From assembly GCA_045605805.1 (NCBI GenBank), contig JAZUQR010000010.1:32001-96000 (forward strand): a stretch of DNA of 64,000 bases, read 5' to 3'. The stretch comes from Alphaproteobacteria bacterium. GTDB taxonomy: Bacteria; Pseudomonadota; Alphaproteobacteria; CAAHEQ01; UBA3637. The notes beneath the pieces are model-generated. The model was not told the DNA's origin. It did no database searches and saw nothing but the letters and a program-made list of their open reading frames with translations. The position numbers and the translations under genes were made by a program. Of this stretch, positions 1 to 64,000 are shown piece by piece (position 1 is the first letter of the stretch; every line of letters begins with the position of its first letter).

Positions 1-546
1 GATGCTTATTTGAAAGAAGCGGCTGCTCGTCGTCGTGCCGAAGGGGTGGCCACAGAAGATGATGTTGTTGAAACAGAATCCACTTTGAACACCGCTTTAA
101 CCCCTGATGAGTTTGACAAGATGGCCTTGGATGAAGAGTTTGTTTTGACTTTAACTTCGGCCGGCTATGGCAAACGCACCAGTGCCTATGAATATCGTAT
201 TACTTCCCGTGGCACACAAGGTGTGACCAACATCAAAACAGACGAAGGCAAGCGGGCGGCCGATGTGGTGGCCTCTATGCCTGTGAAAGCGGGGGATCAT
301 TTGATGCTTGTGACAGACGGTGGACAATTGATTCGCACTCGGGTGGATGATATTCGCATTGCCGGACGTTCCACAATGGGCGTGATTGTATTCCGTTTAG
401 GCAAAGACGAGAAAGTTGTTTCCGCTACCTGTATCAGCGACATGGGCGAAGAAGAAGCCGAAACAATTGAATCGGAAGAATTGACAACCGACACTCAACA
501 ACCTATTATGAATGAACAAAATGAATCACAAAAGGAGAATATATAA
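1..546 (+). CDS. gyrA: DNA gyrase subunit A, C-terminal part (5' end outside window)
   Basis: GyrA beta-pinwheel blades (GYGKRTSAYEYRITSRGTQGV, LMLVTDGGQLIR, GRSTMGV) and an acidic tail. Confidence 0.93.
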   Translation, partial: DAYLKEAAARRRAEGVATEDDVVETESTLNTALTPDEFDKMALDEEFVLTLTSAGYGKRTSAYEYRITSRGTQGVTNIKTDEGKRAADVVASMPVKAGDHLMLVTDGGQLIRTRVDDIRIAGRSTMGVIVFRLGKDEKVVSATCISDMGEEEAETIESEELTTDTQQPIMNEQNESQKENI

Positions 547-920
547 TGCTTTTATACGGACCAGAATGGATGCCAGATATCAAAAAAAACCTTCATGAAA
601 AACGATTGGATGGGACTTTTCGTTATACCATTTCCCCCCTTTACAGAAGGGATGTCAATGCATACACCAAAGAGGCCATTCAAGGCTTACAAGCCATGTT
701 AGCGGCAGACGGCATTCAATCTGTGCTTCACAGAGACAGAATTGCACAAGGCAAAATCCCCGCCAATACAGCCTATTTGGAAGTACGAGATTTGAAAAGT
801 TTGAATAATTTGGAAACTAGATTAAAAAATGTGGGCATCAAGTTAGCTCCAGACCGTTTCCTTGAAAAAAAAGAACCTTCGGCTTTATTGATGAAGAAAA
901 GGCGTCAAGGAGGTAGATAA
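546..920 (+). CDS. hypothetical protein, 124 aa, basic C-terminus (KKRRQGGR)
   Basis: AAGGAG RBS, start overlaps gyrA stop (TAATG); no recognised family. Confidence 0.7.
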   Translation: MLLYGPEWMPDIKKNLHEKRLDGTFRYTISPLYRRDVNAYTKEAIQGLQAMLAADGIQSVLHRDRIAQGKIPANTAYLEVRDLKSLNNLETRLKNVGIKLAPDRFLEKKEPSALLMKKRRQGGR

Positions 921-921
921 A

Positions 922-1122
922 ATGTGTCCTTGCCCTGTTTGTACCGGTTTATTGATTTTGCTGTGTCCGTTGTTGCTGTGGAAAAAACCACGGCAATGGC
1001 TGAACAAAAAAATCAACAAACATCACAAGGGATGTGTGACCTGTCAAAAGGCCGAGCATCACCATTGCCAACAAGAACATATTCCTTGTACTTGCGAAAA
1101 GTGTTCGCCTCATAAAAAATAG
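922..1122 (+). CDS. small Cys/His-rich membrane-anchored protein, 66 aa
   Basis: GGAGG RBS; MCPCPVC, hydrophobic segment, then HHKGCVTC...HHHC...CTCEKC. Confidence 0.6.
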   Translation: MCPCPVCTGLLILLCPLLLWKKPRQWLNKKINKHHKGCVTCQKAEHHHCQQEHIPCTCEKCSPHKK

Positions 1123-1332
1123 TTTTATCCGCAAAAAACTTATATATCCCCTTATTCGCCATTCTACACAAGCAGCTTCCCCTTTTTTCCAGCGACAAAG
1201 CCTGTTAGTTTTGATTCAACCTCACACACAGGAATCTTATTGCCTTTTGAATGTTTTCTTAAAACATTGCTTGTGGAGATAGCTGTTATCCTAGTGTTTT
1301 TTCTGTTTATCCTTTTCTTCCAAGAATGTCAA

Positions 1333-1364
1333 TAAAAAAAGCGGCACAAAATGCACCGCTTTTT
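1333..1364. terminator. intrinsic terminator downstream of groEL
   Basis: AAAAAAAGCGG-CACAAAATGCA-CCGCTTTTT stem with A/T tracts. Confidence 0.7.
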
Positions 1365-1384
1365 GTTGTTGAGAAAGGTGGTGT

Positions 1385-3160
<1,776 letters not shown>

Positions 3161-3162
<2 letters not shown>

Positions 3163-3448
3163 ATTCCAAAATGCCGAACACTTCGGATTCTTTCATAATG
3201 ACCAAGTCCTGACCATCTATTTTGACTTCTGTGCCAGACCATTTACCAAACAAAACTCTGTCCCCAACTTTTAAGGTCATAGGGATTTCATGGCCGGCCT
3301 CATCACGACCACCAGGGCCAACAGAAACAACCATCCCTTGTGACGGTTTTTCTTTGGCTGTATCTGGAATAATAATACCGCCGGCGGTTCTGTTTTCTTC
3401 TTCAATGCGTTTGATTACAACACGATCTAATAATGGTTTTAATTGCAT
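3161..3448 (-). CDS. groES: co-chaperonin GroES (start corrected to MQLKPL at 3448)
   Basis: [34 protein letters not shown]; AGGAG RBS. Confidence 0.98.
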
Positions 3449-3475
3449 GTACATTCTCCTTGTTTTGTACCATAA

Positions 3476-3506
3476 AGTATATAGTATCTTTGGGAAAAAT
3501 GTCAAG
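3476..3506 (-). promoter_or_regulatory. putative groESL promoter
   Basis: minus strand CTTGACA-N18-TATACT; the CTTG...ACTATAT arrangement could also fit an alphaproteobacterial sigma32 promoter. Confidence 0.5.
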
Positions 3507-3511
3507 TCTTT

Positions 3512-4105
3512 CTAGAACAATTTTATCAAGAAAAAAGCCCCTATCAGCAACACAAAAAACAAAATGCTGAGCCAACCAAGATTTTTTTCAATGTATTTTT
3601 GCATCGGTTCGCCCCATTTATATAATGCTGCTGCCACCAAGAAAAAGCGAAAACCTCGTCCTAGCATTGAAATCATCATAAAAAGGGCAAAGTTCATGTG
3701 CATCACACCACTTGTTATGGTGATTAGTTTATAAGGGAAAGGCGTTATTCCTGCCCCCAAAACAATCCATGCCCCATGCGCAATATAGGCTTGTTTCACA
3801 GTTTCAAACTCGTCCATCCAACCACACCAATTCAAAAACGGAATGGCCACAGCATCATACAAAAACATTCCAATTACATAACCAAAGGCACCGCCAAGCA
3901 CACTGAACAATGTGCACAAAAAAGCAATTTGAAAGGCTTTTTGACGCTGTTTCAAAATCAAGGGTATCATCAACACATCCGGTGGAATTGGAAAAAAAGA
4001 ACTTTCGGCAAAAGACAGTCCGCACAAAGCAGCAATCGCCCCTTTTCCAGACATCATTGACATTGTTTTATCATATAGCCAGCGCATCCCTTTTGTCCAA
4101 GTCAT
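3512..4105 (-). CDS. DedA/YqaA (VTT domain) membrane protein
   Basis: SFAESSFFPIPPDVL and GITPFPYK motifs. Confidence 0.92.
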   Translation of the reverse strand: MTWTKGMRWLYDKTMSMMSGKGAIAALCGLSFAESSFFPIPPDVLMIPLILKQRQKAFQIAFLCTLFSVLGGAFGYVIGMFLYDAVAIPFLNWCGWMDEFETVKQAYIAHGAWIVLGAGITPFPYKLITITSGVMHMNFALFMMISMLGRGFRFFLVAAALYKWGEPMQKYIEKNLGWLSILFFVLLIGAFFLIKLF

Positions 4106-4179
4106 TTTTCCCCTTTACAATTACGATTTTTTATTCTTAAATAATGTTGATATTTTATTTTATCTTGAAAGGAATTGCA

Positions 4180-4656
4180 ATGAAAAAAATACTCTGTGCT
4201 TTTTGTTTAACCGTTTCGGCCCTTGGGCTTACCGCTTGTGGAATTGGGGATACCAATACAACCTATCAACGCTATGAAATCGGGCAACAAGGTGTGGTTT
4301 CTACCGGACAAATTATAGCAATCAATCAAATTCAAACTGCTGGACAAAATGACATCGGCTCTTTGGGTGGTGCTATTGCTGGTGGAGCAGCAGGCAGTAT
4401 GATTGGTGGAAATACGGCCGTCAATATCATTGGTGCAACAGGTGGTGCTATTTTAGGTGGCCTTTTAGGTAGCAAAACACAAGAAGCCTTAACAAAAGAC
4501 ATGGCTTATGAGTTTATTGTACGCAAATCCAACGGTCAGATGATTAGTATTGTTCAGTCAAACGAATTACATTTACGAGTTGGTGATCAAGTTTTATTAT
4601 CAACAGTGAATGGCACAACTCGCATTCGTCAACAATTGGAAAGTTATCCTTATTAG
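4180..4656 (+). CDS. outer-membrane lipoprotein, glycine-zipper (SlyB/Pcp-like)
   Basis: lipobox LTAC, GGAIAGGAAGSMIGG glycine zipper. Confidence 0.85.
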   Translation: MKKILCAFCLTVSALGLTACGIGDTNTTYQRYEIGQQGVVSTGQIIAINQIQTAGQNDIGSLGGAIAGGAAGSMIGGNTAVNIIGATGGAILGGLLGSKTQEALTKDMAYEFIVRKSNGQMISIVQSNELHLRVGDQVLLSTVNGTTRIRQQLESYPY

Positions 4657-4670
4657 TTTTTCTTATTCAC

Positions 4671-4703
4671 AAAAAAATCCCCGACTTTAATCGGGGATTT
4701 TTT
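4671..4703. terminator. bidirectional intrinsic terminator
   Basis: AAAAAAATCCCCGA-CTTTAA-TCGGGGATTTTTT between convergent genes. Confidence 0.85.
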
Positions 4704-4706
4704 ATT

Positions 4707-7700
4707 TTATTCGGCCGATGCAAGAGCCATTTCTTTGGCGGTCACATAGTCAAACTTACCCGTTCCCAACAAGGGTGGTTCGTTTGTTGTGATAATGCGT
4801 GACGGCAAGCCCAATTCGGTCATCCCTACCCGTTTGAATAATTCAATCAACCGTTCTTTTGTGATTTCCTTACTTGTGGTAATCAGAACAATTTGTTCGC
4901 CTTTCTTTTCATCAGGAATGTTCACAGCCCCGCTGATAACATCCGGAAACTCTTTGGCGATTGTTTGTTCCACTGCCAACAAAGACACCATTTCTCCACC
5001 AATTTTGGCAAAGCGTTTGCAACGACCTTTAATGAAAATAAAACCATCTTCATCCACCGTGACGATATCACCCGTATCATACCAACCGTCTTGGGGTGGG
5101 TCTAATTTAAGCGGTTCGCTGTGACGCATATAGCCTTGCATTACATTAGGGCCTTTTAACCACAATTCGCCCCCTTCAGTAATCCCTTCCACAGGCACGA
5201 GTTTATATTCTATCCCAGGCACTAAACGCCCCACAGAGCCACCTTTTTGATGCAAGAAAGTGTTGACAGAAATAATTGGAGAACATTCGGTTGCACCATA
5301 GCCTTCCAATACGCGCACACCGAACTTTTCCTGCCACACTTTGCGGGTTTCATCTTTGATTTTTTCGGCTCCCCCTGCTACAATCCGCAATGTATTAAAG
5401 TCGTACGGATTGGCACAACGGGCATAGCCAGACAAGAATGTATCCGTTGAAAAGAATATCGTTGCCCGACAGCTTGCCGCAATTTCCGGAATAATTCGGT
5501 AATGCAACGGGGTGGGATACATAAAACTTTTTAACCCATATATCAAGGGTAAGAATGTACCTACCGTTAAACCAAACGAGTGGAACATCGGCAAACAGTT
5601 TAACATCACATCTTCGTCTGTCACATCAAAGCGTGACCACACCTGCAAACAGTTGGACAAGATATTTTTATGTGTTAAAAACACCGCTTTTGGTAATCCT
5701 TCCGACCCAGAGGTGAACAAGATGACCGCTGTATCGTTTGGTGTGGTTTTCATATTCTTTTTTGTTTGGTGATACAGTTTTTTTGGACACAACGCCCCCC
5801 AAACACCCATCACTTTATCCCATGTTTTCAAAAGCGGTTTTACATCTTCCAAATACAGGATTTTCACATCATTTTTTTGCAATTCTTCCACCACAGGTTC
5901 CAACTTGGCAAGCAGGACAACTTTTTTGGCGGTAATCACGGTTTCAATGCCCACTGTTTTACAAGTGGCCACAATGGATTTCACCCCGCTTGTGAAGTTT
6001 ATCATAGCGGGCACTTTGCCCATGGCGTGAAGCCCCATCACCGTTAAAGCACAGGTGTTAGATGTTGGTATCATAACGCCCATCACTTTATCCTTTGGAC
6101 AGGCTTTTTGAATCAAGCGTCCCAACACAAATGATTTTAAGAACATCATCATATATTTAACCGGTTTTCGTTCTGTATCTTCCAAAACGAACTTGCCACG
6201 ACCACGCATTTTCATCCCATCCGCCACCGCATCAAACACTGTTCTGTTCAGGTCGTATGTATCAAATTGCATTTGTGTAATCACATCATACAATTTTGAC
6301 GAACACTTCTCTCGTTTTTCCCGATTTGGCATGTCATCAGGACATTCAAAAGACACCGGTGGCAACACACTTAAAGTGATTTTTGGAAACCATCTGCGCT
6401 CACAATGACGGCCAATCACTCGTGAAAAGAGGGTATAACACGCCCCTTGAATACGAATTGGCACAACTGGGGCATCTGCCATCATCGCCATCATAGCAGG
6501 CCCTTCGTAAATCTTCATCCGGCTGTTGCCACCTTCTACTACCCCTTGCGGAAAAATCATGCACAGTTTATCTTGACGCAATTCTTCCACCATGGCTTTC
6601 ACAGCTAACGGGCTTCTGGCATCCAGAGGTTTAACATCCACCAAACTTGTCATAAACTTTACAACCAACTTATTCATTTTTTGTTCGCTGATGGTGAAAA
6701 CAATTTGTCTGTCTATAAAGGCAGAAATCAACAACACATCCATATATGAGGTATGATTGGTCACAATCAATGCTCGTTTGCCGGCTTTTTCAAGATTGTC
6801 CAACCCTTCAATTTTTGTGCGGAAAAACAGTTTTAACACTCGTCGCACCAATTGCCGTCTTTTCACAACAGGCAACAGGCGCACCATATAAGCTGTGACA
6901 AACAAGTTTAAGATAGCAAACACAATGATCGTATCCAATAAACGCAAGCCGATTAAACGCAAGCTGAGAACTAAAAGCAAGGCGCCTGCCACTGACATAG
7001 CGTTGATTAAACCGCTGAACGACATCATACGCCCCATCACTTTTTTTGGGGTACTTTTTTGCAACAATGTGTAAAACGGAATGGCATACATGGCGAACAA
7101 AACGCCCATCGCAAACACATCCACAATCACACGCCAATAGCGACCATGCTGTGTCAGCAATTTGAAAATTGTAATGGCTTTATTGACCTCTATATTTGCC
7201 AAGGCCCGAGAGGCAAAAGCAAAATCAAACAAAGCAACAGAAATAAGTGTGCCAACCCAGATCACTTGTGCCCCAAGAGGTTTTCGTTTGGCCAGATAAA
7301 CACTTAAAAAACTGCCCACAAAATAGCCAATTGGGAAAACGCCTGCCGTTAAAAAGGCCACCACTGACCAGCGGGCTTTCAAAATGCTTTGACCATATTC
7401 ACCAGACAGCATCAACACCAAAACGCCCACAACCCAAAACCATGCAATCCCTATCAAATAGGCCCATTTGTCATATTCAAATCGCAATGTTTTGTTTAAC
7501 TGAGCAAACACATCCATCGGATTATGAACCAATGGCGCAGAAGCATCCACTGGTTTTTGAGATGGCAACAAGGCTGTCACGCCAACACTGACAAATGACA
7601 ACGCAACAATAGACAAGCACATCCAATTTGGTGTCACATTATCCTTTAACACCATGGACAGCGCAACCGCAGCCACAGATGAACCAAACACGGCCACACT

Positions 7701-8129
7701 TTTAATCCATGCATTTGCTTTTACCCATTTTTTTTCAACAACCAAATCTGGTATCAAGGCATAATTTGCCACACGAATAACAGACGACAAAAAGCCCATC
7801 ACCCCCGCAATCAACATAAATAATGTGGCCGATTCCCAACCCGAAGCTAACCATGCTGTGGCAGCCACAAATACTTCCATTATGCGTGCAAGCAACAAAA
7901 ACTTCTTTTTGGATATCTTATCAGCCCAATTGCCTGCAAAGGTGCTGCCCACACAGAATGTGAGTGCAAAAAATATCGTTGACGGAATCACCACTGCCGG
8001 CACAGACAGTACCATTTGATAGGTGACGAAAAAGATGAATAATGTTCTTACAAACGATTCGGTCAATGCCGATAAAAAATGTGAAGCCAACAAAGGCGAA
8101 AAGCGTTTATTTAACAAATGTTCCCTCAT
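4707..8129 (-). CDS. aas: acyl-ACP--phospholipid O-acyltransferase / acyl-ACP synthetase fused to an LplT-like MFS domain
   Basis: N-terminal multi-TM region, NHTSYMD acyltransferase motif, FTSGSEGLPKAV and EGYGATE AMP-binding motifs. Confidence 0.92.
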   Translation of the reverse strand: MREHLLNKRFSPLLASHFLSALTESFVRTLFIFFVTYQMVLSVPAVVIPSTIFFALTFCVGSTFAGNWADKISKKKFLLLARIMEVFVAATAWLASGWESATLFMLIAGVMGFLSSVIRVANYALIPDLVVEKKWVKANAWIKSVAVFGSSVAAVALSMVLKDNVTPNWMCLSIVALSFVSVGVTALLPSQKPVDASAPLVHNPMDVFAQLNKTLRFEYDKWAYLIGIAWFWVVGVLVLMLSGEYGQSILKARWSVVAFLTAGVFPIGYFVGSFLSVYLAKRKPLGAQVIWVGTLISVALFDFAFASRALANIEVNKAITIFKLLTQHGRYWRVIVDVFAMGVLFAMYAIPFYTLLQKSTPKKVMGRMMSFSGLINAMSVAGALLLVLSLRLIGLRLLDTIIVFAILNLFVTAYMVRLLPVVKRRQLVRRVLKLFFRTKIEGLDNLEKAGKRALIVTNHTSYMDVLLISAFIDRQIVFTISEQKMNKLVVKFMTSLVDVKPLDARSPLAVKAMVEELRQDKLCMIFPQGVVEGGNSRMKIYEGPAMMAMMADAPVVPIRIQGACYTLFSRVIGRHCERRWFPKITLSVLPPVSFECPDDMPNREKREKCSSKLYDVITQMQFDTYDLNRTVFDAVADGMKMRGRGKFVLEDTERKPVKYMMMFLKSFVLGRLIQKACPKDKVMGVMIPTSNTCALTVMGLHAMGKVPAMINFTSGVKSIVATCKTVGIETVITAKKVVLLAKLEPVVEELQKNDVKILYLEDVKPLLKTWDKVMGVWGALCPKKLYHQTKKNMKTTPNDTAVILFTSGSEGLPKAVFLTHKNILSNCLQVWSRFDVTDEDVMLNCLPMFHSFGLTVGTFLPLIYGLKSFMYPTPLHYRIIPEIAASCRATIFFSTDTFLSGYARCANPYDFNTLRIVAGGAEKIKDETRKVWQEKFGVRVLEGYGATECSPIISVNTFLHQKGGSVGRLVPGIEYKLVPVEGITEGGELWLKGPNVMQGYMRHSEPLKLDPPQDGWYDTGDIVTVDEDGFIFIKGRCKRFAKIGGEMVSLLAVEQTIAKEFPDVISGAVNIPDEKKGEQIVLITTSKEITKERLIELFKRVGMTELGLPSRIITTNEPPLLGTGKFDYVTAKEMALASAE

Positions 8130-8286
8130 AAAAAAACTCCTTAATTCTTTTGTTTAGTTTGCCCTATTATATCACAATCAAAAAAAAATGCAAACAGCTT
8201 TCTCTTTACTGTGGAAAAAACGCTTGTTTTACGAGGGGTTTTCCTGTATAATCTATATTCAGATTTAATAAAAGGATATTTTGACT

Positions 8287-9807
8287 ATGATTTCTTGCAC
8301 CCATTCTGTAGCCTTTTCAGGTATTGATGTTCTGAAAATAAGCATTGAGGTTCAAATCACCAATGGACTTCCCAGTTTCAGCATTGTCGGCCTTGGCGAT
8401 AAAGCTATTGCCGAAAGCCGAGAACGAGTGCGTGCCGCTTTACATGCTATTGGTTTGTCTTTGCCCGCCAACCATATTACCGTCAATTTGGCACCGGCTG
8501 ATGTTGTGAAAGAAGGAACGCATTTTGATTTACCGATTGCCATTGCTTTGATGGGGGCGATGGGGATTTTAGAGCCTGAATCTATTTTTAATTATTTGAT
8601 GATGGGTGAACTTGGTCTTGATGGTACCATTCGTCCTGTATCTGGTATTTTACCGGCCAGCGTGGCCGCAACCTCGTATGAAATGGGCTTTGTTTGTCCA
8701 CAAGAGCAAGGGCCGGAAGCACTATGGTCGGGTAATGAAGCGATTTTAGCCCCACATACTTTGTTGGATTTTCTTAATCATCTTAAAGGTCATCAAGTTT
8801 TAACGCCACCACAACCTGTTTCTCCCCAAAATGCAGAAAGCTCGGCTTTGCTGGATATGAAAGACATCAAGGGGCAAGAAAGTGCCAAACGAGCTTTGGA
8901 AATTGCAGCCGTTGGTGGGCATAATATGCTTATGGTTGGACCACCAGGGTCTGGCAAATCAATGTTGGCTGCCCGTTTACCTTCTATTTTACCGCCCCTT
9001 TCTACCATAGAAATGCTGGAAGTCAGCAAAATCCATTCTGTTGCCGGTTTGTTAAAAGACGGCCAATTGGTGACAACTCGGCCATTTCGGGCACCACACT
9101 ATAATGCCAGCACACCGGCTATGGTTGGGGGTGGCTTAAAGGCCAAACCTGGTGAGATTTCTTTGGCCCACAGAGGTGTTTTGTTTTTGGATGAATTACC
9201 CGAGTTTTCCCGTCAGACATTAGAGGCCTTACGCCAACCTTTGGAAACAGGTGAAGTGGCTGTGGCACGGGCTAATTCACATATTACCTATCCAGCCAGA
9301 TTTCAATTTGTGGCGGCCATGAACCCATGTCGTTGCGGCTATCTTGGTGTGCCAGGGCATGAATGCGCCAGAGCCCCCAGATGCGCCCAAGAATATCAAT
9401 CTAAAATCTCCGGCCCATTATTGGACCGCATTGACATTCAAATTGAGGTGCCACTTATCAATCCGTGGCAACTGGGGCAATTGGAAGGCAAAGAAGATTC
9501 TGCCACCATTTTGAATCGGGTTTTAAGCGTGCGTGCTTTTCAAGGAAATCGCTTTAAGAATCTGCCCATTTACACCAATGCCCAAGCAGACGGCAAGCTT
9601 TTGGAACAGATGGCCAATTTATCGGATGAAGCTCGCCAAGAATTGATTCGGGTGGCCGAACAACTTCATCTTTCCGGTCGTGGCTTTCATCGGATGATTC
9701 GTGTGGCACGCACTATTGCCGATATGGACTTTTCAGAGGTGATTTTGAAAGTTCACATGGAAGAAGCGCTGTCATACAGAAAATCATATGCCAAAGGGGA
9801 GTTTTAA
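8287..9807 (+). CDS. comM: YifB/ComM family Mg-chelatase-like AAA+ ATPase
   Basis: GPPGSGKSML, PFRAPH, GEISLAHRGVLFLDELPEF, AAMNPCRCG. Confidence 0.92.
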   Translation: MISCTHSVAFSGIDVLKISIEVQITNGLPSFSIVGLGDKAIAESRERVRAALHAIGLSLPANHITVNLAPADVVKEGTHFDLPIAIALMGAMGILEPESIFNYLMMGELGLDGTIRPVSGILPASVAATSYEMGFVCPQEQGPEALWSGNEAILAPHTLLDFLNHLKGHQVLTPPQPVSPQNAESSALLDMKDIKGQESAKRALEIAAVGGHNMLMVGPPGSGKSMLAARLPSILPPLSTIEMLEVSKIHSVAGLLKDGQLVTTRPFRAPHYNASTPAMVGGGLKAKPGEISLAHRGVLFLDELPEFSRQTLEALRQPLETGEVAVARANSHITYPARFQFVAAMNPCRCGYLGVPGHECARAPRCAQEYQSKISGPLLDRIDIQIEVPLINPWQLGQLEGKEDSATILNRVLSVRAFQGNRFKNLPIYTNAQADGKLLEQMANLSDEARQELIRVAEQLHLSGRGFHRMIRVARTIADMDFSEVILKVHMEEALSYRKSYAKGEF

Positions 9808-10874
9808 TGATTCTGAACATTTGTATCGGGCTTTGCGGCTTGGGTTTTGGCCTTCTTATCGGATGGCTTTTCAGTATTCGGATTCGTGTGCGCTTAAAAC
9901 ATTCTGTACACTTTTTGAAAGCCTTGATTCAACAAAGTTCTGTGGCTTTTTTTTATCAGGATTTACACCATCCTCGCTCGGTTTTTATTTCTGCCAAACT
10001 GGCATTGACTTTTAATCTTAAAACACCCATCAAGTGGGCCGATATTTTATCCTGTTTTGAATTTGCCGAAGCCCAACAGCTGAATCAATCCTATTTAGAT
10101 TTAGTCAACAATGGCAAACCTTTTTCCTTTTTTTTAGAAAACAAAGCACTGGGGGCGCACTTTCTAATTGATGGAACTGCCCTTCACACCACGCATTATC
10201 ATGGTATTTTGATTTCATTTCACGATGTTTCCGAATTGGCCAACAAGTTGCATTTAAGCACTTTGATTGAACAACACAAAAACATTTTGACTCGGGCGAT
10301 GGATTCCCTAAACTTTCCCTTATTTATACGGGACAAAAATGGTTTAACTGTTTTTGCCAACAATGCCGTCAATTACGAAAAAACAAGCACTTTGAACGAA
10401 CTCAGTTGGCTCAGTCTGCCCTTTCAACTGGGGGATTCATATTACACTTTAACCTATGGGCAAGCCACCAAAACAGAAGAAGAACTCAACTTGATTTTGT
10501 CTAATATGGTGGGAGCGCAACGACGGCTTTGTGAGCAACTGCCCTGTGCTGTTTGTTTGTTTAATGCTAACGGCCAGCTGTTGGCCTGTTCGCCCAGCTT
10601 TGCAAAATTATGGCATTTAGACAATCGTTGGATTCAATCCGAACCCTCTTATGAAGATTATTGGGATGTCATTCAAGATAATGGCCTGCTTTCTCGTGTG
10701 TCTGATTTTGCGGAATATAAAAAACAACAACGAGATCAATTTGCCTGTTTAAGTCGGGCGCAAGAGGTTTATTTATACCTGCCCAACGGCAAAATTATCT
10801 GTCGCACTTTAATTCCTTATGTGCAAGGCTGTGTCATTTTGTTGGACGAAGATCATACTGATTTGAAAAAATAA
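9807..10874 (+). CDS. membrane-anchored PAS-domain protein (DivL-like sensor part, no kinase domain)
   Basis: N-terminal TM helix; PAS-like FAKLWHLD...EPSY...LPNGKII; ends without an H-box or HATPase. Confidence 0.6.
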   Translation: MILNICIGLCGLGFGLLIGWLFSIRIRVRLKHSVHFLKALIQQSSVAFFYQDLHHPRSVFISAKLALTFNLKTPIKWADILSCFEFAEAQQLNQSYLDLVNNGKPFSFFLENKALGAHFLIDGTALHTTHYHGILISFHDVSELANKLHLSTLIEQHKNILTRAMDSLNFPLFIRDKNGLTVFANNAVNYEKTSTLNELSWLSLPFQLGDSYYTLTYGQATKTEEELNLILSNMVGAQRRLCEQLPCAVCLFNANGQLLACSPSFAKLWHLDNRWIQSEPSYEDYWDVIQDNGLLSRVSDFAEYKKQQRDQFACLSRAQEVYLYLPNGKIICRTLIPYVQGCVILLDEDHTDLKK

Positions 10875-10944
10875 CTTTTTTTGCTTGACTTATGCTTTTT
10901 TATGTGTTAGATTCCTGCGCAAGTAATAAGCAAAGGAGGGCCTC

Positions 10945-11130
10945 ATGACCAAGGAAAAGTTAGCACTTTCTGACTTTTTTAAGACTCAAACCGTTGTTTT
11001 TGCCAGCGGGGTGGAGAATAAACAGGAGCATGACAAAGATTCAACTGACTTGCCTATCTGTCGCAGTTGCGTGAAAGTATCGGCAAAGTCTATTAAGCTT
11101 GTGAAGGCCCGCAAAGCATCCGCAAAATAA
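10945..11130 (+). CDS. small hypothetical protein, 61 aa (CxxC, basic tail)
   Basis: AAGGAGG RBS; TTGACT-N17-TAGATT upstream. Confidence 0.55.
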   Translation: MTKEKLALSDFFKTQTVVFASGVENKQEHDKDSTDLPICRSCVKVSAKSIKLVKARKASAK

Positions 11131-11170
11131 ACTTGCCTTTTTGTCAAAAGTATGCTATATTCTTTTGCGT

Positions 11171-11246
<76 letters not shown>

Positions 11247-11419
11247 TGTGATAAAGCCCTCTTTCAAATGAGGGCTTTTTCTTTTAACTGTAAGGTTTTC
11301 GCTGAGTCCAATAATGGCAACATCAAAAAATGCTAAAAATCGAGAATTATCGGACTCTTAAATCAAAAATAACCCCTATCGATATGGCAATAGAGGTTAG
11401 AAACTAAAGAAATTTCAAT

Positions 11420-11950
11420 TCATAATACAATCCACCAACGTTGAATAATATGATTTGGATTCTTGGGGTCTTCTTTTTCTGATTCAAGTATTCCCCCATT
11501 TTTTTGGATTACTTTTTGAGAAGCAATATTGTCTTTATAACATGTTATTAAAATTTTCTTTTCTTTTCTTATTTTATAAAGTTCCAAAACTTGTCTCAAT
11601 GCTTCGGTTGCATATCCTTTTTTCCGTTCTCTTGGCTTTATATAATAGGCAACATGCCCTAATCTTTCAAAATAATCGCCTGTAATTTTATACCGCATAT
11701 CCAAAGTACCAACAATCACTCCACTTTTCATGTCTAATATCCAATACAGACACGAAGGAACATCTCGTGGGTGAATGTTGATACCTTGTTCTCTGTTTTT
11801 TAATCTCATATACATTGTGGAATAATCCTCATCGGGACGATATGCGTGTCCCAATTCAGAAACCTCATTAGCACACTTTGCTTCATTTAATAAATCAATA
11901 AAGCTATCTTGCCATTTAGGTTGAGGATGTATCAATTGTATATTACTCAT
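11420..11950 (-). CDS. GNAT family N-acetyltransferase (cassette cargo)
   Basis: GHVAYYIKPRERKKGYATEAL, ILITCYKDNIASQKVIQKNGG. Confidence 0.9.
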   Translation of the reverse strand: MSNIQLIHPQPKWQDSFIDLLNEAKCANEVSELGHAYRPDEDYSTMYMRLKNREQGINIHPRDVPSCLYWILDMKSGVIVGTLDMRYKITGDYFERLGHVAYYIKPRERKKGYATEALRQVLELYKIRKEKKILITCYKDNIASQKVIQKNGGILESEKEDPKNPNHIIQRWWIVL

Positions 11951-12051
11951 TATTTATGGGAACTCCTAAAATTTTGTGCATAACACCAGTTGCACTTATT
12001 ATTACAAGAACGATTGGTTGTAAACCAAACAGTAGAAGGAATAATTTCCAT
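11950..12051 (-). pseudogene. 33-aa radical SAM N-terminal fragment (MEIIPSTVWFTTNRSCNNKCNWCYAQNFRSSHK)
   Basis: CxxxCxxC-Y motif, AGGAGGTG RBS, stop overlaps GNAT start (TAATG); too short for the ORF track. Confidence 0.7.
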
Positions 12052-12316
12052 TTGACACCTCCTATCGTCTAATGGTGTAACAAAAAAGTATCAAAATGTC
12101 AAACTATTTTATTATTCAACATATTTTTTGTAGTTTTTCTTTTAATTCTTCTGTAATAGTGGGCCGATAAGCGCAAAGCAGCCCGCACCATGTGATAAAG
12201 TTCTCTTTCAAATGAGGGCTTTTTTTATTTCAATATCAATTTGCCTATATTTTTTGCTTGATTTTGGGAAAGATTCGGGGCATACTCAAAGAAAACCAAA
12301 GTATGGGAGGTGGCTT

Positions 12317-12934
12317 GTGTCTTTATCTCGCTTGGAGGCGGAAGGCCTGATTGAAATCTTAAAACAGAAAGAATTGAGTTTAGGGAGAGCTCCCAACACT
12401 TGGTACACTTTTCACAATCATGTTTTTGGGGCGGCGCAAGTCGCCCAAATTTTATCCGAAAAAATAGACGGGATGAATCCGGATGAAATGTATGTTTTGG
12501 CTTTACTGCACGATATTTCCAGAACAGAAGAAGACAGAGAACAACGCTTTCATGGCATTTTAGGATATGAAAAATTAAAAGACATTGATGAAAAGGCGGC
12601 ACGGTCTGCGCTGTCACACATGTTTGTGTTTCATCAGCTTCCGGATTATACCGTATGCGCACCCATGTTTTATCACAAAAAAGAAGATTATGATTTTGTG
12701 GCCAATTTTTTAAGCAACACCCACCTCAGTGATGAAGATTTATTGATTCAACTGGCCGATTCTTTGTCTAACAAATATGGCTTTGTGACGATTGACCAAC
12801 GCTTAAATGAATATGCCAAACGCCATCCAACGGCCGACTTACAACCGATTTATGAAAAAGCTGTACGCTTAAAAAATTACTTTGATGACAGAATCGGAGA
12901 AGATGTGTACAAGGTATTACATATATCTGTATAA
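12317..12934 (+). CDS. HD domain protein (probable GTG start at 12317)
   Basis: H...LLHDI...HGILG...LADS motifs; GGGAGG RBS. Confidence 0.8.
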   Translation: MSLSRLEAEGLIEILKQKELSLGRAPNTWYTFHNHVFGAAQVAQILSEKIDGMNPDEMYVLALLHDISRTEEDREQRFHGILGYEKLKDIDEKAARSALSHMFVFHQLPDYTVCAPMFYHKKEDYDFVANFLSNTHLSDEDLLIQLADSLSNKYGFVTIDQRLNEYAKRHPTADLQPIYEKAVRLKNYFDDRIGEDVYKVLHISV

Positions 12935-12992
12935 CAAAAGGCTTGCTTCTTTCTTGTTTTTATGATATTTTTTTATAACCGCTGATGAAAGG

Positions 12993-13721
12993 ATGGCTCC
13001 CATGAAAAAGTTTTTTTTATCCCCTTTATGTGCACCGACTTTTGTTTTTGTAATGATGACACTTTTTTATATTACAGCCTATTCTGCCCGTTCCTCGTAT
13101 GGTGTTTTTGATATTGAAAAATTGGGCGTTTCTGAAGTACTTACTTATTTCTTTTATTTTCTTTCTGGGCTTGGTCTTTTATTTTTCTTTAAGGACTATC
13201 TTCGCTCGCCCAAACAAAAAACTTTTTTCGCATTGGTGTTTTTATGGTTGATTACTTTGTTTCGGGAAATGGGGGCGCAAAAATGGCTGACTCAACATGA
13301 TTCTACCGCCATCAAAATTCGCTTTTTTACAAACCCAAACAACCCTTGGTATGAAAAAGTTGTTGCCGGAGCTTTAATTCTGATTGTTCTTTCGGTTGTG
13401 TTATGGCTTCTTATCAAGTATTTCAAAAAAATGATTATTGGTTTTTTCCAATTTCATCCCCTTTACTGGACCATTGCTACCTTTGGTGGGTTGGGGATAT
13501 TGACACAATTAGCCGATCGTTTTCCTGCAAACTATGCCAAGTATATGGGTACAAAGTTGGGTGAACCTGTTAGATTTGCCTGTAAGATTTTGGAAGAAGG
13601 CGGTGAGGCCTTATTGCCAATTTTGTTTTTAATCGCTTTGATACAATATCACCTTATTCGTTGTAAAAAGATTTCTCAAAGCGGCGGTGAATCCACAAAT
13701 ACTGTTCCGGATTCTGTTTAA
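12993..13721 (+). CDS. multi-pass membrane protein, unknown function
   Basis: several hydrophobic helices; FREM and LEEGGE motifs. Confidence 0.75.
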   Translation: MAPMKKFFLSPLCAPTFVFVMMTLFYITAYSARSSYGVFDIEKLGVSEVLTYFFYFLSGLGLLFFFKDYLRSPKQKTFFALVFLWLITLFREMGAQKWLTQHDSTAIKIRFFTNPNNPWYEKVVAGALILIVLSVVLWLLIKYFKKMIIGFFQFHPLYWTIATFGGLGILTQLADRFPANYAKYMGTKLGEPVRFACKILEEGGEALLPILFLIALIQYHLIRCKKISQSGGESTNTVPDSV

Positions 13722-14556
13722 TCCAATCCCAATAGATATTATTGATGTGAGTCATCACTTCAAGTAATGTTTTTTGATAATCCAAGCCTTGTGGGATTTT
13801 GACTTTCTCGGTGACAGTGAATGTCAGTGTTTTATCGGGTTGACGAATCCCTTTCATCATAAAAATTTCGGCTTGTTTTTTAATGGCCAGCGAAACCATG
13901 GCAGTTGGGGTCATTGAGGACTTGCCAAAAAAAGGAACTTCCATCCCTTCACGCAATTTTTGGTCACACAAAATGGCAATAAAATCGCCTTTTGATAGGG
14001 TTTCAATCATCAACCTTGCCCCTGCACTGCCTTTGGGGATTTTAACGCCCTGCCTTCTGTCAAACAACAATTTATCCAACCATGGATTATTGGCTTTTCT
14101 GTACACCGGATTCATATGAAAATCGGGGGCAATCTGTTTGGTGATATCTATTTCCCAGTTGCCGATATGTGCTGAACACACAAAGCCCCCCTTGCCCGTT
14201 TTCATGGCTTGACGCAACAGATCAAAATTGACAAAGTTTGTTTGTTGAAGTACCTTTTGATTATGAGCCGCTTCGGCAAAAACCATGCCAAAATGACGCC
14301 ACATTTTTTTGATGATTTCTTTTTTTTGCGCCAATGTTTTATCTGGCAGACCAAGGCTCATATTTTTTAAGGCAATTTGGTTGCGTCTTTTGGCAAAAGT
14401 GCCAATAAAAGCCCCCATGCCAGCGCCAAAGCCTCTGGCCATATTTAACGGAAGCACACGCAATACAATGCACACAAATAACATCCCAAGCCCAACCAAA
14501 GGGTCTTCAATAAACTTTTTCAGTGGAGGTCTTTTCGCTTGACGAATCTGTACCAT
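13654..14556 (-). CDS. lpxL: lipid A biosynthesis late acyltransferase (LpxL/HtrB family)
   Basis: SAHIGNWE, CDQ, PEQYLWIHRRF; clustered with lpxK and waaA. Confidence 0.88.
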   Translation of the reverse strand: MVQIRQAKRPPLKKFIEDPLVGLGMLFVCIVLRVLPLNMARGFGAGMGAFIGTFAKRRNQIALKNMSLGLPDKTLAQKKEIIKKMWRHFGMVFAEAAHNQKVLQQTNFVNFDLLRQAMKTGKGGFVCSAHIGNWEIDITKQIAPDFHMNPVYRKANNPWLDKLLFDRRQGVKIPKGSAGARLMIETLSKGDFIAILCDQKLREGMEVPFFGKSSMTPTAMVSLAIKKQAEIFMMKGIRQPDKTLTFTVTEKVKIPQGLDYQKTLLEVMTHINNIYWDWIKQNPEQYLWIHRRFEKSFYNE

Positions 14557-15526
14557 TCAGCACTCCTTTTAACAACTGCCATACCTGTTCCGGATTATCA
14601 AAAACAAACTTACCAGGCACCACAAAAACACTTTGTCGCATTTCTTTTGGAATTTTAACACCATCTTTTTCTGTAGTCAACAAGGGTAATGATTTTGCTT
14701 TTTTCTTGATGGCCTCTATATCAAATCGGGTATAAAAATAATGGTCTGGAAAATCTTGATAGCCCGCCACTTGAATGCCTTTTTCTGACAAGGAATCATA
14801 GAACTTTTTAGGATTGCCCAAGCCTGCAAAAGCATATACCTGTTTGCCACGGAACATAGATACCACCACTTCATCCAGCACAAAATGCCCTGTCACTATG
14901 GGTAGATTGATGCCGTTGCGTTCCAAATAAAAACGCACACCCCATGTATCTTCACCGGCCAATATAATGGCATTGGCTCGCTTTAAGCCTTCCAAAACAG
15001 GTTCACGCAAAGGGCCGGCCGGCAAAACTTTTTCATTTCCAAACCCTTTTTTACCATCAATAACCACAAAGGAAAAATCTTTTTTCAATGTTGGATTTTG
15101 ATATCCGTCATCCATAATCAAGGCTTTTGCCCCCCATTTTTCGGCAATTTGTGCCCCTTTATAGCGTTTGGCGCTGACCACCGTTGGGGCCACTTCATTT
15201 AACAACAAGGCTTCATCCCCCACATCAATAGCCGAATGCGTTCTTTTATCCACCAAAACCCCTTGTTTTTCGGCTTTATATCCATGATTCAGATAGTAAA
15301 AACTTTTTCCGTTTTCGTGCAACAGATGCCCCAACGATATGGCCACAGGGGTTTTGCCAACACCCCCCACAAAGATATTGCCCACACAGATGACCGGCAT
15401 TTGTGCCTGATATTTTGGCTTTTTCTTGACACGATGTTTTGTCATCATCGCATAAACCAGACTTGCCGGCTTTAACAAGGTACTTAAAATACTTTTTTCT
15501 TTTGACCAAAACTTTGGTGTTTTCAT
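14507..15526 (-). CDS. lpxK: tetraacyldisaccharide 4'-kinase
   Basis: CVGNIFVGGVGKTP, GDEALLL, MDDGYQ, PAGPLRE, TTEKD. Confidence 0.96.
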   Translation of the reverse strand: MKTPKFWSKEKSILSTLLKPASLVYAMMTKHRVKKKPKYQAQMPVICVGNIFVGGVGKTPVAISLGHLLHENGKSFYYLNHGYKAEKQGVLVDKRTHSAIDVGDEALLLNEVAPTVVSAKRYKGAQIAEKWGAKALIMDDGYQNPTLKKDFSFVVIDGKKGFGNEKVLPAGPLREPVLEGLKRANAIILAGEDTWGVRFYLERNGINLPIVTGHFVLDEVVVSMFRGKQVYAFAGLGNPKKFYDSLSEKGIQVAGYQDFPDHYFYTRFDIEAIKKKAKSLPLLTTEKDGVKIPKEMRQSVFVVPGKFVFDNPEQVWQLLKGVLNGTDSSSEKTSTEKVY

Positions 15527-16791
15527 GCCACAATTCCCCGTTCTTTCAAACATTGATACAGGCGATCCAACACAGCCATTTCACTGGTGGCTGTGGCATG
15601 GGCTTTTTCATTTAACTGAACTTGCTTTTCGGGGTTCTTTAACAAATCTTTGATTGTTTCCAGCAATTCTTTTTCATCTTTCACTTCCAACAAGGCTTGT
15701 TTTTCCTTACCAGATTGAACAATTTCTTTGAAGTTAAACGCATAAGGGCCAATAATCACCGATTTAGACAGACTCATCGGTTCCAACATATTTTGGCCTC
15801 CAAATGGAATGAGGCTGCCCCCCACCAAAACAATGGGGGCCAACCGATAGAGCAGGCCCATTTCACCAATGGTATCAGCCAGATATACATCTGTGCTTGC
15901 GGTGATTTCTTCGTTGCGAGAACGACGGGCCACCGTCAAGCCGTTTTTTATGAACATTTTTTCAATGTCATCCGCCCGATTGGGGTGACGTGGCACATTT
16001 ATTGTTAAAATGTTGGGCCAAATCTTTTTTAATTCGTGGTGTACAAAGGCCATTTTTTCTTCCTCATTATGATGCGTTGAGGCGCCCGACCAACAGGGGC
16101 GATTGCCAATGGCTTTTTGAATTTTTTCCAATTCAGCCGCATCAAACGGAGAAGGCGGTGCCGCATATTTTATATTCCCCACACAATCCGTTGCCGGACT
16201 GCCCAAAACCTGTAATCTGCGGGTGTTTTCGGGAGATTGCCCCAAAGTTAAAGTAAAAAATTTTAACAACGATTTAACAAACCATTTGGATTTTTGCCAA
16301 CGGGCAAAGGACTTATCCGAAATACGCCCATTTAATAAAACCAGCGGTATCCCTTCTTTATGAATAGCTGTCAACAAACTTGGCCAAAAGTCAGATTCAA
16401 ACCACAGCACGGCATCGGCCTTAAAATGACGCACAAATGAACGAGCCCCCCATGGAGAATCAATTGGAATAAATTGATGAAAAGCTCGGGGTGGCAACCT
16501 CTTGGCCATTAAATCGGCCGAGGTGACTGTGCCGCTTGTCACCATTATATTCAATTCAGAATCCATTTCCAACAACTTGTTTATCAAGGGCATCATAGAC
16601 AAACATTCACCCACGCTGGCCCCATGCATCCAAATCAATTTGCCTTGGGGACGGGGCTTTTTCGGATGTCCCAAGCGTTCACAGAATCTGCTTTTATTTT
16701 CTTTTCCTTTTAACAGGCGTATCCAAAACCACACCACCAAAAAGGGTGTCAATAACACAAAAATCACTCGGTATAAAAATAAAGCTATCAT
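15523..16791 (-). CDS. waaA: 3-deoxy-D-manno-octulosonic acid (Kdo) transferase
   Basis: WMHGASVGE, VPRHP, DTIGEM, GGQNMLEP. Confidence 0.96.
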   Translation of the reverse strand: MIALFLYRVIFVLLTPFLVVWFWIRLLKGKENKSRFCERLGHPKKPRPQGKLIWMHGASVGECLSMMPLINKLLEMDSELNIMVTSGTVTSADLMAKRLPPRAFHQFIPIDSPWGARSFVRHFKADAVLWFESDFWPSLLTAIHKEGIPLVLLNGRISDKSFARWQKSKWFVKSLLKFFTLTLGQSPENTRRLQVLGSPATDCVGNIKYAAPPSPFDAAELEKIQKAIGNRPCWSGASTHHNEEEKMAFVHHELKKIWPNILTINVPRHPNRADDIEKMFIKNGLTVARRSRNEEITASTDVYLADTIGEMGLLYRLAPIVLVGGSLIPFGGQNMLEPMSLSKSVIIGPYAFNFKEIVQSGKEKQALLEVKDEKELLETIKDLLKNPEKQVQLNEKAHATATSEMAVLDRLYQCLKERGIVA

Positions 16792-16854
16792 TTTTTCTCA
16801 CTTTTTGTTAAAATACAAAGGTATTTTAGCAAACTTTGAATCAAAAGGCAACAG

Positions 16855-17376
16855 ATGATTGGACTTTATGCACAAAATCAAAATACTGTTTCACAATTAT
16901 TGCTTTTATCGGAGGGATTACCGATTGAGGCCTATCATCCCGACCATTCTTATTCACATATTATTTGCTTGGATGATTGCCCTCCAAAAAATAATGCCAT
17001 TATTTTAACTAAGGCCGATTTAGGGGTGCCTTTGTCTGGCACAGAGTGGCGATTATTTATTCAAAAAATAAGTGCCGCTTCTGTGCATTACCGCAACGAT
17101 TGGTTTTATTTTGATGCTTCTTTACGCTTGATTACAAACTTAAAAACCGCAAAAGCCATCTCTTTAACCGAAAAAGAAACGGATATTTTGGCGTTTTTGG
17201 TTCAATCCAAGAACCATCAATGCACCAAAGAGATGATGCTTCAATCTGTTTGGGGATATCATCCCGATGCAGAAACACATACCTTGGAAAGCCATTTCTA
17301 TATCCTTAAACAAAAGTTGGGGCAAGATATAGTCCATTTATTACAAATGAAAGACGCTGTTCTTTTCCTTCTTTAA
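16855..17376 (+). CDS. OmpR/PhoB-type winged-helix DNA-binding protein with a degenerate receiver
   Basis: LTEKETDIL...VWGYHPDAETHTLESHFYILKQKL. Confidence 0.75.
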   Translation: MIGLYAQNQNTVSQLLLLSEGLPIEAYHPDHSYSHIICLDDCPPKNNAIILTKADLGVPLSGTEWRLFIQKISAASVHYRNDWFYFDASLRLITNLKTAKAISLTEKETDILAFLVQSKNHQCTKEMMLQSVWGYHPDAETHTLESHFYILKQKLGQDIVHLLQMKDAVLFLL

Positions 17377-18021
17377 TTATTCTTCCATCAAAGCGCCTTG
17401 TGTGGCTTGTGGCAACCCCACACCCATGTTTGTATTTTCATTTGGTATTTGACCTTGTGTTGATGGTTGTCCTTGTGGCTGGGCTTGATTATCTTGTGTT
17501 GCAGGTTGTACAGAGGTCACGCCATAGAGCAACATTTGATTGAGTTTATCTTGCAATTCCGTATCTCGCAAAACAGGGTTTTTGGACAAATACCAAAGGA
17601 TATTCCTTCCAAAATCATCTGTAACCAACACATCCGCATTTGCTTGCATCAACAATTCCATCATCGCAGCATTTGGCGCATAACAAGCCGCAAACAAAAT
17701 CAATGGGATTTGTTTGGGTGCCCCTGCAATTGGGAACGCATCCAAGCTGACCATATCAGAAGCCCGTTTGGGCGATTGCTTCAACAGAGCCTCCAATATC
17801 TTGGGATTTCCTCGGCGAATGGCTAATTGCATCACTGAACCACCACAACGCACCGGTTTGTCAAACTCTGCCCCACGGGCAATTAAATTGTTGATTTGTT
17901 CTTCGTTTCTTGCCTTGGTAATCAATTCTTGAAACGGTGATAACACACATTCCACATTTCTTTGTGCCATTGCTGGCAATGCAGCGATTACACAAACAGA
18001 TAACAATAAAAACTTTTTCAT
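17377..18021 (-). CDS. secreted ankyrin-repeat-like protein
   Basis: signal peptide; LAIRRGNPKILEALLK, LLMQANADV..DDFGRN. Confidence 0.65.
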   Translation of the reverse strand: MKKFLLLSVCVIAALPAMAQRNVECVLSPFQELITKARNEEQINNLIARGAEFDKPVRCGGSVMQLAIRRGNPKILEALLKQSPKRASDMVSLDAFPIAGAPKQIPLILFAACYAPNAAMMELLMQANADVLVTDDFGRNILWYLSKNPVLRDTELQDKLNQMLLYGVTSVQPATQDNQAQPQGQPSTQGQIPNENTNMGVGLPQATQGALMEE

Positions 18022-18039
18022 TTTTCCCCCTTCTTTTTT

Positions 18040-18660
18040 TTATTCTTTATATGGATTATGAAAGATAAAAATGGTTTTGTCAACAGGAATGTTTTGTTTA
18101 ATATCAAAAAGCGATACTGTTGATTTTATTCCTTGTACATCCAACACATCCCATTGTTTCAGCTGTAATGTTTCTTTATCAATCACCAGTGTCAATTCGC
18201 CCAACTCTTTGGCCTCTTTTTTATGGGCGGTAATAAAATATTCATCCAACACATCTTGGACATCAGTCACCACAAAACCTTCATCATCAAACACAAGTTT
18301 TTCCCGCAAAATCCATTCCACAGGTGTGCTGTTCAAATCAAAATAATTCACTTCTTCCATATCTTTATCATGATAGATAAATGCCCCTTGGGTGGCCACA
18401 AACTCCAATGGAGAGCCTTGTTCATAGACAAGACGCATTTGGCCGGGGCGGGAAATATAAATTGTGCCGGTGTGCAGCTCATCTTTCATTTTAGAATTGA
18501 ATTGGGCAAACTTGGCCTGCAACGAATGCATTTTATTATAAGCCTTTTCCACCTTTGTTAAAATGGCCCGATTTGCTTTGGTATCAATATCTTTATCCAC
18601 AAGAGCAAGGCTTGGTGTAGCCATACATATACTTATCCACAACAATATCCATTTTTTCAT
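18040..18660 (-). CDS. lolA: outer-membrane lipoprotein carrier LolA family
   Basis: signal peptide, GTIYISRPGQMRLVY, LKQWDVLD; downstream of ftsK. Confidence 0.85.
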   Translation of the reverse strand: MKKWILLWISICMATPSLALVDKDIDTKANRAILTKVEKAYNKMHSLQAKFAQFNSKMKDELHTGTIYISRPGQMRLVYEQGSPLEFVATQGAFIYHDKDMEEVNYFDLNSTPVEWILREKLVFDDEGFVVTDVQDVLDEYFITAHKKEAKELGELTLVIDKETLQLKQWDVLDVQGIKSTVSLFDIKQNIPVDKTIFIFHNPYKE

Positions 18661-20864
18661 ACTTCACCTCCTGTGGCATTTGGGGATAAAATCTCACGCT
18701 TACCGGCCACATTGGGGGCAGAGATAATACCATCGGCTTCCATGCGTTCAATTAAATCGGCCGCTTTATTATAACCAATGGACAGCCGGCGTTGGATATA
18801 ACTGGTGGTGGGTTTCTTATCACGCAACACCAATTGAACGGCTTTATCATACAAATCATCTCCGCTGTTGCCCCCACCGGACATACCACCGCCAGAGGCC
18901 ATATTTGCCGATTCGGACACAACCGCATCCACATATTCTGGTTTGCCTTGATGTGACCAATGTTTCACCACAGCCAACACATCTTCATCCGCCACAAACG
19001 GCCCATGCACACGAGTGGGTTTATTGCCGGCCGGCATATACAACATATCACCACGGCCCAAAAGTTGTTCTGCCCCTTGTTCATCCAAAATTGTGCGAGA
19101 GTCAATTTTATTGCGCACTTGGAAAGAAATACGAGATGGGAAGTTTGATTTAATTGTACCTGTAATCACATCCACAGACGGACGCTGGGTGGCCAAAATC
19201 AAGTGAATACCCACTGCACGAGCCATTTGTGCCAACCGTTGAATCAATGGGTCAGCCTCTTTACCACATTGCCCCATCAAATCAGCCATTTCATCAATAA
19301 TAAACACTATATATGGCAAGGGCGTTAAATCAAATGCTCGTTCTTCCATAATCGGTTCACCCGTTGCTGCATCAAAACCGGTTTGAACCCGCCTTTTTAA
19401 TTCAATCCCTTCGGCTTTGGCTTGTTTTAATTTTTCATTAAAGCCTGTGATATTTCTGACCCCCAACTGGCTCATTGAACGATAGCGGTCTTCCATTTCA
19501 TGTACCGCCCATTTTAGCGCCATCAAGGCTTTGGGTGGTTCTGTCACCACAGGGGTTAAAAGATGAGGAATGCCATTATAAACCGACAATTCCACCATTT
19601 TTGGATCCACCAAAATCAGGCGACATTGTTCGGGGGTAAAACGATACAAAAGTGACAAAATCATTGTATTGATGCCCACAGATTTTCCCGAACCGGTTGT
19701 GCCGGCCACAAGCATGTGGGGCATTTTTGCCAAATCAGCATAAACAGAACGACCACCAATATCTTTTCCCAAAATAATCGGCAATGCCCCTGTATGTTCT
19801 TGGAAAGACGGTTGTTCCATCATATCCCGAATATACACCGTTTCCCGTGTTGGGTTGGGCATTTCAATACCGATAGCATTCGTGCCTGGGATAACAGCCA
19901 TACGCACAGATGGCACCATCATTTCTCGGGCAACATCTTCTGCCAATGAAATAACTCGGGATACTTTTACACCAGATGCCGGTTCAAACGAATAAAGTGT
20001 CACCACCGGCCCAGGGGCAAACTTTGTAATTTTCCCTTGAACACAAAACTCTTTTAACACGCTTTCCAATTTTTCGGCAATTTGAGTCATCACTTCTTTG
20101 CTTAATGCACTTGAAGCCGAAGCCTTCACAGGGGCCAACAATTCAGAACTTGGCAAAATATAGGCACTTTCTTCGTTCAATTCGGCCATAATATCGGCTT
20201 TTTTCTTATGCACAACCGTTGCTTTTACTTTTTCTTTTGGAGCCGATTTTTTGATTTTATTCACTTGCGCTTTTACATAAATCTGTTTGAACGGTTTTTT
20301 CATCTTTTCAGGCACTTTCACAGGGATTTTTTTCATACCCCACAAGAAACCAAGCCCTGTCCATTTGCCCAATTTTATTACAGGCACTTTGAACGACAAG
20401 ATGATAAGCAACGCACATATCATCCATCCGGTTATTTGTATCCACATTTGTTGCGGGGCATACCATGCGCTTAGATATTTGCCAACAAAGCCGCCTTTGC
20501 CTGCTTTTAACCAATCTGTTGCACTGGCATCCGCCCTTAACCAAGTTATTAAAATCAAGGCAACAATCAAGCCCGTCACACGCCAACGTATATGATTTTT
20601 TTTCATCAGAATAAAAACACCTATCACAAGCAAGACAACAGGTACCATAAAGGCTGCTTCGCCCAACATTTGAAGCAAGGCATCGGCCAGATATGCCCCC
20701 ACACAGCCCAACCAGTTTTGTGTGGGCAAATCAGATGCCGTATTCCATGCGCTGTCCCATTTATGATAGCTTATTAAACTGAGCATACTCATCAGTCCAA
20801 ACGCCAGAGTTAAAGTTCCTTTTACCCAAAAGGGCATTGTTCTTTTTTTCTTTTTTTTCTGCAT
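18657..20864 (-). CDS. ftsK: DNA translocase FtsK
   Basis: N-terminal TM domain, GTTGSGKS, ATQRPSVDVITG, gamma domain IQRRLSIGYNKA. Confidence 0.97.
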   Translation of the reverse strand: MQKKKKKRTMPFWVKGTLTLAFGLMSMLSLISYHKWDSAWNTASDLPTQNWLGCVGAYLADALLQMLGEAAFMVPVVLLVIGVFILMKKNHIRWRVTGLIVALILITWLRADASATDWLKAGKGGFVGKYLSAWYAPQQMWIQITGWMICALLIILSFKVPVIKLGKWTGLGFLWGMKKIPVKVPEKMKKPFKQIYVKAQVNKIKKSAPKEKVKATVVHKKKADIMAELNEESAYILPSSELLAPVKASASSALSKEVMTQIAEKLESVLKEFCVQGKITKFAPGPVVTLYSFEPASGVKVSRVISLAEDVAREMMVPSVRMAVIPGTNAIGIEMPNPTRETVYIRDMMEQPSFQEHTGALPIILGKDIGGRSVYADLAKMPHMLVAGTTGSGKSVGINTMILSLLYRFTPEQCRLILVDPKMVELSVYNGIPHLLTPVVTEPPKALMALKWAVHEMEDRYRSMSQLGVRNITGFNEKLKQAKAEGIELKRRVQTGFDAATGEPIMEERAFDLTPLPYIVFIIDEMADLMGQCGKEADPLIQRLAQMARAVGIHLILATQRPSVDVITGTIKSNFPSRISFQVRNKIDSRTILDEQGAEQLLGRGDMLYMPAGNKPTRVHGPFVADEDVLAVVKHWSHQGKPEYVDAVVSESANMASGGGMSGGGNSGDDLYDKAVQLVLRDKKPTTSYIQRRLSIGYNKAADLIERMEADGIISAPNVAGKREILSPNATGGEV

Positions 20865-21511
20865 TAAAGCCCCCCATTTTGAGCCAATTTTTCAATCGCT
20901 TCCTTCACCAAATAAATTGTGATTCTTCGGCCTTTTGCCAAAGACAATTCATCTGTCATATTGACCACCTTTTGAACGGCTGCAAAAGAACGAGGCACTC
21001 GGGTGGCAATATACATCAACACAACCGGTTCTACCACCGCCTGTTTATCTGTGAACATTTTGGCACACACAGACATAATTGTTTTATCGTCTGGCATTTG
21101 AATTTCTGCCTTGGGCGTCATACCAATTCGGGATTGCAAATCTGGCAACGCAAATTGGGGGATTTTTCGGGCGGTCATCAACAAACCGCCTTGTTTTTCC
21201 TGCATTCGGTTAAACAAATGAAACAAGGCTTTTTCGTTTTGCAATTCTTCTAAGTTTTCCACCACCACTTTTTGACTTTGCGGCATGAAATCTTCTGTCA
21301 GGTCTTTGGCTTCTATGCGTTCTTCGGAAAAAATGGATGCCAAATGGGTTTTGCCAGACCCTTCTTCCCCATAAATCAACAGGGCGTGCATCGGCCAATC
21401 CGGATAGTTGTCAATCCAAGAAATTGCTTCCTGATTACAATTTGCTACCCAGAAGTTTTCTCGTCCATAGGCTTGGCGTGATGGAAATTCAAGAGCCAAC
21501 TGTTCGGTCAT
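20864..21511 (-). CDS. hdaA: DnaA regulatory inactivator HdaA/Hda
   Basis: N-terminal clamp motif QLALEF, GSGKTHLA, LFHLFN, DLQSR. Confidence 0.88.
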   Translation of the reverse strand: MTEQLALEFPSRQAYGRENFWVANCNQEAISWIDNYPDWPMHALLIYGEEGSGKTHLASIFSEERIEAKDLTEDFMPQSQKVVVENLEELQNEKALFHLFNRMQEKQGGLLMTARKIPQFALPDLQSRIGMTPKAEIQMPDDKTIMSVCAKMFTDKQAVVEPVVLMYIATRVPRSFAAVQKVVNMTDELSLAKGRRITIYLVKEAIEKLAQNGGL

Positions 21512-22554
21512 TCACTCCCCTTATAAAACTTTGTTGTTTGATACCATTTCATTAAATTGCGCATAACTACCCCTAAAACTGCTGCCACAGGAACCGCCAA
21601 CAAAACACCCATAAAGCCGGACAAAACACCACCGGCCAACAAGGCAAAGATCACCCACACCGGATGAAGCCCTACTCGCTTGCCAACCAGATAAGGTGTT
21701 AAAAAATAACTTTCTATTACCTGACCAAAAATAAAAACAACCGCCATCCAAATCCATTGAGCCATACCTAAACCCTGTAATAATCCCAACAGAATACTTA
21801 AAAGCATTCCCACCCCAAAGCCAATGTAGGGAATGAATGAAAAAAGGCCCGTCAGCAATCCCACCAAAATACCCATATCCAACCCGACACAGGACAAAGT
21901 AATCGCATAGTATAATGCCAATATCAAACAGACACTTGCTTGACCACGAATAAAACCAGATAAGGTGGTATTGATTTCTTTCATAATGTTTTGAACGGTG
22001 GTTCTTTTTTTCATAGGAATCATCTCCTTTGCACTTTGCGCAACTTGTGGCCAATCACGCATTAAATAGAACATTACAACCGGTGTGATCAGCACCAAAG
22101 ACACAAGGCTGAACACTGCCACACCGCCCGAAATAACACGCATCATTGCCGTGCCAAGCCCTTGAAACACATTTAAGGTTGTTTGTGACACAGAATCCGA
22201 CAGCTGATACAGTTGCTGTTCTGTGATATTCAAGCGACCGTATGTCAATACATCTTTTAATTTTTCCCATACCAATGTTGTTAAACGGGGAATACGCAAC
22301 ATAAAATCCATTACTTGCGCTTGCAAAATCGGCACCACAATCAACACAACGGAGATTACCAAAAATACAATCAGCGACACAAGCATTCCCGTTGCCCAAC
22401 CTCGTGATATTTTTTTTGACATTTTATCCACAATCGGATTTAGGGCAAACGCAAATACAAGTGCCAAAACAAATGGCAACAAAATATCGCTGATACGATA
22501 AATAAACAGCCCTAAAACTGTAATACCCAAAAGAATCCAATGTGTTTTATTCAT
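21508..22554 (-). CDS. AI-2E family transporter
   Basis: GFIRGQ, FIPYIG, VGLHPVWVIFALLAGG. Confidence 0.92.
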   Translation of the reverse strand: MNKTHWILLGITVLGLFIYRISDILLPFVLALVFAFALNPIVDKMSKKISRGWATGMLVSLIVFLVISVVLIVVPILQAQVMDFMLRIPRLTTLVWEKLKDVLTYGRLNITEQQLYQLSDSVSQTTLNVFQGLGTAMMRVISGGVAVFSLVSLVLITPVVMFYLMRDWPQVAQSAKEMIPMKKRTTVQNIMKEINTTLSGFIRGQASVCLILALYYAITLSCVGLDMGILVGLLTGLFSFIPYIGFGVGMLLSILLGLLQGLGMAQWIWMAVVFIFGQVIESYFLTPYLVGKRVGLHPVWVIFALLAGGVLSGFMGVLLAVPVAAVLGVVMRNLMKWYQTTKFYKGSE

Positions 22555-23638
22555 AGTATGTGACCTTTGTTAAAGTTGCACCATTTCCCATAAAATCCTT
22601 ATTCAAACGCCATCCGTATGCCAACAATTTTTGTTCTACTTCACCCAAGTTATCTTTATAAACCGCTTCCAACAAAACCTGAGGCAAATAGATGCCTTTT
22701 AACGAAATCTTTTCAAAGAACGACCAATTTTTCATTTGCTTTTCCAACTTTTTCCATTCAGCCAATGATGCAATGGGGACACGCAGATACAATGTTCTGT
22801 CTTTGTTCAAGCTGCTGTTTTCATCTTGCCGCCAACGGTGTTCCATTTCTTTGAACACAGCTTTGGACATTTGATCCGCTGCTGCCACAGGGTGACCAGC
22901 AGAAAACCTAAACTTTTTCAACACTGTTTGATTTTGCATCTTTTCACTTGGATAAAACACAATGTTCATTTGCCACAAATCGCCTTCTTCTTGCATCAAA
23001 GTTAAAAGAGCCAATTTTTCTTTGTTGTATTTTTTTAACCAATCCATCAACAGTTCCGGATTTTTATATTCGTTGATTGCCTTCTCGGCTATGGCTTGTT
23101 CCTCGGCTGTTCCCATTGGCACTATGGCTTGATAAAACGGAGCAAACGCCTTGTCTTTTAAGGCCATATATAATGGATTTTGTTCATTCAGAATTGCACT
23201 TTGCGTTTGCGTCACATAGTGTGGCACAACCAACAAAGACGGTGCTTGGGTTTTCAAATAGGTTGCTTCGGCCTTTTGTAAGAACTCTTGCACAGCAGAT
23301 GGGTTAAACTCCACCCCAATTGTGCCAATGTATTTTGTATTCGTTGTTTTTTCCTTTTCAATAGACACGCCCAACACATACGACAGCACTTCTTGTTCAT
23401 TTGGGACAGGCAGTTTTGACACATTTTCCGGTGACAGACGCATCATCAGCTGTTGAAAAGCCACAACTTGCGCTTCAGACAAGGCCGCTTCTTTGGCTTG
23501 TAAGGCCGATTCTCTTTCAGCGGTCACCTCAACGCCTGTGATTTTATACAAGTTTGCCTGTGCCGGTACAACGCCCAACAGCATCCACAGCATCGCAAAC
23601 ACCCAACCTGTTTTTTTAATCACATTTTTGATTTTCAT
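22547..23638 (-). CDS. DUF2066-like periplasmic protein
   Basis: signal peptide; V-T-AES-ALQAKEAAL pattern; usual synteny with AI-2E and hdaA. Confidence 0.65.
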   Translation of the reverse strand: MKIKNVIKKTGWVFAMLWMLLGVVPAQANLYKITGVEVTAERESALQAKEAALSEAQVVAFQQLMMRLSPENVSKLPVPNEQEVLSYVLGVSIEKEKTTNTKYIGTIGVEFNPSAVQEFLQKAEATYLKTQAPSLLVVPHYVTQTQSAILNEQNPLYMALKDKAFAPFYQAIVPMGTAEEQAIAEKAINEYKNPELLMDWLKKYNKEKLALLTLMQEEGDLWQMNIVFYPSEKMQNQTVLKKFRFSAGHPVAAADQMSKAVFKEMEHRWRQDENSSLNKDRTLYLRVPIASLAEWKKLEKQMKNWSFFEKISLKGIYLPQVLLEAVYKDNLGEVEQKLLAYGWRLNKDFMGNGATLTKVTYYE

Positions 23639-23720
23639 TTGCTTTTCCTACCTTTTTCTTATATTCTAGTAAAATCAATGCAAAATGCAAGAAAAAACAC
23701 AATAAAGGAGAACAAAAAAT

Positions 23721-24074
23721 ATGTCTTATGATTCAAATAATGTTTTTGCCAAGATTTTACGCAAAGAAATCCCCAATCAAACCATTTTTGAAAATGACTT
23801 TGTGTTGGCCTTTTATGATATTGCTCCAAAAGCCAAGATTCATGCGCTTGTCATTCCCAAAGGAGCTTATATTGATTTCAAAGATATGATAACTTGTGCT
23901 TCACAAGAAGAAATCAATGGGTTTTTACAAGGTATTTTGGAAACTGTGCGTGTTTTGGGGATAGAACAGGAAGGCTATCGCCTTGTGATGAATACGGGAA
24001 AAAACTCCGGCCAAGAAGTGCCTCATTTGCACGCACACATTTTGGCCGGTGAAAAACTTTCCACGCAATTATAA
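23721..24074 (+). CDS. hinT: HIT family nucleotide-binding protein
   Basis: NNVFAKILRKEIP, GQEVPHLHAH. Confidence 0.93.
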   Translation: MSYDSNNVFAKILRKEIPNQTIFENDFVLAFYDIAPKAKIHALVIPKGAYIDFKDMITCASQEEINGFLQGILETVRVLGIEQEGYRLVMNTGKNSGQEVPHLHAHILAGEKLSTQL

Positions 24075-24947
24075 TTCAATAATTTCGTAATTTTCAGGGT
24101 TCGCAAACAATGCCCGCAACAATTGGTTGTTGTGGAAGTGTCCTGATTTTACGCCCGTAAAACACCCAATAATCGGCATACCGGCTTCGTATAAATCCCC
24201 CACCGCATCTAACACTTTATGTTGTACAAATTCGTTTTCAAACCGCAAACCATCCGGATTTAACACTTCATCCCCTTGAATGGCAATAGCGTTTTCCAAT
24301 GTTGCCCCTTTGGCAAGCCCCATCGCACGCAGTTGTTCCACCTCGGCAGCAAAACCAAATGTTCTTGATGGCGCAATTAAAGCCTTAAAACCGGCCAAGT
24401 TCAAATCAAAATGCACTTGTTGATGTCCAATCACTTTTGTTTGCGGAAAGTCAATTTCAAAATCAAAGGACAAGCCTGTGTCGGCCGGTGCTAATTTTGC
24501 CGAAGCGCCTTTGCCGTCTTCAAACACAACTGTTTTTAATACTTTTACCGCCTTGACAGGTGCTTCCTGTTCTTCCAAGCCGCCTTGTTCCAACGCTTGC
24601 ACAAACTCACGGGCAGAGCCATCCATCAAAGGCACTTCCGGTGCAGAAATATGGACAATCAGATTGGTAATGCCCAAGGCTGCCAAGGCCCCCATAAAAT
24701 GTTCCACTGTTGACACAATCACGCCCGAAGCGTTGCCGATACAGGTATTCATTCGGGTATCCACCACACAATCCCATTTTGCAAAAATTTTATTGTCTTT
24801 ATCTTTCACATCAGTCCGATAAAAAATAATGCCTGTGTTTTCAGGGGCCGGCTTTAAGGTCATTTGAACAGACTTGCCCGAATGCAAGCCAACGCCTTCA
24901 ATCGTGAGTTCATTTTTAATTGTTTTTTGCTTGATTTGTTCTGTCAT
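24069..24947 (-). CDS. lpxC: UDP-3-O-acyl-N-acetylglucosamine deacetylase
   Basis: GVGLHSG, TVEH, SRTFGF, HKVLDAVGDL. Confidence 0.97.
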   Translation of the reverse strand: MTEQIKQKTIKNELTIEGVGLHSGKSVQMTLKPAPENTGIIFYRTDVKDKDNKIFAKWDCVVDTRMNTCIGNASGVIVSTVEHFMGALAALGITNLIVHISAPEVPLMDGSAREFVQALEQGGLEEQEAPVKAVKVLKTVVFEDGKGASAKLAPADTGLSFDFEIDFPQTKVIGHQQVHFDLNLAGFKALIAPSRTFGFAAEVEQLRAMGLAKGATLENAIAIQGDEVLNPDGLRFENEFVQHKVLDAVGDLYEAGMPIIGCFTGVKSGHFHNNQLLRALFANPENYEIIEL

Positions 24948-25047
24948 TTTTACTCCTTTTTTTCTTTATCCTAGCACAAACCAAAACAAAAATCAACATT
25001 CCAAAGAACAGTTGCGCATTTGCTTTACCTTCAACCATTTTACGCTT

Positions 25048-25995
25048 ATGAAAAATGCAAAAGACTATACTGTTGCTGTGTTAGGCACTCAAAATGCGGT
25101 GGGACAGGCTATTTTAGCCGAGCTGGAGTTGCAAAACTATCCCATAGAACTTGTACATCCTTTGGATTTACACCAAGAGTCGGGTGGGCATATTTTATAT
25201 CAAAACCAACTGCTCACCTCTTTTGCGTTGGATTTATTTGATATGACTCAGCCACATATTTTATTTTTATGTGAACCTCGCATTTTTGAACGCTATCCAC
25301 ATCATTTTTTACATGGCAAAAACTGGATTATTGATTGCACAGGACGCTTACACAAAGCCCCTTGTATTATTCCAAGCCTGAATCCACAAAACATTTTGTG
25401 TGCTGGGCATAAATGTTTATGCGCCCCCAATTCTGCCACCATTGCTTTGGCCAGCGTTTTACATCCTCTTCATGAAAGATATGGGGTTGACAGCGCAGAA
25501 GCAACCGCCATTTTGGGGGCATGGTATCCGCAACCAAATCTTGCGGACAAACTTATTTATCAAACACGGCAGTGCTTTGCGCAAACTTCTTCGGTTTCTT
25601 TTTCGCCCACCTTGGCTTTTAATCTGATTCCCGAGTTTTTTCACAAACTTATTCCTCTTATTCAGCACCAATTACATTGTTTTGTTTCTTGTCCGGTTCA
25701 GATTCACTCTTGTTTTGCACCTGTTTTGCGTGGCGGTGTGTTTTTTGTTCAGATTGTACTTCATAAAACAGCACGTCTTTCGGGGATTCGTGCCATTTTT
25801 CAAAACAATTCTTTGTGCCAGATTTTGGAAACCCCACAAACTATCGGCACACATGATTTGGTGGTTGAGGATAAACTTTATCTTCAAAACCTTACTCTTT
25901 CACACAATAAATTGTCTTTTTGGTTGATGCAAGACCCTGTTCAAAGCGGCTTTATTCAAAATGCTGTGAAAATTATGACTCTTTTACAAAAATGA
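25048..25995 (+). CDS. aspartate-semialdehyde dehydrogenase-like protein, catalytically degenerate
   Basis: Asd fold motifs (VAVLG..AVG, IID, LAFNLIP) but PNS in place of PNC and RGG in place of RGH. Confidence 0.7.
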   Translation: MKNAKDYTVAVLGTQNAVGQAILAELELQNYPIELVHPLDLHQESGGHILYQNQLLTSFALDLFDMTQPHILFLCEPRIFERYPHHFLHGKNWIIDCTGRLHKAPCIIPSLNPQNILCAGHKCLCAPNSATIALASVLHPLHERYGVDSAEATAILGAWYPQPNLADKLIYQTRQCFAQTSSVSFSPTLAFNLIPEFFHKLIPLIQHQLHCFVSCPVQIHSCFAPVLRGGVFFVQIVLHKTARLSGIRAIFQNNSLCQILETPQTIGTHDLVVEDKLYLQNLTLSHNKLSFWLMQDPVQSGFIQNAVKIMTLLQK

Positions 25996-26027
25996 GGACT
26001 TGACTTTTTTTTAATTCTCTGTCATCA

Positions 26028-27485
26028 ATGGATGATATGAAACGATTGTTAAATAAAATTCAAGATTTACCTTCTCAATTAAAGAACGCCAAAACGCTGG
26101 TGCGGCAACATTTAACAACCATTGATAAACAATTTATTTTAATTGTTATTTTGATGCTTTTGTTGTGTACTGCCACACTTCCGCTTGTGCTGACACCCAT
26201 TCAAAAAACACCATCCTCTGATGTTAAACCCTCCGAAGAATCGGATGTGCCACCCCCAGAGGAAATCGCTGTTTTAACCGAGGCAGAGGTTGTTCACGAA
26301 GATTTGGGAGATGAACCCGTTGAAGAACGCACAGGTCCATCTGTCAAAGAATTGGAACAACGAGCTGTGTTGGGTGAAGTGAAAGCGACTACGGTCACCA
26401 TGCAAAAGGGCGATACACTTTTGGGATTGTTGGCCGATCAAAATACAGATTCGGCCGAACGGGTGGAAATTGTTGAAGCATTGGAATTGATTTTGGATTT
26501 GAAGTCATTGCGCCCCGGCCTTTCTTTTATGTTTTTCCATGATTTAGACAACAAACTTTTGGGACTTACCGTTCAACAAAAAGATAATGAGGTATTGGCT
26601 GTTTTGCGTGAAGGTGAAAGTTCGTGGATTACTTTTTCTCAAACCGGGCGGGTGGAAACAAAACAACAATCTGTTCAGGTTGTGATTGAACGCACTTTTG
26701 CCGGTTCGGCACAAAAAGCGGGTGTGCCAGCCAATGTGGTGAATCAGGTTATTGGAGCTTTGGATGGTGAATTTGACTTTGCCACAGAAATTAAACCCGA
26801 TGATGTGGTGGATTTATTGATGGAATATAAGGTGACAGAAGGCGGATTGGAAATCGGTTCCAAACAATTACTCTATATCGGCTTAAAAACCGCCACAAAG
26901 GCTTTTCATAAATATGCTTATAACGGCACTTTTTACAATGCTCGGGGAAAAACAGCCGAAAAATCCATTATGAAACGCCCCTTAAAGGCTCGGCCCCGTC
27001 TTTCTTCTGCTTTTGGAAAACGCAGACATCCTGTTTTACAATATGAAATCTTTCATAAGGGGGTGGATTTAGCAGCCCCTACCAATACTCCGATTGTTGC
27101 CGCAGCAGATGGAAAAATTGAAATTATCGGCCGCAAAGGTTCCTATGGCAAATATATTCGCTTGAAACACAAAAGCGGATATCAAACTGCTTATGCTCAT
27201 ATGAACGGATACAGGCAAGATTTGAAGGTTGGCAGCCAAGTCAAGCGGGGCGAAGTGATTGGCTATGTGGGATCTACTGGTCGTTCAACCGGCCCGCATT
27301 TACATTTTGAAGTGATTAAAAACGGCAAAGTTGTCAATCCTTTTGGGAATAACAGAATTGCCAGTATTCAATTGACAGACTTTGAATTGGAAAAGTTCCA
27401 ATCATGGGCGGAAAGTATTCATCCTGATTTTCACATTCATTTAGCCGGTAAAATCCCACCTGTTCAAAAGAAAAAGCCTTTTTAA
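26028..27485 (+). CDS. M23 family peptidoglycan endopeptidase
   Basis: HKGVD, YAH, GSTGRSTGPHLHFEV. Confidence 0.93.
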   Translation: MDDMKRLLNKIQDLPSQLKNAKTLVRQHLTTIDKQFILIVILMLLLCTATLPLVLTPIQKTPSSDVKPSEESDVPPPEEIAVLTEAEVVHEDLGDEPVEERTGPSVKELEQRAVLGEVKATTVTMQKGDTLLGLLADQNTDSAERVEIVEALELILDLKSLRPGLSFMFFHDLDNKLLGLTVQQKDNEVLAVLREGESSWITFSQTGRVETKQQSVQVVIERTFAGSAQKAGVPANVVNQVIGALDGEFDFATEIKPDDVVDLLMEYKVTEGGLEIGSKQLLYIGLKTATKAFHKYAYNGTFYNARGKTAEKSIMKRPLKARPRLSSAFGKRRHPVLQYEIFHKGVDLAAPTNTPIVAAADGKIEIIGRKGSYGKYIRLKHKSGYQTAYAHMNGYRQDLKVGSQVKRGEVIGYVGSTGRSTGPHLHFEVIKNGKVVNPFGNNRIASIQLTDFELEKFQSWAESIHPDFHIHLAGKIPPVQKKKPF

Positions 27486-28459
27486 TTGTTTTGTTCTTTA
27501 ACCGTTTCAGTTGTTTCCATGTCTGGCGTGTTGTTTTTGGTTTTGACCAACGGTTCCGCCTCCCTGAATCTTAGGCCCCAATCATTTATCACTTTTCGGA
27601 CCATACGGTTCGGCACTTGCGGATTTTGGTAAAACTCCTTTAATCCGTCTGATAAAATCTGTTGTAATTTTACACAATCGGTTGCCCTTGTGATGACCAT
27701 ATACATACTGGCTTCCAATAATGCTTTTTGCGCAGAAACAATATCTTCGTGCAACTTATATCTTCTTAATTCCGCTTCAATAGAATATGGGCTTCCGATT
27801 AAATAGTCATATTCATTGGACATCAATTTTTTGAAGGCATCTTCCGTTGTGGTTAGCTCTATATCCATCTCTTCACTCAGGTGCCTTGAAAAAAGCGGAT
27901 AAATGTTTTCGGTGCGTCTCATCATTCCTCGCTTGAAGATTAAACTTTCCATATTTTTTACAGGAAACGCATTTTCCTGTTTATAATATACTGTAAAGAT
28001 ATTGGCAAACAGTGCCGGAAACAAGGCCACCATTCCTTTACCAATGGTTTGTTGTGGGGTGTAAATCCCCAACAAAACATCCAGATTCCCTTTTTTCAGT
28101 GCAGCAATTGCTTCTTGATCTTTGGTGTATCCTACCACTTCATATTTAAGGTTTAACTTTTTTGCTACTTTTTCAAAAACATCCAAGGTAAAGCCTTTGC
28201 TGAGCAACTTTTGTGCGCCCCCTGCTGTACGGATTGATTCAACCCATCCAAAGGGCCGATTGTTCACCGTTGTGGCCACCCGAATGGGGCGTGAAAAACC
28301 GCATTCAGCAATACGATCAATTTCAACCTTTTCCTCTTTCACAGGCTCTTCAATTAAAACACCGTTTGCCATACGCTTTGGTCGGGCTGCCATCACCACA
28401 GAAGAAGCCATTAAAACCCCAAACATCACCCCATAACAAACACTCTTTTTTATGTTCAT
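27482..28459 (-). CDS. periplasmic substrate-binding protein (family 3-like)
   Basis: signal peptide; PF..., GFTLDV, ALKKGNLDV. Confidence 0.7.
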   Translation of the reverse strand: MNIKKSVCYGVMFGVLMASSVVMAARPKRMANGVLIEEPVKEEKVEIDRIAECGFSRPIRVATTVNNRPFGWVESIRTAGGAQKLLSKGFTLDVFEKVAKKLNLKYEVVGYTKDQEAIAALKKGNLDVLLGIYTPQQTIGKGMVALFPALFANIFTVYYKQENAFPVKNMESLIFKRGMMRRTENIYPLFSRHLSEEMDIELTTTEDAFKKLMSNEYDYLIGSPYSIEAELRRYKLHEDIVSAQKALLEASMYMVITRATDCVKLQQILSDGLKEFYQNPQVPNRMVRKVINDWGLRFREAEPLVKTKNNTPDMETTETVKEQNN

Positions 28460-30501
28460 TTTCCTTCTCCTTTTTTTGTTTTTATCACACGACTTTTTGG
28501 GAAAATCAACACCATTTTTGTCCCTTCTCCCTGTTTGCTGAACAATTCTACCTTCCCTTGATAAGATTCCACCAATTTTTTGATTAAAACCAATCCCAAA
28601 CCGCTTCCTTTATGTTCCTTTGTCATGACATTTTCAACTTGAACAAATGGTTGAAACAAGGTTTTCAGTTTATCCTTTGGAATCCCAATGCCGTTATCTT
28701 TAATCACAATGCGTAAATTATGTTCTGAATTTGTACGGGCAGATATTTCAATTATCCCATTTTCATTTGTGAACTTTACCGAATTAGACAAGATATTCAA
28801 AAAGATTTGGCGCATAGATCTATCTTCGGCTTTAAGCAGTATTTTTTCCGGCACTTTAATGATATATTGTTTTTCATTGCCCTGTGGATAACCTTTAATA
28901 ATTTCAACCGTTTCCTTTATCAACTTATTTAAGGAAAGGTCGGTTTCAATGCGTTTTTGTCGTTGCGATTCCACGGCCGACAAATCCAGCACATCATTTA
29001 TCAAAGACAACAGATATTTTCCACTTGTGTAAATATAGCGGTTATATTCTTTATAGCGTTCATTTTCCATGGGGCCAAATGTTTCTGTTTGAATGGCCTC
29101 CGAAAACCCCAAAATCGCATTCAACGGGGTGCGTAATTCATGGCTGACGCTGGCCAAAAACTCACTTTTTACACGATTTGCCTCTTCGGCTTGATTACGA
29201 GCCACAATTAAATCTTTCACAACGCCATTCATTTCTTTGGCTTGCTTTTTCAAAATGCGCCGACTTTTTTCCAACTCTGTGACTTGCTCTTTTAACTTTT
29301 TGGCATTCTTTGCCAATGTGATTTTATTTTGCCTACGCAATCTGGATGCTCCAATAGATTGAAAGACCTCATTAAACAATTGATTCAACCGTTGCAATAA
29401 TCGGGTGGAAAAAAAGTTCCTCTCGGATCCATAAAGTGTTATCACACCTTCCAATTGATGATTGATGATTATTGGAAAGGCACAGGTTGATTGTGGCACT
29501 TCTTTTGTTGTGTTGCGTAAAAACGAATAATACGGTAATGGGGATAAATCATCATAGCTGGCACATTTTTTTGTTTTAATCGCTTTGGCAACGGCCGATG
29601 TTTTCACTTCATTATCCCTTAAATCAAAGCGAGATGGTATTTTATTAAACTTGCCATCCGAATAAACTATATGCGGTTCAACATAGTGATCTTTCAGGGT
29701 TAAAATACCCGCCAGAGTCAAATTATATGTTTGCCCGATACTTTTTAACATTTTACTTATCTGTTTCTTTTCGTCTTCTGTATCCTTTAAGAAATGGAAC
29801 AACTTTAATGAATGAAAAACCACATCATAATATCGTTCCATTACCATATTTTGGTGTTCTGCCATCGCATCGGCAACGCTCCATAACACACCTTGTTCCG
29901 GATGATGTGTTTTCAAACAAATGCCCGACAAATGAACCGGAGCCAACACCCCTTCACGCCTTATAAATACTTTTTTTGCATAACTTTGTTTGGATTGAAG
30001 GGCTTTGACAATATCCATCATTTTCTTTGGCAGGCCCACCTTTGGAAATGCTCGTTCCAATTCATCCAGATTGGTTATCTGCTCTGGTATCAGCTGTTGC
30101 ATTTCTGTGTTGGCCCACACCACTTTTGAGTTTTTTGTAATTGCCAGAGGGATGTGGATTCTTTTTAACGCCGAATAAAATTGTTTCAAATCATGTTCCA
30201 AAGCTCGTTTCTCGTTTGATAAGTCTCGCCATCGTTTGTCTATAAACAAATCGGCCACAACATTTGGTACTGTATAGACCAAACGGATAATGACAAAAAT
30301 TAAAAAACTTAAAAATCCAATCAAGCTGACAAACAATAGCCAGCGAGCTGTTATCTGGTACCACAAAAACGACATTGTGACAGGACGAGAAAAAAAGGCA
30401 CTTGCCCACAGATACACCAAAATACAAGCCAACACCAATGCGATGCCAACCAATTGACCCAAATAAGCTATTTGCGCAAATCTGTTTTTACGGCTCATCA
30501 T
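28456..30501 (-). CDS. membrane sensor histidine kinase (PleC/DivJ-type H-box), with PAS/GAF-like region
   Basis: KSEFLASVSHELRTPLNAILGFSE, NILSNSVKFT, DNGIGI, GSGLGL. Confidence 0.9.
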   Translation of the reverse strand: MMSRKNRFAQIAYLGQLVGIALVLACILVYLWASAFFSRPVTMSFLWYQITARWLLFVSLIGFLSFLIFVIIRLVYTVPNVVADLFIDKRWRDLSNEKRALEHDLKQFYSALKRIHIPLAITKNSKVVWANTEMQQLIPEQITNLDELERAFPKVGLPKKMMDIVKALQSKQSYAKKVFIRREGVLAPVHLSGICLKTHHPEQGVLWSVADAMAEHQNMVMERYYDVVFHSLKLFHFLKDTEDEKKQISKMLKSIGQTYNLTLAGILTLKDHYVEPHIVYSDGKFNKIPSRFDLRDNEVKTSAVAKAIKTKKCASYDDLSPLPYYSFLRNTTKEVPQSTCAFPIIINHQLEGVITLYGSERNFFSTRLLQRLNQLFNEVFQSIGASRLRRQNKITLAKNAKKLKEQVTELEKSRRILKKQAKEMNGVVKDLIVARNQAEEANRVKSEFLASVSHELRTPLNAILGFSEAIQTETFGPMENERYKEYNRYIYTSGKYLLSLINDVLDLSAVESQRQKRIETDLSLNKLIKETVEIIKGYPQGNEKQYIIKVPEKILLKAEDRSMRQIFLNILSNSVKFTNENGIIEISARTNSEHNLRIVIKDNGIGIPKDKLKTLFQPFVQVENVMTKEHKGSGLGLVLIKKLVESYQGKVELFSKQGEGTKMVLIFPKSRVIKTKKGEGK

Positions 30502-30578
30502 TTTTTATCCTCTTTTGATACTTTACTCTCAAAAATGGAAAAATGCACGCAAAAAATCAACCTAAATCTATTTTATTC

Positions 30579-31130
30579 TTAAAACACATAGCGCCAACCT
30601 ATGTAGGCAAAATGATGTTTTGTTTTGATTGTTCCCAACGGCGTTTTCAAATCTCCAACATCCAAAAAGCGATAGCCGATATCTATATTGACGGCATTAC
30701 TAAGATTCCAAGTGACACCACCCCCTATGTTCCATGCCGTGCCTTTTCTATCCTCACGATAAACATTTTTGACTTTTACCTTTGTTTCGTGACGACCAAT
30801 ACCGGCATTCACATACGGACGAATGGGTGATTTGAACGGAATATCATAATACACCTGTGCCATCATTGTATCGGTGGATTGTTCATATTTTTCATGTTCA
30901 GCTTTTGTTGAAAATGTATATTCAGCCTCTATACGAAAATGGCGAATTCTTAACCCAAGCGCAAACGCAAAAGGAACCACTATATCTTCTGCTGTTGTCT
31001 TTTTTTGCTTCATTTCGGTACGCATTACACCGGTTTTTGTTCCAATATACACCCCGCTTCTGAGTGGACGAGCCATGGCGGTTGTGGCAGACATCATGAC
31101 AATCAACATCAAGCAGATTATTTTTTTCAT
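30579..31130 (-). CDS. outer-membrane beta-barrel protein (OmpA/porin family)
   Basis: signal peptide, RIEAEY, PYVNAGIG, C-terminal RYVF. Confidence 0.85.
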   Translation of the reverse strand: MKKIICLMLIVMMSATTAMARPLRSGVYIGTKTGVMRTEMKQKKTTAEDIVVPFAFALGLRIRHFRIEAEYTFSTKAEHEKYEQSTDTMMAQVYYDIPFKSPIRPYVNAGIGRHETKVKVKNVYREDRKGTAWNIGGGVTWNLSNAVNIDIGYRFLDVGDLKTPLGTIKTKHHFAYIGWRYVF

Positions 31131-31204
31131 GTTTTCTCCTTTTTTGTTTTTAGGATAAACAAACATCTATTCCTTGTCAAACAGTTTTTTTTCAGTCTGG
31201 TTGT

Positions 31205-31459
31205 TTATTCTGTCATTCCCAACAATTTTTTATATTCGTCACGCAAAAATTCGGTTTCCGCACGATCAGCAGGATCCATCTTGCGCAAACGCAAAACCTG
31301 ACGCATCACTTTAACATCAAAGCCTGCCCCTTTTGCTTCGGCATAGATTTCACGAATATCAGCCGCCAATTCACGCTTTTCTTCTTCCAAGCGTTCAATA
31401 CGGTCAATAAATGTATTCAATTTACCTGCATCACTTGTGACGCTTACTTCTTCTGTCAT
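31205..31459 (-). CDS. gapR: nucleoid-associated protein GapR (DUF2312)
   Basis: FIDRIERLEEEK..IREIYAEAKGAGFDVKVMRQVLRLRK. Confidence 0.93.
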   Translation of the reverse strand: MTEEVSVTSDAGKLNTFIDRIERLEEEKRELAADIREIYAEAKGAGFDVKVMRQVLRLRKMDPADRAETEFLRDEYKKLLGMTE

Positions 31460-31482
31460 TTTTCCCCCTTCTTTTTATATGA

Positions 31483-32007
31483 CTATTTCACTGTTTTTAC
31501 AGCCAATGCTACCGCTGTATTCAAGTCAGTTTCGGAACACAGCCCCAATGTCACAGGGTTGCGGGCTTGAATGTTGTGGTAATTTTTATGTGTTTTTTCA
31601 CGCATTGATACAATTGTGGCCTTGGTTGTTTTAACCAATTTCACAATTTGAGCATCAGATAATTCAGGATGATTTTTTACCAGCCACAGCACACCCGCCG
31701 GACGAGCCAATCTTTTAGATTGTGACACATAGCGTGACCCTTTGCTAAGCAGCCGGTCAATTTCAGGATGTGTGGACAATTCCAATTCGGCTTTTTCGTC
31801 TTTTTCACACCGATGAATTTCATCCCATGTCAATTGTTCATTCATAATCGGATCCAGCCCACGAATGTTAGATGCCACATCTCCATCAGCAATGGCTTGA
31901 ACTTCCAAAGTATGCATTCCGCAAAAATCGGCAATTTGCTTAAAAGTTAATCCTGTATTTTCAACCAACCATACGGCTGTTGCTTTTGGCATCAATGGTA
32001 AAGTCAT
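31483..32007 (-). CDS. trcR: cell-cycle transcription regulator TrcR (DUF1013)
   Basis: PLMPKATAVWLVENTGLTFKQIADFCGMH, PVTLGLCS. Confidence 0.92.
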   Translation of the reverse strand: MTLPLMPKATAVWLVENTGLTFKQIADFCGMHTLEVQAIADGDVASNIRGLDPIMNEQLTWDEIHRCEKDEKAELELSTHPEIDRLLSKGSRYVSQSKRLARPAGVLWLVKNHPELSDAQIVKLVKTTKATIVSMREKTHKNYHNIQARNPVTLGLCSETDLNTAVALAVKTVK

Positions 32008-32154
32008 GTTTTTTTGCCTTTCATCTTTTTCATTAAACTGTGATTGAGTATAGCCGCTTATAACAAAAAAGTCAAGGGAAAAGATAAAAAACTCGTGACA
32101 TCTTTTGTTTTATATGTTATGTTTTGTTTGTTCATTCTGAAAAGGAGGAGAAAT

Positions 32155-32691
32155 ATGAAAAAACTGTTATTATTGGCTGTACTGTGTTCGGCTTTTTGTG
32201 TTTCGGCACAGGCGGATTTTTATGTGGGAGCCGGCTATGGTTTGGCTATCAACAAAGGATCGGTGATTGAAAATGCCCATCGGTCCACCTATAAAGATTC
32301 TTCTGTTTATTCTTTAAGTGGTGGCGTGACTTTGCCCCTGCCTTTATTTGATTTAAGAGGTGAAGTGGAATATTTTCGCACACGGCCGGAAACAAAATCT
32401 TTGGGGACGAAACAATTGGATGCTTTGATGCTTAACGCAACAGGCGTGATTCCGCTTATTCCGTTTATTGACCCCTATGTTGGATTTGGCGTGGGTTATG
32501 GCCGTTATGACCACAACAATACCTCTGCTTGGCAGGCTTTGATGGGCGTGGAATATGCTTTTGAAACCAATCCGTTTGTGGTGGGGGCTGAATATCGCTA
32601 TTTAGAATTGACCGAAACAAATGGCAAGCGAGACAATTCATCCAAATATCGCACGCATGGGTTGATGCTGAAAGTTAAATATACTTTTTAG
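32155..32691 (+). CDS. outer-membrane beta-barrel protein
   Basis: AGGAG RBS, signal peptide, PYVGFGVGY, C-terminal KYTF. Confidence 0.85.
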   Translation: MKKLLLLAVLCSAFCVSAQADFYVGAGYGLAINKGSVIENAHRSTYKDSSVYSLSGGVTLPLPLFDLRGEVEYFRTRPETKSLGTKQLDALMLNATGVIPLIPFIDPYVGFGVGYGRYDHNNTSAWQALMGVEYAFETNPFVVGAEYRYLELTETNGKRDNSSKYRTHGLMLKVKYTF

Positions 32692-33053
32692 CTTTTTAAG
32701 TTTTTTTCAATCGTTGTGAAGAAAGTGGCAATGGAAATTGGTTTGGACAGATAGTCATCACACCCAGCTTCTATTGCCTTTTCTGCATCTTGTTTTAAGG
32801 CAAATGCAGATACCGCAATAATTTTGGGCTGTTTGATATTGCTCATTTGGCGCACCTGTTTTGTAATTTCCAATCCGGAAATGTTGGGCAATTGTATGTC
32901 CATCAAAACTAAATCCGGCTGTTTTTCTTGCATTATTTTTAAGGCCTGTGTACCATCCGTTGCCTGAAAAATATCAAACCCTCGTGTGGCCAATAAATCA
33001 CAAAACAACCTGCGATTTAACTCGTTATCCTCTACAATTAAAACTGAACTCAT
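32688..33053 (-). CDS. divK: single-domain response regulator, DivK-like
   Basis: VLIVEDNELN..LF.DLL, MDIQLP.ISGLE, AFA, YLSKPISI. Confidence 0.85.
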   Translation of the reverse strand: MSSVLIVEDNELNRRLFCDLLATRGFDIFQATDGTQALKIMQEKQPDLVLMDIQLPNISGLEITKQVRQMSNIKQPKIIAVSAFALKQDAEKAIEAGCDDYLSKPISIATFFTTIEKNLKS

Positions 33054-33299
33054 TTTTTCTCTCCGTCTTTTCGTCTTTTTTTTTAAGCCTATGCTTTTTT
33101 TATTTATATTGCAATTCTTTTTCTTCAAAAAAACACCTTGCTATTTATTTTTTTTATTTCTATACTGTTTTTGTCTTTGACAAAAGACGCTGGCTGGGTT
33201 TTGCGTTAAAAGTTTGCTTTTATCTTTTGCCTTCAAGCGGTACTGTCGAATTTTTTTGAGCCGATGATAAGGCATATTTAACAAAGGGAGATTGACATT

Positions 33300-33503
33300 A
33301 TGTTGTCAGGAAAAATTAAATGGTTTAATTACAAAAAAGGTTATGGTTTTATTGTGCCGGATGAAGGCGAAAAGGATGTGTTTATGCATATCACTGCTTT
33401 GCACGAAGCCGGTTTGCGTCGCATTGACGAAGGCCAAGAAGTCACCTTTGAATTAAAAGAAGAAAACGGCAAGACCTGTGCCACGAACATTGCTTTGAAA
33501 TAA
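33300..33503 (+). CDS. cspA: cold-shock protein
   Basis: GKIKWFN.KKGYGFI, VFMH; long AT-rich 5' region. Confidence 0.95.
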   Translation: MLSGKIKWFNYKKGYGFIVPDEGEKDVFMHITALHEAGLRRIDEGQEVTFELKEENGKTCATNIALK

Positions 33504-33521
33504 ATGTTCTTTTTCTTTTTT

Positions 33522-33549
33522 ATCCCACCTTTTCGGGTGGGATTTTTTT
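33522..33549 (+). terminator. intrinsic terminator after csp
   Basis: ATCCCACC-TTTTCG-GGTGGGAT-TTTTTT. Confidence 0.85.
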
Positions 33550-33552
33550 ATT

Positions 33553-33870
33553 GACTCTTTTGGGTTTATTTGCCTTGACAGGTGCTGTCCTTATGGCACA
33601 ACATTCGGACAAAATAATACCTGTTGTTTAGACGGTGTCTGCGCCAAAAGTGACACATTTTTTTGTGCATCAACAGATGAAACCGGTCCATGTCAGATGT
33701 GGCAAATCTGTGCCTTTTCTCATTCCGGTTCTTCCATTATTGGGGCAATCAATGCAACAGGCGTTTGCAATCCAAAAACAGAAGCTGTCTGTACAGAATT
33801 AGGCTTTGTTTGGTGTGCTGGGGCTTGTTATGAAGAAAGTACTGTGTGCTCTGAGTCATTTTATCCAATG
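33553..33870 (+). pseudogene. start-less Cys-rich reading-frame fragment
   Basis: open frame DRCCPYGTTFGQNNTCCLDGVC...GVCNPKTEAVCTELGFVWCAGACYEESTVC lying between two terminators, with no upstream start or RBS. Confidence 0.5.
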
Positions 33871-33902
33871 AAAATCCCCGACAAAGCATCGGGGATTTTT
33901 TT
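33871..33902. terminator. intrinsic terminator
   Basis: AAAATCCCCGA-CAAAGCA-TCGGGGATTTTTTT. Confidence 0.8.
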
Positions 33903-33910
33903 ACTTTTCT

Positions 33911-33997
33911 TTATTTTTTTTCTTTTTTTTCGCCTTTGGATTTACCACCTTTTTGCGTGCCGCATCCACAGCCACATCCGTCTAATTTTTCTGTCAT
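33911..33997 (-). CDS. 28-aa peptide MTEKLDGCGCGCGTQKGGKSKGEKKEKK
   Basis: AAAGGAG RBS 6 nt upstream, TTGACA further upstream, terminator directly downstream; too short for the ORF track. Confidence 0.6.
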   Translation of the reverse strand: MTEKLDGCGCGCGTQKGGKSKGEKKEKK

Positions 33998-34092
33998 TTT
34001 GTCTCCTTTCAGACACTGATTTTGTGTCTGTTATCATATAAAATCGTTTTTTTTACTTGTCAACACAGACTTTTTTTGCTATCTTTAAGGAT

Positions 34093-34476
34093 ATGAAATA
34101 TATTTTACTTGGGCTTGCTTGTTGTCTTTTTTTCGGATGTGCTTATCACAATCCGTTAGACAAGGCTGATTTTCGTTTTCAAACATTGAATGCGCCCCCT
34201 TATATTCTTTCCGGTTGGTATCGGGTGAATCAAGCGGGTCAGCCTTTAACTGTTTATGTGGAAAAAGAACAGATGGATTTGGAACGCAGAAAACAAGCCG
34301 TTGCAGATAAATCGGCCAATGTGGCCTATCTTGGTCGGCCCTGTCAATACTTTCAAACACCTATTTGTCACGAGGCGTTAGAGGCACAATCTGTTGAAAA
34401 CGCCCTTCAAAAGGGTATTTTACAACTTCAAAAAAAGGCTGCCACTGAAACGGTTGTGGTGAAAGGATTAGAATGA
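34093..34476 (+). CDS. hypothetical lipoprotein (resembles a shortened alpha/beta-hydrolase-like lipoprotein)
   Basis: lipobox FFGC; LTVYVE and NVAYLGRPCQY motifs. Confidence 0.6.
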   Translation: MKYILLGLACCLFFGCAYHNPLDKADFRFQTLNAPPYILSGWYRVNQAGQPLTVYVEKEQMDLERRKQAVADKSANVAYLGRPCQYFQTPICHEALEAQSVENALQKGILQLQKKAATETVVVKGLE

Positions 34477-35423
34477 AAAAAGTATGGGTTTTGGCTGATG
34501 ATCGGGCGGGCAATGTGAATCAATTGTTGGGCATTGCCGAGGCGTTGGGGTGGCCCTATGAGCGCAAAGAAATCCGCTATAATAAATGGGTGCGGTTGCC
34601 AAATTGGCTTAGAGGGCACACCTTTATTGGCCTTGATAAAGCCTATCAATTAGCTCTTATGCAAGATTTTCCGGATGTGCTTTTAAGTGCGGGGCGCAGA
34701 AGCTATCCTATTGCTCGGGCCATTAAGCACCTTTCAAAAGGAAAGTGTAAGATTATTCAGCTGATGAATCCTTTGAACAATTTAGGGGATGCCGATTTAA
34801 TTGTTTTACCGTTTCATGACAATTGGCGGGGCAAAGCCGAAAATGTGGTTCAAATGCTTGGTACACCTCATCGGGTCACTGCCCAAAAACTGAGCTTGGA
34901 AAGACAGCACTGGCAACAGGTGATGAAGCAATATCCCCCAAAACGGTTAAGTTTATTTGTAGGCGGGGCAACCAAAAACAAGCCGTTTTCCATTGAAATG
35001 GCTGATGATTTGATTCGGGCGGTGAAAGAGTTGAAACCAGCTTCTGTATTGGTAACAACTTCCAGACGCACACCCTTGGATATTGTTCATCATCTTAAAA
35101 CGCATTTACCCAAACCTTATTTTTTCTATCAATTTGGGGATGAAGGTGAAAATCCTTATTTTGGATTACTCAGCTGGGCGGATATGATTCTTGTGACGGG
35201 CGATTCTATGTCTATGTGCACCGAATGTTGTGCCAGCGGTGTGCCCGTTTTTATTTTTGCGCCCGATGGGATGGTCAGCGCAAAACATAAACGCTTTCAT
35301 GATACCCTGTTTCAACATGGTTTTGCGGCTCCTGTGGGGGGGGAAGCTGTGTTGGCTCATCCGCCCCTGAATCCTGCCACTGAGATTGCAGAACGCATTC
35401 AAGCGTTGTTTGAAAAGAAATAA
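34473..35423 (+). CDS. ELM1-family (mitochondrial-fission ELM1-like) protein
   Basis: WVLADDRAGNVNQ, TTSRRTP, NPYFGLL, VTGDSMSMCTE. Confidence 0.88.
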   Translation: MKKVWVLADDRAGNVNQLLGIAEALGWPYERKEIRYNKWVRLPNWLRGHTFIGLDKAYQLALMQDFPDVLLSAGRRSYPIARAIKHLSKGKCKIIQLMNPLNNLGDADLIVLPFHDNWRGKAENVVQMLGTPHRVTAQKLSLERQHWQQVMKQYPPKRLSLFVGGATKNKPFSIEMADDLIRAVKELKPASVLVTTSRRTPLDIVHHLKTHLPKPYFFYQFGDEGENPYFGLLSWADMILVTGDSMSMCTECCASGVPVFIFAPDGMVSAKHKRFHDTLFQHGFAAPVGGEAVLAHPPLNPATEIAERIQALFEKK

Positions 35424-35467
35424 TTACTTGCTTTTTTATGCTTTTTTGGATATAATGATTTTTATCA

Positions 35468-35544
35468 GCGCCTGTAGCTCAGCTGGATAGAGTGTTGCCC
35501 TCCGAAGGCAAAGGTCGTGAGTTCGAATCTCGCCAGGCGCGCCA
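35468..35544 (+). tRNA. tRNA-Arg(CCG)
   Basis: GCGCCTG/CAGGCGC acceptor stem, TTGCC-CTCCGAA-GGCAA anticodon arm, GTTCGAATC, CCA. Confidence 0.96.
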
Positions 35545-35561
35545 AATAAAAAAAATAATGC

Positions 35562-35590
35562 TTGCATTTTACAATAAAGTTGTGTATAAT
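35562..35590 (+). promoter_or_regulatory. sigma70 promoter of tRNA-Gln
   Basis: TTGCAT-N17-TATAAT. Confidence 0.65.
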
Positions 35591-35610
35591 GTGTGCTATC
35601 CAAGTTATCT

Positions 35611-35685
35611 TGGGGTGTCGCCAAGTGGTAAGGCAACGGTTTTTGATACCGTCATTCGTTGGTTCGAATCCAGCCACCCCAACCA
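35611..35685 (+). tRNA. tRNA-Gln(TTG)
   Basis: TGGGGTG/CACCCCA acceptor stem, ACGGT-TTTTGAT-ACCGT anticodon arm, GGTTCGAATCC, ends ACCA. Confidence 0.96.
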
Positions 35686-35915
35686 AACCGCACATAACGC
35701 CAATTATTGGTGTTTTTTCCTTTATTTTACAAGCACTTTTATCAGCTCGGAATAACCTTTTTGAAAAATAGCTAAAAAATATCAATTCCGAACCGGCACA
35801 TAAAATTTTCCTTTAAAATCAATAGTGAGTCGTTGGGAAAATTTACCAAGCCAAAAGTGGCTAAAATTTGAGGTTATCAGATTTTTAGCCTAGTACAAAC
35901 ATATCGAACCTGAAA

Positions 35916-36467
35916 TTAATGACACAATGCATCGTGACCAGGGTAATAAGTAAAATCCTCTTTGACTTGACCAACTATATTAATTCCATATGCTGTTTTT
36001 TCATCTTTTTTGTCTCGAGTCCAGGGACCAACACTGCCAATACTCGTTGGATTCAATTTTTCATTTATTTGCATTATCAAACTTTGTTCAGAACACCTTC
36101 CACTGGTGGGACATCCAAGTTCCTTTAAACTAAGTAATTTTTTTCCATATAAAGAACAAACATTTTCGGCTGATTTTAAATCAAATGCATCCCTAATAAC
36201 AATATATTCGTCTTTGCCACTTTTTATAACTGTACCTTCACTATCCATTTTAGAACAAGTTCCTTGAGGTTTAACTTGATAAACTTTTGTGTTTCTATAA
36301 CGACAATAACATTGCCCTTTAGAGCAAGTTTCGCCATTTTGATTTCTTTTTGAAATACAATCTGAATTCTCTGTGCAACTATCTCCTAAACGGGACGTAG
36401 CTGCCTCAGAGACGCTAATACAGAGTAGAGAAACACAGAAACAAGTTGAAATTATAATTTTTTTCAT
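35916..36467 (-). CDS. secreted Cys-rich hypothetical protein (cassette 1 cargo)
   Basis: AAGGAG RBS, signal peptide MKKIII..., many Cys. Confidence 0.75.
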   Translation of the reverse strand: MKKIIISTCFCVSLLCISVSEAATSRLGDSCTENSDCISKRNQNGETCSKGQCYCRYRNTKVYQVKPQGTCSKMDSEGTVIKSGKDEYIVIRDAFDLKSAENVCSLYGKKLLSLKELGCPTSGRCSEQSLIMQINEKLNPTSIGSVGPWTRDKKDEKTAYGINIVGQVKEDFTYYPGHDALCH

Positions 36468-36530
36468 TGGTTAGTCTCCTTTTTCTTTTCATTATACTTT
36501 ATAAAGAAATATATTTCAACTCTAAATTTC

Positions 36531-36670
36531 AGCTCGGAAATTGCACAACGAGTCCAGCCAAAACAGACAAGTCGCTATTTTTAGCGACTTTTTTATGATT
36601 TTACAATCACTTACACCGGTCCGTGTACAGCGTTTTTCAAAAAGCTCTTTTTTCAGCCCTACACTGACTT
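36531..36670 (+). repeat. cassette junction repeat, copy A
   Basis: AGCTCGGAA..CCAGCCA, hairpin AAGTCGCTA/TAGCGACTT, TTTTACAATCACTTA, GGTCCGTGTA...TACACTGACT. Confidence 0.88.
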
Positions 36671-36691
36671 TTATAAGAAGCATTTAGTAGT

Positions 36692-36720
36692 TTGACATTT
36701 CAAATGAATTATGTTAGTCT
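36692..36720 (+). promoter_or_regulatory. sigma70 promoter inside cassette 2
   Basis: TTGACA-N17-TAGTCT with TG extension. Confidence 0.6.
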
Positions 36721-36741
36721 ATAAAAATAAAAGGAGAAGGA

Positions 36742-37521
36742 ATGATTAGGTACTACTGTAGTGGATTTGATGTACATAATGCCTTTGGACATGGTTTGGG
36801 TGAGATGTTCAAATCAGAATTAAAAGATACTAGGAGTATTGTCTATATTCCTGGCGGTTCGGACAAAATTGAAAAAGTACAAACGAAATATGTTCCCACT
36901 TTTACCAATTATTTCGGTAATGTGGGAATTAAATTTGATCAAGTAAATATTTTTACTCCCAATATACAACCAGAACAAGCAGCTAAAATGTGTGAAAATG
37001 CCAGCTTTATTGTTTTGATGGGCGGTTGTCCCTTTAAACAAAAACAGCTGTGTGAAAATTTGGGAATTATGCAACAACTGAAAGATTATAAGGGGATTAT
37101 GGTGGGTATGAGTGCGGGGGCTATGTTGATGTCAAAAAATATTATAATTACCCCATGTAGTGCGGAATATCCAGATTTTCACATAGAAGATGGTTTAAAT
37201 CTAGATGGGATTTCAATCTATCCACATAATAATACTTCAAATGTGAACTATCCAGATGAGTTAGTCGTAGGAGATGAAACGTATAAAAAATCGGATTTGA
37301 TTGAGGCTGCTCGCCAATGTGGTCCATTTTATTTGTTGCAAGATAACCCCAGAGAAAATGGAAAAACAGATGTCAGCATTATTAAGTCCACCAATGGAAA
37401 AATTGACTTTTACATTGAAAATGATGGAAAAATCTGGATGGTTGATAAAGATATAAAACCTATTACAGATTTTAAGAAGACACTTTATCAACGTAAAATT
37501 AGTCCGTGTATTGCAAGATGA
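36742..37521 (+). CDS. peptidase S51 (PepE-like, class I glutamine amidotransferase fold), cassette 2 cargo
   Basis: YIP, LMGG.P, GMSAGAM nucleophile elbow, IYPH. Confidence 0.8.
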   Translation: MIRYYCSGFDVHNAFGHGLGEMFKSELKDTRSIVYIPGGSDKIEKVQTKYVPTFTNYFGNVGIKFDQVNIFTPNIQPEQAAKMCENASFIVLMGGCPFKQKQLCENLGIMQQLKDYKGIMVGMSAGAMLMSKNIIITPCSAEYPDFHIEDGLNLDGISIYPHNNTSNVNYPDELVVGDETYKKSDLIEAARQCGPFYLLQDNPRENGKTDVSIIKSTNGKIDFYIENDGKIWMVDKDIKPITDFKKTLYQRKISPCIAR

Positions 37522-37832
37522 CCCTAGCCAAACCGTGCAAGTCGTCAGAAATGGCGACCAATTCCAACATCAATTCATTCTGCGTTGCCACTTGAATTCA
37601 TTGTGTTTCATTGCTTTACGCATAAAAACTTGCCACTGGCAACTTTTTATTTGCGCAGTCTTTATTTTACAATCACTTATACTGGTCCGTGTACAGTGTT
37701 TTTCAAAAAGCTCTTTTTTCAGCCCTACACGGACTCAAAATCCCAAAAAGCCTTATTTTACAATGCTTCTGTCTTGGGATGTCAATTTTTCATCCCAGAG
37801 AGAGGAAGATGTATTCAGACTCAAATTTGATG
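37501..37832 (+). repeat. cassette junction repeat, copy B (with ~97-bp insertion)
   Basis: AGTCCGTGTA..CTAGCCA, terminator, TTTTACAATCACTTA, GGTCCGTGTA...TACACGGACT, GGGATG..CATCCC; closely similar to copy C. Confidence 0.9.
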
Positions 37833-37965
37833 TAAAAATGGGAAATTTTTTATGCCCCATAACCTAAATTTTTTGTAAAATCAAGGTTGACTATAAAAAA
37901 CAAGAATAAAAAGCCCCATTTCAAGAGAAACAGGGCATTATTTTTTTGTAAAGAAAATTTGTTAA

Positions 37966-38568
37966 CTATTCTCGACCACCATTAGCTAACATTTTCTGCA
38001 TAGCTACAATTTTTTTTACCCCTTCATCTTTTGTTTGAACCGCAATCTTATAAAGTTCTGGATTGACATCTTTCAAAGAATCAACCAAGATCATGCGTGT
38101 TTGGAAATATTCTTGATGCCAAGACAATGGTTTCTTTGGATTAGGCTTATCTCTGGAGGTTTGAAAATTCATAATTTTTTCAGCTAACAAAATTTCTTGT
38201 GCCTGAGGAGACAGTGTTTTTGCCCATTCAGCTTTTTCTTCCCATTGCTCTTTCTTTGTTTTATTTTCGTCTTCTGGCTCTGTCATCAACTCTTGAATAA
38301 CAGACAAAACTTTTGGACCTGCGATTTGCTTAATTTGTTCCGGCGTTAAAGGAGATACACCTTCAGCAATTCGTTTTGTCTCAAAACATTTATGTAAAAG
38401 AGAAGCGCATACAGCAACTTCTTTGTCTTCGTTATCTAATGTAGAATGTTTTTGTACTAATTCTGTCGTTCCTTTAACTTGGTCCAACATAACCATACCA
38501 CCGCCATAGGTAACACCTTCGTGTAAACGCGTGGCATGATACAAACACTTGTTTTCTAATTCTGCCAT
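37966..38568 (-). CDS. small alarmone hydrolase (Mesh1/SAH)-like protein with degenerate HD motif, cassette 3 cargo
   Basis: overall SAH pattern (A..LH.G, ASLLHK, G.KV..VI.EL.T, LAEKI.N, EYF); promoter TTGACA-N17-TACAAT at 38606-38634. Confidence 0.65.
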   Translation of the reverse strand: MAELENKCLYHATRLHEGVTYGGGMVMLDQVKGTTELVQKHSTLDNEDKEVAVCASLLHKCFETKRIAEGVSPLTPEQIKQIAGPKVLSVIQELMTEPEDENKTKKEQWEEKAEWAKTLSPQAQEILLAEKIMNFQTSRDKPNPKKPLSWHQEYFQTRMILVDSLKDVNPELYKIAVQTKDEGVKKIVAMQKMLANGGRE

Positions 38569-38662
38569 TTTATATTCTCCTTTAATTTTAATATACTATA
38601 AAGAAATTGTATAATAAATGGAAAGATTTGTCAACATTTTTTACTGAGAATACCTCTAAATC

Positions 38663-38897
38663 AGTCCGCGTATTACCAGACTTCTCCCGCCAAAACAGAT
38701 AAGTCGCTAGAAATAGTGACTTTTTATTATTTTACAATCACTTATACAGGTCCGTGTACAGTGTTTTTCAAAAAGCCTGTTTTTCAGCTCTACACGGACT
38801 CACATTTCAAAAAAGCCTTTGTTTTCAATGCTTCTGCCTTGGGATGTCAATTTTTCATTCCAGAGATTGTTGAATGTATTCAGACTGAGCTTAGATG
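38663..38897 (+). repeat. cassette junction repeat, copy C
   Basis: AGTCCGCGTA..CCCGCCA, AAGTCGCTA/TAGTGACTT, TTTTACAATCACTTA, GGTCCGTGTA...TACACGGACT. Confidence 0.9.
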
Positions 38898-39033
38898 AGA
38901 AAAAAGTGTTTCTATAACACGCTTATTTCTATTACCAGTTCTGGTGGCCTATTTCTTTATTTTTTTCTTGCTAAAAAAGCACACACATGCTACCCTATCC
39001 GTATATCAATAATAATTATTTACGGATAGAAAA

Positions 39034-40341
39034 ATGACAAAATATCGTATCATTGGCAATATGACCGGAAATTCTATGGATGCAATAGATTTAGTTTTAA
39101 CAGAATTTGACGGTGATATAATGCGAGACATTTGTACATACACAAAACCTTATTCTAAAGATATGCAGAATAAAGTTGAAAGTTTGCGTGCAAAGGTCTT
39201 TAATAAAACATCCACAGAGATAGAAACCCTTCCAGAATTTACTTCTGTCCATGATGAATATATTCGCCAAATTGCAGAATGTATTAATGAAATGTGTGAA
39301 AAATACGACATTGACAAAAACAATATTGATGCAATAGGATTTCATGGCAAAACACTAGACCATAATCCGCCATCAAAAGCTTGTTTAGACGGAAGTCAAC
39401 CTTATACTTTGCAAATCGGTTCAGGACAAATGTTGGCCGATTTAACAGATATAGCGGTTGTTTATGATTTTCGTTCAGATCCATTGATGGCCGGCTTTGA
39501 TGGCGCACCACTGGTTCCACCCCATAATGCTCATATTTCGGCAACAGAGGGAGATGGTTGTTATTATAATGGAGGTAACACATCAAACTTTGCTTTGGTA
39601 GTTGATGGCTCTGCACTAATAGGCGCAGATGCCGGACCTTTTAATGAATATACTGATAATTATATTCGCAACCATACCGATGAATCTTTTGATAGAGATG
39701 GAACGTTCGGCAAAAAAGGAATATTAAATAAAGCTTTACTGCAAGAACTATTTAATTTTGGTCGCAAATATTATGAAGCCCCTTTACCAAAATCTGGTGA
39801 TCCCGCTTATTATTACAAGGGACAAATTTTTCAATATATCAATCAGAAAAAATTTAAGTTTGAAGATGTTGTTCATACGTTTGAATATTTTGCAGCTTAT
39901 ATCGCTGTACAAGCTTTGAGTTTAATACCTAATGATATAAAAATACCAAATAAAATGATTTTGTTTGGTGGAGGCTGGAAAAACCCCATAGTTAAAGAAA
40001 CTTTTGAAAAATTACTAAAAGGTCAGAGATATGTTTTGCCGGAACATCAAGAACAGTTTACTAAATTGTTAAATCGCTTTTCTAGTTGTCCAGAAGTTCG
40101 CAACTCAACTTTTGGTGATTATATGGAAGCCAGATTGTTTGCTGATTTAGCTCGTTACAAATTAGATAATAAAGCGTGGGAAATTCCTGAGATAGTTAAA
40201 TCAAAAAAATCGGTAATATGCGGACGGGTTGCAAAACCAAATAAAGATCGTAAAGAATATAACGATAGAGTTAATCGTGCAGCTAAAGGTTGGCAAAATT
40301 CTAATAATGTTAAAAATAAAATAGTAACAATAGAATATTAA
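39034..40341 (+). CDS. anmK: anhydro-N-acetylmuramic acid kinase-like protein, cassette 4 cargo
   Basis: GNMTGNSMDAID, GFHGKT, TLQIG, DFR..GAPLVP, DAGP.N, GGG. Confidence 0.8.
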   Translation: MTKYRIIGNMTGNSMDAIDLVLTEFDGDIMRDICTYTKPYSKDMQNKVESLRAKVFNKTSTEIETLPEFTSVHDEYIRQIAECINEMCEKYDIDKNNIDAIGFHGKTLDHNPPSKACLDGSQPYTLQIGSGQMLADLTDIAVVYDFRSDPLMAGFDGAPLVPPHNAHISATEGDGCYYNGGNTSNFALVVDGSALIGADAGPFNEYTDNYIRNHTDESFDRDGTFGKKGILNKALLQELFNFGRKYYEAPLPKSGDPAYYYKGQIFQYINQKKFKFEDVVHTFEYFAAYIAVQALSLIPNDIKIPNKMILFGGGWKNPIVKETFEKLLKGQRYVLPEHQEQFTKLLNRFSSCPEVRNSTFGDYMEARLFADLARYKLDNKAWEIPEIVKSKKSVICGRVAKPNKDRKEYNDRVNRAAKGWQNSNNVKNKIVTIEY

Positions 40342-40477
40342 TTATAATTCGTTTTTTACATCCAATATTTAGTAATTTTCTTGTAAAAATATAAAGGATT
40401 AGAAAGGTAGAACATAAAAAACAATGTGTTACAACCAATCATAATTTAGCTCGTGAATTGTGCACTGTCCCCAGCCA

Positions 40478-40638
40478 AAGGAAAGGCCTCCTTTATGGGT
40501 GTTTTTTTGTTGGGTTGAGGGGGTGAGAGCCAACGAATGGTTGGTTCGGTCACGAAGCGAAAGCGCAGTAGACACCGAAGGTGGTCCCGAAGGGATAAAT
40601 CGGCAAGCTGATTTACAATCCAGCCACCCCCCCAGCCA
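40478..40638. repeat. tRNA-Gln-derived REP-like hairpin element
   Basis: inverted tRNA-3' copy followed by GTTGGTTCG-[68-nt hairpin cluster]-AATCCAGCCACCCCCCCAGCCA. Confidence 0.75.
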
Positions 40639-40813
40639 AGTTGTGAGAGTCGTCAAATATGGCGACTTTTTCTTTTGCTTCTAAGTGCTTATTGTGGCTC
40701 GGAAGAAGATTTTGGAAAAGACCTAGAAACAAACTGTCTCAAACTAAAAACAATTTGCTTTCAATATGTTGTATTTTGTGCCATTCTCTAATCCAAAAAT
40801 AGCAAAAATTCAA

Positions 40814-41371
40814 TTATCTCTTTTTTAAATCAGAAAATCTTCTATAAACAAGCATCTCTAAATTAGGATGATTTCTGCTTATACCCATTTCTTGACCGTC
40901 CCAAATATGACCTTGAGCCTCAGCAGCTTTTCTAGAACGTGTATTTTCTTTTTGAATTTTTAAGATAACAGAATCTATTCCATTTTCAAACAACACTTTT
41001 TCAAAAGCTGTTGTTGCTTCGGGGCCATAATGTTGCCCCGCAAATTGTTCAAAAAGCATAACACCGAGCTCAATACTTTTGGGATTGTTTGGATTATCAG
41101 GATTAAATGCTCCGATTGTTCCCATCAATTCATTTGTTTCTTTATTCCAGATGCCGTAATTTATTTCTTTTTCTTCTGATAACACCATTTTAATAAAAGT
41201 TTCTTCTTTTTCAAATGTCATCGGTTCTTCAAAATGAGGTAAAAATCGTCCTAGCCATTCTCTTGACTTGTTAATAGAATCCACTAATAACTGTATATAT
41301 TCTTTATCCAGTGTATGTTTTTTCAGGACAATGCGTTCAGCTTCTATTTGTTGTGGTAAAACTAATTTCAT
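40814..41371 (-). CDS. GNAT N-acetyltransferase, RimL/RimJ-like
   Basis: IEAERIVLK, SREWL..FL, ELG...GQHYG.EA, ENTRSRKAAE. Confidence 0.82.
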   Translation of the reverse strand: MKLVLPQQIEAERIVLKKHTLDKEYIQLLVDSINKSREWLGRFLPHFEEPMTFEKEETFIKMVLSEEKEINYGIWNKETNELMGTIGAFNPDNPNNPKSIELGVMLFEQFAGQHYGPEATTAFEKVLFENGIDSVILKIQKENTRSRKAAEAQGHIWDGQEMGISRNHPNLEMLVYRRFSDLKKR

Positions 41372-41443
41372 TTTTACAGCCTTTCAGAGATTTTCTATAA
41401 TTTAACATAGTTTTTCAGTTGATCAAGTTTCTTTTAGGACTTT

Positions 41444-41671
41444 TCAACAATCTATGCCATTTTCGGTGATTTGGCATTGTTCCACGACAGCCCCAACCGC
41501 TTGCTTAAAGTCATAGTTAAAAGAAGATATTTTATCCGAAATGATGTTTTCAATTGTCCAACGCAAATCAAAATCATCAAACGCCCAAGCCACTTTTACC
41601 ATACCGGACATCAGGCTGACAGTGGTATATACCACACAAAATCCCAAGAAAATAGCTTTTATTTTTTTCAT
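41444..41671 (-). CDS. small hypothetical protein with N-terminal hydrophobic segment
   Basis: AAGGA RBS before MKKIKAIFLGF. Confidence 0.5.
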   Translation of the reverse strand: MKKIKAIFLGFCVVYTTVSLMSGMVKVAWAFDDFDLRWTIENIISDKISSFNYDFKQAVGAVVEQCQITENGIDC

Positions 41672-41684
41672 TTTTTCTTTCCTT

Positions 41685-42224
41685 TTATCTTTGAGTTTTA
41701 TACACTTTTTTCCCATTTGTGACATAGTCTTTTAACACTTGTTCCCCCGCCTCTGTTTCAAGGTTGCCATAGACAGTTATCCCTCGGTTCTTAAACTCGG
41801 TCAACCACCGTGGCTTAAAGCCTTCATCAAAGCCGGTTATTTCCTCTACACGCTTTGAAGGGACACCGTAATAGACCTCTTTGATACCAGACCACAAAAT
41901 CCTACCCAAACACATCATACACGGTTCGGCTGGCACATAAAGGGACAAATTATAAGGCGATAAATCATAAGTTTTCAAAACTTCTTGCGCTTTTTTAATG
42001 GTATTCATTTCGGCATGATGATGGCTGCATTGTGTTTGAACAACGGTATTCGCCTCTTTGGCAATCAAGTGTCCGTTTTCATCATACACTGCGGCCAAAA
42101 ACGGCCCATAGCCTTGTGTCATCATTTCTTTTAATTCTTGTTGAAGGGAGGCAATGATTTGGCAAGCCTGATTGACTTTTTGTGGATTTATTTTTTCATT
42201 CGCAATTATTTTTTGTGTGGACAT
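41685..42224 (-). CDS. nucleoside/guanine deaminase (CDA superfamily)
   Basis: GPFLA, HAEMN, EPCMMC. Confidence 0.9.
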   Translation of the reverse strand: MSTQKIIANEKINPQKVNQACQIIASLQQELKEMMTQGYGPFLAAVYDENGHLIAKEANTVVQTQCSHHHAEMNTIKKAQEVLKTYDLSPYNLSLYVPAEPCMMCLGRILWSGIKEVYYGVPSKRVEEITGFDEGFKPRWLTEFKNRGITVYGNLETEAGEQVLKDYVTNGKKVYKTQR

Positions 42225-42415
42225 TTTTATCTCCTTTTTTCATCATAAGAAAAAAGCGATTATTTGTAAAGTCTTATTTGAAGCAAAAGCCTTTGTGCAT
42301 TTTTTTCTTGATTTTTCTTTTGCTTTTTGTTATACTGTTTTTGTTTTGAAAAGGTTTAACATTCAATTCCCTTTATGGAATGCCTTTTTATAATTTACAT
42401 TTTTTTTGAGGCTTT

Positions 42416-42868
42416 ATGAAACAGAACAATCACAATCGTCAAAACAGACGCTTTAATAACAGAAATAATCGTCCCACACAAACCATTTATCGCAACACCT
42501 GTTTGGATTCTTCCGGACCTGCTGGTAAGTTGCGTGGAACGCCCTTACAACTCAACGAAAAATATGTGGCTTTAGCCAAAGATGCCGCCACTCAAAATGA
42601 TATGATTTTGGCTGAACAGTTTCGTCAATATGCCGATCATTATATGCGTTTACAAAACATTGCCATTGAAAATGAAAATGCTTTGAAGGCTTCAAAATCT
42701 GCCCAACAACAGGCGGGACAAGACTTGCCAAAAGACGAGGATTTGAATGCCAACGCTTCTGTGGAACAGGAAACACAACCGGCAATTCAAGAAGACTTAT
42801 CCGTTCCTGTGCAACAGATGAATGAAATGGCTGAGGTGGCAGCAGATTCTAATCCCGTGTCAGAATAA
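42416..42868 (+). CDS. DUF4167 family protein
   Basis: Asn/Arg-rich N-terminus, DSSGP..KLRG...EKY..LAKDA...AE..RQYADHY.R. Confidence 0.85.
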   Translation: MKQNNHNRQNRRFNNRNNRPTQTIYRNTCLDSSGPAGKLRGTPLQLNEKYVALAKDAATQNDMILAEQFRQYADHYMRLQNIAIENENALKASKSAQQQAGQDLPKDEDLNANASVEQETQPAIQEDLSVPVQQMNEMAEVAADSNPVSE

Positions 42869-43238
42869 CAACCGCACCGGCAATTTTGTCATCTGCCAAT
42901 GACACAGAGGCTTGGACATTATCCCCAAACTTATATTTTAAGCGAGACATCATTTTTTTACTGAGTTTCAACTTTGGGGCACCATTGGTATCATGGCTTA
43001 GAGCCACATCTTTCAATCCGACAAATGATCCAAATCCCGTACCACACGCTTTGGCAAAAGCTTCTTTCACTGCATAATGTTTTGCCCCGTAATTGATTTG
43101 GCCTGTGGTTGATAATTCCTTGACTTCCTTAAACTCGCTTGGGGTGAGCATTTTTTTATAAAACGCAACGCCCCCTTTGTTTATAATGCGCTTAAAATGG
43201 GCAATTTCAACAAGGTCAAGACCCACTCCGACAATCAT
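42849..43238 (-). CDS. acpS: holo-ACP synthase
   Basis: IVGVGLDLVEI, A..YAVKEAFAKACGTG, GAP. Confidence 0.93.
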   Translation of the reverse strand: MIVGVGLDLVEIAHFKRIINKGGVAFYKKMLTPSEFKEVKELSTTGQINYGAKHYAVKEAFAKACGTGFGSFVGLKDVALSHDTNGAPKLKLSKKMMSRLKYKFGDNVQASVSLADDKIAGAVVILTRD

Positions 43239-45157
43239 TTTTTCTCCTTCGTTTCATAAACCCGTTGAACACCTTTACAACTTCGTATTGCATCTAACAC
43301 ATCCAACAGATGATCTTTGCCTTTCACTTTTATCATCGCTTGGGCTTTTGTTTGGCTGTGTTCTTGGGATATAATTGTCATAGATTGAATATCTACTTTC
43401 ATTTTAGACAATTGATTGACAATTTGCCCCATACTTTCGGGATTTGTTTTCCACATAATACTTAATGCAACTACCTGTTTATTGTTGGTTTTATGTGTTG
43501 TGTTCCATTCTACACTCATCCATTTTTCCGTTTGTGTAAAGTACCTTTTCAAAATTGGGCAGTTTCTTTTGTGAATCACCACTTTATCGTTTTCTTTAAT
43601 GGCAATTATTGCATCTTTTTCTTTTGGATGGCACACTGTATCCAATTCATAAGGAATTCCCTCCGGCAAGCCCAAAATCTCGGGGTTCACTTTCTTTTTA
43701 GACCATATTTTTTCGAAAAATGATTCTTTTTTGGGGGCTTTTTCTTCACTGAAAAAGTTTTCCAACAACAATTTGGCATAGGCCGTTGTCACATCTTTCA
43801 ACCAACTTTTTTGAGCCACAATTTTGCTTGTCACTTTGAAGCTCACTTTATCACCATCATTCAGTTTTTGGTTTAATGGCGCTTTTTCGTTGTTGATTTC
43901 CACACCCGTGCATTTTAAGGCCACTTTTGACCCAAGATAACAAGCAAAGTCTAACGCTGTGGCGCCCTGAGGTAAAGAATAGACAATCCCTTTGTGATCA
44001 AAACAAAAGATTTTATTGCGTTCCATATGCAATTTCGCTCGTCTTAAAAATTCGGCCGGACTTTCGGTGTTTGAAATAAGGGTTAAAAACTCTTTCATCC
44101 AAGGCAGATTTTTACCATCATATTTTTCGCCTTGTTTATATGACCAATGGGCGGCCATTCCAAACATTGCTGCTTCTTCCATTTTTTCCGTTCTGATTTG
44201 GATTTCAAGGGGGATTCCTTTTGACGACATTACCGTTGTTTGAAGTGATTGATAGCCGCTGTCTTTTGGAGTGGATATATAATCCTTAAAACGCCCCATA
44301 ACGGCACGATATCGTTGATGGACAAGCCCCAAAGTTTTATAACAATCTGGGATATTCTTTGTAATGATTCTGATTCCCAAAACATCAAAAATGGACGACA
44401 TTTGATTTTGATGCGTTTGCAATTTGTGCCATAATGAATAAGGCATTTTTACACGCCCAATCACACGAGCTTTGATTTTTGCCACACTCAATATCGTTTC
44501 AATTTCCTGAATCAGATTTTGGATGCTTATGTTTTGTTTCTTTTGCAACCCATTTATTTTTTGTGTTAAATTGTTATAGGCTTGCGGATTCAGCACACGA
44601 AACGACAAATCTTCCAATTCTGTTTTGATTTTATGCAACCCTAATCGTTCTGCCAATGGGACATAAATATCCATTGTTTCTTGAGCTTTGCGTCGTTTCT
44701 TTTCTGCGGAACAAATATCCAATGTACGCATATTGTGAAGTCTATCCGCCAATTTGACAAACAAAACACGAATATCTTTACTGGATGCCAAAATCAACTT
44801 TTGAAAGTTTTCGGCTTGACCACTTGCCGAAGATTGCAACTGATAACTTTCCAATTTGGTCAACCCTTGCACCAAATCGGCCACACGTTTGCCAAACAAC
44901 GCTTTGACCGAATCGTATGAAGCCGGTGTATCTTCCACCGTATCATGCAGTAAGGCGGCCATAATTGTTTCGGCATCCATTTTATAGGCTAACAAGATTT
45001 CGGCAACGGCCAACGGATGAATCAGGTATTTTTCCCCTGTTTCTCGTTGTTGATCATAATGCATTTTTTCCGCAAAGATACAGGCTCTGCGTAAGCCTTC
45101 AATATCTGCCTTTTTATCGTATTTCTTAACCGATTCTATCAGCTCATCCGACCGCAT
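43235..45157 (-). CDS. spoT: bifunctional (p)ppGpp synthetase/hydrolase (long RSH)
   Basis: LLHDTVED, KLADRLHNMRT, KDYISTPK.SGYQSL, EIQIRT, TGS and ACT domains. Confidence 0.93.
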   Translation of the reverse strand: MRSDELIESVKKYDKKADIEGLRRACIFAEKMHYDQQRETGEKYLIHPLAVAEILLAYKMDAETIMAALLHDTVEDTPASYDSVKALFGKRVADLVQGLTKLESYQLQSSASGQAENFQKLILASSKDIRVLFVKLADRLHNMRTLDICSAEKKRRKAQETMDIYVPLAERLGLHKIKTELEDLSFRVLNPQAYNNLTQKINGLQKKQNISIQNLIQEIETILSVAKIKARVIGRVKMPYSLWHKLQTHQNQMSSIFDVLGIRIITKNIPDCYKTLGLVHQRYRAVMGRFKDYISTPKDSGYQSLQTTVMSSKGIPLEIQIRTEKMEEAAMFGMAAHWSYKQGEKYDGKNLPWMKEFLTLISNTESPAEFLRRAKLHMERNKIFCFDHKGIVYSLPQGATALDFACYLGSKVALKCTGVEINNEKAPLNQKLNDGDKVSFKVTSKIVAQKSWLKDVTTAYAKLLLENFFSEEKAPKKESFFEKIWSKKKVNPEILGLPEGIPYELDTVCHPKEKDAIIAIKENDKVVIHKRNCPILKRYFTQTEKWMSVEWNTTHKTNNKQVVALSIMWKTNPESMGQIVNQLSKMKVDIQSMTIISQEHSQTKAQAMIKVKGKDHLLDVLDAIRSCKGVQRVYETKEKK

Positions 45158-45186
45158 TTTTCCTCCCCATGATTCAGCGGTTTGTT

Positions 45187-45558
45187 TTAAGCGTCTGTTC
45201 CCTCAATGACTTGAAAAGATTCCGATTCCACAAATTCATTATCAGCATACAGGGCATCTTCTTGTAAAGCCCCTGCTAATTCAGATTCCACTTCTTTTAA
45301 TTCTTCGGCATCATTATCGGCCTCGGTTGGCGCGGCATAGCGTTGCATACTTGCCACAACACCTTCGTGCAACAATTTCAAATCAACGGCGTCTTGGCCA
45401 ATTTCACGCAAGGCCACAACCGGATTTTTATCCCCTTCTCTGTCCACAACGGGATCTGCCCCAGCATCCAGAGATTTTGCCCGACCTGAGGCCAATAATA
45501 CCAATTCAAAATGATTTGGAACTCGTTGAATACAATCTTCCACTGTTCTGCGTGCCAT
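45187..45558 (-). CDS. rpoZ: RNA polymerase omega subunit
   Basis: MAR.TVEDC...F.LVLLA..RA, DKNPVVALREI. Confidence 0.96.
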   Translation of the reverse strand: MARRTVEDCIQRVPNHFELVLLASGRAKSLDAGADPVVDREGDKNPVVALREIGQDAVDLKLLHEGVVASMQRYAAPTEADNDAEELKEVESELAGALQEDALYADNEFVESESFQVIEGTDA

Positions 45559-45705
45559 ATGATTATCCTTTCTGATAAAATTTAACTTGTGGATAAGTAT
45601 ATCTTATTTTTTATCCAAAATCAAGTTTTTAATGAAAAAACATTCTTGCACTTTCGTTTTGTTTCATATATAATGTGTAAAAAAGTTTTTTTAGAAGGAT
45701 TAAAA

Positions 45706-47403
45706 ATGACAAAAAAGAAATACTTGATTACCTCTGCTTTAACCTATATCAACGGCTTGCCCCATATCGGCCATTTGGCCGGGGCCATGCTCAATGCCGA
45801 TATTTATGCCAGATATTTGCGTGCCAAAGGGGAGGATGTTTTGTTTGTGGGCGGTACGGATGTGCATGGCACGAAAATTGAAGTAGAAGCCAAAAAAGAG
45901 GGCTTATCCTTAGAGGCTTTCATCAACAAATATCATTTGGAACACAAAAAAGTTTATGAAGGTTTTAATTTGTCTTTTGATGCGTTTGGTAATACTGATT
46001 CCAAACAAAACGAAGAAATGACCTATCGTATTTTTGAAGGGTTAGACAAAAACGGTTATATCTCAGAAAAAATTACACAGAGGGCTTATTGTGCTGATGA
46101 TGAACAATTTTTGGCAGACAGCCAAGTGGGGGGTACTTGTCCTTATTGTGGTTATGAAAAAGCAAAGGGCGATCAGTGTGAAAACTGCACAAAGCTGTTG
46201 GAACCGGAAGAATTAAAAAATCCTTACAGCACCATTTCGGGCAGCAAAAATATCGTTTTCAAAGAAACCAAAAATCTTTTTATTGATGTGGATAAAATGC
46301 AAGACAATTTGAATCGCTGGGTGGAAACAAAAAAAGGTATTTGGTCTGACATTGCTTATACAACCGCAAAAAAATGGCTGAATGAAGGCTTACAGGCTCG
46401 GGGCATTACTCGTGATTTGAAAAACGGCTTTACCGTTCCCCGTGAAGGATATGAAAACAAAGTGTTTTATGTATGGTTTGATGCCCCGATTGGATATATC
46501 GGCATTACAAAAGAATGGGTAGATAAAGACCCTTCTAACCGTTCATTGGAAGATTGGTGGTTAAACCCAGATGAAGTTATTCATACCGAGTTTATGGGTA
46601 AAGACAATATTCCATTTCATTCCATCTTTTTCCCAGCTATGTTATTTGGATCGGGCGAAAAATGGACACAAGTTCATTTCTTAAAAGCAACAAGTTGGTT
46701 GAACTTCCCCGGTGGCAAGATTTCAAAATCCGAACATCGTGGTGTGTTTTTGGATGAGGCTTTGGAAGAGTTTCCGGCTGATTATTGGCGTTATTGGATT
46801 TGTGCCAACTGTCCAGAATCAGACGATTCGTTGTTCTCGTTTGATTCCTTCCAAGCCACCATCAACAAGGATTTGAATGATGTGCTGGGCAATTTTATCA
46901 ACCGTGTTTTGAAGATGACTCATAACAACTTTGGGGATGTTGTGCCACCTTTAGGGGCTTTCACCGAAAAGGAAACCACTTTGTTTGCCACATTGGATGA
47001 CTTGATTCAAAAATACACCAAACAGATGGACGCCATTGAGTTTAGAAAATCGTTGGCGCTTTTGCGTGAGATTTGGACCGTGGGCAACAACTATATTGCC
47101 CAGACAGAACCTTGGAAAGTTGTCAAAGAAGATAAAGAATATGCAGGCACTATTTTGAACATTGCTTTGAATTTGATTTGGCTGTTTGCTCAGCTGAGTG
47201 CGCCTGTGATGCCACAAACTGCCACAAAAATGTTGGCTCTGTTTAACAAAGAGCCTTCCTTTACATGGCCTTGTGGCGAGGCAAAAGAATTATTATCCAC
47301 ACTGAAATCCGGTGACGCCTTTACACCAAGCGAACCACTTTTCAGAAAAATTACGGATGAAGAAAAAGAACTTTTGAAACAAAAACATCATGAAGGGGTA
47401 TAA
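45706..47403 (+). CDS. metG: methionine--tRNA ligase
   Basis: HIGH, CPYC/CENC zinc knuckle, YVWFDAPIGY, KISKS. Confidence 0.97.
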   Translation: MTKKKYLITSALTYINGLPHIGHLAGAMLNADIYARYLRAKGEDVLFVGGTDVHGTKIEVEAKKEGLSLEAFINKYHLEHKKVYEGFNLSFDAFGNTDSKQNEEMTYRIFEGLDKNGYISEKITQRAYCADDEQFLADSQVGGTCPYCGYEKAKGDQCENCTKLLEPEELKNPYSTISGSKNIVFKETKNLFIDVDKMQDNLNRWVETKKGIWSDIAYTTAKKWLNEGLQARGITRDLKNGFTVPREGYENKVFYVWFDAPIGYIGITKEWVDKDPSNRSLEDWWLNPDEVIHTEFMGKDNIPFHSIFFPAMLFGSGEKWTQVHFLKATSWLNFPGGKISKSEHRGVFLDEALEEFPADYWRYWICANCPESDDSLFSFDSFQATINKDLNDVLGNFINRVLKMTHNNFGDVVPPLGAFTEKETTLFATLDDLIQKYTKQMDAIEFRKSLALLREIWTVGNNYIAQTEPWKVVKEDKEYAGTILNIALNLIWLFAQLSAPVMPQTATKMLALFNKEPSFTWPCGEAKELLSTLKSGDAFTPSEPLFRKITDEEKELLKQKHHEGV

Positions 47404-47405
47404 TT

Positions 47406-48614
47406 ATGGAAAAATCACGCAATACCGGTAATTTTTTGTTTATTATTTTTTGGTGGCTTGTGCAACATTTGAACATTCGTTGGGCTCATAAACTTTTATA
47501 TTGGGGATTAAGAGATGGTTCTTTCCCTTCGGGGCATATGTCCGATCCGATTTTAGGGATTGATTTATTTGGTCGCCATTTATCCACGCCTCTTGGTATT
47601 TCAGACGGTGTGGATAAACGGGGAAACATTTTAGACACCTTGATGCAGATGGGATATAGTTTTGGTACTTTTGGACCCTATACTTTGGAAAAAGAGATGC
47701 CCCCCAATGAAAAGTTTTTTTTCAAAAAAGATAAGGCTATTATTACTCAATGTACAGGATATCGCAACCCTGGTATCTTAAAAATGATGCCATGGTTTGT
47801 GAAGCGTCGTTATTTACCTCATTTTGTTGGGATTGACATTGCCATTCCTGCGGAAAATGAAGAAAGCAACATCAAACAGGGGCGACATTTTGCTTATGTG
47901 GATGAATTTGTTTTAATGTCACAACGCATTGCACCTTATTGTGATTTTATCACTTTGGATTTTTCGCACACCAACTCGGAACTGTGTGTTTTAATGGTGG
48001 ATGCTTCAACGATTTTGCCCATTATTCGGGCTGTTAAAGAAACCGTGAAACAGGCCGCCCCTATTCGCCCACCAAAGGTTTTTGTTAAAATCCCGTTGGA
48101 TTTGAATATGATGGAGATTCCGCTTGTTGCTCAAACTCTTTTAGGCGGTGAAGTGGATGGTGTTGTTGTGGCGGGCCCTATGTCTTTGGCCAAAAATACA
48201 CGCATTCGCATTCAAGGCGCAAAAGAACATCAAATGTCGGGCATGGTTATTGGTCAACCCACACATGAATATACCACCGAACTTATTCGGCGTTTATATA
48301 CCCATTTGAAAGGCCGGATTCCCATTATTGCTTGTGGCGGTGTGTTTGACGGTAAAAGTGCTTTTGAACATATTGCGGCCGGTGCTTCTTTGGTTTCCGT
48401 GGATGAGGCCAGCTTGATTTTTGAAGGCCCTGGCATTATTCACAAGATTCATAAAGAATTGATTGAAATTTTACACAACAAAAAATTTCATTCTTTTGCC
48501 GAAGCCATTGGTTGCGACACCCAAGAGGTTATTGCTGAGACAGCTGTACCTATGACTGCACCGCAACCGCAATCAACGCCTATGGAAAATTCTGTACCAC
48601 CGCATCAAGGTTAA
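47406..48614 (+). CDS. class 2 dihydroorotate dehydrogenase-like protein, degenerate
   Basis: PLG...G.DK, VKI..D, IPII.CGGV, AGASLV retained; active-site Asn/Ser motifs altered. Confidence 0.7.
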   Translation: MEKSRNTGNFLFIIFWWLVQHLNIRWAHKLLYWGLRDGSFPSGHMSDPILGIDLFGRHLSTPLGISDGVDKRGNILDTLMQMGYSFGTFGPYTLEKEMPPNEKFFFKKDKAIITQCTGYRNPGILKMMPWFVKRRYLPHFVGIDIAIPAENEESNIKQGRHFAYVDEFVLMSQRIAPYCDFITLDFSHTNSELCVLMVDASTILPIIRAVKETVKQAAPIRPPKVFVKIPLDLNMMEIPLVAQTLLGGEVDGVVVAGPMSLAKNTRIRIQGAKEHQMSGMVIGQPTHEYTTELIRRLYTHLKGRIPIIACGGVFDGKSAFEHIAAGASLVSVDEASLIFEGPGIIHKIHKELIEILHNKKFHSFAEAIGCDTQEVIAETAVPMTAPQPQSTPMENSVPPHQG

Positions 48615-48639
48615 GTCATTTCAAAAAAAAGGGGGGGAT

Positions 48640-50208
48640 ATGACTTCACAAGACCTTGTGACAAAACTTTGGGATGAAGCACGTCCTGTGATTCAAGAAG
48701 GGTTGGCCGTTTTGAATAAAACCCTTATTTTGGGTTTGCCGGCTTCTTCCATGCCGCCTGTTTCCAAAGAACAAGACACAGGCATTGGCTCTCCCTATGG
48801 CGAAGGGGCGGCTCGGGTATGGCGCTTTTGGCACAGTATTATTCACAAAATAATGATTGGACCGATTGGGAAGACCAGTGCGGTCACTTGGCATTCGCCC
48901 TATCTATCTTCATGGGATTACAATCCGTTTTTAATTGATTTGGAAAAATTGGTTCAACGCAAATGGCTTAGCAAAAAAACTTTGAATAAAATCTGGTACA
49001 CGCCAAAAAAAGATGGCTATATTGATTTTCATCAGGTTGAGTCCGACTATCTTATGGCGTTATCCGAAGCCCATCAAAAATCAAAATCTTTGCTTTCTTT
49101 TGACAGCTTTTGTAATCAGCTTTTGCGTGAACAAATGCAACGCACTTCTTTTTTATATGTGGGGGATATTCCCATCAACATTCCCACCAGAGTCAGCACA
49201 CGCCATCCTGATTGGTTTTTGAAAGATTGGAGTTTGGGGGCCCCTCCTGATCAATATTCGGATAAACCCCAAAAATGGGGATTTCCTGTCTTAAATCCAA
49301 ATAAACTTTTTTCATCCGATAAAACGCAGCCGTTGGGGCCGGCCGGCAGAATGTTCAAAAAATTGATGCGTTTTTATCTTGCCGGCAACAGGGGCGGCAT
49401 TCGTATTGACCATTTTATCGGGTGGGTTGATCCTTATTGTTTTTATACAGGCAAAAAAAATTATTCCAACGGCAGGCTTTATTCTTCCCCAAAACATCCC
49501 TTATTAAAGGCTTTTTATTTGAAAGATAAAAGACTATTCCAACGGATGACTCAATCTTTTTTAATGCCGTTTATTGATATTTTTCACCTTTCACCTATGG
49601 ATATTTTTCCGGAAGATTTGGGTATTCGGCCTCCCCAAATGGATAAGGTTTTGAAAACCTTTCGCTTGGGCCGAATGTTGCCTGTCCAATTTAACGAACC
49701 ACAAGACGGTACACATCTTTATCATTTAACTCAGGCACAAAAAGAAGACATTGCGGTGTTGGACACCCATGACAATCCACCTTTGTTGGCTTTTTTTGAA
49801 CAATTACCTTTTGAAAAAAGACGGGCTTTTGCCCAACAACTGGCCACAGATTTACGCTTTCATTATACAGATGATTTATGCCAACCGGTTTGGCTTTATC
49901 GGATGCAATGGGGGGCCGCTTTGGCCTCGCCTGCCAAGCGGGTGATGGTTTTCTTTCCCACTTTGATGGGACAGGAGGGACGATATAATATCCCCGGTAC
50001 TTTGGATTCGTGGCATCTAAGATGTATAGCCGATTTTGAACGACATTATTTCAATGCCTTAAAACAGGGAAAGGCTTTTAATCCGTTTGAGGCGATTTGT
50101 TTGGCTATTTATGCCAAAGGGGATGCTTTTTATCACCAGCACGAACCATTGGTTCATAAACTGAGAACTTTGGAAGCCGATTTTTTTAATGCGCTTCAAG
50201 CCTCATGA
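48640..50208 (+). CDS. malQ: 4-alpha-glucanotransferase (GH77), divergent
   Basis: SPY, GDIP, GAPPDQYS..QKWGFP, RIDHF.G, EDLG, THDN. Confidence 0.85.
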   Translation: MTSQDLVTKLWDEARPVIQEGLAVLNKTLILGLPASSMPPVSKEQDTGIGSPYGEGAARVWRFWHSIIHKIMIGPIGKTSAVTWHSPYLSSWDYNPFLIDLEKLVQRKWLSKKTLNKIWYTPKKDGYIDFHQVESDYLMALSEAHQKSKSLLSFDSFCNQLLREQMQRTSFLYVGDIPINIPTRVSTRHPDWFLKDWSLGAPPDQYSDKPQKWGFPVLNPNKLFSSDKTQPLGPAGRMFKKLMRFYLAGNRGGIRIDHFIGWVDPYCFYTGKKNYSNGRLYSSPKHPLLKAFYLKDKRLFQRMTQSFLMPFIDIFHLSPMDIFPEDLGIRPPQMDKVLKTFRLGRMLPVQFNEPQDGTHLYHLTQAQKEDIAVLDTHDNPPLLAFFEQLPFEKRRAFAQQLATDLRFHYTDDLCQPVWLYRMQWGAALASPAKRVMVFFPTLMGQEGRYNIPGTLDSWHLRCIADFERHYFNALKQGKAFNPFEAICLAIYAKGDAFYHQHEPLVHKLRTLEADFFNALQAS

Positions 50209-50270
50209 TTTTACTTGACAAAAGCCTGTAAAAGATTATGCTAGACTATATATTATAAAAAGGAGATTTT

Positions 50271-51044
50271 ATGTCAAAAGTTGCTGTGATTATCCCTACT
50301 CGTTTAGGTTCTACTCGTTTGCCCAATAAGCCCTTGGCCATTGTGAACGGCAAAACCGTGATTCAACATGTTTATGAGCATGCTATTCAGGTTCACCCAA
50401 AAGAAGATGTGTACATTGCGGCCGGTGATGAAGCTATTGTGGAAGAAGCCAAAAAGTTTAATGCTCAATGTGTTTTAACGCCTGCCAGCTTACCTTCTGG
50501 AACAGACCGTATTGTTTGTGCGTTGAAAACCATTGACCCTGACGGCACAAAATATGACACCGTTGTCAATTTTCAAGGAGATGGTATCAATGTGGATCCA
50601 AAATTAAATATGCGTTTGGTGGAATTGTTGGAAAAAACTGGGGCTGATTGGGTGACTGTCGGTAAAAAAATTACCTGCCCAGACGAAATTCAAAATCCAA
50701 ACTATGTGAAGATTGCAATGGGCTTGAAAGACGGTGAAGATTATGGTCGGGCGCTTTATTTTTCCAGAAGTGCTGTGCCCTTTAATCGGGATAAAGATCC
50801 CCAAAAAGATTTTGCTTATTGGCATATTGGGATTTATGTGTATCGCACCGAGGCCTTAAAACGCTTTGTTGAATGCCCTGTGGGCATTTTGGAAGCCACC
50901 GAAAAATTGGAACAGCTGCGGGCATTGGAAAACGGCATGCAGATTTATGCGCTGATTGTACCAACCATTAAACTGATTGAAGATGCGCCCACCGATATCA
51001 ATACACCCGAGGAATTAGCCGAGGCACAAAAGTTTAATTTTTAA
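50271..51044 (+). CDS. kdsB: CMP-Kdo synthetase
   Basis: R.GSTRLPNKPL, SGTDR, N.QGD, ALYFSRS, HIGIY, EKLEQLRALENG. Confidence 0.96.
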   Translation: MSKVAVIIPTRLGSTRLPNKPLAIVNGKTVIQHVYEHAIQVHPKEDVYIAAGDEAIVEEAKKFNAQCVLTPASLPSGTDRIVCALKTIDPDGTKYDTVVNFQGDGINVDPKLNMRLVELLEKTGADWVTVGKKITCPDEIQNPNYVKIAMGLKDGEDYGRALYFSRSAVPFNRDKDPQKDFAYWHIGIYVYRTEALKRFVECPVGILEATEKLEQLRALENGMQIYALIVPTIKLIEDAPTDINTPEELAEAQKFNF

Positions 51045-51053
51045 GGACATTTT

Positions 51054-53030
51054 ATGTTTTATTTAACCGGATTTCATTTAACCAAAGATCATGTTCAACG
51101 GCTTGTCAAGCTGACAAAAAGTGCCCCTTGGCCTAACAAAACCGTCCCTTTAATGGATGACCAAATGGGACAAAAATTGCCCGATCATACTGCTGTTTTG
51201 GTAAAAAATCCATCCGAACAAGAGTTGGTTCAATTGACCCGTCTTGCTCCCACAGCCATTGTAGATGCCAATGCATTAGATGCTTCGGTTCAATTTTTCT
51301 TAAAACGCATGGATGCCTTGAAAAGCAAAAACAAGATGGGTTTTTTATTGACTTGTCCTGTGATTTATGCGTGCAACATTGCCCAAAACATTGTATCGGC
51401 TTTGCAAGAGTTTATTCTTTTATCGGCCGATCAACAAGAAAGTATTCACTTTGCCCTTCACGAATCCATTGTGAATGGTTTGGTTCATGGTAATTTACAG
51501 ATCAACAGTTCTATGCGCCAATCGGCCCGAGATTTTATTGAATATGCCCGTTTATTGCATGACCGGTTAAATGATCCTAGCTATGCCCAAAAATCCATCA
51601 GTATCATTACCAGCTGGAACACCAAAAAATTGGAAATTAAAATTCGTGATGAAGGGGCGGGCTATGGTTCTACCACTTCTTCGGTGCGACAATCTTGTGC
51701 CATGCAGCACAAAACAGGCCGAGGCATTCGGATTATTGCAGGGGCGGCCGATTCTTGTACGATTGAAGATTTTGGACGAGAAATTACTTTATCCTTTTTA
51801 TTAAAAGAATCCAGCAATCCCCAGTGGACAAGTGGTTATTCAGAAGAAACTTCTTCCCAAAATGCATTGAACTTTTCCAAAGATTTATCTTCATCCAAGG
51901 TGTTGGTAATTGAAGACAATCCAAGCACACAAACTGTGTTAGGGCGACTTTTGAATTTAATCAGCATTGATGATGTCTCTTTTGCCTGTGATGGCGTTGA
52001 AGGCCTTAAATTAGCACATGACATCAAACCCGATTTAATTATTTTAGATATTACCATGCCTCGTATGGATGGTTATGAAGTGATTCAACACTTAAAAAAT
52101 GATGCCTCAACTGCCACCATTCCTGTTTTAATTCAAACGGCTTCGGATAATCGGGAAACCAGAGAAAAAACTTTCAGGGCTGGCGCAACCGACTTTATTA
52201 CTAAACCCATCAATCCCTTAGAGTTCTTTTCTCGGGTGCGTGTTCATTTGGAAAACCGGTTATTGGTGCGTCATTTATCCACTCAATTAGAACAGATTGA
52301 ATCCGAACTTCATTCTGCCAGACGCATGCAAATTGATATGCTTCCGAAAGACGATGTCTTAAAGACCTTGCAACAAGATTATCGTTTAACGATTGCACAT
52401 CATTTTGCCCCTTCCTCATTGCTGGGAGGAGACTTTTGGCAAATTATTCCCATATCGGCCAACAAAGTCGGCTTTTATATTTGTGACTTTTCCGGACATG
52501 GTGTGGCCAGTGCCTTGAATACTTTCCGTTTACATGCTTTGGTCAGCCAAAACAACCGCCGTATTCATTCTCCGGCTGATTTTTTGAAAAAACTCAACAA
52601 GCAAATGCACACTCTTTTGCCCCGGGGCCAGTTTGCCACTTTGTTTTTGGGGATTTATGACAAACGCAAAAAAACTTTGCTTTTTTCGGGGGCGGGTGCG
52701 CCAAATCCGATTTGGATTCATCAAAACAAACAACTTTCTTTGAACGCAGAGGGGATGCCTTTGGGGATTGTGACCAATCCCACTTATCAAGATACAATCA
52801 TTCGTTTGACAAAAGGGGATTCTTTACTGCTGTACAGTGATGCGCTGACAGAATCTTTAACCACAAAGGGGTTGCGTTTGGGCGATACCGCCTTTAAGCG
52901 GATGGTTAAAAAACATATTGTTGGGACAGATCCCAATGCGGGTTTGGATGAATTGATGCAACATTTTTTCAAATTAGCCCCTCCGCCCCCCTCGGACGAT
53001 GTGACAGCCGTGTTATTGAAGTGGGAGTAA
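51054..53030 (+). CDS. HATPase (RsbW-like) - receiver - PP2C (SpoIIE/RsbU) fusion protein
   Basis: HESIVNGLVHGN/DEGAGY/GRGI; VIED..LDITMP.MDG..KP; GGDF, DFSGHG, YSDAL, DDVT. Confidence 0.88.
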   Translation: MFYLTGFHLTKDHVQRLVKLTKSAPWPNKTVPLMDDQMGQKLPDHTAVLVKNPSEQELVQLTRLAPTAIVDANALDASVQFFLKRMDALKSKNKMGFLLTCPVIYACNIAQNIVSALQEFILLSADQQESIHFALHESIVNGLVHGNLQINSSMRQSARDFIEYARLLHDRLNDPSYAQKSISIITSWNTKKLEIKIRDEGAGYGSTTSSVRQSCAMQHKTGRGIRIIAGAADSCTIEDFGREITLSFLLKESSNPQWTSGYSEETSSQNALNFSKDLSSSKVLVIEDNPSTQTVLGRLLNLISIDDVSFACDGVEGLKLAHDIKPDLIILDITMPRMDGYEVIQHLKNDASTATIPVLIQTASDNRETREKTFRAGATDFITKPINPLEFFSRVRVHLENRLLVRHLSTQLEQIESELHSARRMQIDMLPKDDVLKTLQQDYRLTIAHHFAPSSLLGGDFWQIIPISANKVGFYICDFSGHGVASALNTFRLHALVSQNNRRIHSPADFLKKLNKQMHTLLPRGQFATLFLGIYDKRKKTLLFSGAGAPNPIWIHQNKQLSLNAEGMPLGIVTNPTYQDTIIRLTKGDSLLLYSDALTESLTTKGLRLGDTAFKRMVKKHIVGTDPNAGLDELMQHFFKLAPPPPSDDVTAVLLKWE

Positions 53031-53032
53031 AA

Positions 53033-53749
53033 ATGATTCGCTTATATGTTTCGGAGCCCTTATTAAAAGATATTGTGATTGCTTTGGATGACAAGGCTCA
53101 ACACTATCTTTTGCATGTTATGCGCCAACATGACGGTGATGTTTTATTATGTTTTAACGGCACAGATGGGGAATGGAAATGCCGCTTGACGATGACTGGA
53201 AAAAAGAAGGCTGTTTTGCAGGTTTTGGAACAAACTCGCCCGCAAACTCAACCCGAATTTTGTGCCATTTGTCCGGCTTTGATTAAAAAAGACAATATGG
53301 ATATTATTCTTCAAAAGGCCACAGAGTTGGGGGTGACAGATATTTATCCCATTTTAAGCGAACACACCTCACACCCACACTTTAATATGCCTCATGCTTT
53401 GGCTGTGGTGAAAGAGGCGGCCGAACAATGCGAACGCTTGACTCTGCCTGTGATTCATTCTCCTATGCCGTTAGTGGATTTAAGTAAAAACTTGCCCTCA
53501 GATTGTGCTTGTTATTATTTGGCGGAACGACAGGCGGCGTCCTCTTTATTGCCTGAGCGTGGGCCGGTTGCTTTTGTGGTTGGGCCAGAGGGCGGATGGA
53601 GTGAAAAAGAAAATCTGTTTTTCCAAAAGTCCGATTTTATCCCTTTGCACTTTGATGTGGGTATTTTAAGGGCAGAAACGGCCTGTATTGCGATTTTGTC
53701 TTGTTGGCAGATTGGACGCCATTTACAAAAAAATAACTTGCATTTTTGA
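53033..53749 (+). CDS. rsmE: 16S rRNA m3U1498 methyltransferase
   Basis: HYLLHVMR, QKATELGV, EAAEQCER, VGPEGGW, ILRAETA. Confidence 0.96.
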   Translation: MIRLYVSEPLLKDIVIALDDKAQHYLLHVMRQHDGDVLLCFNGTDGEWKCRLTMTGKKKAVLQVLEQTRPQTQPEFCAICPALIKKDNMDIILQKATELGVTDIYPILSEHTSHPHFNMPHALAVVKEAAEQCERLTLPVIHSPMPLVDLSKNLPSDCACYYLAERQAASSLLPERGPVAFVVGPEGGWSEKENLFFQKSDFIPLHFDVGILRAETACIAILSCWQIGRHLQKNNLHF

Positions 53750-53785
53750 TAAAGGGTTGCTAGTATCAAAAGAAAGGGAGTTATT

Positions 53786-54667
53786 ATGAGAAAGAAAAAA
53801 TCTTTTTTTGCTTTGATGGTATTGTGTGTCGGTTTGTTTTCCGCCCACGCCCAAGCCTCGCTTGTTGTTTGTCAAGATGGATCTTGTCAAAAAGTTTTAG
53901 ATCAAGCCGATTTTCTGCCTTGGTTAAAAAAACTGCATGCTTATTTCAAAACCCCCAATGCTCGGATTGATTTTTGTGAAGCAGAGGCGCAAAAGCGTTC
54001 CTGTTTGGCTGAGGGGTTGAATTGGACGGCCCAATCTGCTTTGGCGCCTGTCTCTTTTTCAACAAAGGTTGCCCGTACGGCCCCCTTTAAGAACACGCTT
54101 TTATTGGATTATTTAATTACAGCCAATTCTTCTTGGCCCGATTGTTCATACGCTTTAACTACATTTGACAAATCATCGGATAATTCCATCCGTATGGTAT
54201 CGCATGCATTTGAATGTCAATTGGCAGATTTTAGCAAAACACACCTTCAAAACTCGTTTTTCATTGATTACATCAACTTTGATGATGGTAAAATCGGGGC
54301 AAAATATGTGATTCAAATCAATGGGGCGGTGAATGGACAAGCCGCCGGATATGCCGTTATGACTTTCAGAGACGGCAACACTTTGCGTCCATTGATTCAC
54401 CAAACAAATGTTGCGGATATGCCAGCACCACCTTCTTTGGCAGAGGCCAAACAAATTATACATCAACATCAATTGAATAACCCCAATCAACAGAAATCTA
54501 AATGGGAGATTTTCTCAGATGGTGTGAAGAATTGGTGGGGACAATTGAAAGATTCGTTTAACTTGGATATTGAAGAAGAACCCATTGAAGCCAAGGAGAA
54601 TCCTTCTTGGTGGGATAAGTTCACCGATAAGTTTATGAAAATTCTTTATTTAGAACCTCTGGATTAA
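53786..54667 (+). CDS. secreted hypothetical protein
   Basis: GGGAG RBS, signal peptide ending AQA. Confidence 0.75.
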   Translation: MRKKKSFFALMVLCVGLFSAHAQASLVVCQDGSCQKVLDQADFLPWLKKLHAYFKTPNARIDFCEAEAQKRSCLAEGLNWTAQSALAPVSFSTKVARTAPFKNTLLLDYLITANSSWPDCSYALTTFDKSSDNSIRMVSHAFECQLADFSKTHLQNSFFIDYINFDDGKIGAKYVIQINGAVNGQAAGYAVMTFRDGNTLRPLIHQTNVADMPAPPSLAEAKQIIHQHQLNNPNQQKSKWEIFSDGVKNWWGQLKDSFNLDIEEEPIEAKENPSWWDKFTDKFMKILYLEPLD

Positions 54668-54678
54668 AAGGATAGTAT

Positions 54679-55944
54679 ATGGCAAAAACAATTGAAATTT
54701 CCCGTTTATCAAACGGCATTCAAGTTATCACAGACACACAACCTTCGTTAGATTCCGTCACATTGGGGGCATGGGTTGGTGTTGGGTCACGCTTTGAAAA
54801 AAAAGAAGAAAGCGGTATTTCCCATTTTTTGGAGCATATGGCTTTTAAGGGAACAACCAACCGTTCCACTTTGCAAATTGCCAAAGAGATTGAACAAGTT
54901 GGCGGTTTTATCAATGCCTATACTGGCCAAGATGTGACAGCCTATCATGCTCGGATGCTAAAAAAAGACATGGATATTGGGTTGGATATTATTGCCGATA
55001 TTACCCAACACGCCACGATGAACGAAAAGGAATTAAACACAGAAAAAGGTGTGATTATTCAAGAAATCAATATGTATAAAGATCAACCGCATGCTGTGGC
55101 AGAAGAAAACTTTGATGCAGTGGCTTATCCGAATCAACCATTGGGGCGTTCTGTGGCCGGCAATGCCAAAGTGATTTTGGCTATGACACCCGAAAAAATG
55201 TTGACTTATATGAAAACGCATTACACGCCCAACCGGATTGTGGTCAGTGCTGTGGGGGCCATCAAGCATGATGCGTTTGTGAAAAAGTGCGAAAAATTGT
55301 TTTGTGATTTTGAACAAAAACCGGCCGTAGTGGCCGAACCTGCCCATTACAAAGGCGGTTTCAAATATGTGAAAAAAGCCAACGAGCAAGTGAACCTTAT
55401 TTTGGGCTTTGAAGGAGAATCGTATTTTTCAGAAGATATTTGGAAATCAAAATTGTTGTCCATGATTTTGGGGGGCGGTATGACAAGTCGCTTGTTCCAA
55501 GAAATTCGTGAAAAGCGTGGGTTGGTCTACACCGTTCATGCTTATTCTTCGGCCGAAACGGACACCGGTATTTTTGGCATTTATGCCGGCACAGGCAAAA
55601 AAGAATTGGGTGTTTTGATGCCTGTGTTGTTGAATGAGCTTAAAAAAGTTTCGTGCAAGGTGACGGATGAAGAAGTGGCACAAGCCCAAACTCGTTTGGA
55701 AGCGGCTTTGTTGATGCGCAATGAAGAATTGTCTGACCATGCTGATTTGCATGCCATTGAGCTGTTGCGTTATGGCAAGGTGCGTTCCAAAGCCTCGCTT
55801 GTGAAAGCCATTCGTTCTGTGACAGCCAAAGACATACAAACCTATGCGGCCAAGATTTTTGCCACAACGCCCACTGTTTCATGTTTGGGGCCGGTTCAAA
55901 ATATGATGTCGTATGACGATATTGTGAAAACTTTGAAAGCGTGA
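54679..55944 (+). CDS. M16 family zinc peptidase
   Basis: HFLEHMAFKG, NAYT, GGGMTSRLFQEIREKRGLVY. Confidence 0.95.
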   Translation: MAKTIEISRLSNGIQVITDTQPSLDSVTLGAWVGVGSRFEKKEESGISHFLEHMAFKGTTNRSTLQIAKEIEQVGGFINAYTGQDVTAYHARMLKKDMDIGLDIIADITQHATMNEKELNTEKGVIIQEINMYKDQPHAVAEENFDAVAYPNQPLGRSVAGNAKVILAMTPEKMLTYMKTHYTPNRIVVSAVGAIKHDAFVKKCEKLFCDFEQKPAVVAEPAHYKGGFKYVKKANEQVNLILGFEGESYFSEDIWKSKLLSMILGGGMTSRLFQEIREKRGLVYTVHAYSSAETDTGIFGIYAGTGKKELGVLMPVLLNELKKVSCKVTDEEVAQAQTRLEAALLMRNEELSDHADLHAIELLRYGKVRSKASLVKAIRSVTAKDIQTYAAKIFATTPTVSCLGPVQNMMSYDDIVKTLKA

Positions 55945-55945
55945 T

Positions 55946-56566
55946 ATGCCCGATTTTTCCTTTGAACAGCAATATGCCGCGGGCGGATTTGTGTTTGGTT
56001 TTGATGAAGCGGGGCGTGGCCCTTGGTGTGGCCCAGTGGTGGCCGCCTGCGTCTGTTGGCCTCAGTTGAAGATAGATGCCAAATTGGCAAGGCAAATCAA
56101 TGATTCCAAAAAGTTGACTGCCAAAAAGCGAGAGGTTTTGTTTGATTTGATTATGGCTTCGCCTGCCCTTGTGGGGGTTGGACAAGCCAGCGCCCAAGAA
56201 ATTGACCGTTTGAACATTTTACAGGCCACTTTTTTAGCCATGCAACGAGCGTTGGAGCAAGTGCAACAGCAAGGTCACAAGGTGGATTTTGTGTTGATTG
56301 ACGGCAACCGTTTGCCCAAATGGGATATGCCTTGCAAGGCTTTGATTAAAGGGGATTCGTTAAGCCTTTCCATTGCTTCGGCCAGCATTATTGCCAAAGT
56401 GACCCGAGACAGATTGATGTGTGCTTTGGCCAAAGAATGGCCCGCCTATGGGTGGGATAAAAATGCCGGCTATGGCACAAAGGAACATCTTTTGGCTCTT
56501 GAACAATATGGCGTCACCCCTCATCACAGAAAATCCTATCGCCCTGTTCAAAAGTTATTGGGTTGA
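55946..56566 (+). CDS. rnhB: ribonuclease HII
   Basis: GFDEAGRGP..GPVVAA, DSKKL, IDGN, ASIIAKVTRD. Confidence 0.97.
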   Translation: MPDFSFEQQYAAGGFVFGFDEAGRGPWCGPVVAACVCWPQLKIDAKLARQINDSKKLTAKKREVLFDLIMASPALVGVGQASAQEIDRLNILQATFLAMQRALEQVQQQGHKVDFVLIDGNRLPKWDMPCKALIKGDSLSLSIASASIIAKVTRDRLMCALAKEWPAYGWDKNAGYGTKEHLLALEQYGVTPHHRKSYRPVQKLLG

Positions 56567-59500
56567 TTAAGGGTCTCTGTTTTCACCGGAGTAGTCACCT
56601 GTTTTAACTGTGTTATTTGCGTCACAGTTTGTTGTGTGCTCTAGACTGTTACTGTTTCCACACAGCTTTCCAGGAGTTGTACAACCGTATTCTCTCCATT
56701 TTCTGTCGTGACTTTTCGGCGGGCATATGCTGGTTGGAGCAACCTCCCCCTTCTCAATACATGTTCCATCACCTTGTGCCATATCTGTGCACCCACACTG
56801 CGTTCTTACAGCACAATTCGCACAGCTTCCATTGTGGCAGTGTTTACCAGGGCCACAATGGTCATGCAAGGTGCATTGCACACATTGTTGCTTGTTGGTG
56901 TCCCACTTTGACGTGTTCGTTGGACAGGCTATACACTCACCATTCTTCCATATTGGCGTGTTCGTTGGGCAGGGCTCACATGTTTTGTTTGTGGCGTTCC
57001 AAACTGGGTTTGTTGGATCTGCTGCGGCACAGGTCGCGCAGGCAGAACCATCCCAAGCTGGTTTGTTTTGATATACTGAAACACAAGGCACGCATGTTTT
57101 ACTTGTGGCGTTCCAAACTGGTCTTGTTGAATCTGCTACGGCACATGACACACATTCTTTCTTTGTGTCGTTCCAAACTGGTGTGTTCTCATTTGCTGCG
57201 GCACAGGTCACGCATGTTTTTCTTGTGGCGTCCCAAACTGGTGTGTCTGAATTGTTATCGGCACAGGTCACACAGGCGTTTCCGTCCCAAAACGGTTCCT
57301 CTGATGGGCATTCTGAACAAGAGTTGTTTTCACATTTTGGTGCGGCGCCAGGGCAATGGCTGTGTTCTGTACATTGTACACATGTGTTATTATTTGTGTT
57401 GTCAGCGTCCACTTTACAAACTCTTTTGTCAATGACCTCCCCACTTGACCTTTTGTTTTGCCGTGGGTTATAGCTTGAATGATCTACGGTGCTACCACAC
57501 CCCAAATCTGTCCAATTGGAGGAAATGGAATCATAACATTTCACACATTTTTCATTATATAGATCCCAAACTGGGGTCTCCGCTGGGCAGGCCTCACATG
57601 TAGTTCCGTTCCAAACAGGCGTTTTTTCGTTATATCTGAAACACGAAACACAACGATTGCGCCACGCATCCCAGACGGGCGTTTTGCTATCCTTTGATGG
57701 ATCTTCGGGATCCTTTGTTTTATCACATTGACAGGTTTTGTCGCCTTCATTTGGTACCATTGTGGTGTTGCACCCAGCCACACACAAACCATTTTCCAAA
57801 TCACACCATTCGCCCGGGCAATCTCCTCCTTTTGTACACGCCACACATTTATTCCCCGCACATAATCCTTTTTTACAATCCTCATTTTCCAAACATTCCA
57901 CACAGGCGGTTCCGTTCCAAAATGGTGTGGCTGAATTGTTGGCGGCACAGGTCACGCACTCAAAACCATTCCAAGCTGGGGTGTTCTCTGGGCAGGCCTC
58001 ACAGGTAGTTCCATTCCAGTGTTCGCCCTCTGGGCAGGCCTCACAGGTAGTTCCATTCCAAACTGGTGTGTCTGAATTGTTGACGGCACAGGTCACGCAC
58101 TCAGAACCATTCCACTTTGGCGTGGCCTCTGGGCAGACCTCACAGGTAGTTCCATTCCAAACTGGTGTGACCTCATCTACGTCGGCACAGGTCACGCAGG
58201 AAAAACTATTCCATATTGGCCTGTTCGTTGGGCAGGCCTCACATTCTTCTGATGTGGTTGCGCCGGTGCCAGCGGTGGTTTGATTATCACCACAGAATAT
58301 ACAACCTTCATTACCTGCCGAGATTTTATATGTACCCTTGTCACATGGGGTGCAAGTGCCGTCGTCTTTTAATGTATAGCCGGCCTTACACTGGCATTGA
58401 TCGCCGCTCCATTCACTATTTGTTGGGCAGGCCTCACATGCTTCACTTGTGCTATTCCACTTTGGCGTGTCCTCTGGGCAGGCCTCACATTCTGTGCCAC
58501 TCCAAACTGGTTTTTTTTGATCTGCTACGGCACAGGTCACGCATTGTCCCTTTTCTTCTATGACCTTCCAAACTGGTGTGTTCTCATTTGCTGCGGCGCA
58601 GGTCACGCATGTGTGATAAACTTTATCGCATACTGGTGTATCCTCAGAGCAAGACCATTCGCTTTCGGCACCAAAATCTCCATAACATTCCTGACAGGCC
58701 GTTCCATGTTTATTTTCATCTTCGCAGCCGCAGGTGTAGTCGGTCTTACAGATTTGATTGCCTTCGCAATTATCCTTTTCTGTACATTGCACGCAGGCCT
58801 CTCCGTTCCAATATGGCGTGGCCTCATCTACGTCGGCACAGGTCACGCAGTCGTTTCCGTCCCAAAACGTATCAGCTTGGCAGGCCTCACATTCTGTGTC
58901 ATTCCACTTTGGCTTGTCCTCTGGGCAGGCCTCACAGGTAGTTCCATTCCAGTGTTCGCCCTCTGGGCAGACGCAGGTGTTGCTTTCACATACTTTCCCC
59001 CCTGAACAATCAGCAGTTTGCACACACTCCTCACATTGATTTGTTGTATCATTCCAGTGTTCGTTCTCTGGGCAGGTACAGCTACATACATTGTCATTCC
59101 ATGACCGTCCTCCCTCCCCACATGACGCTTGTTTTTGATAACATGTGCCGTCATACCAGCAACCGTTTTGGGTGGTACAAGCCGTTTTCTCTGTACAGGG
59201 AGATGTTGTGCTTCCCGGTACACAGGGGCAGGTGTCCTTTGGCATACACACACCAGCCTCACACCACTCCATCCCCTGTGTCTTTGTACATTTGTCTGCA
59301 TCGCAGTGTAGCTTTCTTAGGTCTGTATCAGCTATTGCACAACCACACAGAGTGTAGTTTTGGGTACTAGTCTCCATTGCCGTTAAAACTTTACCCTCGT
59401 CATCACAACAGACATTCTCATATCCTTTTGAACCATCTGGGCAACCACAGGCATCTGAATCATCACATATTTCAATTCCGCCTAACACTGTATAACAGTT

Positions 59501-59923
59501 CTGTCCATTTTTACAACAAAGATTTTCTTTTGACACGTTGTCCCATGGTAATCTATATCCCTCTGGGCAACCACAGGTTGGCATAAAATAAGAACTATAA
59601 TCCTTTCCGTCATATATTTTCTTATCCTTACAGCAGACATACTGATTACCATGTGGCGTTAGGGTTCCGCCGTCCGGACAGGTGCATTCTGCTTCCTGAA
59701 CTGTACCATCCGCATTAACTGTACATTGATTCTCTTCGGCTGTGGTCAAGCCGCCTTGTTGGACAAAGACTTCGTCTATGGTGGGGGTGGAAACAGAACT
59801 TGTGGCCAAATCAACCACCTGCATGTTTTCATTCAATCGGATTTGGATTGAACCAACATCTGCCCATATTTTATGGGAACACAAAAACGAAAGACAAAAA
59901 AGCAACAAATATTTCTTTTTCAT
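56567..59923 (-). CDS. large secreted Cys-rich repeat protein (furin/EGF/VSP-like repeats)
   Basis: signal peptide MKKKYLLLF; many P.WNG..C..CP and CVTCA....TP.W repeats; one GCC2/ephrin-receptor-like unit CTPCDKGTYK...GATTSEEC. Confidence 0.8.
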   Translation of the reverse strand: MKKKYLLLFCLSFLCSHKIWADVGSIQIRLNENMQVVDLATSSVSTPTIDEVFVQQGGLTTAEENQCTVNADGTVQEAECTCPDGGTLTPHGNQYVCCKDKKIYDGKDYSSYFMPTCGCPEGYRLPWDNVSKENLCCKNGQNCYTVLGGIEICDDSDACGCPDGSKGYENVCCDDEGKVLTAMETSTQNYTLCGCAIADTDLRKLHCDADKCTKTQGMEWCEAGVCMPKDTCPCVPGSTTSPCTEKTACTTQNGCWYDGTCYQKQASCGEGGRSWNDNVCSCTCPENEHWNDTTNQCEECVQTADCSGGKVCESNTCVCPEGEHWNGTTCEACPEDKPKWNDTECEACQADTFWDGNDCVTCADVDEATPYWNGEACVQCTEKDNCEGNQICKTDYTCGCEDENKHGTACQECYGDFGAESEWSCSEDTPVCDKVYHTCVTCAAANENTPVWKVIEEKGQCVTCAVADQKKPVWSGTECEACPEDTPKWNSTSEACEACPTNSEWSGDQCQCKAGYTLKDDGTCTPCDKGTYKISAGNEGCIFCGDNQTTAGTGATTSEECEACPTNRPIWNSFSCVTCADVDEVTPVWNGTTCEVCPEATPKWNGSECVTCAVNNSDTPVWNGTTCEACPEGEHWNGTTCEACPENTPAWNGFECVTCAANNSATPFWNGTACVECLENEDCKKGLCAGNKCVACTKGGDCPGEWCDLENGLCVAGCNTTMVPNEGDKTCQCDKTKDPEDPSKDSKTPVWDAWRNRCVSCFRYNEKTPVWNGTTCEACPAETPVWDLYNEKCVKCYDSISSNWTDLGCGSTVDHSSYNPRQNKRSSGEVIDKRVCKVDADNTNNNTCVQCTEHSHCPGAAPKCENNSCSECPSEEPFWDGNACVTCADNNSDTPVWDATRKTCVTCAAANENTPVWNDTKKECVSCAVADSTRPVWNATSKTCVPCVSVYQNKPAWDGSACATCAAADPTNPVWNATNKTCEPCPTNTPIWKNGECIACPTNTSKWDTNKQQCVQCTLHDHCGPGKHCHNGSCANCAVRTQCGCTDMAQGDGTCIEKGEVAPTSICPPKSHDRKWREYGCTTPGKLCGNSNSLEHTTNCDANNTVKTGDYSGENRDP

Positions 59924-59981
59924 TTCCAAATCCTTTGAATCTATTTTACCGCACTTCTTTGATAAAAATCAACAAAAAAGT

Positions 59982-61109
59982 TTATCCCCCACACAAAGCC
60001 AACAAAATGCCGGCTGCTATGGCAGAACCGATGCTGCCCGCCACATTTGCCCCCATGGCGTGCATCAGCAGGTGATTATTCGGGTTGGATTCTTGCCCCA
60101 ACTTTTCGCTGACTCGGGCAGCCATTGGGATAGCACTGACACCTGCCGATCCGATCAACGGGTTGATTTTATTCTTGGAAAACAGATTCAAAAATCTGGC
60201 CATTAAAACACCACTTGCCGAACCAAGGCTGAATGCCACAACACCCAAGCCCAACACCACCAATGTTTCTTTTTTCAAAAACAGGTCGGCCGACAGTTTT
60301 GACCCAACGGAAATCCCAAGCAAAATTGTGACGATATTCATCATTTCGTTGCTTGCCCCTTTGGCCAATCTGTCTGCCACGCCCGATTCTTTTAGCAAGT
60401 TCCCAAACATCAACATTCCAATCAACGGAATGGCCATTGGGATAAACAAGGCTGTTAGGACAATCACCATAATCGGAAAAATGATTTTTTCCTTTTGGCT
60501 GACTTCTCGCATTTGTTGCATCACGATTGTGCGTTGATTTTTGGGTGTGCACAAACGCATAATCGGTGGTTGAATCACAGGTACAAGTGCCATATATGAA
60601 TAGGCCGCCACAGCGATTGCTCCCAACATTTCGGGGGCCAATTTACCCGCCAAAAAGATTGAGGTTGGGCCGTCTGCCCCACCGATGATGGCAATGCTGG
60701 CCGCCTGTTTCAAGGTTAAAGCAATTTCGGGAAACAGAGAACTTAAACTCAATGCCCCCAAAAATGTGCCAAAAATAGCAAACTGCGCTGCGCCCCCTAA
60801 CAAAGCTGTTTTCGGGTTTGCCAGCATGGGGCCAAAGTCTATCATTGCGCCAACGCCCATAAATATCAACAGCGGGAAAATGCCTGTTTCTATGCCGGCA
60901 TGATACATATAATACAACAAACCACCTTCTTCGGTCATCCCTGCCCCTGGGCAATTGGACAACAATCCCCCAACAGCAATTGGTATCAACAAAAGCGGTT
61001 CAAATTGTTTTTTTATCCCCAGATACAACAGCACAAAGCATATCAACATCATAATGCCTTGCCCCAGTGTCATGTGCACCAAACCCAAACTGTTTATGAT
61101 TGCTTCCAT
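59982..61109 (-). CDS. oadB: Na+-translocating oxaloacetate decarboxylase beta subunit
   Basis: [38 protein letters not shown]. Confidence 0.95.
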
Positions 61110-61110
61110 C

Positions 61111-62892
61111 TTACACCTCCACGACTTTATCGCCCGTTTTGATGTTATCGCCTTTTTTAACAAACAGGTGTTTTACTGTACCATCTGTGGCGGCTTTGAT
61201 AGGCGTTTCCATTTTCATCACTTCCACAACCACCAAAGTATCACCCGCTTTTACCGCTTGACCTTCGCTTACCAACACTTGCGTCACCATCCCAGGCATG
61301 GGGGCCGTTATGATGCCACCCACCCCTGATGCTTGGGCGGGTTGTTCGGCCGTTGGTGTGGCAACTTTTTCTTCACCAATGGTATATTCTTTACCATTCA
61401 CAATGGCCTTATTCCCATCCAATTTCACTTCAAACTTTTCACCATTGATGATGATGTTGTCCGTATTTGTTTTTGGGGTTTGCTTTTCTTCGTTCAAGCG
61501 CACAGATACTTTGCCTTTGCCCAACAGGAAATCAATTCCCTTTTGCCCGCAGGCGGCCGCAATAAAGATATTTTCATCCGTTGTCGGCAAGTTCGCTTCT
61601 TTTAACTCTGCCACATAATGTGCTTTGGCCTTTTGTGGGTTTTTATCGTTTAAGGCCAACACTGTTTGTGTTGTGGGTTTTAATCCCAATTGTTCCGAAG
61701 CCAGCTTCACAATGCGTGCATCCGGTGAAACAGGCGTTTTTCCAAAATAACCCAGTACCATTTTGCCATAGCCTTCTGCCATTTTTTTCCATTTGCCATA
61801 CAGCACATTATTAAATGCCTGTTGGAAATAGAATTGGCTGACCGGCGTCACAGAAGTGCCAAAGCCCCCCTTTTGGACAACCTCCTCCATCGCATTGATG
61901 ATATCGTTATATTTATCCATAATCCCATTATCACGCAACATTTGTGTGTTGGCTGTTAAAGCCCCACCCGGCATGGGTGAAAAGGGAATGCGTGGATCGG
62001 CATGTAAGGCTTCCGGCGGCAGATAGTATTTACTTAAAGCCTCTTTCAAATGTTCTTCCACCTGCATCACTTTATCTATATCACAATTCAGTTCGTACGG
62101 TTTGCCACGCAAGGCGTGCCACATGGTGGCGACATCCGGTTGGCACGTGCCACCCGATACAGGTGCCAATGATAAGTCAACTGTATCAGCCCCTGCTTCA
62201 ATGGCAGCCAGATAACAGGCCAAACCTGTGCCAGCTGTTTCGTGTGAGTGATATGTGATTGGGCATTTTGGCCCCAAAATCTTGCGAGCTGCTTTGATTG
62301 TTTCATAAACAGTTTGCGGTGTGCCTGTACCACTTGCATCCTTAAACGCCACCGAATCAAACGGTATTTTTGCTTTGATAAAGGCTTTCAGGCGATTGGC
62401 ATAAAATTCGGCCGTATGCGCCCCAGATAACGCCGGTGGCAGACTCATCATTGCAACAGCCAGTTGATGTTTTAAGCCAGCTTTTTTAATACATTCGGCA
62501 CTGTATTTCAAATTATTTGGATCATTTAATGCATCAAAATTACGAATTGTTGTCATCCCATGTTTTTTGAACAGTTCGGCATGCATTTTAATCAGTTCGG
62601 AACTCATAGAATCCAACGCCACCACATTGACACCCCGTGCCAATGTTTGAAGGTTGGCTTTTGGGCCGGCCGCTTTTCTGAAATTATCCATGATATCAAA
62701 AGCATTTTCGTTCAAATAGAAAAAAGCCGATTGAAAGGCTGCCCCACCCCCTGCTTCCAAATAAGTCAAACCGGCCTTAGCGGCTTCCGATACCACAGGC
62801 AGATAGTCTTTACTTTGCACACGCATCCCAAACACAGATTGAAAACCGTCCCGAAAAGCCGTACACATAACATTTATTTTTTTTGGTTTCAT
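61111..62892 (-). CDS. oadA: oxaloacetate decarboxylase alpha subunit (carboxyltransferase plus biotin carrier)
   Basis: FRDGFQS, FKD, HSH, MPGG, VTPVSQ, EVMKM. Confidence 0.92.
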
Positions 62893-63050
62893 TTTCCTCT
62901 CCTTGCCAAAGAAATTGCCAATGCGATTTTATTCAAATCTTCTTTTTCTTGTACACAACAGGTTAACACTTTCATTGCCCCAATCAACAGCAATAAAAAC
63001 GCAAAAACACCGCCCATGCCGGTCACCGTAATAAACAAAACTTGTGTCAT
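62889..63050 (-). CDS. oadG: oxaloacetate decarboxylase gamma subunit, 53 aa
   Basis: MTQVLFITVTGMGGVFAFLLLLI...IALAIS; GGAGG RBS; ATGA overlap with oadA; too short for the ORF track. Confidence 0.85.
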   Translation of the reverse strand: MTQVLFITVTGMGGVFAFLLLLIGAMKVLTCCVQEKEDLNKIALAISLARRGK

Positions 63051-63120
63051 AAAATCCTCCCTTTTATGCGTTTATTTTAAGACATCCTTTTCCAAAAGTC
63101 AACGCCAAATAGAGACTGAT

Positions 63121-63149
63121 TTGACAATTTTTAAGTTTTATGGTATAAT
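63121..63149 (+). promoter_or_regulatory. consensus sigma70 promoter
   Basis: TTGACA-N17-TATAAT with TG extension. Confidence 0.8.
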
Positions 63150-63179
63150 TTTATTGTTCCCATTTCACAGGAGGTTTTT

Positions 63180-64000
63180 ATGAACAAAAAAGAAACTGTT
63201 TTTCACATCGAAACAAAAAACGCAATCAATACTTTACAACCACATCCTAAAACCGCATATCTAACAGAGCTGGCTGAGGAGAAAAAACGTTCCTTCCAAC
63301 GCAAAGGTTTGTTGGCTATTGCCACTTCTGCTGTTTTAGGTTTGACGGCTTTCTTTTCTTTTGGTAAAAAAGGAAATGATACGACCCGACCTGATACACC
63401 TGCTTCTTCAAAAATACAAAAAACAGAAAAAGCCAAACGACCAGCAACACCATTGTATGAAACATTGGCTGCTACACAAACAAATGTGTTGGACAATGCT
63501 GCGACCGTGTTGCCCCCTGATCCTTTTAACTATTATACAAATCAATTTTCCAAAGTTTTGTCAAAGGATGTTTCTCTTGATACGATTCAAACATATGCTT
63601 CGGCTATGACAAATTTGCCCCCTAATCCTTTTAACTATTATACAAATCAATTTTCCAAAGTTTTGTCAAAGGATGTTTCTCTTGATACGATTCAAGCATA
63701 TGCTTCGGCTATGACAAATTTGACAACCAACCCTAAAACACAACGGGTTGCGCTGGTTTCTTCCGAAACATTATTGAAAAAAATGGTTGCCTTGTTTGAG
63801 ACTATGCCCACACATCAATTGACAGATTTGGCTGAGGGTAAATTAGACACCGGATATTTTTCTTATGACAGAATCACACAAGCTGTGGTTAAGAATCCAG
63901 AAAATACACGGGATATCATCCAACGCACTGTTGAAGTGACACAGGCTTATGCTTTACATCGCCAATGCCAATCCCACATTGAAGCAAACGAAGGAAACTG
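63180..64000 (+). CDS. membrane-anchored hypothetical protein (runs off window)
   Basis: AGGAGG RBS, open frame MNKKETVFHIE...GLLAIATSAVLGLTAFFSF...; no stop before the window end. Confidence 0.75.
   Translation, partial: MNKKETVFHIETKNAINTLQPHPKTAYLTELAEEKKRSFQRKGLLAIATSAVLGLTAFFSFGKKGNDTTRPDTPASSKIQKTEKAKRPATPLYETLAATQTNVLDNAATVLPPDPFNYYTNQFSKVLSKDVSLDTIQTYASAMTNLPPNPFNYYTNQFSKVLSKDVSLDTIQAYASAMTNLTTNPKTQRVALVSSETLLKKMVALFETMPTHQLTDLAEGKLDTGYFSYDRITQAVVKNPENTRDIIQRTVEVTQAYALHRQCQSHIEANEGN
63510..63722 (+). repeat. 105-bp near-perfect in-frame tandem duplication
   Basis: LPP(D/N)PFNYYTNQFSKVLSKDVSLDTIQ(T/A)YASAMTN occurs twice. Confidence 0.92.

Follow-up and report, generated by a model that had tools for sequence, protein, structure and literature searches.

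Tandem arrays of small gene cassettes with conserved ends behind tRNA genes in an alphaproteobacterial order

The region behind tRNA-Gln(TTG) in the window (the whole stretch of 64,000 nucleotides analyzed, from an uncultured gut alphaproteobacterium) is composed of discrete cassettes that have exact boundaries and are exchanged between arrays and species, and the cassette design is spread through the lineage. With moderate confidence, we read the region as a row of miniature integrative gene cassettes that are non-autonomous and moved in trans; within this reading, a circular intermediate, crossover at a specific site, and an enzyme supplied in trans are all inferred. The initial annotation, made from sequence alone, had described such a tandem array; the observation was confirmed, and the tandem-array interpretation is supported, the tests that it had named being in its favor. 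No published description of these arrays was found in the literature searched.

Organization of the array and its cassettes

The first junction is the final A of the tRNA-Gln(TTG) CCA (35685). The 5 junctions that follow, read directly from the sequence, lie where the initial annotation had placed them, and all finish in CCA (Table 1). A repeat search of the window returned a junction family of 5 members (35678, 36553, 37523, 38685, and 40631), a left-end family of 80 nt (3 copies, 88–89% identical), a right-end family (36528, 37498, and 40445), and a repeat pair of 177 nt that is 85% identical. The gene-bearing units have homologous end DNA, as claimed, the right end of unit 6 being possibly decayed. 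The array genes occur on both strands, and each unit opens with a terminator, as claimed. Terminator-like hairpins numbered 10 versus 3.6 ± 2.3 in shuffles, and 4 lie directly past junctions (35696, 36569, 38701, and 40645). Of the sigma70 promoters proposed for at least 2 units, matches of 11/12 positions lie correctly upstream of the genes of units 1 and 3 (36519–36491 and 38634–38606, minus strand); promoter-like sites in total were not above shuffles (29 versus 22.8 ± 5.2).

Table 1. Positions of the anchor tRNA, junctions, and units in the window
Feature	Position	Strand	Details
tRNA-Gln(TTG), array anchor	35611..35685	+	ARAGORN; Rfam tRNA 63.3 bits
Junction CCAGCCA	ends 36560		
Junction CTAGCCA	ends 37530		
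Junction CCCGCCA	ends 38692		
Junction CCCCAGCCA	ends 40477		
Junction CCCAGCCA	ends 40638		
Unit 1	35686..36560	+	left end 35686-~35805; right end 36531-36560
Unit 2	36561..37530	+	left end 36561-~36680; right end 37501-37530
Unit 3	37531..38692	+	left end 37531-~37840; right end 38663-38692
Unit 4	38693..40477	+	left end 38693-~38905; right end 40448-40477
Unit 5, non-coding	40478..40638	+	
Unit 6	40639..41499, right limit uncertain	+	left end 40639-~40760
Single cassette behind tRNA-Thr(CGT) (11171-11246)	11247..12190	+	same window

One conserved pair of ends is shared by hundreds of units of 0.6–2 kb. The left end (~130–200 nt) opens with a Rho-independent terminator hairpin, which begins ~9 nt past the junction; a conserved box and a covarying inverted repeat come next, often followed by a second hairpin. 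In an alignment of 34 left ends, 88.3% of the cells in the 2 helices were paired versus 77.6% in shuffles, 13 of 17 pairs showed two-sided changes, and none of 500 shuffles reached the observed value. The right end (30 nt) comprises a T-arm-like motif AGYYCG, a spacer conserved inside each array type, and a 6–8-nt copy of the tRNA 3′ end with CCA. AGYYCG resembles the tRNA T-arm GGTTCG shifted 5 nt outward: among the 58 CCA junctions in the examined loci, the distance from motif start to CCA was 30 nt at 24 of the 40 cassette junctions and 25 nt at 13 of the 18 tRNA junctions, and the terminator stem ended at +29 to +32 in 55 of all 58. The right end tracks the host tRNA, that is to say, it reads ..CCAGCCA in Gln, CTCCACCA in Tyr, TCCGACCA in Pro, CCGCCA in Ser, GTACCA in Leu, GCACCA in Thr, and CAACCA in Met arrays. 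The CCA, which sits outside both left-end hairpins, is the sole element common to every junction type. Only ~3 informative cases could be judged for the right-end motif against the left-end arms of its own cassette. The cargo is usually one gene in either orientation with its own promoter-like sites. Among 30 cassette ORFs from congeners, 19 had Pfam families (including hydrolases, methyltransferases, NUDIX, HAD, sulfatase, and glycosyltransferases), 11 had none, and none was a recombinase or transposase.

Unit 1 opens with a terminator (35696–35714), the box, and the inverted repeat CAGCTCGGAAT..ATTCCGAAC, and its right end carries the motif AGCTCGG 30 nt ahead of CCA. Its gene (35916–36467, minus strand), annotated as a secreted Cys-rich protein, encodes a Cys-rich protein of 183 aa with an N-terminal hydrophobic stretch and no Pfam family; the unit had no coverage in the 4 metagenome runs checked. 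In unit 2, a terminator (36569–36590) and the inverted repeat GTCCGTGTA..TACACTGAC precede a gene (36742–37521, plus strand) whose assignment as a PepE-like peptidase held (Peptidase_S51, 43.5 bits, above the cut-off) and whose last codons are overlapped by the right end. The left end of unit 3 is split by a multi-copy repeat of ~100 nt (37559–37659), which bears its own terminator (37630–37642) and displaces the T-run of the junction hairpin; the right end finishes in TCCCGCCA. The "SAH-like" label of the unit 3 gene (37966–38568, minus strand) is weak because its only match is a sub-threshold one to HD_4 (23.6 bits, threshold 27.2). The AnmK gene of unit 4 (39034–40341, plus strand) held.

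Two units required correction. Unit 5, described as a plain hairpin element, is a tRNA-like module: a terminator, a 5′ acceptor-like stretch, and the 5′ half of a T-arm (GGTTGGTTCGG) are followed by a ~70-nt insert with small hairpins and then by the 3′ end of tRNA-Gln, copied from T-loop to CCA. A counterpart with 90% identity lies behind tRNA-Gln(CTG) on contig C25, and no Rfam family matched unit 5 at E ≤ 1. The GNAT gene (40814–41371, minus strand), described as merely following the last junction, belongs to a sixth unit, which has a degenerate left-end inverted repeat and possibly a decayed right end near 41468–41499. Distal units are decayed. Beyond the units already described, the window holds a single cassette behind tRNA-Thr(CGT), whose left end contains an inverted repeat; its gene lies at 11420–11950 (minus strand), and its right end reads ..GCCCGCACCA. 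At this tRNA ~38 nt, including the terminator, are repeated, and a second copy of the tRNA's own terminator lies past the cassette.

Spread and exchange of the cassettes

In the source genome, tRNA-Gln(CTG), Ser(GCT), and Leu(CAA) also anchor arrays, and Thr(CGT) anchors the single cassette. With a profile of the end motif, the motif was located immediately after 6 tRNA genes in this genome and after additional tRNA species in congeners; altogether, 12 or more tRNA species have the design behind them, and its orientation is invariably that of the tRNA. A covariance model of the left end, R1, matched in all 21 genus genomes (3–47 matches each, 309 in total), in 72 of 80 genomes of the order (14 of 16 genera), and in 3 of 149 sampled genomes from other families of the class, 2 of which (G102 and G136) have the full cassette design at the matched loci. 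Left ends number up to 47 per 1.2-Mb genome, the count found in G001.

Comparison with relatives and other arrays showed both variable content and precise breakpoints. At the corresponding tRNA-Gln, G009 has an empty site, G005 has one decayed unit, and other relatives have other cassette sets. An NADAR cassette is 91–96% identical among G003, G001, and G013, and its right-hand similarity between G003 and G001 breaks off at ..CCAGCCA(A). Copies of the AnmK cassette in G003 and G004 are 94% and 97% identical to unit 4, while the flanking core genes are only 64–72% identical between the same species. In the arrays that hold these copies, the units finish with 3′ copies resembling tRNA-Met, and the G003 array comes after an intact tRNA-Met gene. 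The NADAR and AnmK cassettes thus occur in other species and behind other tRNAs, with breakpoints at the CCA junction. The similarity between copies of one cassette ends at CCA even where the next unit also opens with a left end.

Metagenome contigs diverge immediately past 35685, and cassettes in them are lost and reordered with unit precision. They contain (i) a precise loss of unit 2, in which the joint 36576→37548 skips 971 nt (runs X1 and X9); (ii) the right end of unit 3 adjoining a unit-5-type module, with unit 4 absent (run X9); (iii) a joint 40533→41417 that omits unit 6 plus the 3′ part of unit 5 (runs X1 and X9); and (iv) a unit-4-type left end directly behind a tRNA-Gln-type end. 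The divergence past 35685 and joints (i), (ii), and (iv) indicate that each 8-mer belongs to the unit preceding it. These joints come from short assembled contigs of mixed communities, most with only 20–43 fitting letters on the shorter side.

Search for the recombinase and possible mechanisms

The description "integrase-less" is true only for the window and its contig: the source genome has 14 recombinase genes (6 Phage_integrase and 8 Resolvase matches), none on that contig. A recombinase flanked by the cassette ends was found neither in the source genome nor in the examined loci nor in IMG/VR, no full left end was present in 74 IMG/VR loci picked by pattern, and no excised-circle junction was seen. 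The supply of a recombinase in trans, as first proposed, is not shown, neither its action nor its identity. No protein of the source genome reached the TIGR02249 integron-integrase cut-off of 265 bits; the best scores (129.8 and 127.8 bits) belong to XerD-like and XerC-like proteins. The same genome (98.85% complete) had no match to the Y1 HUH transposase PF01797 expected for IS200/IS605-type hairpin elements (PATEs), and none to the rve-type transposase PF00665 or the DEDD IS110 recombinase PF01548 expected for Tn7-like and IS110 (bridge-RNA) elements.

Integrases of ~590 aa beside tRNA genes have other direct repeats near their junctions, which we infer to be arm-type sites (TGTAACACA, TGGGACACA, and TGTGATGC) and which are unlike the cassette motif. 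None of the integrase elements at tRNA genes in 12 examined loci and the source genome has the cassette left end. Large serine recombinases occur in only 12 of the 21 genus genomes and are missing from 9; none was found in G001 with its 47 left ends, and none in the 21 genomes lies beside a gene-cassette array. Serine recombinases and cassettes do not co-occur. An Mpi-like invertase is present in 61 of 80 genomes, independently of left ends. The only recombinase genes seen throughout the genus are XerC-like and XerD-like, and this pair makes up all tyrosine recombinases seen in one genome (91% complete) with 14 left ends. The left end and the genome yielded no recognisable dif-like site in 2 simple pattern scans. 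No recombinase could be linked to the cassettes.

In the favored reading, a circular cassette would recombine site-specifically at or beside the CCA of a tRNA gene, or at the CCA that closes the right end of a resident cassette. This would leave the tRNA intact and still with a terminator, each insertion would recreate the target so that cassettes accumulate head to tail, and the older, distal units would decay. As the cassettes encode no recombinase, the enzyme is inferred to act in trans; it may be a tyrosine integrase of resident tRNA-targeting elements, a large serine recombinase, or host XerCD. A bolder reading, which we put forward tentatively and consider less likely than not, is an integron-like but unrelated gene-capture system throughout this order of small-genome gut/rumen Alphaproteobacteria. 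The CCA end of any tRNA would be the docking site, the structured ~130-nt left end together with the T-arm mimic would be the recombination site of the cassette, and an unrecognised enzyme, chromosomal or mobile, would read the T-arm motif with an attP/attB-like offset of 5 nt, inserting cassettes without damage to the tRNA.

An alternative without any dedicated enzyme follows the "minimal mobile elements" model of homologous exchange: the left ends would be portable homology, between which RecA, after DNA uptake, would swap, delete, or duplicate genes, and gene conversion would then homogenise the junctions inside one array. That no recombinase could be tied to the cassettes speaks for it, as do left ends that are 85–95% alike inside an array and between genera and junction regions that are nearly identical inside one array (Pro and Tyr). 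The AnmK cassette has one left-end subtype in G000 and another in G003, a difference suggestive of exchange within the left end. However, similarity between cassette copies ends at CCA and does not continue into the left end of the next unit, homology alone fails to explain a right-end motif at a fixed 30-nt distance or a tRNA-specific 6–8-mer, and the design recurs behind many tRNA species in one orientation. We consider this alternative unlikely.

Equally improbable in our view is a true integron analogue, in which a lineage-wide chromosomal recombinase (XerCD or unrecognised) would read the folded left-end hairpins as single-stranded DNA and exchange one strand at the CCA triplet. The pairing of both helices despite sequence variation, the CCA common to all junction types, and the genus-wide XerC-like and XerD-like genes alongside a design found across the order are consistent with it. 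But the CCA lies outside both hairpins, neither a dif-like site (in the 2 scans) nor a protein at the integron-integrase cut-off was found, and the covariation is also compatible with symmetric protein binding. The least probable alternative, which we regard as very unlikely, is that larger prophages or integrative elements entered the tRNA successively and that the units are what deletion has left of them, immobile now. Large elements are indeed stacked at these CCA boundaries: one of ~26 kb, encoding a 593-aa integrase, lies at tRNA-Thr(GGT), another of ~50 kb, encoding a large serine recombinase, lies at tRNA-Pro(GGG), and both are bounded by 17–20-nt tRNA copies. Unit-5-type modules resemble joined ends of such elements, and decay of distal units would also fit. 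Against this stand the hundreds of small units with one pair of ends, the recurrence of one cassette, with its ends unchanged, across arrays and species at 91–97% identity, and right ends whose own sequence is conserved rather than being a decayed tRNA copy.

Comparison with known systems

Cis-mobilizable elements (CIMEs) and tandem accretion at tRNA or tmRNA genes, as in the Dehalococcoides ssrA islands (PMC3146451), likewise involve units that lack an integrase, have direct repeats of the 3′ end of the target at their borders, and follow one another head to tail downstream of an RNA gene that stays intact, beside integrase-bearing elements at sites of the same kind. The 17–20-nt copies at the unit-5-type modules and large elements are CIME-like, and the unit-5-type copy begins in the T-loop, the insertion point reported for ssrA islands (PMC3146451). 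By contrast, the cassettes are single-gene units of 0.6–2 kb that have only 6–8 nt in common with the tRNA, possess their own conserved structured left end plus right end, and lie behind many tRNA species in 72 of 80 genomes of an order. Derivation from, and mobilisation by, an integrase element with the same att was not supported: the search turned up no parent element that has an integrase and these ends, and resident elements show other repeats.

Integrons and CALINs, the latter being integrase-less attC arrays, string together small cassettes that mostly carry one gene each and are functionally unrelated. The arrays described here share these properties, a recombination site with conserved folding, variable sequence, and a single conserved crossover triplet, and probably the position of the newest cassettes nearest the anchor. 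They differ in that no IntI-type tyrosine recombinase gene lies beside the array or on the window's contig, a tRNA 3′ end takes the place of attI as the anchor, and a genome has many anchors. Junctions have the triplet CCA instead of the attC core; the claim that the ends are not attC-like held, all junctions reading ..CCA followed by a terminator (the attC core consensus was compared by eye only). Promoterless co-oriented cassettes under a common promoter were not seen either, the cassettes lying in both orientations with an initial terminator and their own promoter-like sites.

The tycheposons of Prochlorococcus likewise carry cargo at several tRNA genes of a small genome and stack in tandem, older elements being pushed outward (10.1101/2020.12.28.424599). 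They have their own integrases, flanking partial tRNA copies, att sites of typically ~40 nt, and 1–2 elements per genome (10.1101/2020.12.28.424599), whereas the units described here have no recombinase and share 6–8 nt with the tRNA at up to 47 per genome; they thus have neither a tyrosine recombinase of their own nor ~40-nt partial-tRNA att sites.

Membership among the SCC-like or ssrA-island-like systems of large serine recombinases would call for a cognate enzyme of that class and an insertion point with a dyad-symmetric att site. The T-arm-like motif, which in cassettes sits 5 nt farther from the CCA than in tRNAs, recalls the serine-integrase attP/attB offset; its distances of 25–30 nt are above those reported (PMC3783163), and the enzyme is missing from 9 of 21 genus genomes. 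SCC composite islands, whose units span 10–60 kb, include ccr-less pseudo-SCC elements (mentioned in PMC3146451). They likewise stack recombinase-less cassettes at the 3′ end of one gene with short direct repeats between them, and a large serine recombinase would act in trans; unlike this single target gene, many tRNAs serve as anchors here.

Organization of the array and anatomy of the cassettes

Direct reading of the sequence revealed that units 1-5 of the array all end in CCA triplets, that is to say, the five junction coordinates claimed in the initial annotation held (see the table for all positions); the right end of the GNAT unit, unit 6, is decayed. A repeat search of the window placed the five junctions in one repeat family; it also returned a left-end family of 80 nt in 3 copies (88-89%), a pair of 177 nt (85%), and one right-end family. 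According to Pfam, the genes of the array are mutually unrelated. The G+C content is 31-37% in the array region versus 41.7% for the whole contig. Terminator-like hairpins are enriched in the region (10 vs. 3.6 +/- 2.3 in shuffles); the initial annotation had placed a terminator at every unit start, and four of these hairpins lie directly behind junctions. The claim that at least two units have their own promoters was supported by two strong matches, one ahead of the unit 1 gene and one ahead of the unit 3 gene; promoter-like sites overall showed no enrichment in the region.

The left end, the conserved start of a cassette, consists of (i) a terminator hairpin, most commonly AAGTCGYC..GRCGACTT followed by a T-run, that begins ~9 nt past the CCA; (ii) a conserved box; (iii) an inverted repeat of 9-12 bp with a loop of ~30 nt; and (iv) in many cases, another hairpin. 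The two inverted-repeat arms vary among cassettes yet are complementary (GTCCGTGT/ACACGGAC, GTTCGAAT/TACGAAC, GCTCGGAA/TTCCGAAC, and GGTTCGATTGTT/AACAATCGAACC). Across 34 left ends (9 genomes), pairing extended to 88.3% of the helix cells versus 77.6% in shuffles, a figure that kinship among the sequences may inflate; none of 500 shuffles equaled the observed pairing, and both sides had changed in 13 of 17 pairs. When the 3' partner was shifted by 1-3 columns, pairing was merely 33-42%. The structure was supplied by hand, RNAalifold having given a poor, shifted helix on the left-end alignment, and no Rfam family was found at E<=1 over the left ends or unit 5, the non-coding module.

The right end opens with the motif AGYYCG 30 nt before the CCA, continues with a spacer conserved per array type, and closes with 6-8 nt that repeat the 3' terminus of the anchoring tRNA. 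Its geometry was measured on 58 CCA junctions from the fetched loci (40 cassette and 18 tRNA junctions). The motif begins at -30 in 24 of the 40 cassette junctions. In tRNA junctions, where it is the T-arm GGTTCG, it begins at -25 in 13 of the 18. In 55 of the 58 junctions, the last position of the terminator stem is between +29 and +32. When the right-end motifs of 28 cassettes were compared with left ends, the cassette's own was better in 6, the neighbor's was better in 7, and 15 were tied; only ~3 of these comparisons were informative because most arrays are uniform.

Three further features were observed in or beside the array. The final codons of the unit 2 Peptidase_S51 gene are encoded by the cassette right-end motif, so that recombination end and coding sequence overlap. 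The left end of unit 3 is interrupted by a ~100-nt repeat with its own terminator, which occurs in several copies in many congeners (up to 5 listed in one genome) and might be a kind of miniature mobile repeat, which it resembles. Finally, a homolog of the deaminase gene next to the array lies, in the congener G009, directly behind the other tRNA-Gln gene, a placement that hints at possible exchange between the two tRNA-Gln loci.

Coordinates of features (window positions, or positions on the named contig of the window's genome, G000)
Feature	Position	Remarks
tRNA-Arg(CCG)	35468-35544	upstream of tRNA-Gln(TTG)
tRNA-Gln(TTG)	35611-35685	anchor; six head-to-tail units behind
Unit 1	right limit 36560	Cys-rich protein; no Pfam family
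Unit 2	right limit 37530	Peptidase_S51 protein
Unit 2 right-end motif in coding sequence	37501-37521
Unit 3	right limit 38692	sole HD_4 match, below threshold
~100-nt repeat in unit 3 left end	37559-37659
Other ~100-nt repeat copies	C27:72029-72121; C27:~73707-73753; C21:104484-104584
Unit 4	right limit 40477	AnmK
Unit 5	40478-40638	unit-5-type module; right limit 40638
Other unit-5-type modules	C25 (L001) 3638-3481, 2785-2709; C30:12583-12900; C8:~15400-14190; C21:101559-101703
Unit 6	right end near 41499	GNAT acetyltransferase
Cytidine/deoxycytidylate-type deaminase gene	41685-42224 (-)	between array and DUF4167 gene
Integrative element, ~26 kb	C21:75837-101558	at tRNA-Thr(GGT); 593-aa tyrosine integrase; 17-nt tRNA copy at far end
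Prophage-like element, ~50 kb	C8:15585-65255	between tRNA-Pro(GGG) and 20-nt copy of its 3' end
CcrB-like large serine recombinase	C8:16477-18186	in ~50-kb element
Small serine recombinases	C13:11816-12433; C30:1555-2457; C21:88515-89138; C21:100237-100827; C21:135806-136426

Distribution and exchange of cassettes

The cassette arrays are a system and not a local oddity. In the genome of the window (1.21 Mb, 98.85% complete), another array stands on contig C25 behind tRNA-Gln(CTG); it combines a GNAT cassette with a unit-5-type module and a truncated module that borders on phage-like genes. Two cassettes each are located behind tRNA-Ser(GCT) and tRNA-Leu(CAA), one behind tRNA-Thr(CGT) within the window, and left ends directly behind tRNA-Pro(CGG) and tRNA-Ser(TGA). 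Arrays of congeners follow tRNA-Tyr, Pro(GGG), Lys(CTT), Met, and Glu(CTC), and the orientation is always that of the tRNA. The profile of the end motif that the initial annotation had proposed was run as R1, a left-end covariance model, which found this end behind further tRNAs of the genome and of its relatives, recorded in databases as uncultured Alphaproteobacteria of rumen and gut. R1 matched all 21 genomes of the genus (3-47 matches per genome, 309 in total), 72 of the order's 80 genomes (one family; 14 of its 16 genera positive), and 3 of 149 genomes sampled from other families in the class; two of these three contained the full cassette design when read. Left ends from another genus are >90% like that of the AnmK cassette (unit 4); core-gene identity within the genus is only 64-72%.

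The cassettes are discrete and exchanged, with the seam at the CCA. A NADAR cassette is common to three congeners (G003, G001, and G013; 91-96%), and the similarity between the G003 and G001 copies begins in the terminator and stops at ..CCAGCCA(A). The AnmK cassette is 94% identical in G003 and 97% in G004, where it is located in arrays with tRNA-Met-like 3' copies at the unit ends, and the final 6-8 nt of the cassette match that context. The G003 array stands behind an intact tRNA-Met gene; no such gene was found within the fetched stretch for G004. Comparison of the tRNA-Gln(TTG) locus among relatives, another check proposed at the outset, revealed differing cassette content: G009 and G008 have zero cassettes (with a shared gene in place in G008), and G005 has a single decayed unit.

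Assembled contigs from four gut or faeces metagenome runs of four studies (X1, X5, X9, and X19), compared at >=90% identity, agree with this exchange, with the caveat that they are short, come from mixed communities, and mostly have only 20-43 fitting letters on the shorter side of a joint, where a contig skips or rejoins window positions. Their flanks are ~99% identical to the window (e.g., records 17 and 24 of X5), and the contigs diverge immediately past 35685. No contig of the four runs covers unit 1; parts of the window left uncovered carry no weight as evidence of absence. The joints (i) skip unit 2 exactly in X1 and X9; (ii) fuse the right end of unit 3 to a unit-5-type module in X9; (iii) place a unit-4-type left end directly behind a tRNA-Gln-type end in X1, X5, and X19; and (iv) place a unit-3-type left end behind the AnmK right end in X1. 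Unit 3 retains its unusual TCCCGCCA beside a different right neighbor, and the unit-4-type left end follows varied 8-mers; thus, the 8-mer belongs to the left-hand unit and the seam is the CCA.

Other placements of the crossover were rejected: one at the center of the left-end inverted repeat and one within the T-loop-like segment of the right end both misfit the positions where similarity breaks. A backward joint (40630->38689) was rejected as a circle junction; its left side is a plain tRNA-Gln-like end.

Units with long tRNA copies and candidate enzymes

The same seams bound units of two classes: gene cassettes with 6-8 nt of tRNA, and units with 17-20-nt copies of the tRNA 3' end, namely the unit-5-type modules and two large elements. 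The unit-5-type modules, known for Gln, Met, Pro, and Thr, are non-coding, ~160 nt long, and mimic the tRNA acceptor stem and T-arm with a ~70-nt insert in the T-loop. Their internal hairpins differ in sequence between tRNA types and keep their pairing, as judged by eye. Their tRNA copy begins within the T-loop; Dehalococcoides ssrA islands are reported to insert at this point (PMC3146451), and the modules resemble them in this respect. They may be the joined ends of larger elements or structured RNA. The ~26-kb element at tRNA-Thr(GGT) carries TGTAACACA as a direct repeat, three times near the tRNA junction and once near its far end; the termini of the ~50-kb element at tRNA-Pro(GGG) have an inverted 12-mer centered ~7 nt before the CCA.

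The initial annotation had found no recombinase in the window and had proposed a search of the genome. The absence held and extends to the whole contig, which carries none of the 14 recombinase genes of the genome (6 tyrosine and 8 serine). NCBIfam names one XerD-like and one XerC-like protein among the proteins of the genome. IS110, Y1 HUH, and rve enzymes are absent from it, and two simple pattern scans gave no convincing dif-like site, a result without weight either way. No full left end was found in 74 IMG/VR loci from three pattern scans (0, 72, and 2 loci), in which nhmmer returned just 3 partial, terminator-level matches.

Integrases of ~590 aa lie beside tRNA genes, and the direct repeats at those junctions, which we take to be arm-type sites, are unlike the cassette motif, which speaks against these integrases as the cassette enzyme. 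Large serine recombinases were found in 12 of the 21 genus genomes and not in the two cassette-richest ones; a part as mobile helper is conceivable and not excluded. In cassettes, the T-arm-like motif lies 5 nt further out than in tRNAs, which recalls the attP/attB offset of serine integrases (PMC3783163). However, its absolute distances exceed those given there, so the likeness is a lead, not a result.

The small serine recombinases are five paralogs of ~200 aa, of which the C13 copy, the one scanned, scores as an Mpi-family invertase and the other four are 58-90% identical to it. Four of the five have an upstream inverted site pair of the AACCAACGATT / AATCGTTCTATTAAA type, ~130-150 nt apart, a possible invertible switch. 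An Mpi-like gene is present in 61 of the 80 genomes of the order, and its distribution is unrelated to that of left ends; the Mpi-like invertase was therefore rejected as a required enzyme. One of the five paralogs is located within an islet of 1.6 kb that follows tRNA-Leu(TAG) and has a decayed tRNA 3' copy at its end.

Interpretation and comparison with known systems

The most economical reading, which we hold with moderate confidence, is that the units are miniature non-autonomous integrative cassettes served by a trans-acting site-specific recombinase; both the enzyme and the crossover are inferred. The recombinase would insert a cassette at the CCA, and each inserted cassette would supply a terminator for the tRNA and recreate the target site. 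Three other explanations remain possible, at lower odds. Homologous exchange could proceed via the conserved ends. A chromosomal integron-like enzyme could read folded DNA; no protein of the window's genome reaches the model cut-off for an integron integrase. Alternatively, the units could be inert remnants of larger elements. The system would show how a tRNA 3' end can serve repeatedly as a landing pad and yet stay unharmed. It also sets out two compact, conserved DNA ends; their enzyme, once found, could become a tool for site-specific integration.

The cargo consists of accessory enzymes and of transport and surface genes. In seven congener arrays, 19 of 30 cassette ORFs matched a Pfam family and the other 11 did not; among the families are alpha/beta hydrolase, isochorismatase, periplasmic binding proteins, DAG kinase, methyltransferases, NUDIX, HAD, sulfatase, flavin reductase, NADAR, glycosyltransferases, MORN repeats, and DUF805. 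None of the 30 is a recombinase or transposase by Pfam. The host genomes are ~1-1.5 Mb and hold up to 47 cassettes, which at ~1.1 kb apiece account for roughly 4% of the genome. Given this number, share, and accessory cargo, the cassettes appear to be a main route of gene gain and loss in this uncultured gut and rumen lineage.

No description of the cassette design was found in the literature searched by full text. We class the arrays as a form of the tandem accretion of integrase-less elements at tRNA genes and, within that literature, probably an undescribed one; they are like integrons in function, yet they are not members of that group.

Follow-up and report, generated by a model that had tools for sequence, protein, structure and literature searches.

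The sites of large serine recombinases are built of two inverted half-sites with the crossover dinucleotide at the centre. In these systems attP recombines only with attB, by double-strand cuts with a 2-bp stagger, and the zinc-ribbon motif is 5 bp more distant from the centre in attP than in attB. Tyrosine-recombinase core sites have equal spacing in both partners. In Dehalococcoides, a CcrB-like serine recombinase is described with islands that stand in tandem at a stable-RNA gene, some of them without an integrase (PMC3146451). Tycheposons carry their own integrase, which is of the tyrosine type in 910 of 937 cases (10.1101/2020.12.28.424599). How do the gene arrays described here, which follow tRNA genes of an alphaproteobacterium, compare with these systems?

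The window, the whole 64,000-nucleotide stretch that was analysed (Alphaproteobacteria bacterium, GCA_045605805.1 JAZUQR010000010.1:32001-96000), carries what appears to be a platform for gene shuffling that resembles an integron but is based on tRNA genes. Four stacked cassettes and a 160-nt unit follow tRNA-Gln(UUG), and one cassette follows tRNA-Thr(CGU). A cassette spans the base after one CCA to the next CCA and consists of a terminator, a 93-nt left end (LE), cargo and a right end (RE). The cargo is one or two genes, in either orientation. Most units are 0.9-2.4 kb in length, and ten or more tRNA species are used. The preliminary description had drawn attention to five junction segments of 30 nt that start with a T-loop-like arm and end in CCA; their coordinates and first letters agree with the sequence. 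These five junctions are best read as attR-type right ends of mobile, recombinase-less gene cassettes stacked at tRNA gene 3' ends.

The tRNA-Gln(UUG) gene (35611..35685, plus strand, CCA at 35683-35685; ARAGORN and Rfam) anchors the larger array, in a role like that of attB or attI. Cassette 1 (35686..36560, plus strand) has its own terminator, an LE at 35712-35803, a 183-aa open reading frame on the minus strand that matches no Pfam family, and an RE at 36531-36560. In cassette 2 (36561..37530, plus strand) a terminator is followed by an LE (36586-36678), a Peptidase_S51 gene (36742-37521) and an RE (37501-37530). Cassette 3 (37531..38692, plus strand) carries a terminator, an extra repeat of ~100 nt (37559-37655), an LE (37652-37744), an HD_4 gene on the minus strand (37966-38568) and an RE (38663-38692). 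Cassette 4 (38693..40477, plus strand) consists of a terminator, an LE (38717-38809), an AnmK-like gene (39034-40341) and an RE (40448-40477). Next comes the small unit (40478..40639, plus strand), a terminator with a GC-rich structured element of ~120 nt, the last part of which duplicates tRNA-Gln from the T loop to the 3' end. An element of the same type closes a DUF6538 tyrosine-integrase island of this genome on its right side. A terminator and a sixth LE (40640..40752, plus strand; LE 40664-40752) precede GNAT and deaminase genes; an RE was looked for in the unit starting at 40640 and none was found. At the single-cassette locus, tRNA-Thr(CGU) (11171..11246, plus strand) is the anchor for a cassette (11247..12190, plus strand) with a terminator, an LE (11273-11365), a GNAT gene on the minus strand (11420-11950) and an RE (12161-12190). 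A 45-nt direct repeat (11241-11285 and 12185-12229) corresponds to the last 6 nt of tRNA-Thr plus the terminator. None of the 20 proteins scanned in or beside the arrays is a recombinase. The third unit of the tRNA-Leu(CAA) array in this genome starts with a terminator that appears by eye to be the same as the one overlapping the end of the recombinase gene in the relatives G050 and G017.

The geometry of the REs is regular. Twenty-three were examined, 14 from the window's own genome and nine from relatives. Twenty-one rows were aligned on the A of CCA (13 own-genome ends, taken by coordinates, and eight of the relatives'); the 14th own-genome RE, at tRNA-Pro(GGG), was read and scored separately. 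The table leaves out two REs of locus L081 in one relative because they are 28 nt long; they have the same motif and box. The T-loop-like motif starts 30 nt before the A of CCA in 21 of the 23 REs. Variable spacing in a larger alignment had been named as a sign against the serine-integrase reading, and in this larger set the spacing is constant except at the two 28-nt ends. Position -26 is C in all 21 aligned rows and -29 is G in 18; a box like TTGCA occupies -20 to -16 (T 16/21, T 16/21, G 17/21 and C 16/21 at -20 to -17). In the two tRNA genes, both called by ARAGORN and Rfam, the corresponding segments of 25 nt (35661-35685 and 11222-11246) were also correctly placed, by coordinates and first letters. 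There the counterpart of the C at -26 is T-loop C56, at -21. The exact 5-nt offset of the preliminary description is thus real and constant. The final 6-8 nt of each RE are those of the 3' end of its array's tRNA (Gln, Thr, Leu, Met, Pro, Lys or Ser). Two Ser(GCU) REs are identical over ~33 nt up to CCA and have unrelated sequence beyond on both sides.

Is there a symmetric arm on the other side of the crossover? None had been seen, and this holds: even with the dyad axis placed optimally, only 1-5 of the 21 junctions offer a complement to -30 to -26. The best inverted match of the 10-nt motif to the downstream flank does not exceed shuffles (mean 5.57 against 5.36 +/- 0.16, P = 0.125). A weak dyad axis is present between -6 and -5, with a marginal inverted identity of 0.335 against shuffle maxima averaging 0.296 (top 0.324) and 0.307 (top 0.338). 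The crossover had been predicted just 5' of NCCA, and this axis lies one base away. Measured from the weak axis, the motif would be at a distance of 25 nt in the cassette end, compared with 20 nt in the tRNA.

The LE is a second conserved module. Its parts are a T-rich run, a box with CAAG in it and an inverted repeat of 13 bp that encloses a 28-nt loop; the two arms of the repeat mimic the T-stem and T-loop of the cognate tRNA. The hairpin begins ~65 nt past the CCA boundary and lies about 65-115 nt from the junction. In nine of the 13 stem pairs both partners vary; 76.5% of cells are paired, as against 25-37% with the partner slid 1-3 columns, and none of 500 shuffles reaches the score. There are 17 LE copies in the window's genome, and the LE is present in 32 of 36 other family genomes, in 20 of 20 within the genus and in 1 of 24 outside the family. 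The longest arrays have up to seven LEs behind one tRNA (locus L209), and the richest genomes have 40 copies (G001, 97% complete) and 24 copies (G015, 99% complete).

In three relatives the RE is linked to a large serine recombinase that has the domains Resolvase, Recombinase and Zn_ribbon_recom. The unit containing it begins after tRNA-Gln, with terminator and LE, and is closed by a 30-nt RE. In G021 the recombinase is intact, with all three domains, and lies 2.66 kb from the RE with three open reading frames between. All other RE-adjacent copies are fragmentary; those of G023 and G020 are 90-96% identical to that of G021 and end 50-60 nt before the RE. Two features of the window resemble the G021 unit: the cassette 3 RE is identical to the RE beside it at 28 of 30 positions, and the left end of cassette 4 (~250 nt, with the LE inside) is 87% identical to its left end. 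Homologues of the RE-linked recombinase at 30-39% identity abut the 3' ends of tRNA-Leu(CAA) and tRNA-Lys(CUU). The units of G021 and G023 have only 1,959 of 22,551 nt in common, and with so little common sequence the recombinase could be a passenger. The serine-integrase reading of the preliminary description is partly supported. It gains from the constant 30-nt geometry, the 5-nt offset, this linkage and the strain differences that break at CCA; it is weakened where an inverted partner and a cassette recombinase would be expected, as neither was found.

Cassettes are naturally gained, lost and reordered at CCA in metagenome contigs from four runs of four studies (X1, X5, X9 and X19), where they are missing or rearranged with breaks at CCA or between CCA and the terminator loop. 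The anchoring sides of the joints are short (20-64 nt at 90% likeness), so some joints could stem from repeats or from other strains. Cassettes 1 and 2 are missing in contigs of two runs that join the tRNA-Gln end straight to a later cassette (35685->37539 in X1, 35687->37538 in X5). Cassette 2 is missing as a unit (36576->37548, X1 and X9), and cassette 4 is missing in X9 (38693->40503). In X9, the match to a related cassette 4 cargo ends exactly at 40477, and the contig then runs into a different terminator. Unit order is also altered (40630->38689 in X1, X5 and X19; 40479->37538 in X1).

Might these units have no dedicated mobility? They could be the wreckage of larger elements that integrated successively at tRNA ends and had their interiors deleted, the shuffling being homologous recombination between the 90-260-nt left ends and the terminators. 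Larger units with the same ends do exist in G021 and G023, many recombinase copies are fragmentary, some units have no RE or a degenerate LE, and genomes that have no candidate recombinase still carry LEs. A number of joints are located within repeats, either LE-LE or terminator-terminator (e.g. 37659->38817 and 36576->37548), but several other breakpoints are at CCA with minimal flanking similarity, such as the X9 contig ending at 40477. The 30-33-nt RE hardly varies from genus to genus or with the cargo next to it, which is unrelated (28/30 for window and G021), the C at -26 is invariant and the LE stem covaries, and this conservation points to continuing selection on the cassette ends. Wreckage is considered unlikely.

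A role of the tRNA-like ends as RNA, in 3' processing, stabilisation or CCA-dependent priming of cassette transcripts and not in DNA recombination, is very improbable. The RE does mimic a tRNA 3' half ending in CCA, with a terminator after it, and the GC-rich element has conserved stems. Cargo, however, lies on both strands relative to the RE, no Rfam family was matched, no consistent hairpin register was seen in the REs by eye, the genome's only reverse transcriptase is inside a prophage, and the contig polymorphisms are at the DNA level.

Which enzyme could act on the cassettes? In the window's genome no homologue of the RE-linked recombinase was found at E <= 1e-20, and the arrays here would thus be dormant or served from outside. 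The genome has three intact large serine recombinases, two of them only 22-27% identical to the RE-linked one; at least one of these two has no RE-like flank. The third is the integrase of a prophage located in the last 7 nt of tRNA-Pro(GGG), the only sequence it has in common with this tRNA; the position agrees with that of the cassette junctions and speaks for the serine-integrase reading. The right end of this prophage has neither the RE motif nor the box, and its attP, a positive control from the same genome, has perfect inverted arms (12/12 bp). PF07508 is present in only 19 of 36 family genomes. The suggested search for Resolvase, Recombinase and Zn-ribbon proteins near tRNAs was rewarded in part, by the RE units of three relatives and the tRNA-abutting homologues, but PF07508 has no match in the LE-richest genomes, G001 and G015. 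Three further genomes with LEs, G022 (100% complete), G042 and G044, have no match to the serine recombinase (Resolvase) domain. A search for an integron integrase gave best scores of 128-130 bits, to Xer proteins, against a subfamily cut-off of 265.

An alternative is a tyrosine recombinase acting on the cassettes in trans, whether an unknown one, one of the DUF6538 type that sits at tRNA genes in these genomes, or XerC/XerD. Exchange would take place in a 6-8-bp overlap of the last tRNA bases, and the T-arm mimics and the LE would be accessory or arm-type sites, as in integrons or a lambda-type attP. The 6-8 terminal nucleotides identical between RE and tRNA, in seven tRNA species, do have the size of a tyrosine overlap; as the serine-recombinase prophage also has 7 nt in common with its tRNA, this identity cannot separate the models. 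Arrays at a single site are typical of tyrosine systems, among them integrons and also tycheposons (10.1101/2020.12.28.424599), and the covarying LE hairpin resembles attC; on the other hand, the genome has no detected integron integrase. Its six tyrosine recombinase matches are a XerD-like, a XerC-like, a 198-aa and a 501-aa protein and two DUF6538 integrases, and none falls in the window. The two DUF6538 integrases lie directly after tRNA-Thr(GGU) and tRNA-Glu(CUC). Such integrases are present in 17 of 36 family genomes, including the two LE-richest (3 and 4 matches). Yet only two are present here as against at least nine tRNA species with LEs, and their islands have a different type of junction, an exact 19-20-nt tRNA copy from the T loop with the GC-rich element before it. 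In G022, G042 and G044 the only recombinases found are two Xer-like genes each, which counts in favour of the tyrosine model. A 5-nt spacing difference between partner sites is unexpected for tyrosine core sites, and no tyrosine recombinase was seen beside an RE, where a serine recombinase was seen three times. Tyrosine recombination of the cassettes is given a low probability.

A large serine recombinase acting in trans is the most likely enzyme for the cassettes, and the chance that it is the right one is put at about even. This enzyme is an inference where the small cassettes are concerned, and so are the precise crossover point and the part played by the LE. Insertion and loss would occur by site-specific recombination within or just after the last few tRNA bases, and newcomers would enter at the tRNA and shift older cassettes downstream, integron-fashion. 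The enzyme would come from the clade found in relatives beside identical REs and beside real tRNA 3' ends. In the attB half-site the tRNA T-arm would act as the distal motif, ~20 bp away from the crossover, and the T-arm mimic of the RE the same distal motif, putatively that of the zinc ribbon, ~25 bp out in the attP half-site, which would give the fixed 5-nt offset. This serine-recombinase model assigns no role to the LE inverted repeat and its two extra motif copies. A wider proposal, tentative and less likely than not, is that one serine-recombinase clade reads the universal tRNA T-arm plus CCA as attB and the cassette mimic, 5 bp further out, as attP. It might then be a serine counterpart of the integron, in which many tRNA genes are entry sites for capturing, stacking and reshuffling recombinase-less cassettes. 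The LE dyad, with the motif at both outer ends, might offer the recombinase a second binding site, through which directionality is relaxed or controlled.

The literature searched, mostly outside subscription journals, gave no description of such cassettes. If the enzyme assignment is true, the arrays would represent a cassette platform independent of the integron integrase, in a widespread family of gut Alphaproteobacteria with small genomes, where cassettes could enter at ten or more tRNA genes of each genome. They would also be an example from nature in which the serine-integrase attP/attB half-site offset is visible in the sequence itself, since a tRNA is the attB and the attP is its mimic; the recognition rule would be testable for the same reason. 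Such a rule could help aim serine integrases at conserved tRNA genes. Even without an enzyme, the arrays explain much of the strain-level variation in gene content at these loci.

How close, then, are the known systems? With large serine recombinase attP/attB sites the cassettes have in common a three-domain recombinase beside the RE in relatives, a short identity between partner sites, a motif whose distance from the presumed crossover is 5 nt greater in the element than in the target, and half-sites of ~25 and ~20 nt as measured from the weak dyad axis. They differ in that the distal motif has no inverted partner, insertions are in tandem, the small cassettes carry no recombinase in cis, the genome has no RE-linked homologue, and the left end adds a module of its own, in which the motif occurs twice more. 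A tRNA-targeting tyrosine-integrase island was considered and rejected: there is no integrase in cis, and only 6-8 nt of the tRNA are repeated, the rest being a mimic with 5 extra nt. Tycheposons (10.1101/2020.12.28.424599) and Islander-type tRNA-targeting elements are similar in that islands grow by repeated integration, newer ones push older ones outward, and partial tRNA repeats lie between units. However, they displace a longer tRNA fragment, whereas the cassettes are integrase-less and have a tRNA mimic, not a copy. The Dehalococcoides ssrA islands and staphylococcal SCC also stand in tandem at the 3' end of a gene that is essential or encodes a stable RNA, are bounded by a short end repeat with a conserved motif just upstream of it, and in some units lack the integration module (PMC3146451). 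Those units are on the 10-kb scale, at one locus and with a 20-bp repeat (PMC3146451); the cassettes are mostly 0.9-2.4 kb, use ten or more tRNA species, and have a 6-8-nt repeat and a T-arm mimic. Compared with integrons, there is no integron integrase, a tRNA 3' end serves as entry site, the hairpin is at the cassette left end and not at the crossover, the cassettes have their own terminators, and cargo is in both orientations. An attC-type boundary hairpin with the crossover inside was discarded, as strain differences break at CCA or the terminator and not at the hairpin. What the arrays do have in common with integrons is mostly single-gene, recombinase-less cassettes arrayed at a fixed entry site, a structured and covarying site borne by the cassette, and a typical cargo of GNAT proteins, peptidases and methyltransferases.

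The genome that carries the window (G000; 1.21 Mb in 31 contigs, 98.85% complete, the window lying on contig C10) has 52 tRNA genes plus a permuted tmRNA, and at many of the tRNA genes the tRNA 3' end and terminator are repeated downstream. In the window, tRNA-Gln(UUG) ends at 35685 and tRNA-Thr(CGU) at 11246, and the five 30-nt segments ending in CCA that the preliminary description had reported (36531-36560, 37501-37530, 38663-38692, 40448-40477 and 12161-12190) lie exactly where it placed them. Each CCA is preceded by this segment, a T-arm mimic termed here the right end (RE), and followed by a terminator-like hairpin and then mostly by a conserved 93-nt left end (LE). Because every CCA is flanked in this way, positions 35686-40477 are read as four CCA-to-CCA cassettes of 875, 970, 1162 and 1785 nt. 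Each carries one long open reading frame: a 183-aa frame without a Pfam family (minus strand), a Peptidase_S51 gene (plus), an HD_4 gene (minus) and an AnmK-like kinase gene (plus). A small unit of 162 nt (40478-40639), ending in a copy of the tRNA-Gln 3' end, comes next; after 40639 there is another LE, accompanied by GNAT and deaminase genes, and no RE was found for it. The Thr locus has one unit, with a GNAT gene. The HD-domain gene directly 3' of it (12212-12934) is present in one of 21 genomes of the genus, G000 alone, and therefore the region past the recognisable cassette is also accessory. As the closest match to the flank among relatives is 72% identical, and the HD gene, among these 21 genomes, is confined to G000, the Thr locus offers no empty-site comparison with a reference genome.

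How constant is the right end? Twenty-one REs (13 from G000, 8 from relatives), aligned on the A of CCA, have an invariant C at -26 (21/21), a G at -29 in 18 of 21 and a TTGCA-like box at -20 to -16. The RE at tRNA-Pro(GGG), the fourteenth of G000, has the same 30-nt layout. Two REs of one relative (locus L081) contain the motif and box in a length of 28 nt; they are left out of the 21 rows, and with them the 30-nt layout is found in 21 of 23. The T-loop C of tRNA genes is at -21, as against -26 in the REs, a constant offset of 5 nt. The final 6-8 nt of an RE are those of the tRNA that heads its array, which holds for seven tRNA species. The two REs of the Ser(GCU) array agree in every letter over about 33 nt ending at CCA, and the sequences on either side of this stretch are unrelated, so the RE is a discrete module of 30-33 nt. 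A hairpin within the RE is not favoured, since by eye the complementary registers differ from one RE to the next. A Xer/dif comparison is given no weight here; the RE has no recognisable second arm. One RE-terminator-LE junction, compared by BLAST with phage and plasmid collections, has no match there.

Aligned across 93 columns, seventeen LE copies of G000 have a T-rich run and a CAAG-containing box, then a 13-nt arm that recurs in inverted form after a 28-nt loop, the A-rich centre of which is conserved. The stem covaries: both sides have changed in 9 of 13 pairs; 76.5% of cells are paired, as against 25-37% with slid partners, and the observed score is reached by 0 of 500 shuffles. In sequence the arm is similar to the cognate tRNA's T-stem and T-loop (nine letters are identical for Thr). 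On inspection, RE motif and LE arm match clearly within one cassette for Gln cassettes 1-3, Gln(CUG), Thr and the first Leu cassette; the match is absent in Gln cassette 4. The tRNA-like ends might bring to mind a function at the RNA level, and yet a search of Rfam with the RE, the LE and a GC-rich element described below matched only three tRNAs. An RNA function of these ends is highly improbable. In Gln-type cassettes the conserved left end runs about 85-170 nt past the LE hairpin (38717-38970, 37652-37840 and locus L211:60-320). It takes in a small hairpin and another copy of the box and, when genera are compared, is 81-91% identical; it may act as a promoter or small RNA, or else as a further signal for recombination or transfer. 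Between terminator and LE at 37559-37655 is a repeat of about 100 nt, which recurs in G000 after tRNA-Met (contig C27) and tRNA-Lys(CUU) (C26), is present or absent among strains (joints 38716 to 37559 and 37558 to 37662), and looks like a miniature insertion element.

A covariance model built on the LE finds the 17 copies of G000 and has matches in each of the 20 further genus members, in 32 of the 36 other family genomes and in one of 24 genomes outside the family. There are up to 40 LEs per genome, with arrays of three to seven after Gln, Pro, Met and other tRNAs. The difference of 30 and 25 nt first noticed in the window is confirmed and belongs to a family-wide system. A looser pattern scan of the whole collection, which brings in many unrelated AT-rich matches and bears only on broad habitat and taxon, places the relatives, among the matches listed, in gut or rumen Alphaproteobacteria or Rickettsiales MAGs by their record titles.

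Cassettes vary among natural strains. Of the 21 public runs listed, 20 contain 18-44% of the words sampled from the array region, and contigs from four runs of four studies (X1, X5, X9 and X19) were compared with 33500-44500. The conserved flanks of the Gln array are covered throughout, and contigs join across whole units. The tRNA-Gln end is joined to the cassette 3 terminator (35685 to 37539 in X1, 35687 to 37538 in X5), cassette 2 is missing (36576 to 37548, 971 nt; X1 and X9), cassette 4 is missing (38693 to 40503; X9), and units are reordered (40630 to 38689 in X1, X5 and X19; 40479 to 37538 in X1). These joints come from assemblies, at 90% likeness and with a shorter side of 20-64 nt, and the breaks are resolved to the interval between CCA and terminator loop. 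An X9 contig with the cassette 4 cargo matches up to exactly 40477 and continues into a different terminator. The crossover had been placed just 5' of NCCA, and a position near CCA fits these breaks. Could decay and homologous recombination, in place of enzyme-driven movement, account for the variation? Further joints are located in LE-LE repeats, where such exchange might be expected; several other breaks lie at CCA. The explanation is unlikely.

Which enzyme, then, moves the cassettes? Among the proteins scanned in or beside arrays, 0 of 20 is a recombinase. No integron integrase was found in G000 and no HUH Y1 transposase, and its single reverse transcriptase is located within a prophage; ssDNA-transposon and retro-mobility readings were set aside. 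There are six tyrosine-recombinase matches in G000: XerD-like and XerC-like proteins, proteins of 198 and 501 aa, and two DUF6538 integrases that are 69% identical to each other and lie directly after tRNA-Thr(GGU) and tRNA-Glu(CUC). The serine recombinases are five small resolvases, three intact large proteins and a broken large one. One small resolvase belongs to unit three of the Leu(CAA) array; another, abutting tRNA-Leu(GAG) in a relative (G015), is without LE or RE. Counts of LE co-occurrence with DUF6538, PF07508 and PF00239 single out no recombinase, and are not decisive either way because non-autonomous elements can outlive their enzyme.

The DUF6538 integrases (about 590 aa, with the domain N-terminal) mark two islands, C21:75762-101703 and C7:57026 onward (loci L024, L025 and L029), which have short repeated motifs beside the integrase gene. 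The far end of the island at tRNA-Thr(GGU), about 26 kb downstream on C21, has a junction unlike the RE: a GC-rich element of about 120 nt, then 19-20 nt that copy the tRNA exactly, beginning at the T loop. In two relatives LE cassettes occupy tRNA-Thr(GGU) in place of the island. By itself, the GC-rich element is also found downstream of tRNA-Gln(CUG), Pro(UGG) and Met, and in the window's small unit at 40478-40639, where it spans 40505-40639; in G000 it is located on C25, C30 and C21 as well (L022, L032, L033 and L025). Without exception its last 19-20 nt match the neighbouring tRNA 3' end exactly, from the T loop on, and it has two conserved stems and a variable hairpin before that copy; in the Gln copies its 5' part repeats the tRNA 5' acceptor strand. 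Movement of the cassettes by a tyrosine recombinase would suit three genomes (G022, G042 and G044) that have LE, no Resolvase-domain match, and two Xer-like tyrosine recombinases each with no others, which counts against a serine enzyme. A constant 5-nt offset suits a serine integrase better than it does a tyrosine recombinase, and the tyrosine alternative is doubtful.

Of interest is a unit in G021, a member of a different genus. There tRNA-Gln is followed by terminator and LE, and 22.6 kb further by a 30-nt RE, 28/30 identical to that of cassette 3 in the window, and terminator and LE again. At 2.66 kb from the RE, the unit encodes an intact protein of 531 aa (L212:459-2054) in which Resolvase, Recombinase and Zn_ribbon_recom domains are present. 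G023 and G020 have recombinase fragments, 90-96% identical to this protein, that stop 50-60 nt short of a 30-nt RE, with the spacer conserved in both. As no more than 1,959 of 22,551 nt are otherwise common to the units of G021 and G023, what unites them is the recombinase-RE block and the LE. The left end of cassette 4 and that of the G021 unit are 87% identical over about 250 nt; given this and the RE match, the small cassettes have both ends in common with recombinase-bearing units. Recombinases 30-39% identical to it lie convergently against real tRNA genes, tRNA-Leu(CAA) in G050 and G017 and tRNA-Lys(CUU) in G002; the terminator that overlaps their 3' ends matches, as judged by eye, the one with which the third unit of the G000 Leu(CAA) array begins.

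A 49.6-kb prophage-like element at tRNA-Pro(GGG) in G000 (contig C8, about 15.6-65.3 kb, outside the window) encodes a 569-aa large serine recombinase near its far end and has the reverse transcriptase gene in its interior. Its right end has only 7 nt in common with the tRNA, the last 7, so serine integrases of this lineage use the extreme tRNA 3' end. In the attP reconstructed for it, inverted arms of 12 bp match perfectly and the best dyad axis falls 7 nt before the CCA end; neither RE motif nor TTGCA-like box is present at that right end. Past the prophage on C8 are a tRNA-copy unit and an RE-type cassette. The large serine recombinases on C12 and C16 (573 and 455 aa, 22-27% identical to the RE-linked one) have similar small ORFs downstream and no RE, LE or tRNA nearby, and therefore belong to elements of another kind. 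A second clade (G014:C57 and G019:C9; L215 and L216), 45-46% identical to the prophage integrase, lies about 0.9 kb after tRNA-Lys genes, with two small ORFs before the recombinase and an LE-arm-like inverted repeat about 300 nt after the tRNA.

The attP/attB reading of the preliminary description thus stands in part: the constant offset and a recombinase linked to the same ends in three relatives argue for it, but the enzyme of the window's own cassettes is one that we infer. Against it, G000 has no homologue of the RE-linked recombinase at E <= 1e-20; of the 36 family genomes, 19 have a PF07508 match, and G001 (40 LEs) and G015 (24 LEs) are not among them. The RE motif is without a symmetric arm, as had been remarked, and a search for an inverted counterpart found none. 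A dyad axis between -6 and -5, in observed junctions and reconstructed element junctions, is barely above shuffles (score 0.335; the null maxima have means of 0.296 and 0.307 and reach at most 0.324 and 0.338) and comes mostly from a TTG/CAA pair and a few inner positions; the LE dyad is without explanation in a serine model. On balance, a serine recombinase acting in trans might move the cassettes, at a probability of about 0.5.

Tandem arrays in which some units lack an integrase are reported for the ssrA islands of Dehalococcoides, which are ascribed to a CcrB-like serine recombinase (PMC3146451), and tandem insertion is on that account no objection to a serine recombinase. The closest known systems are serine-integrase att sites, tandem islands of the Dehalococcoides or SCC type, integrons and tycheposons, and the cassette system differs from each.
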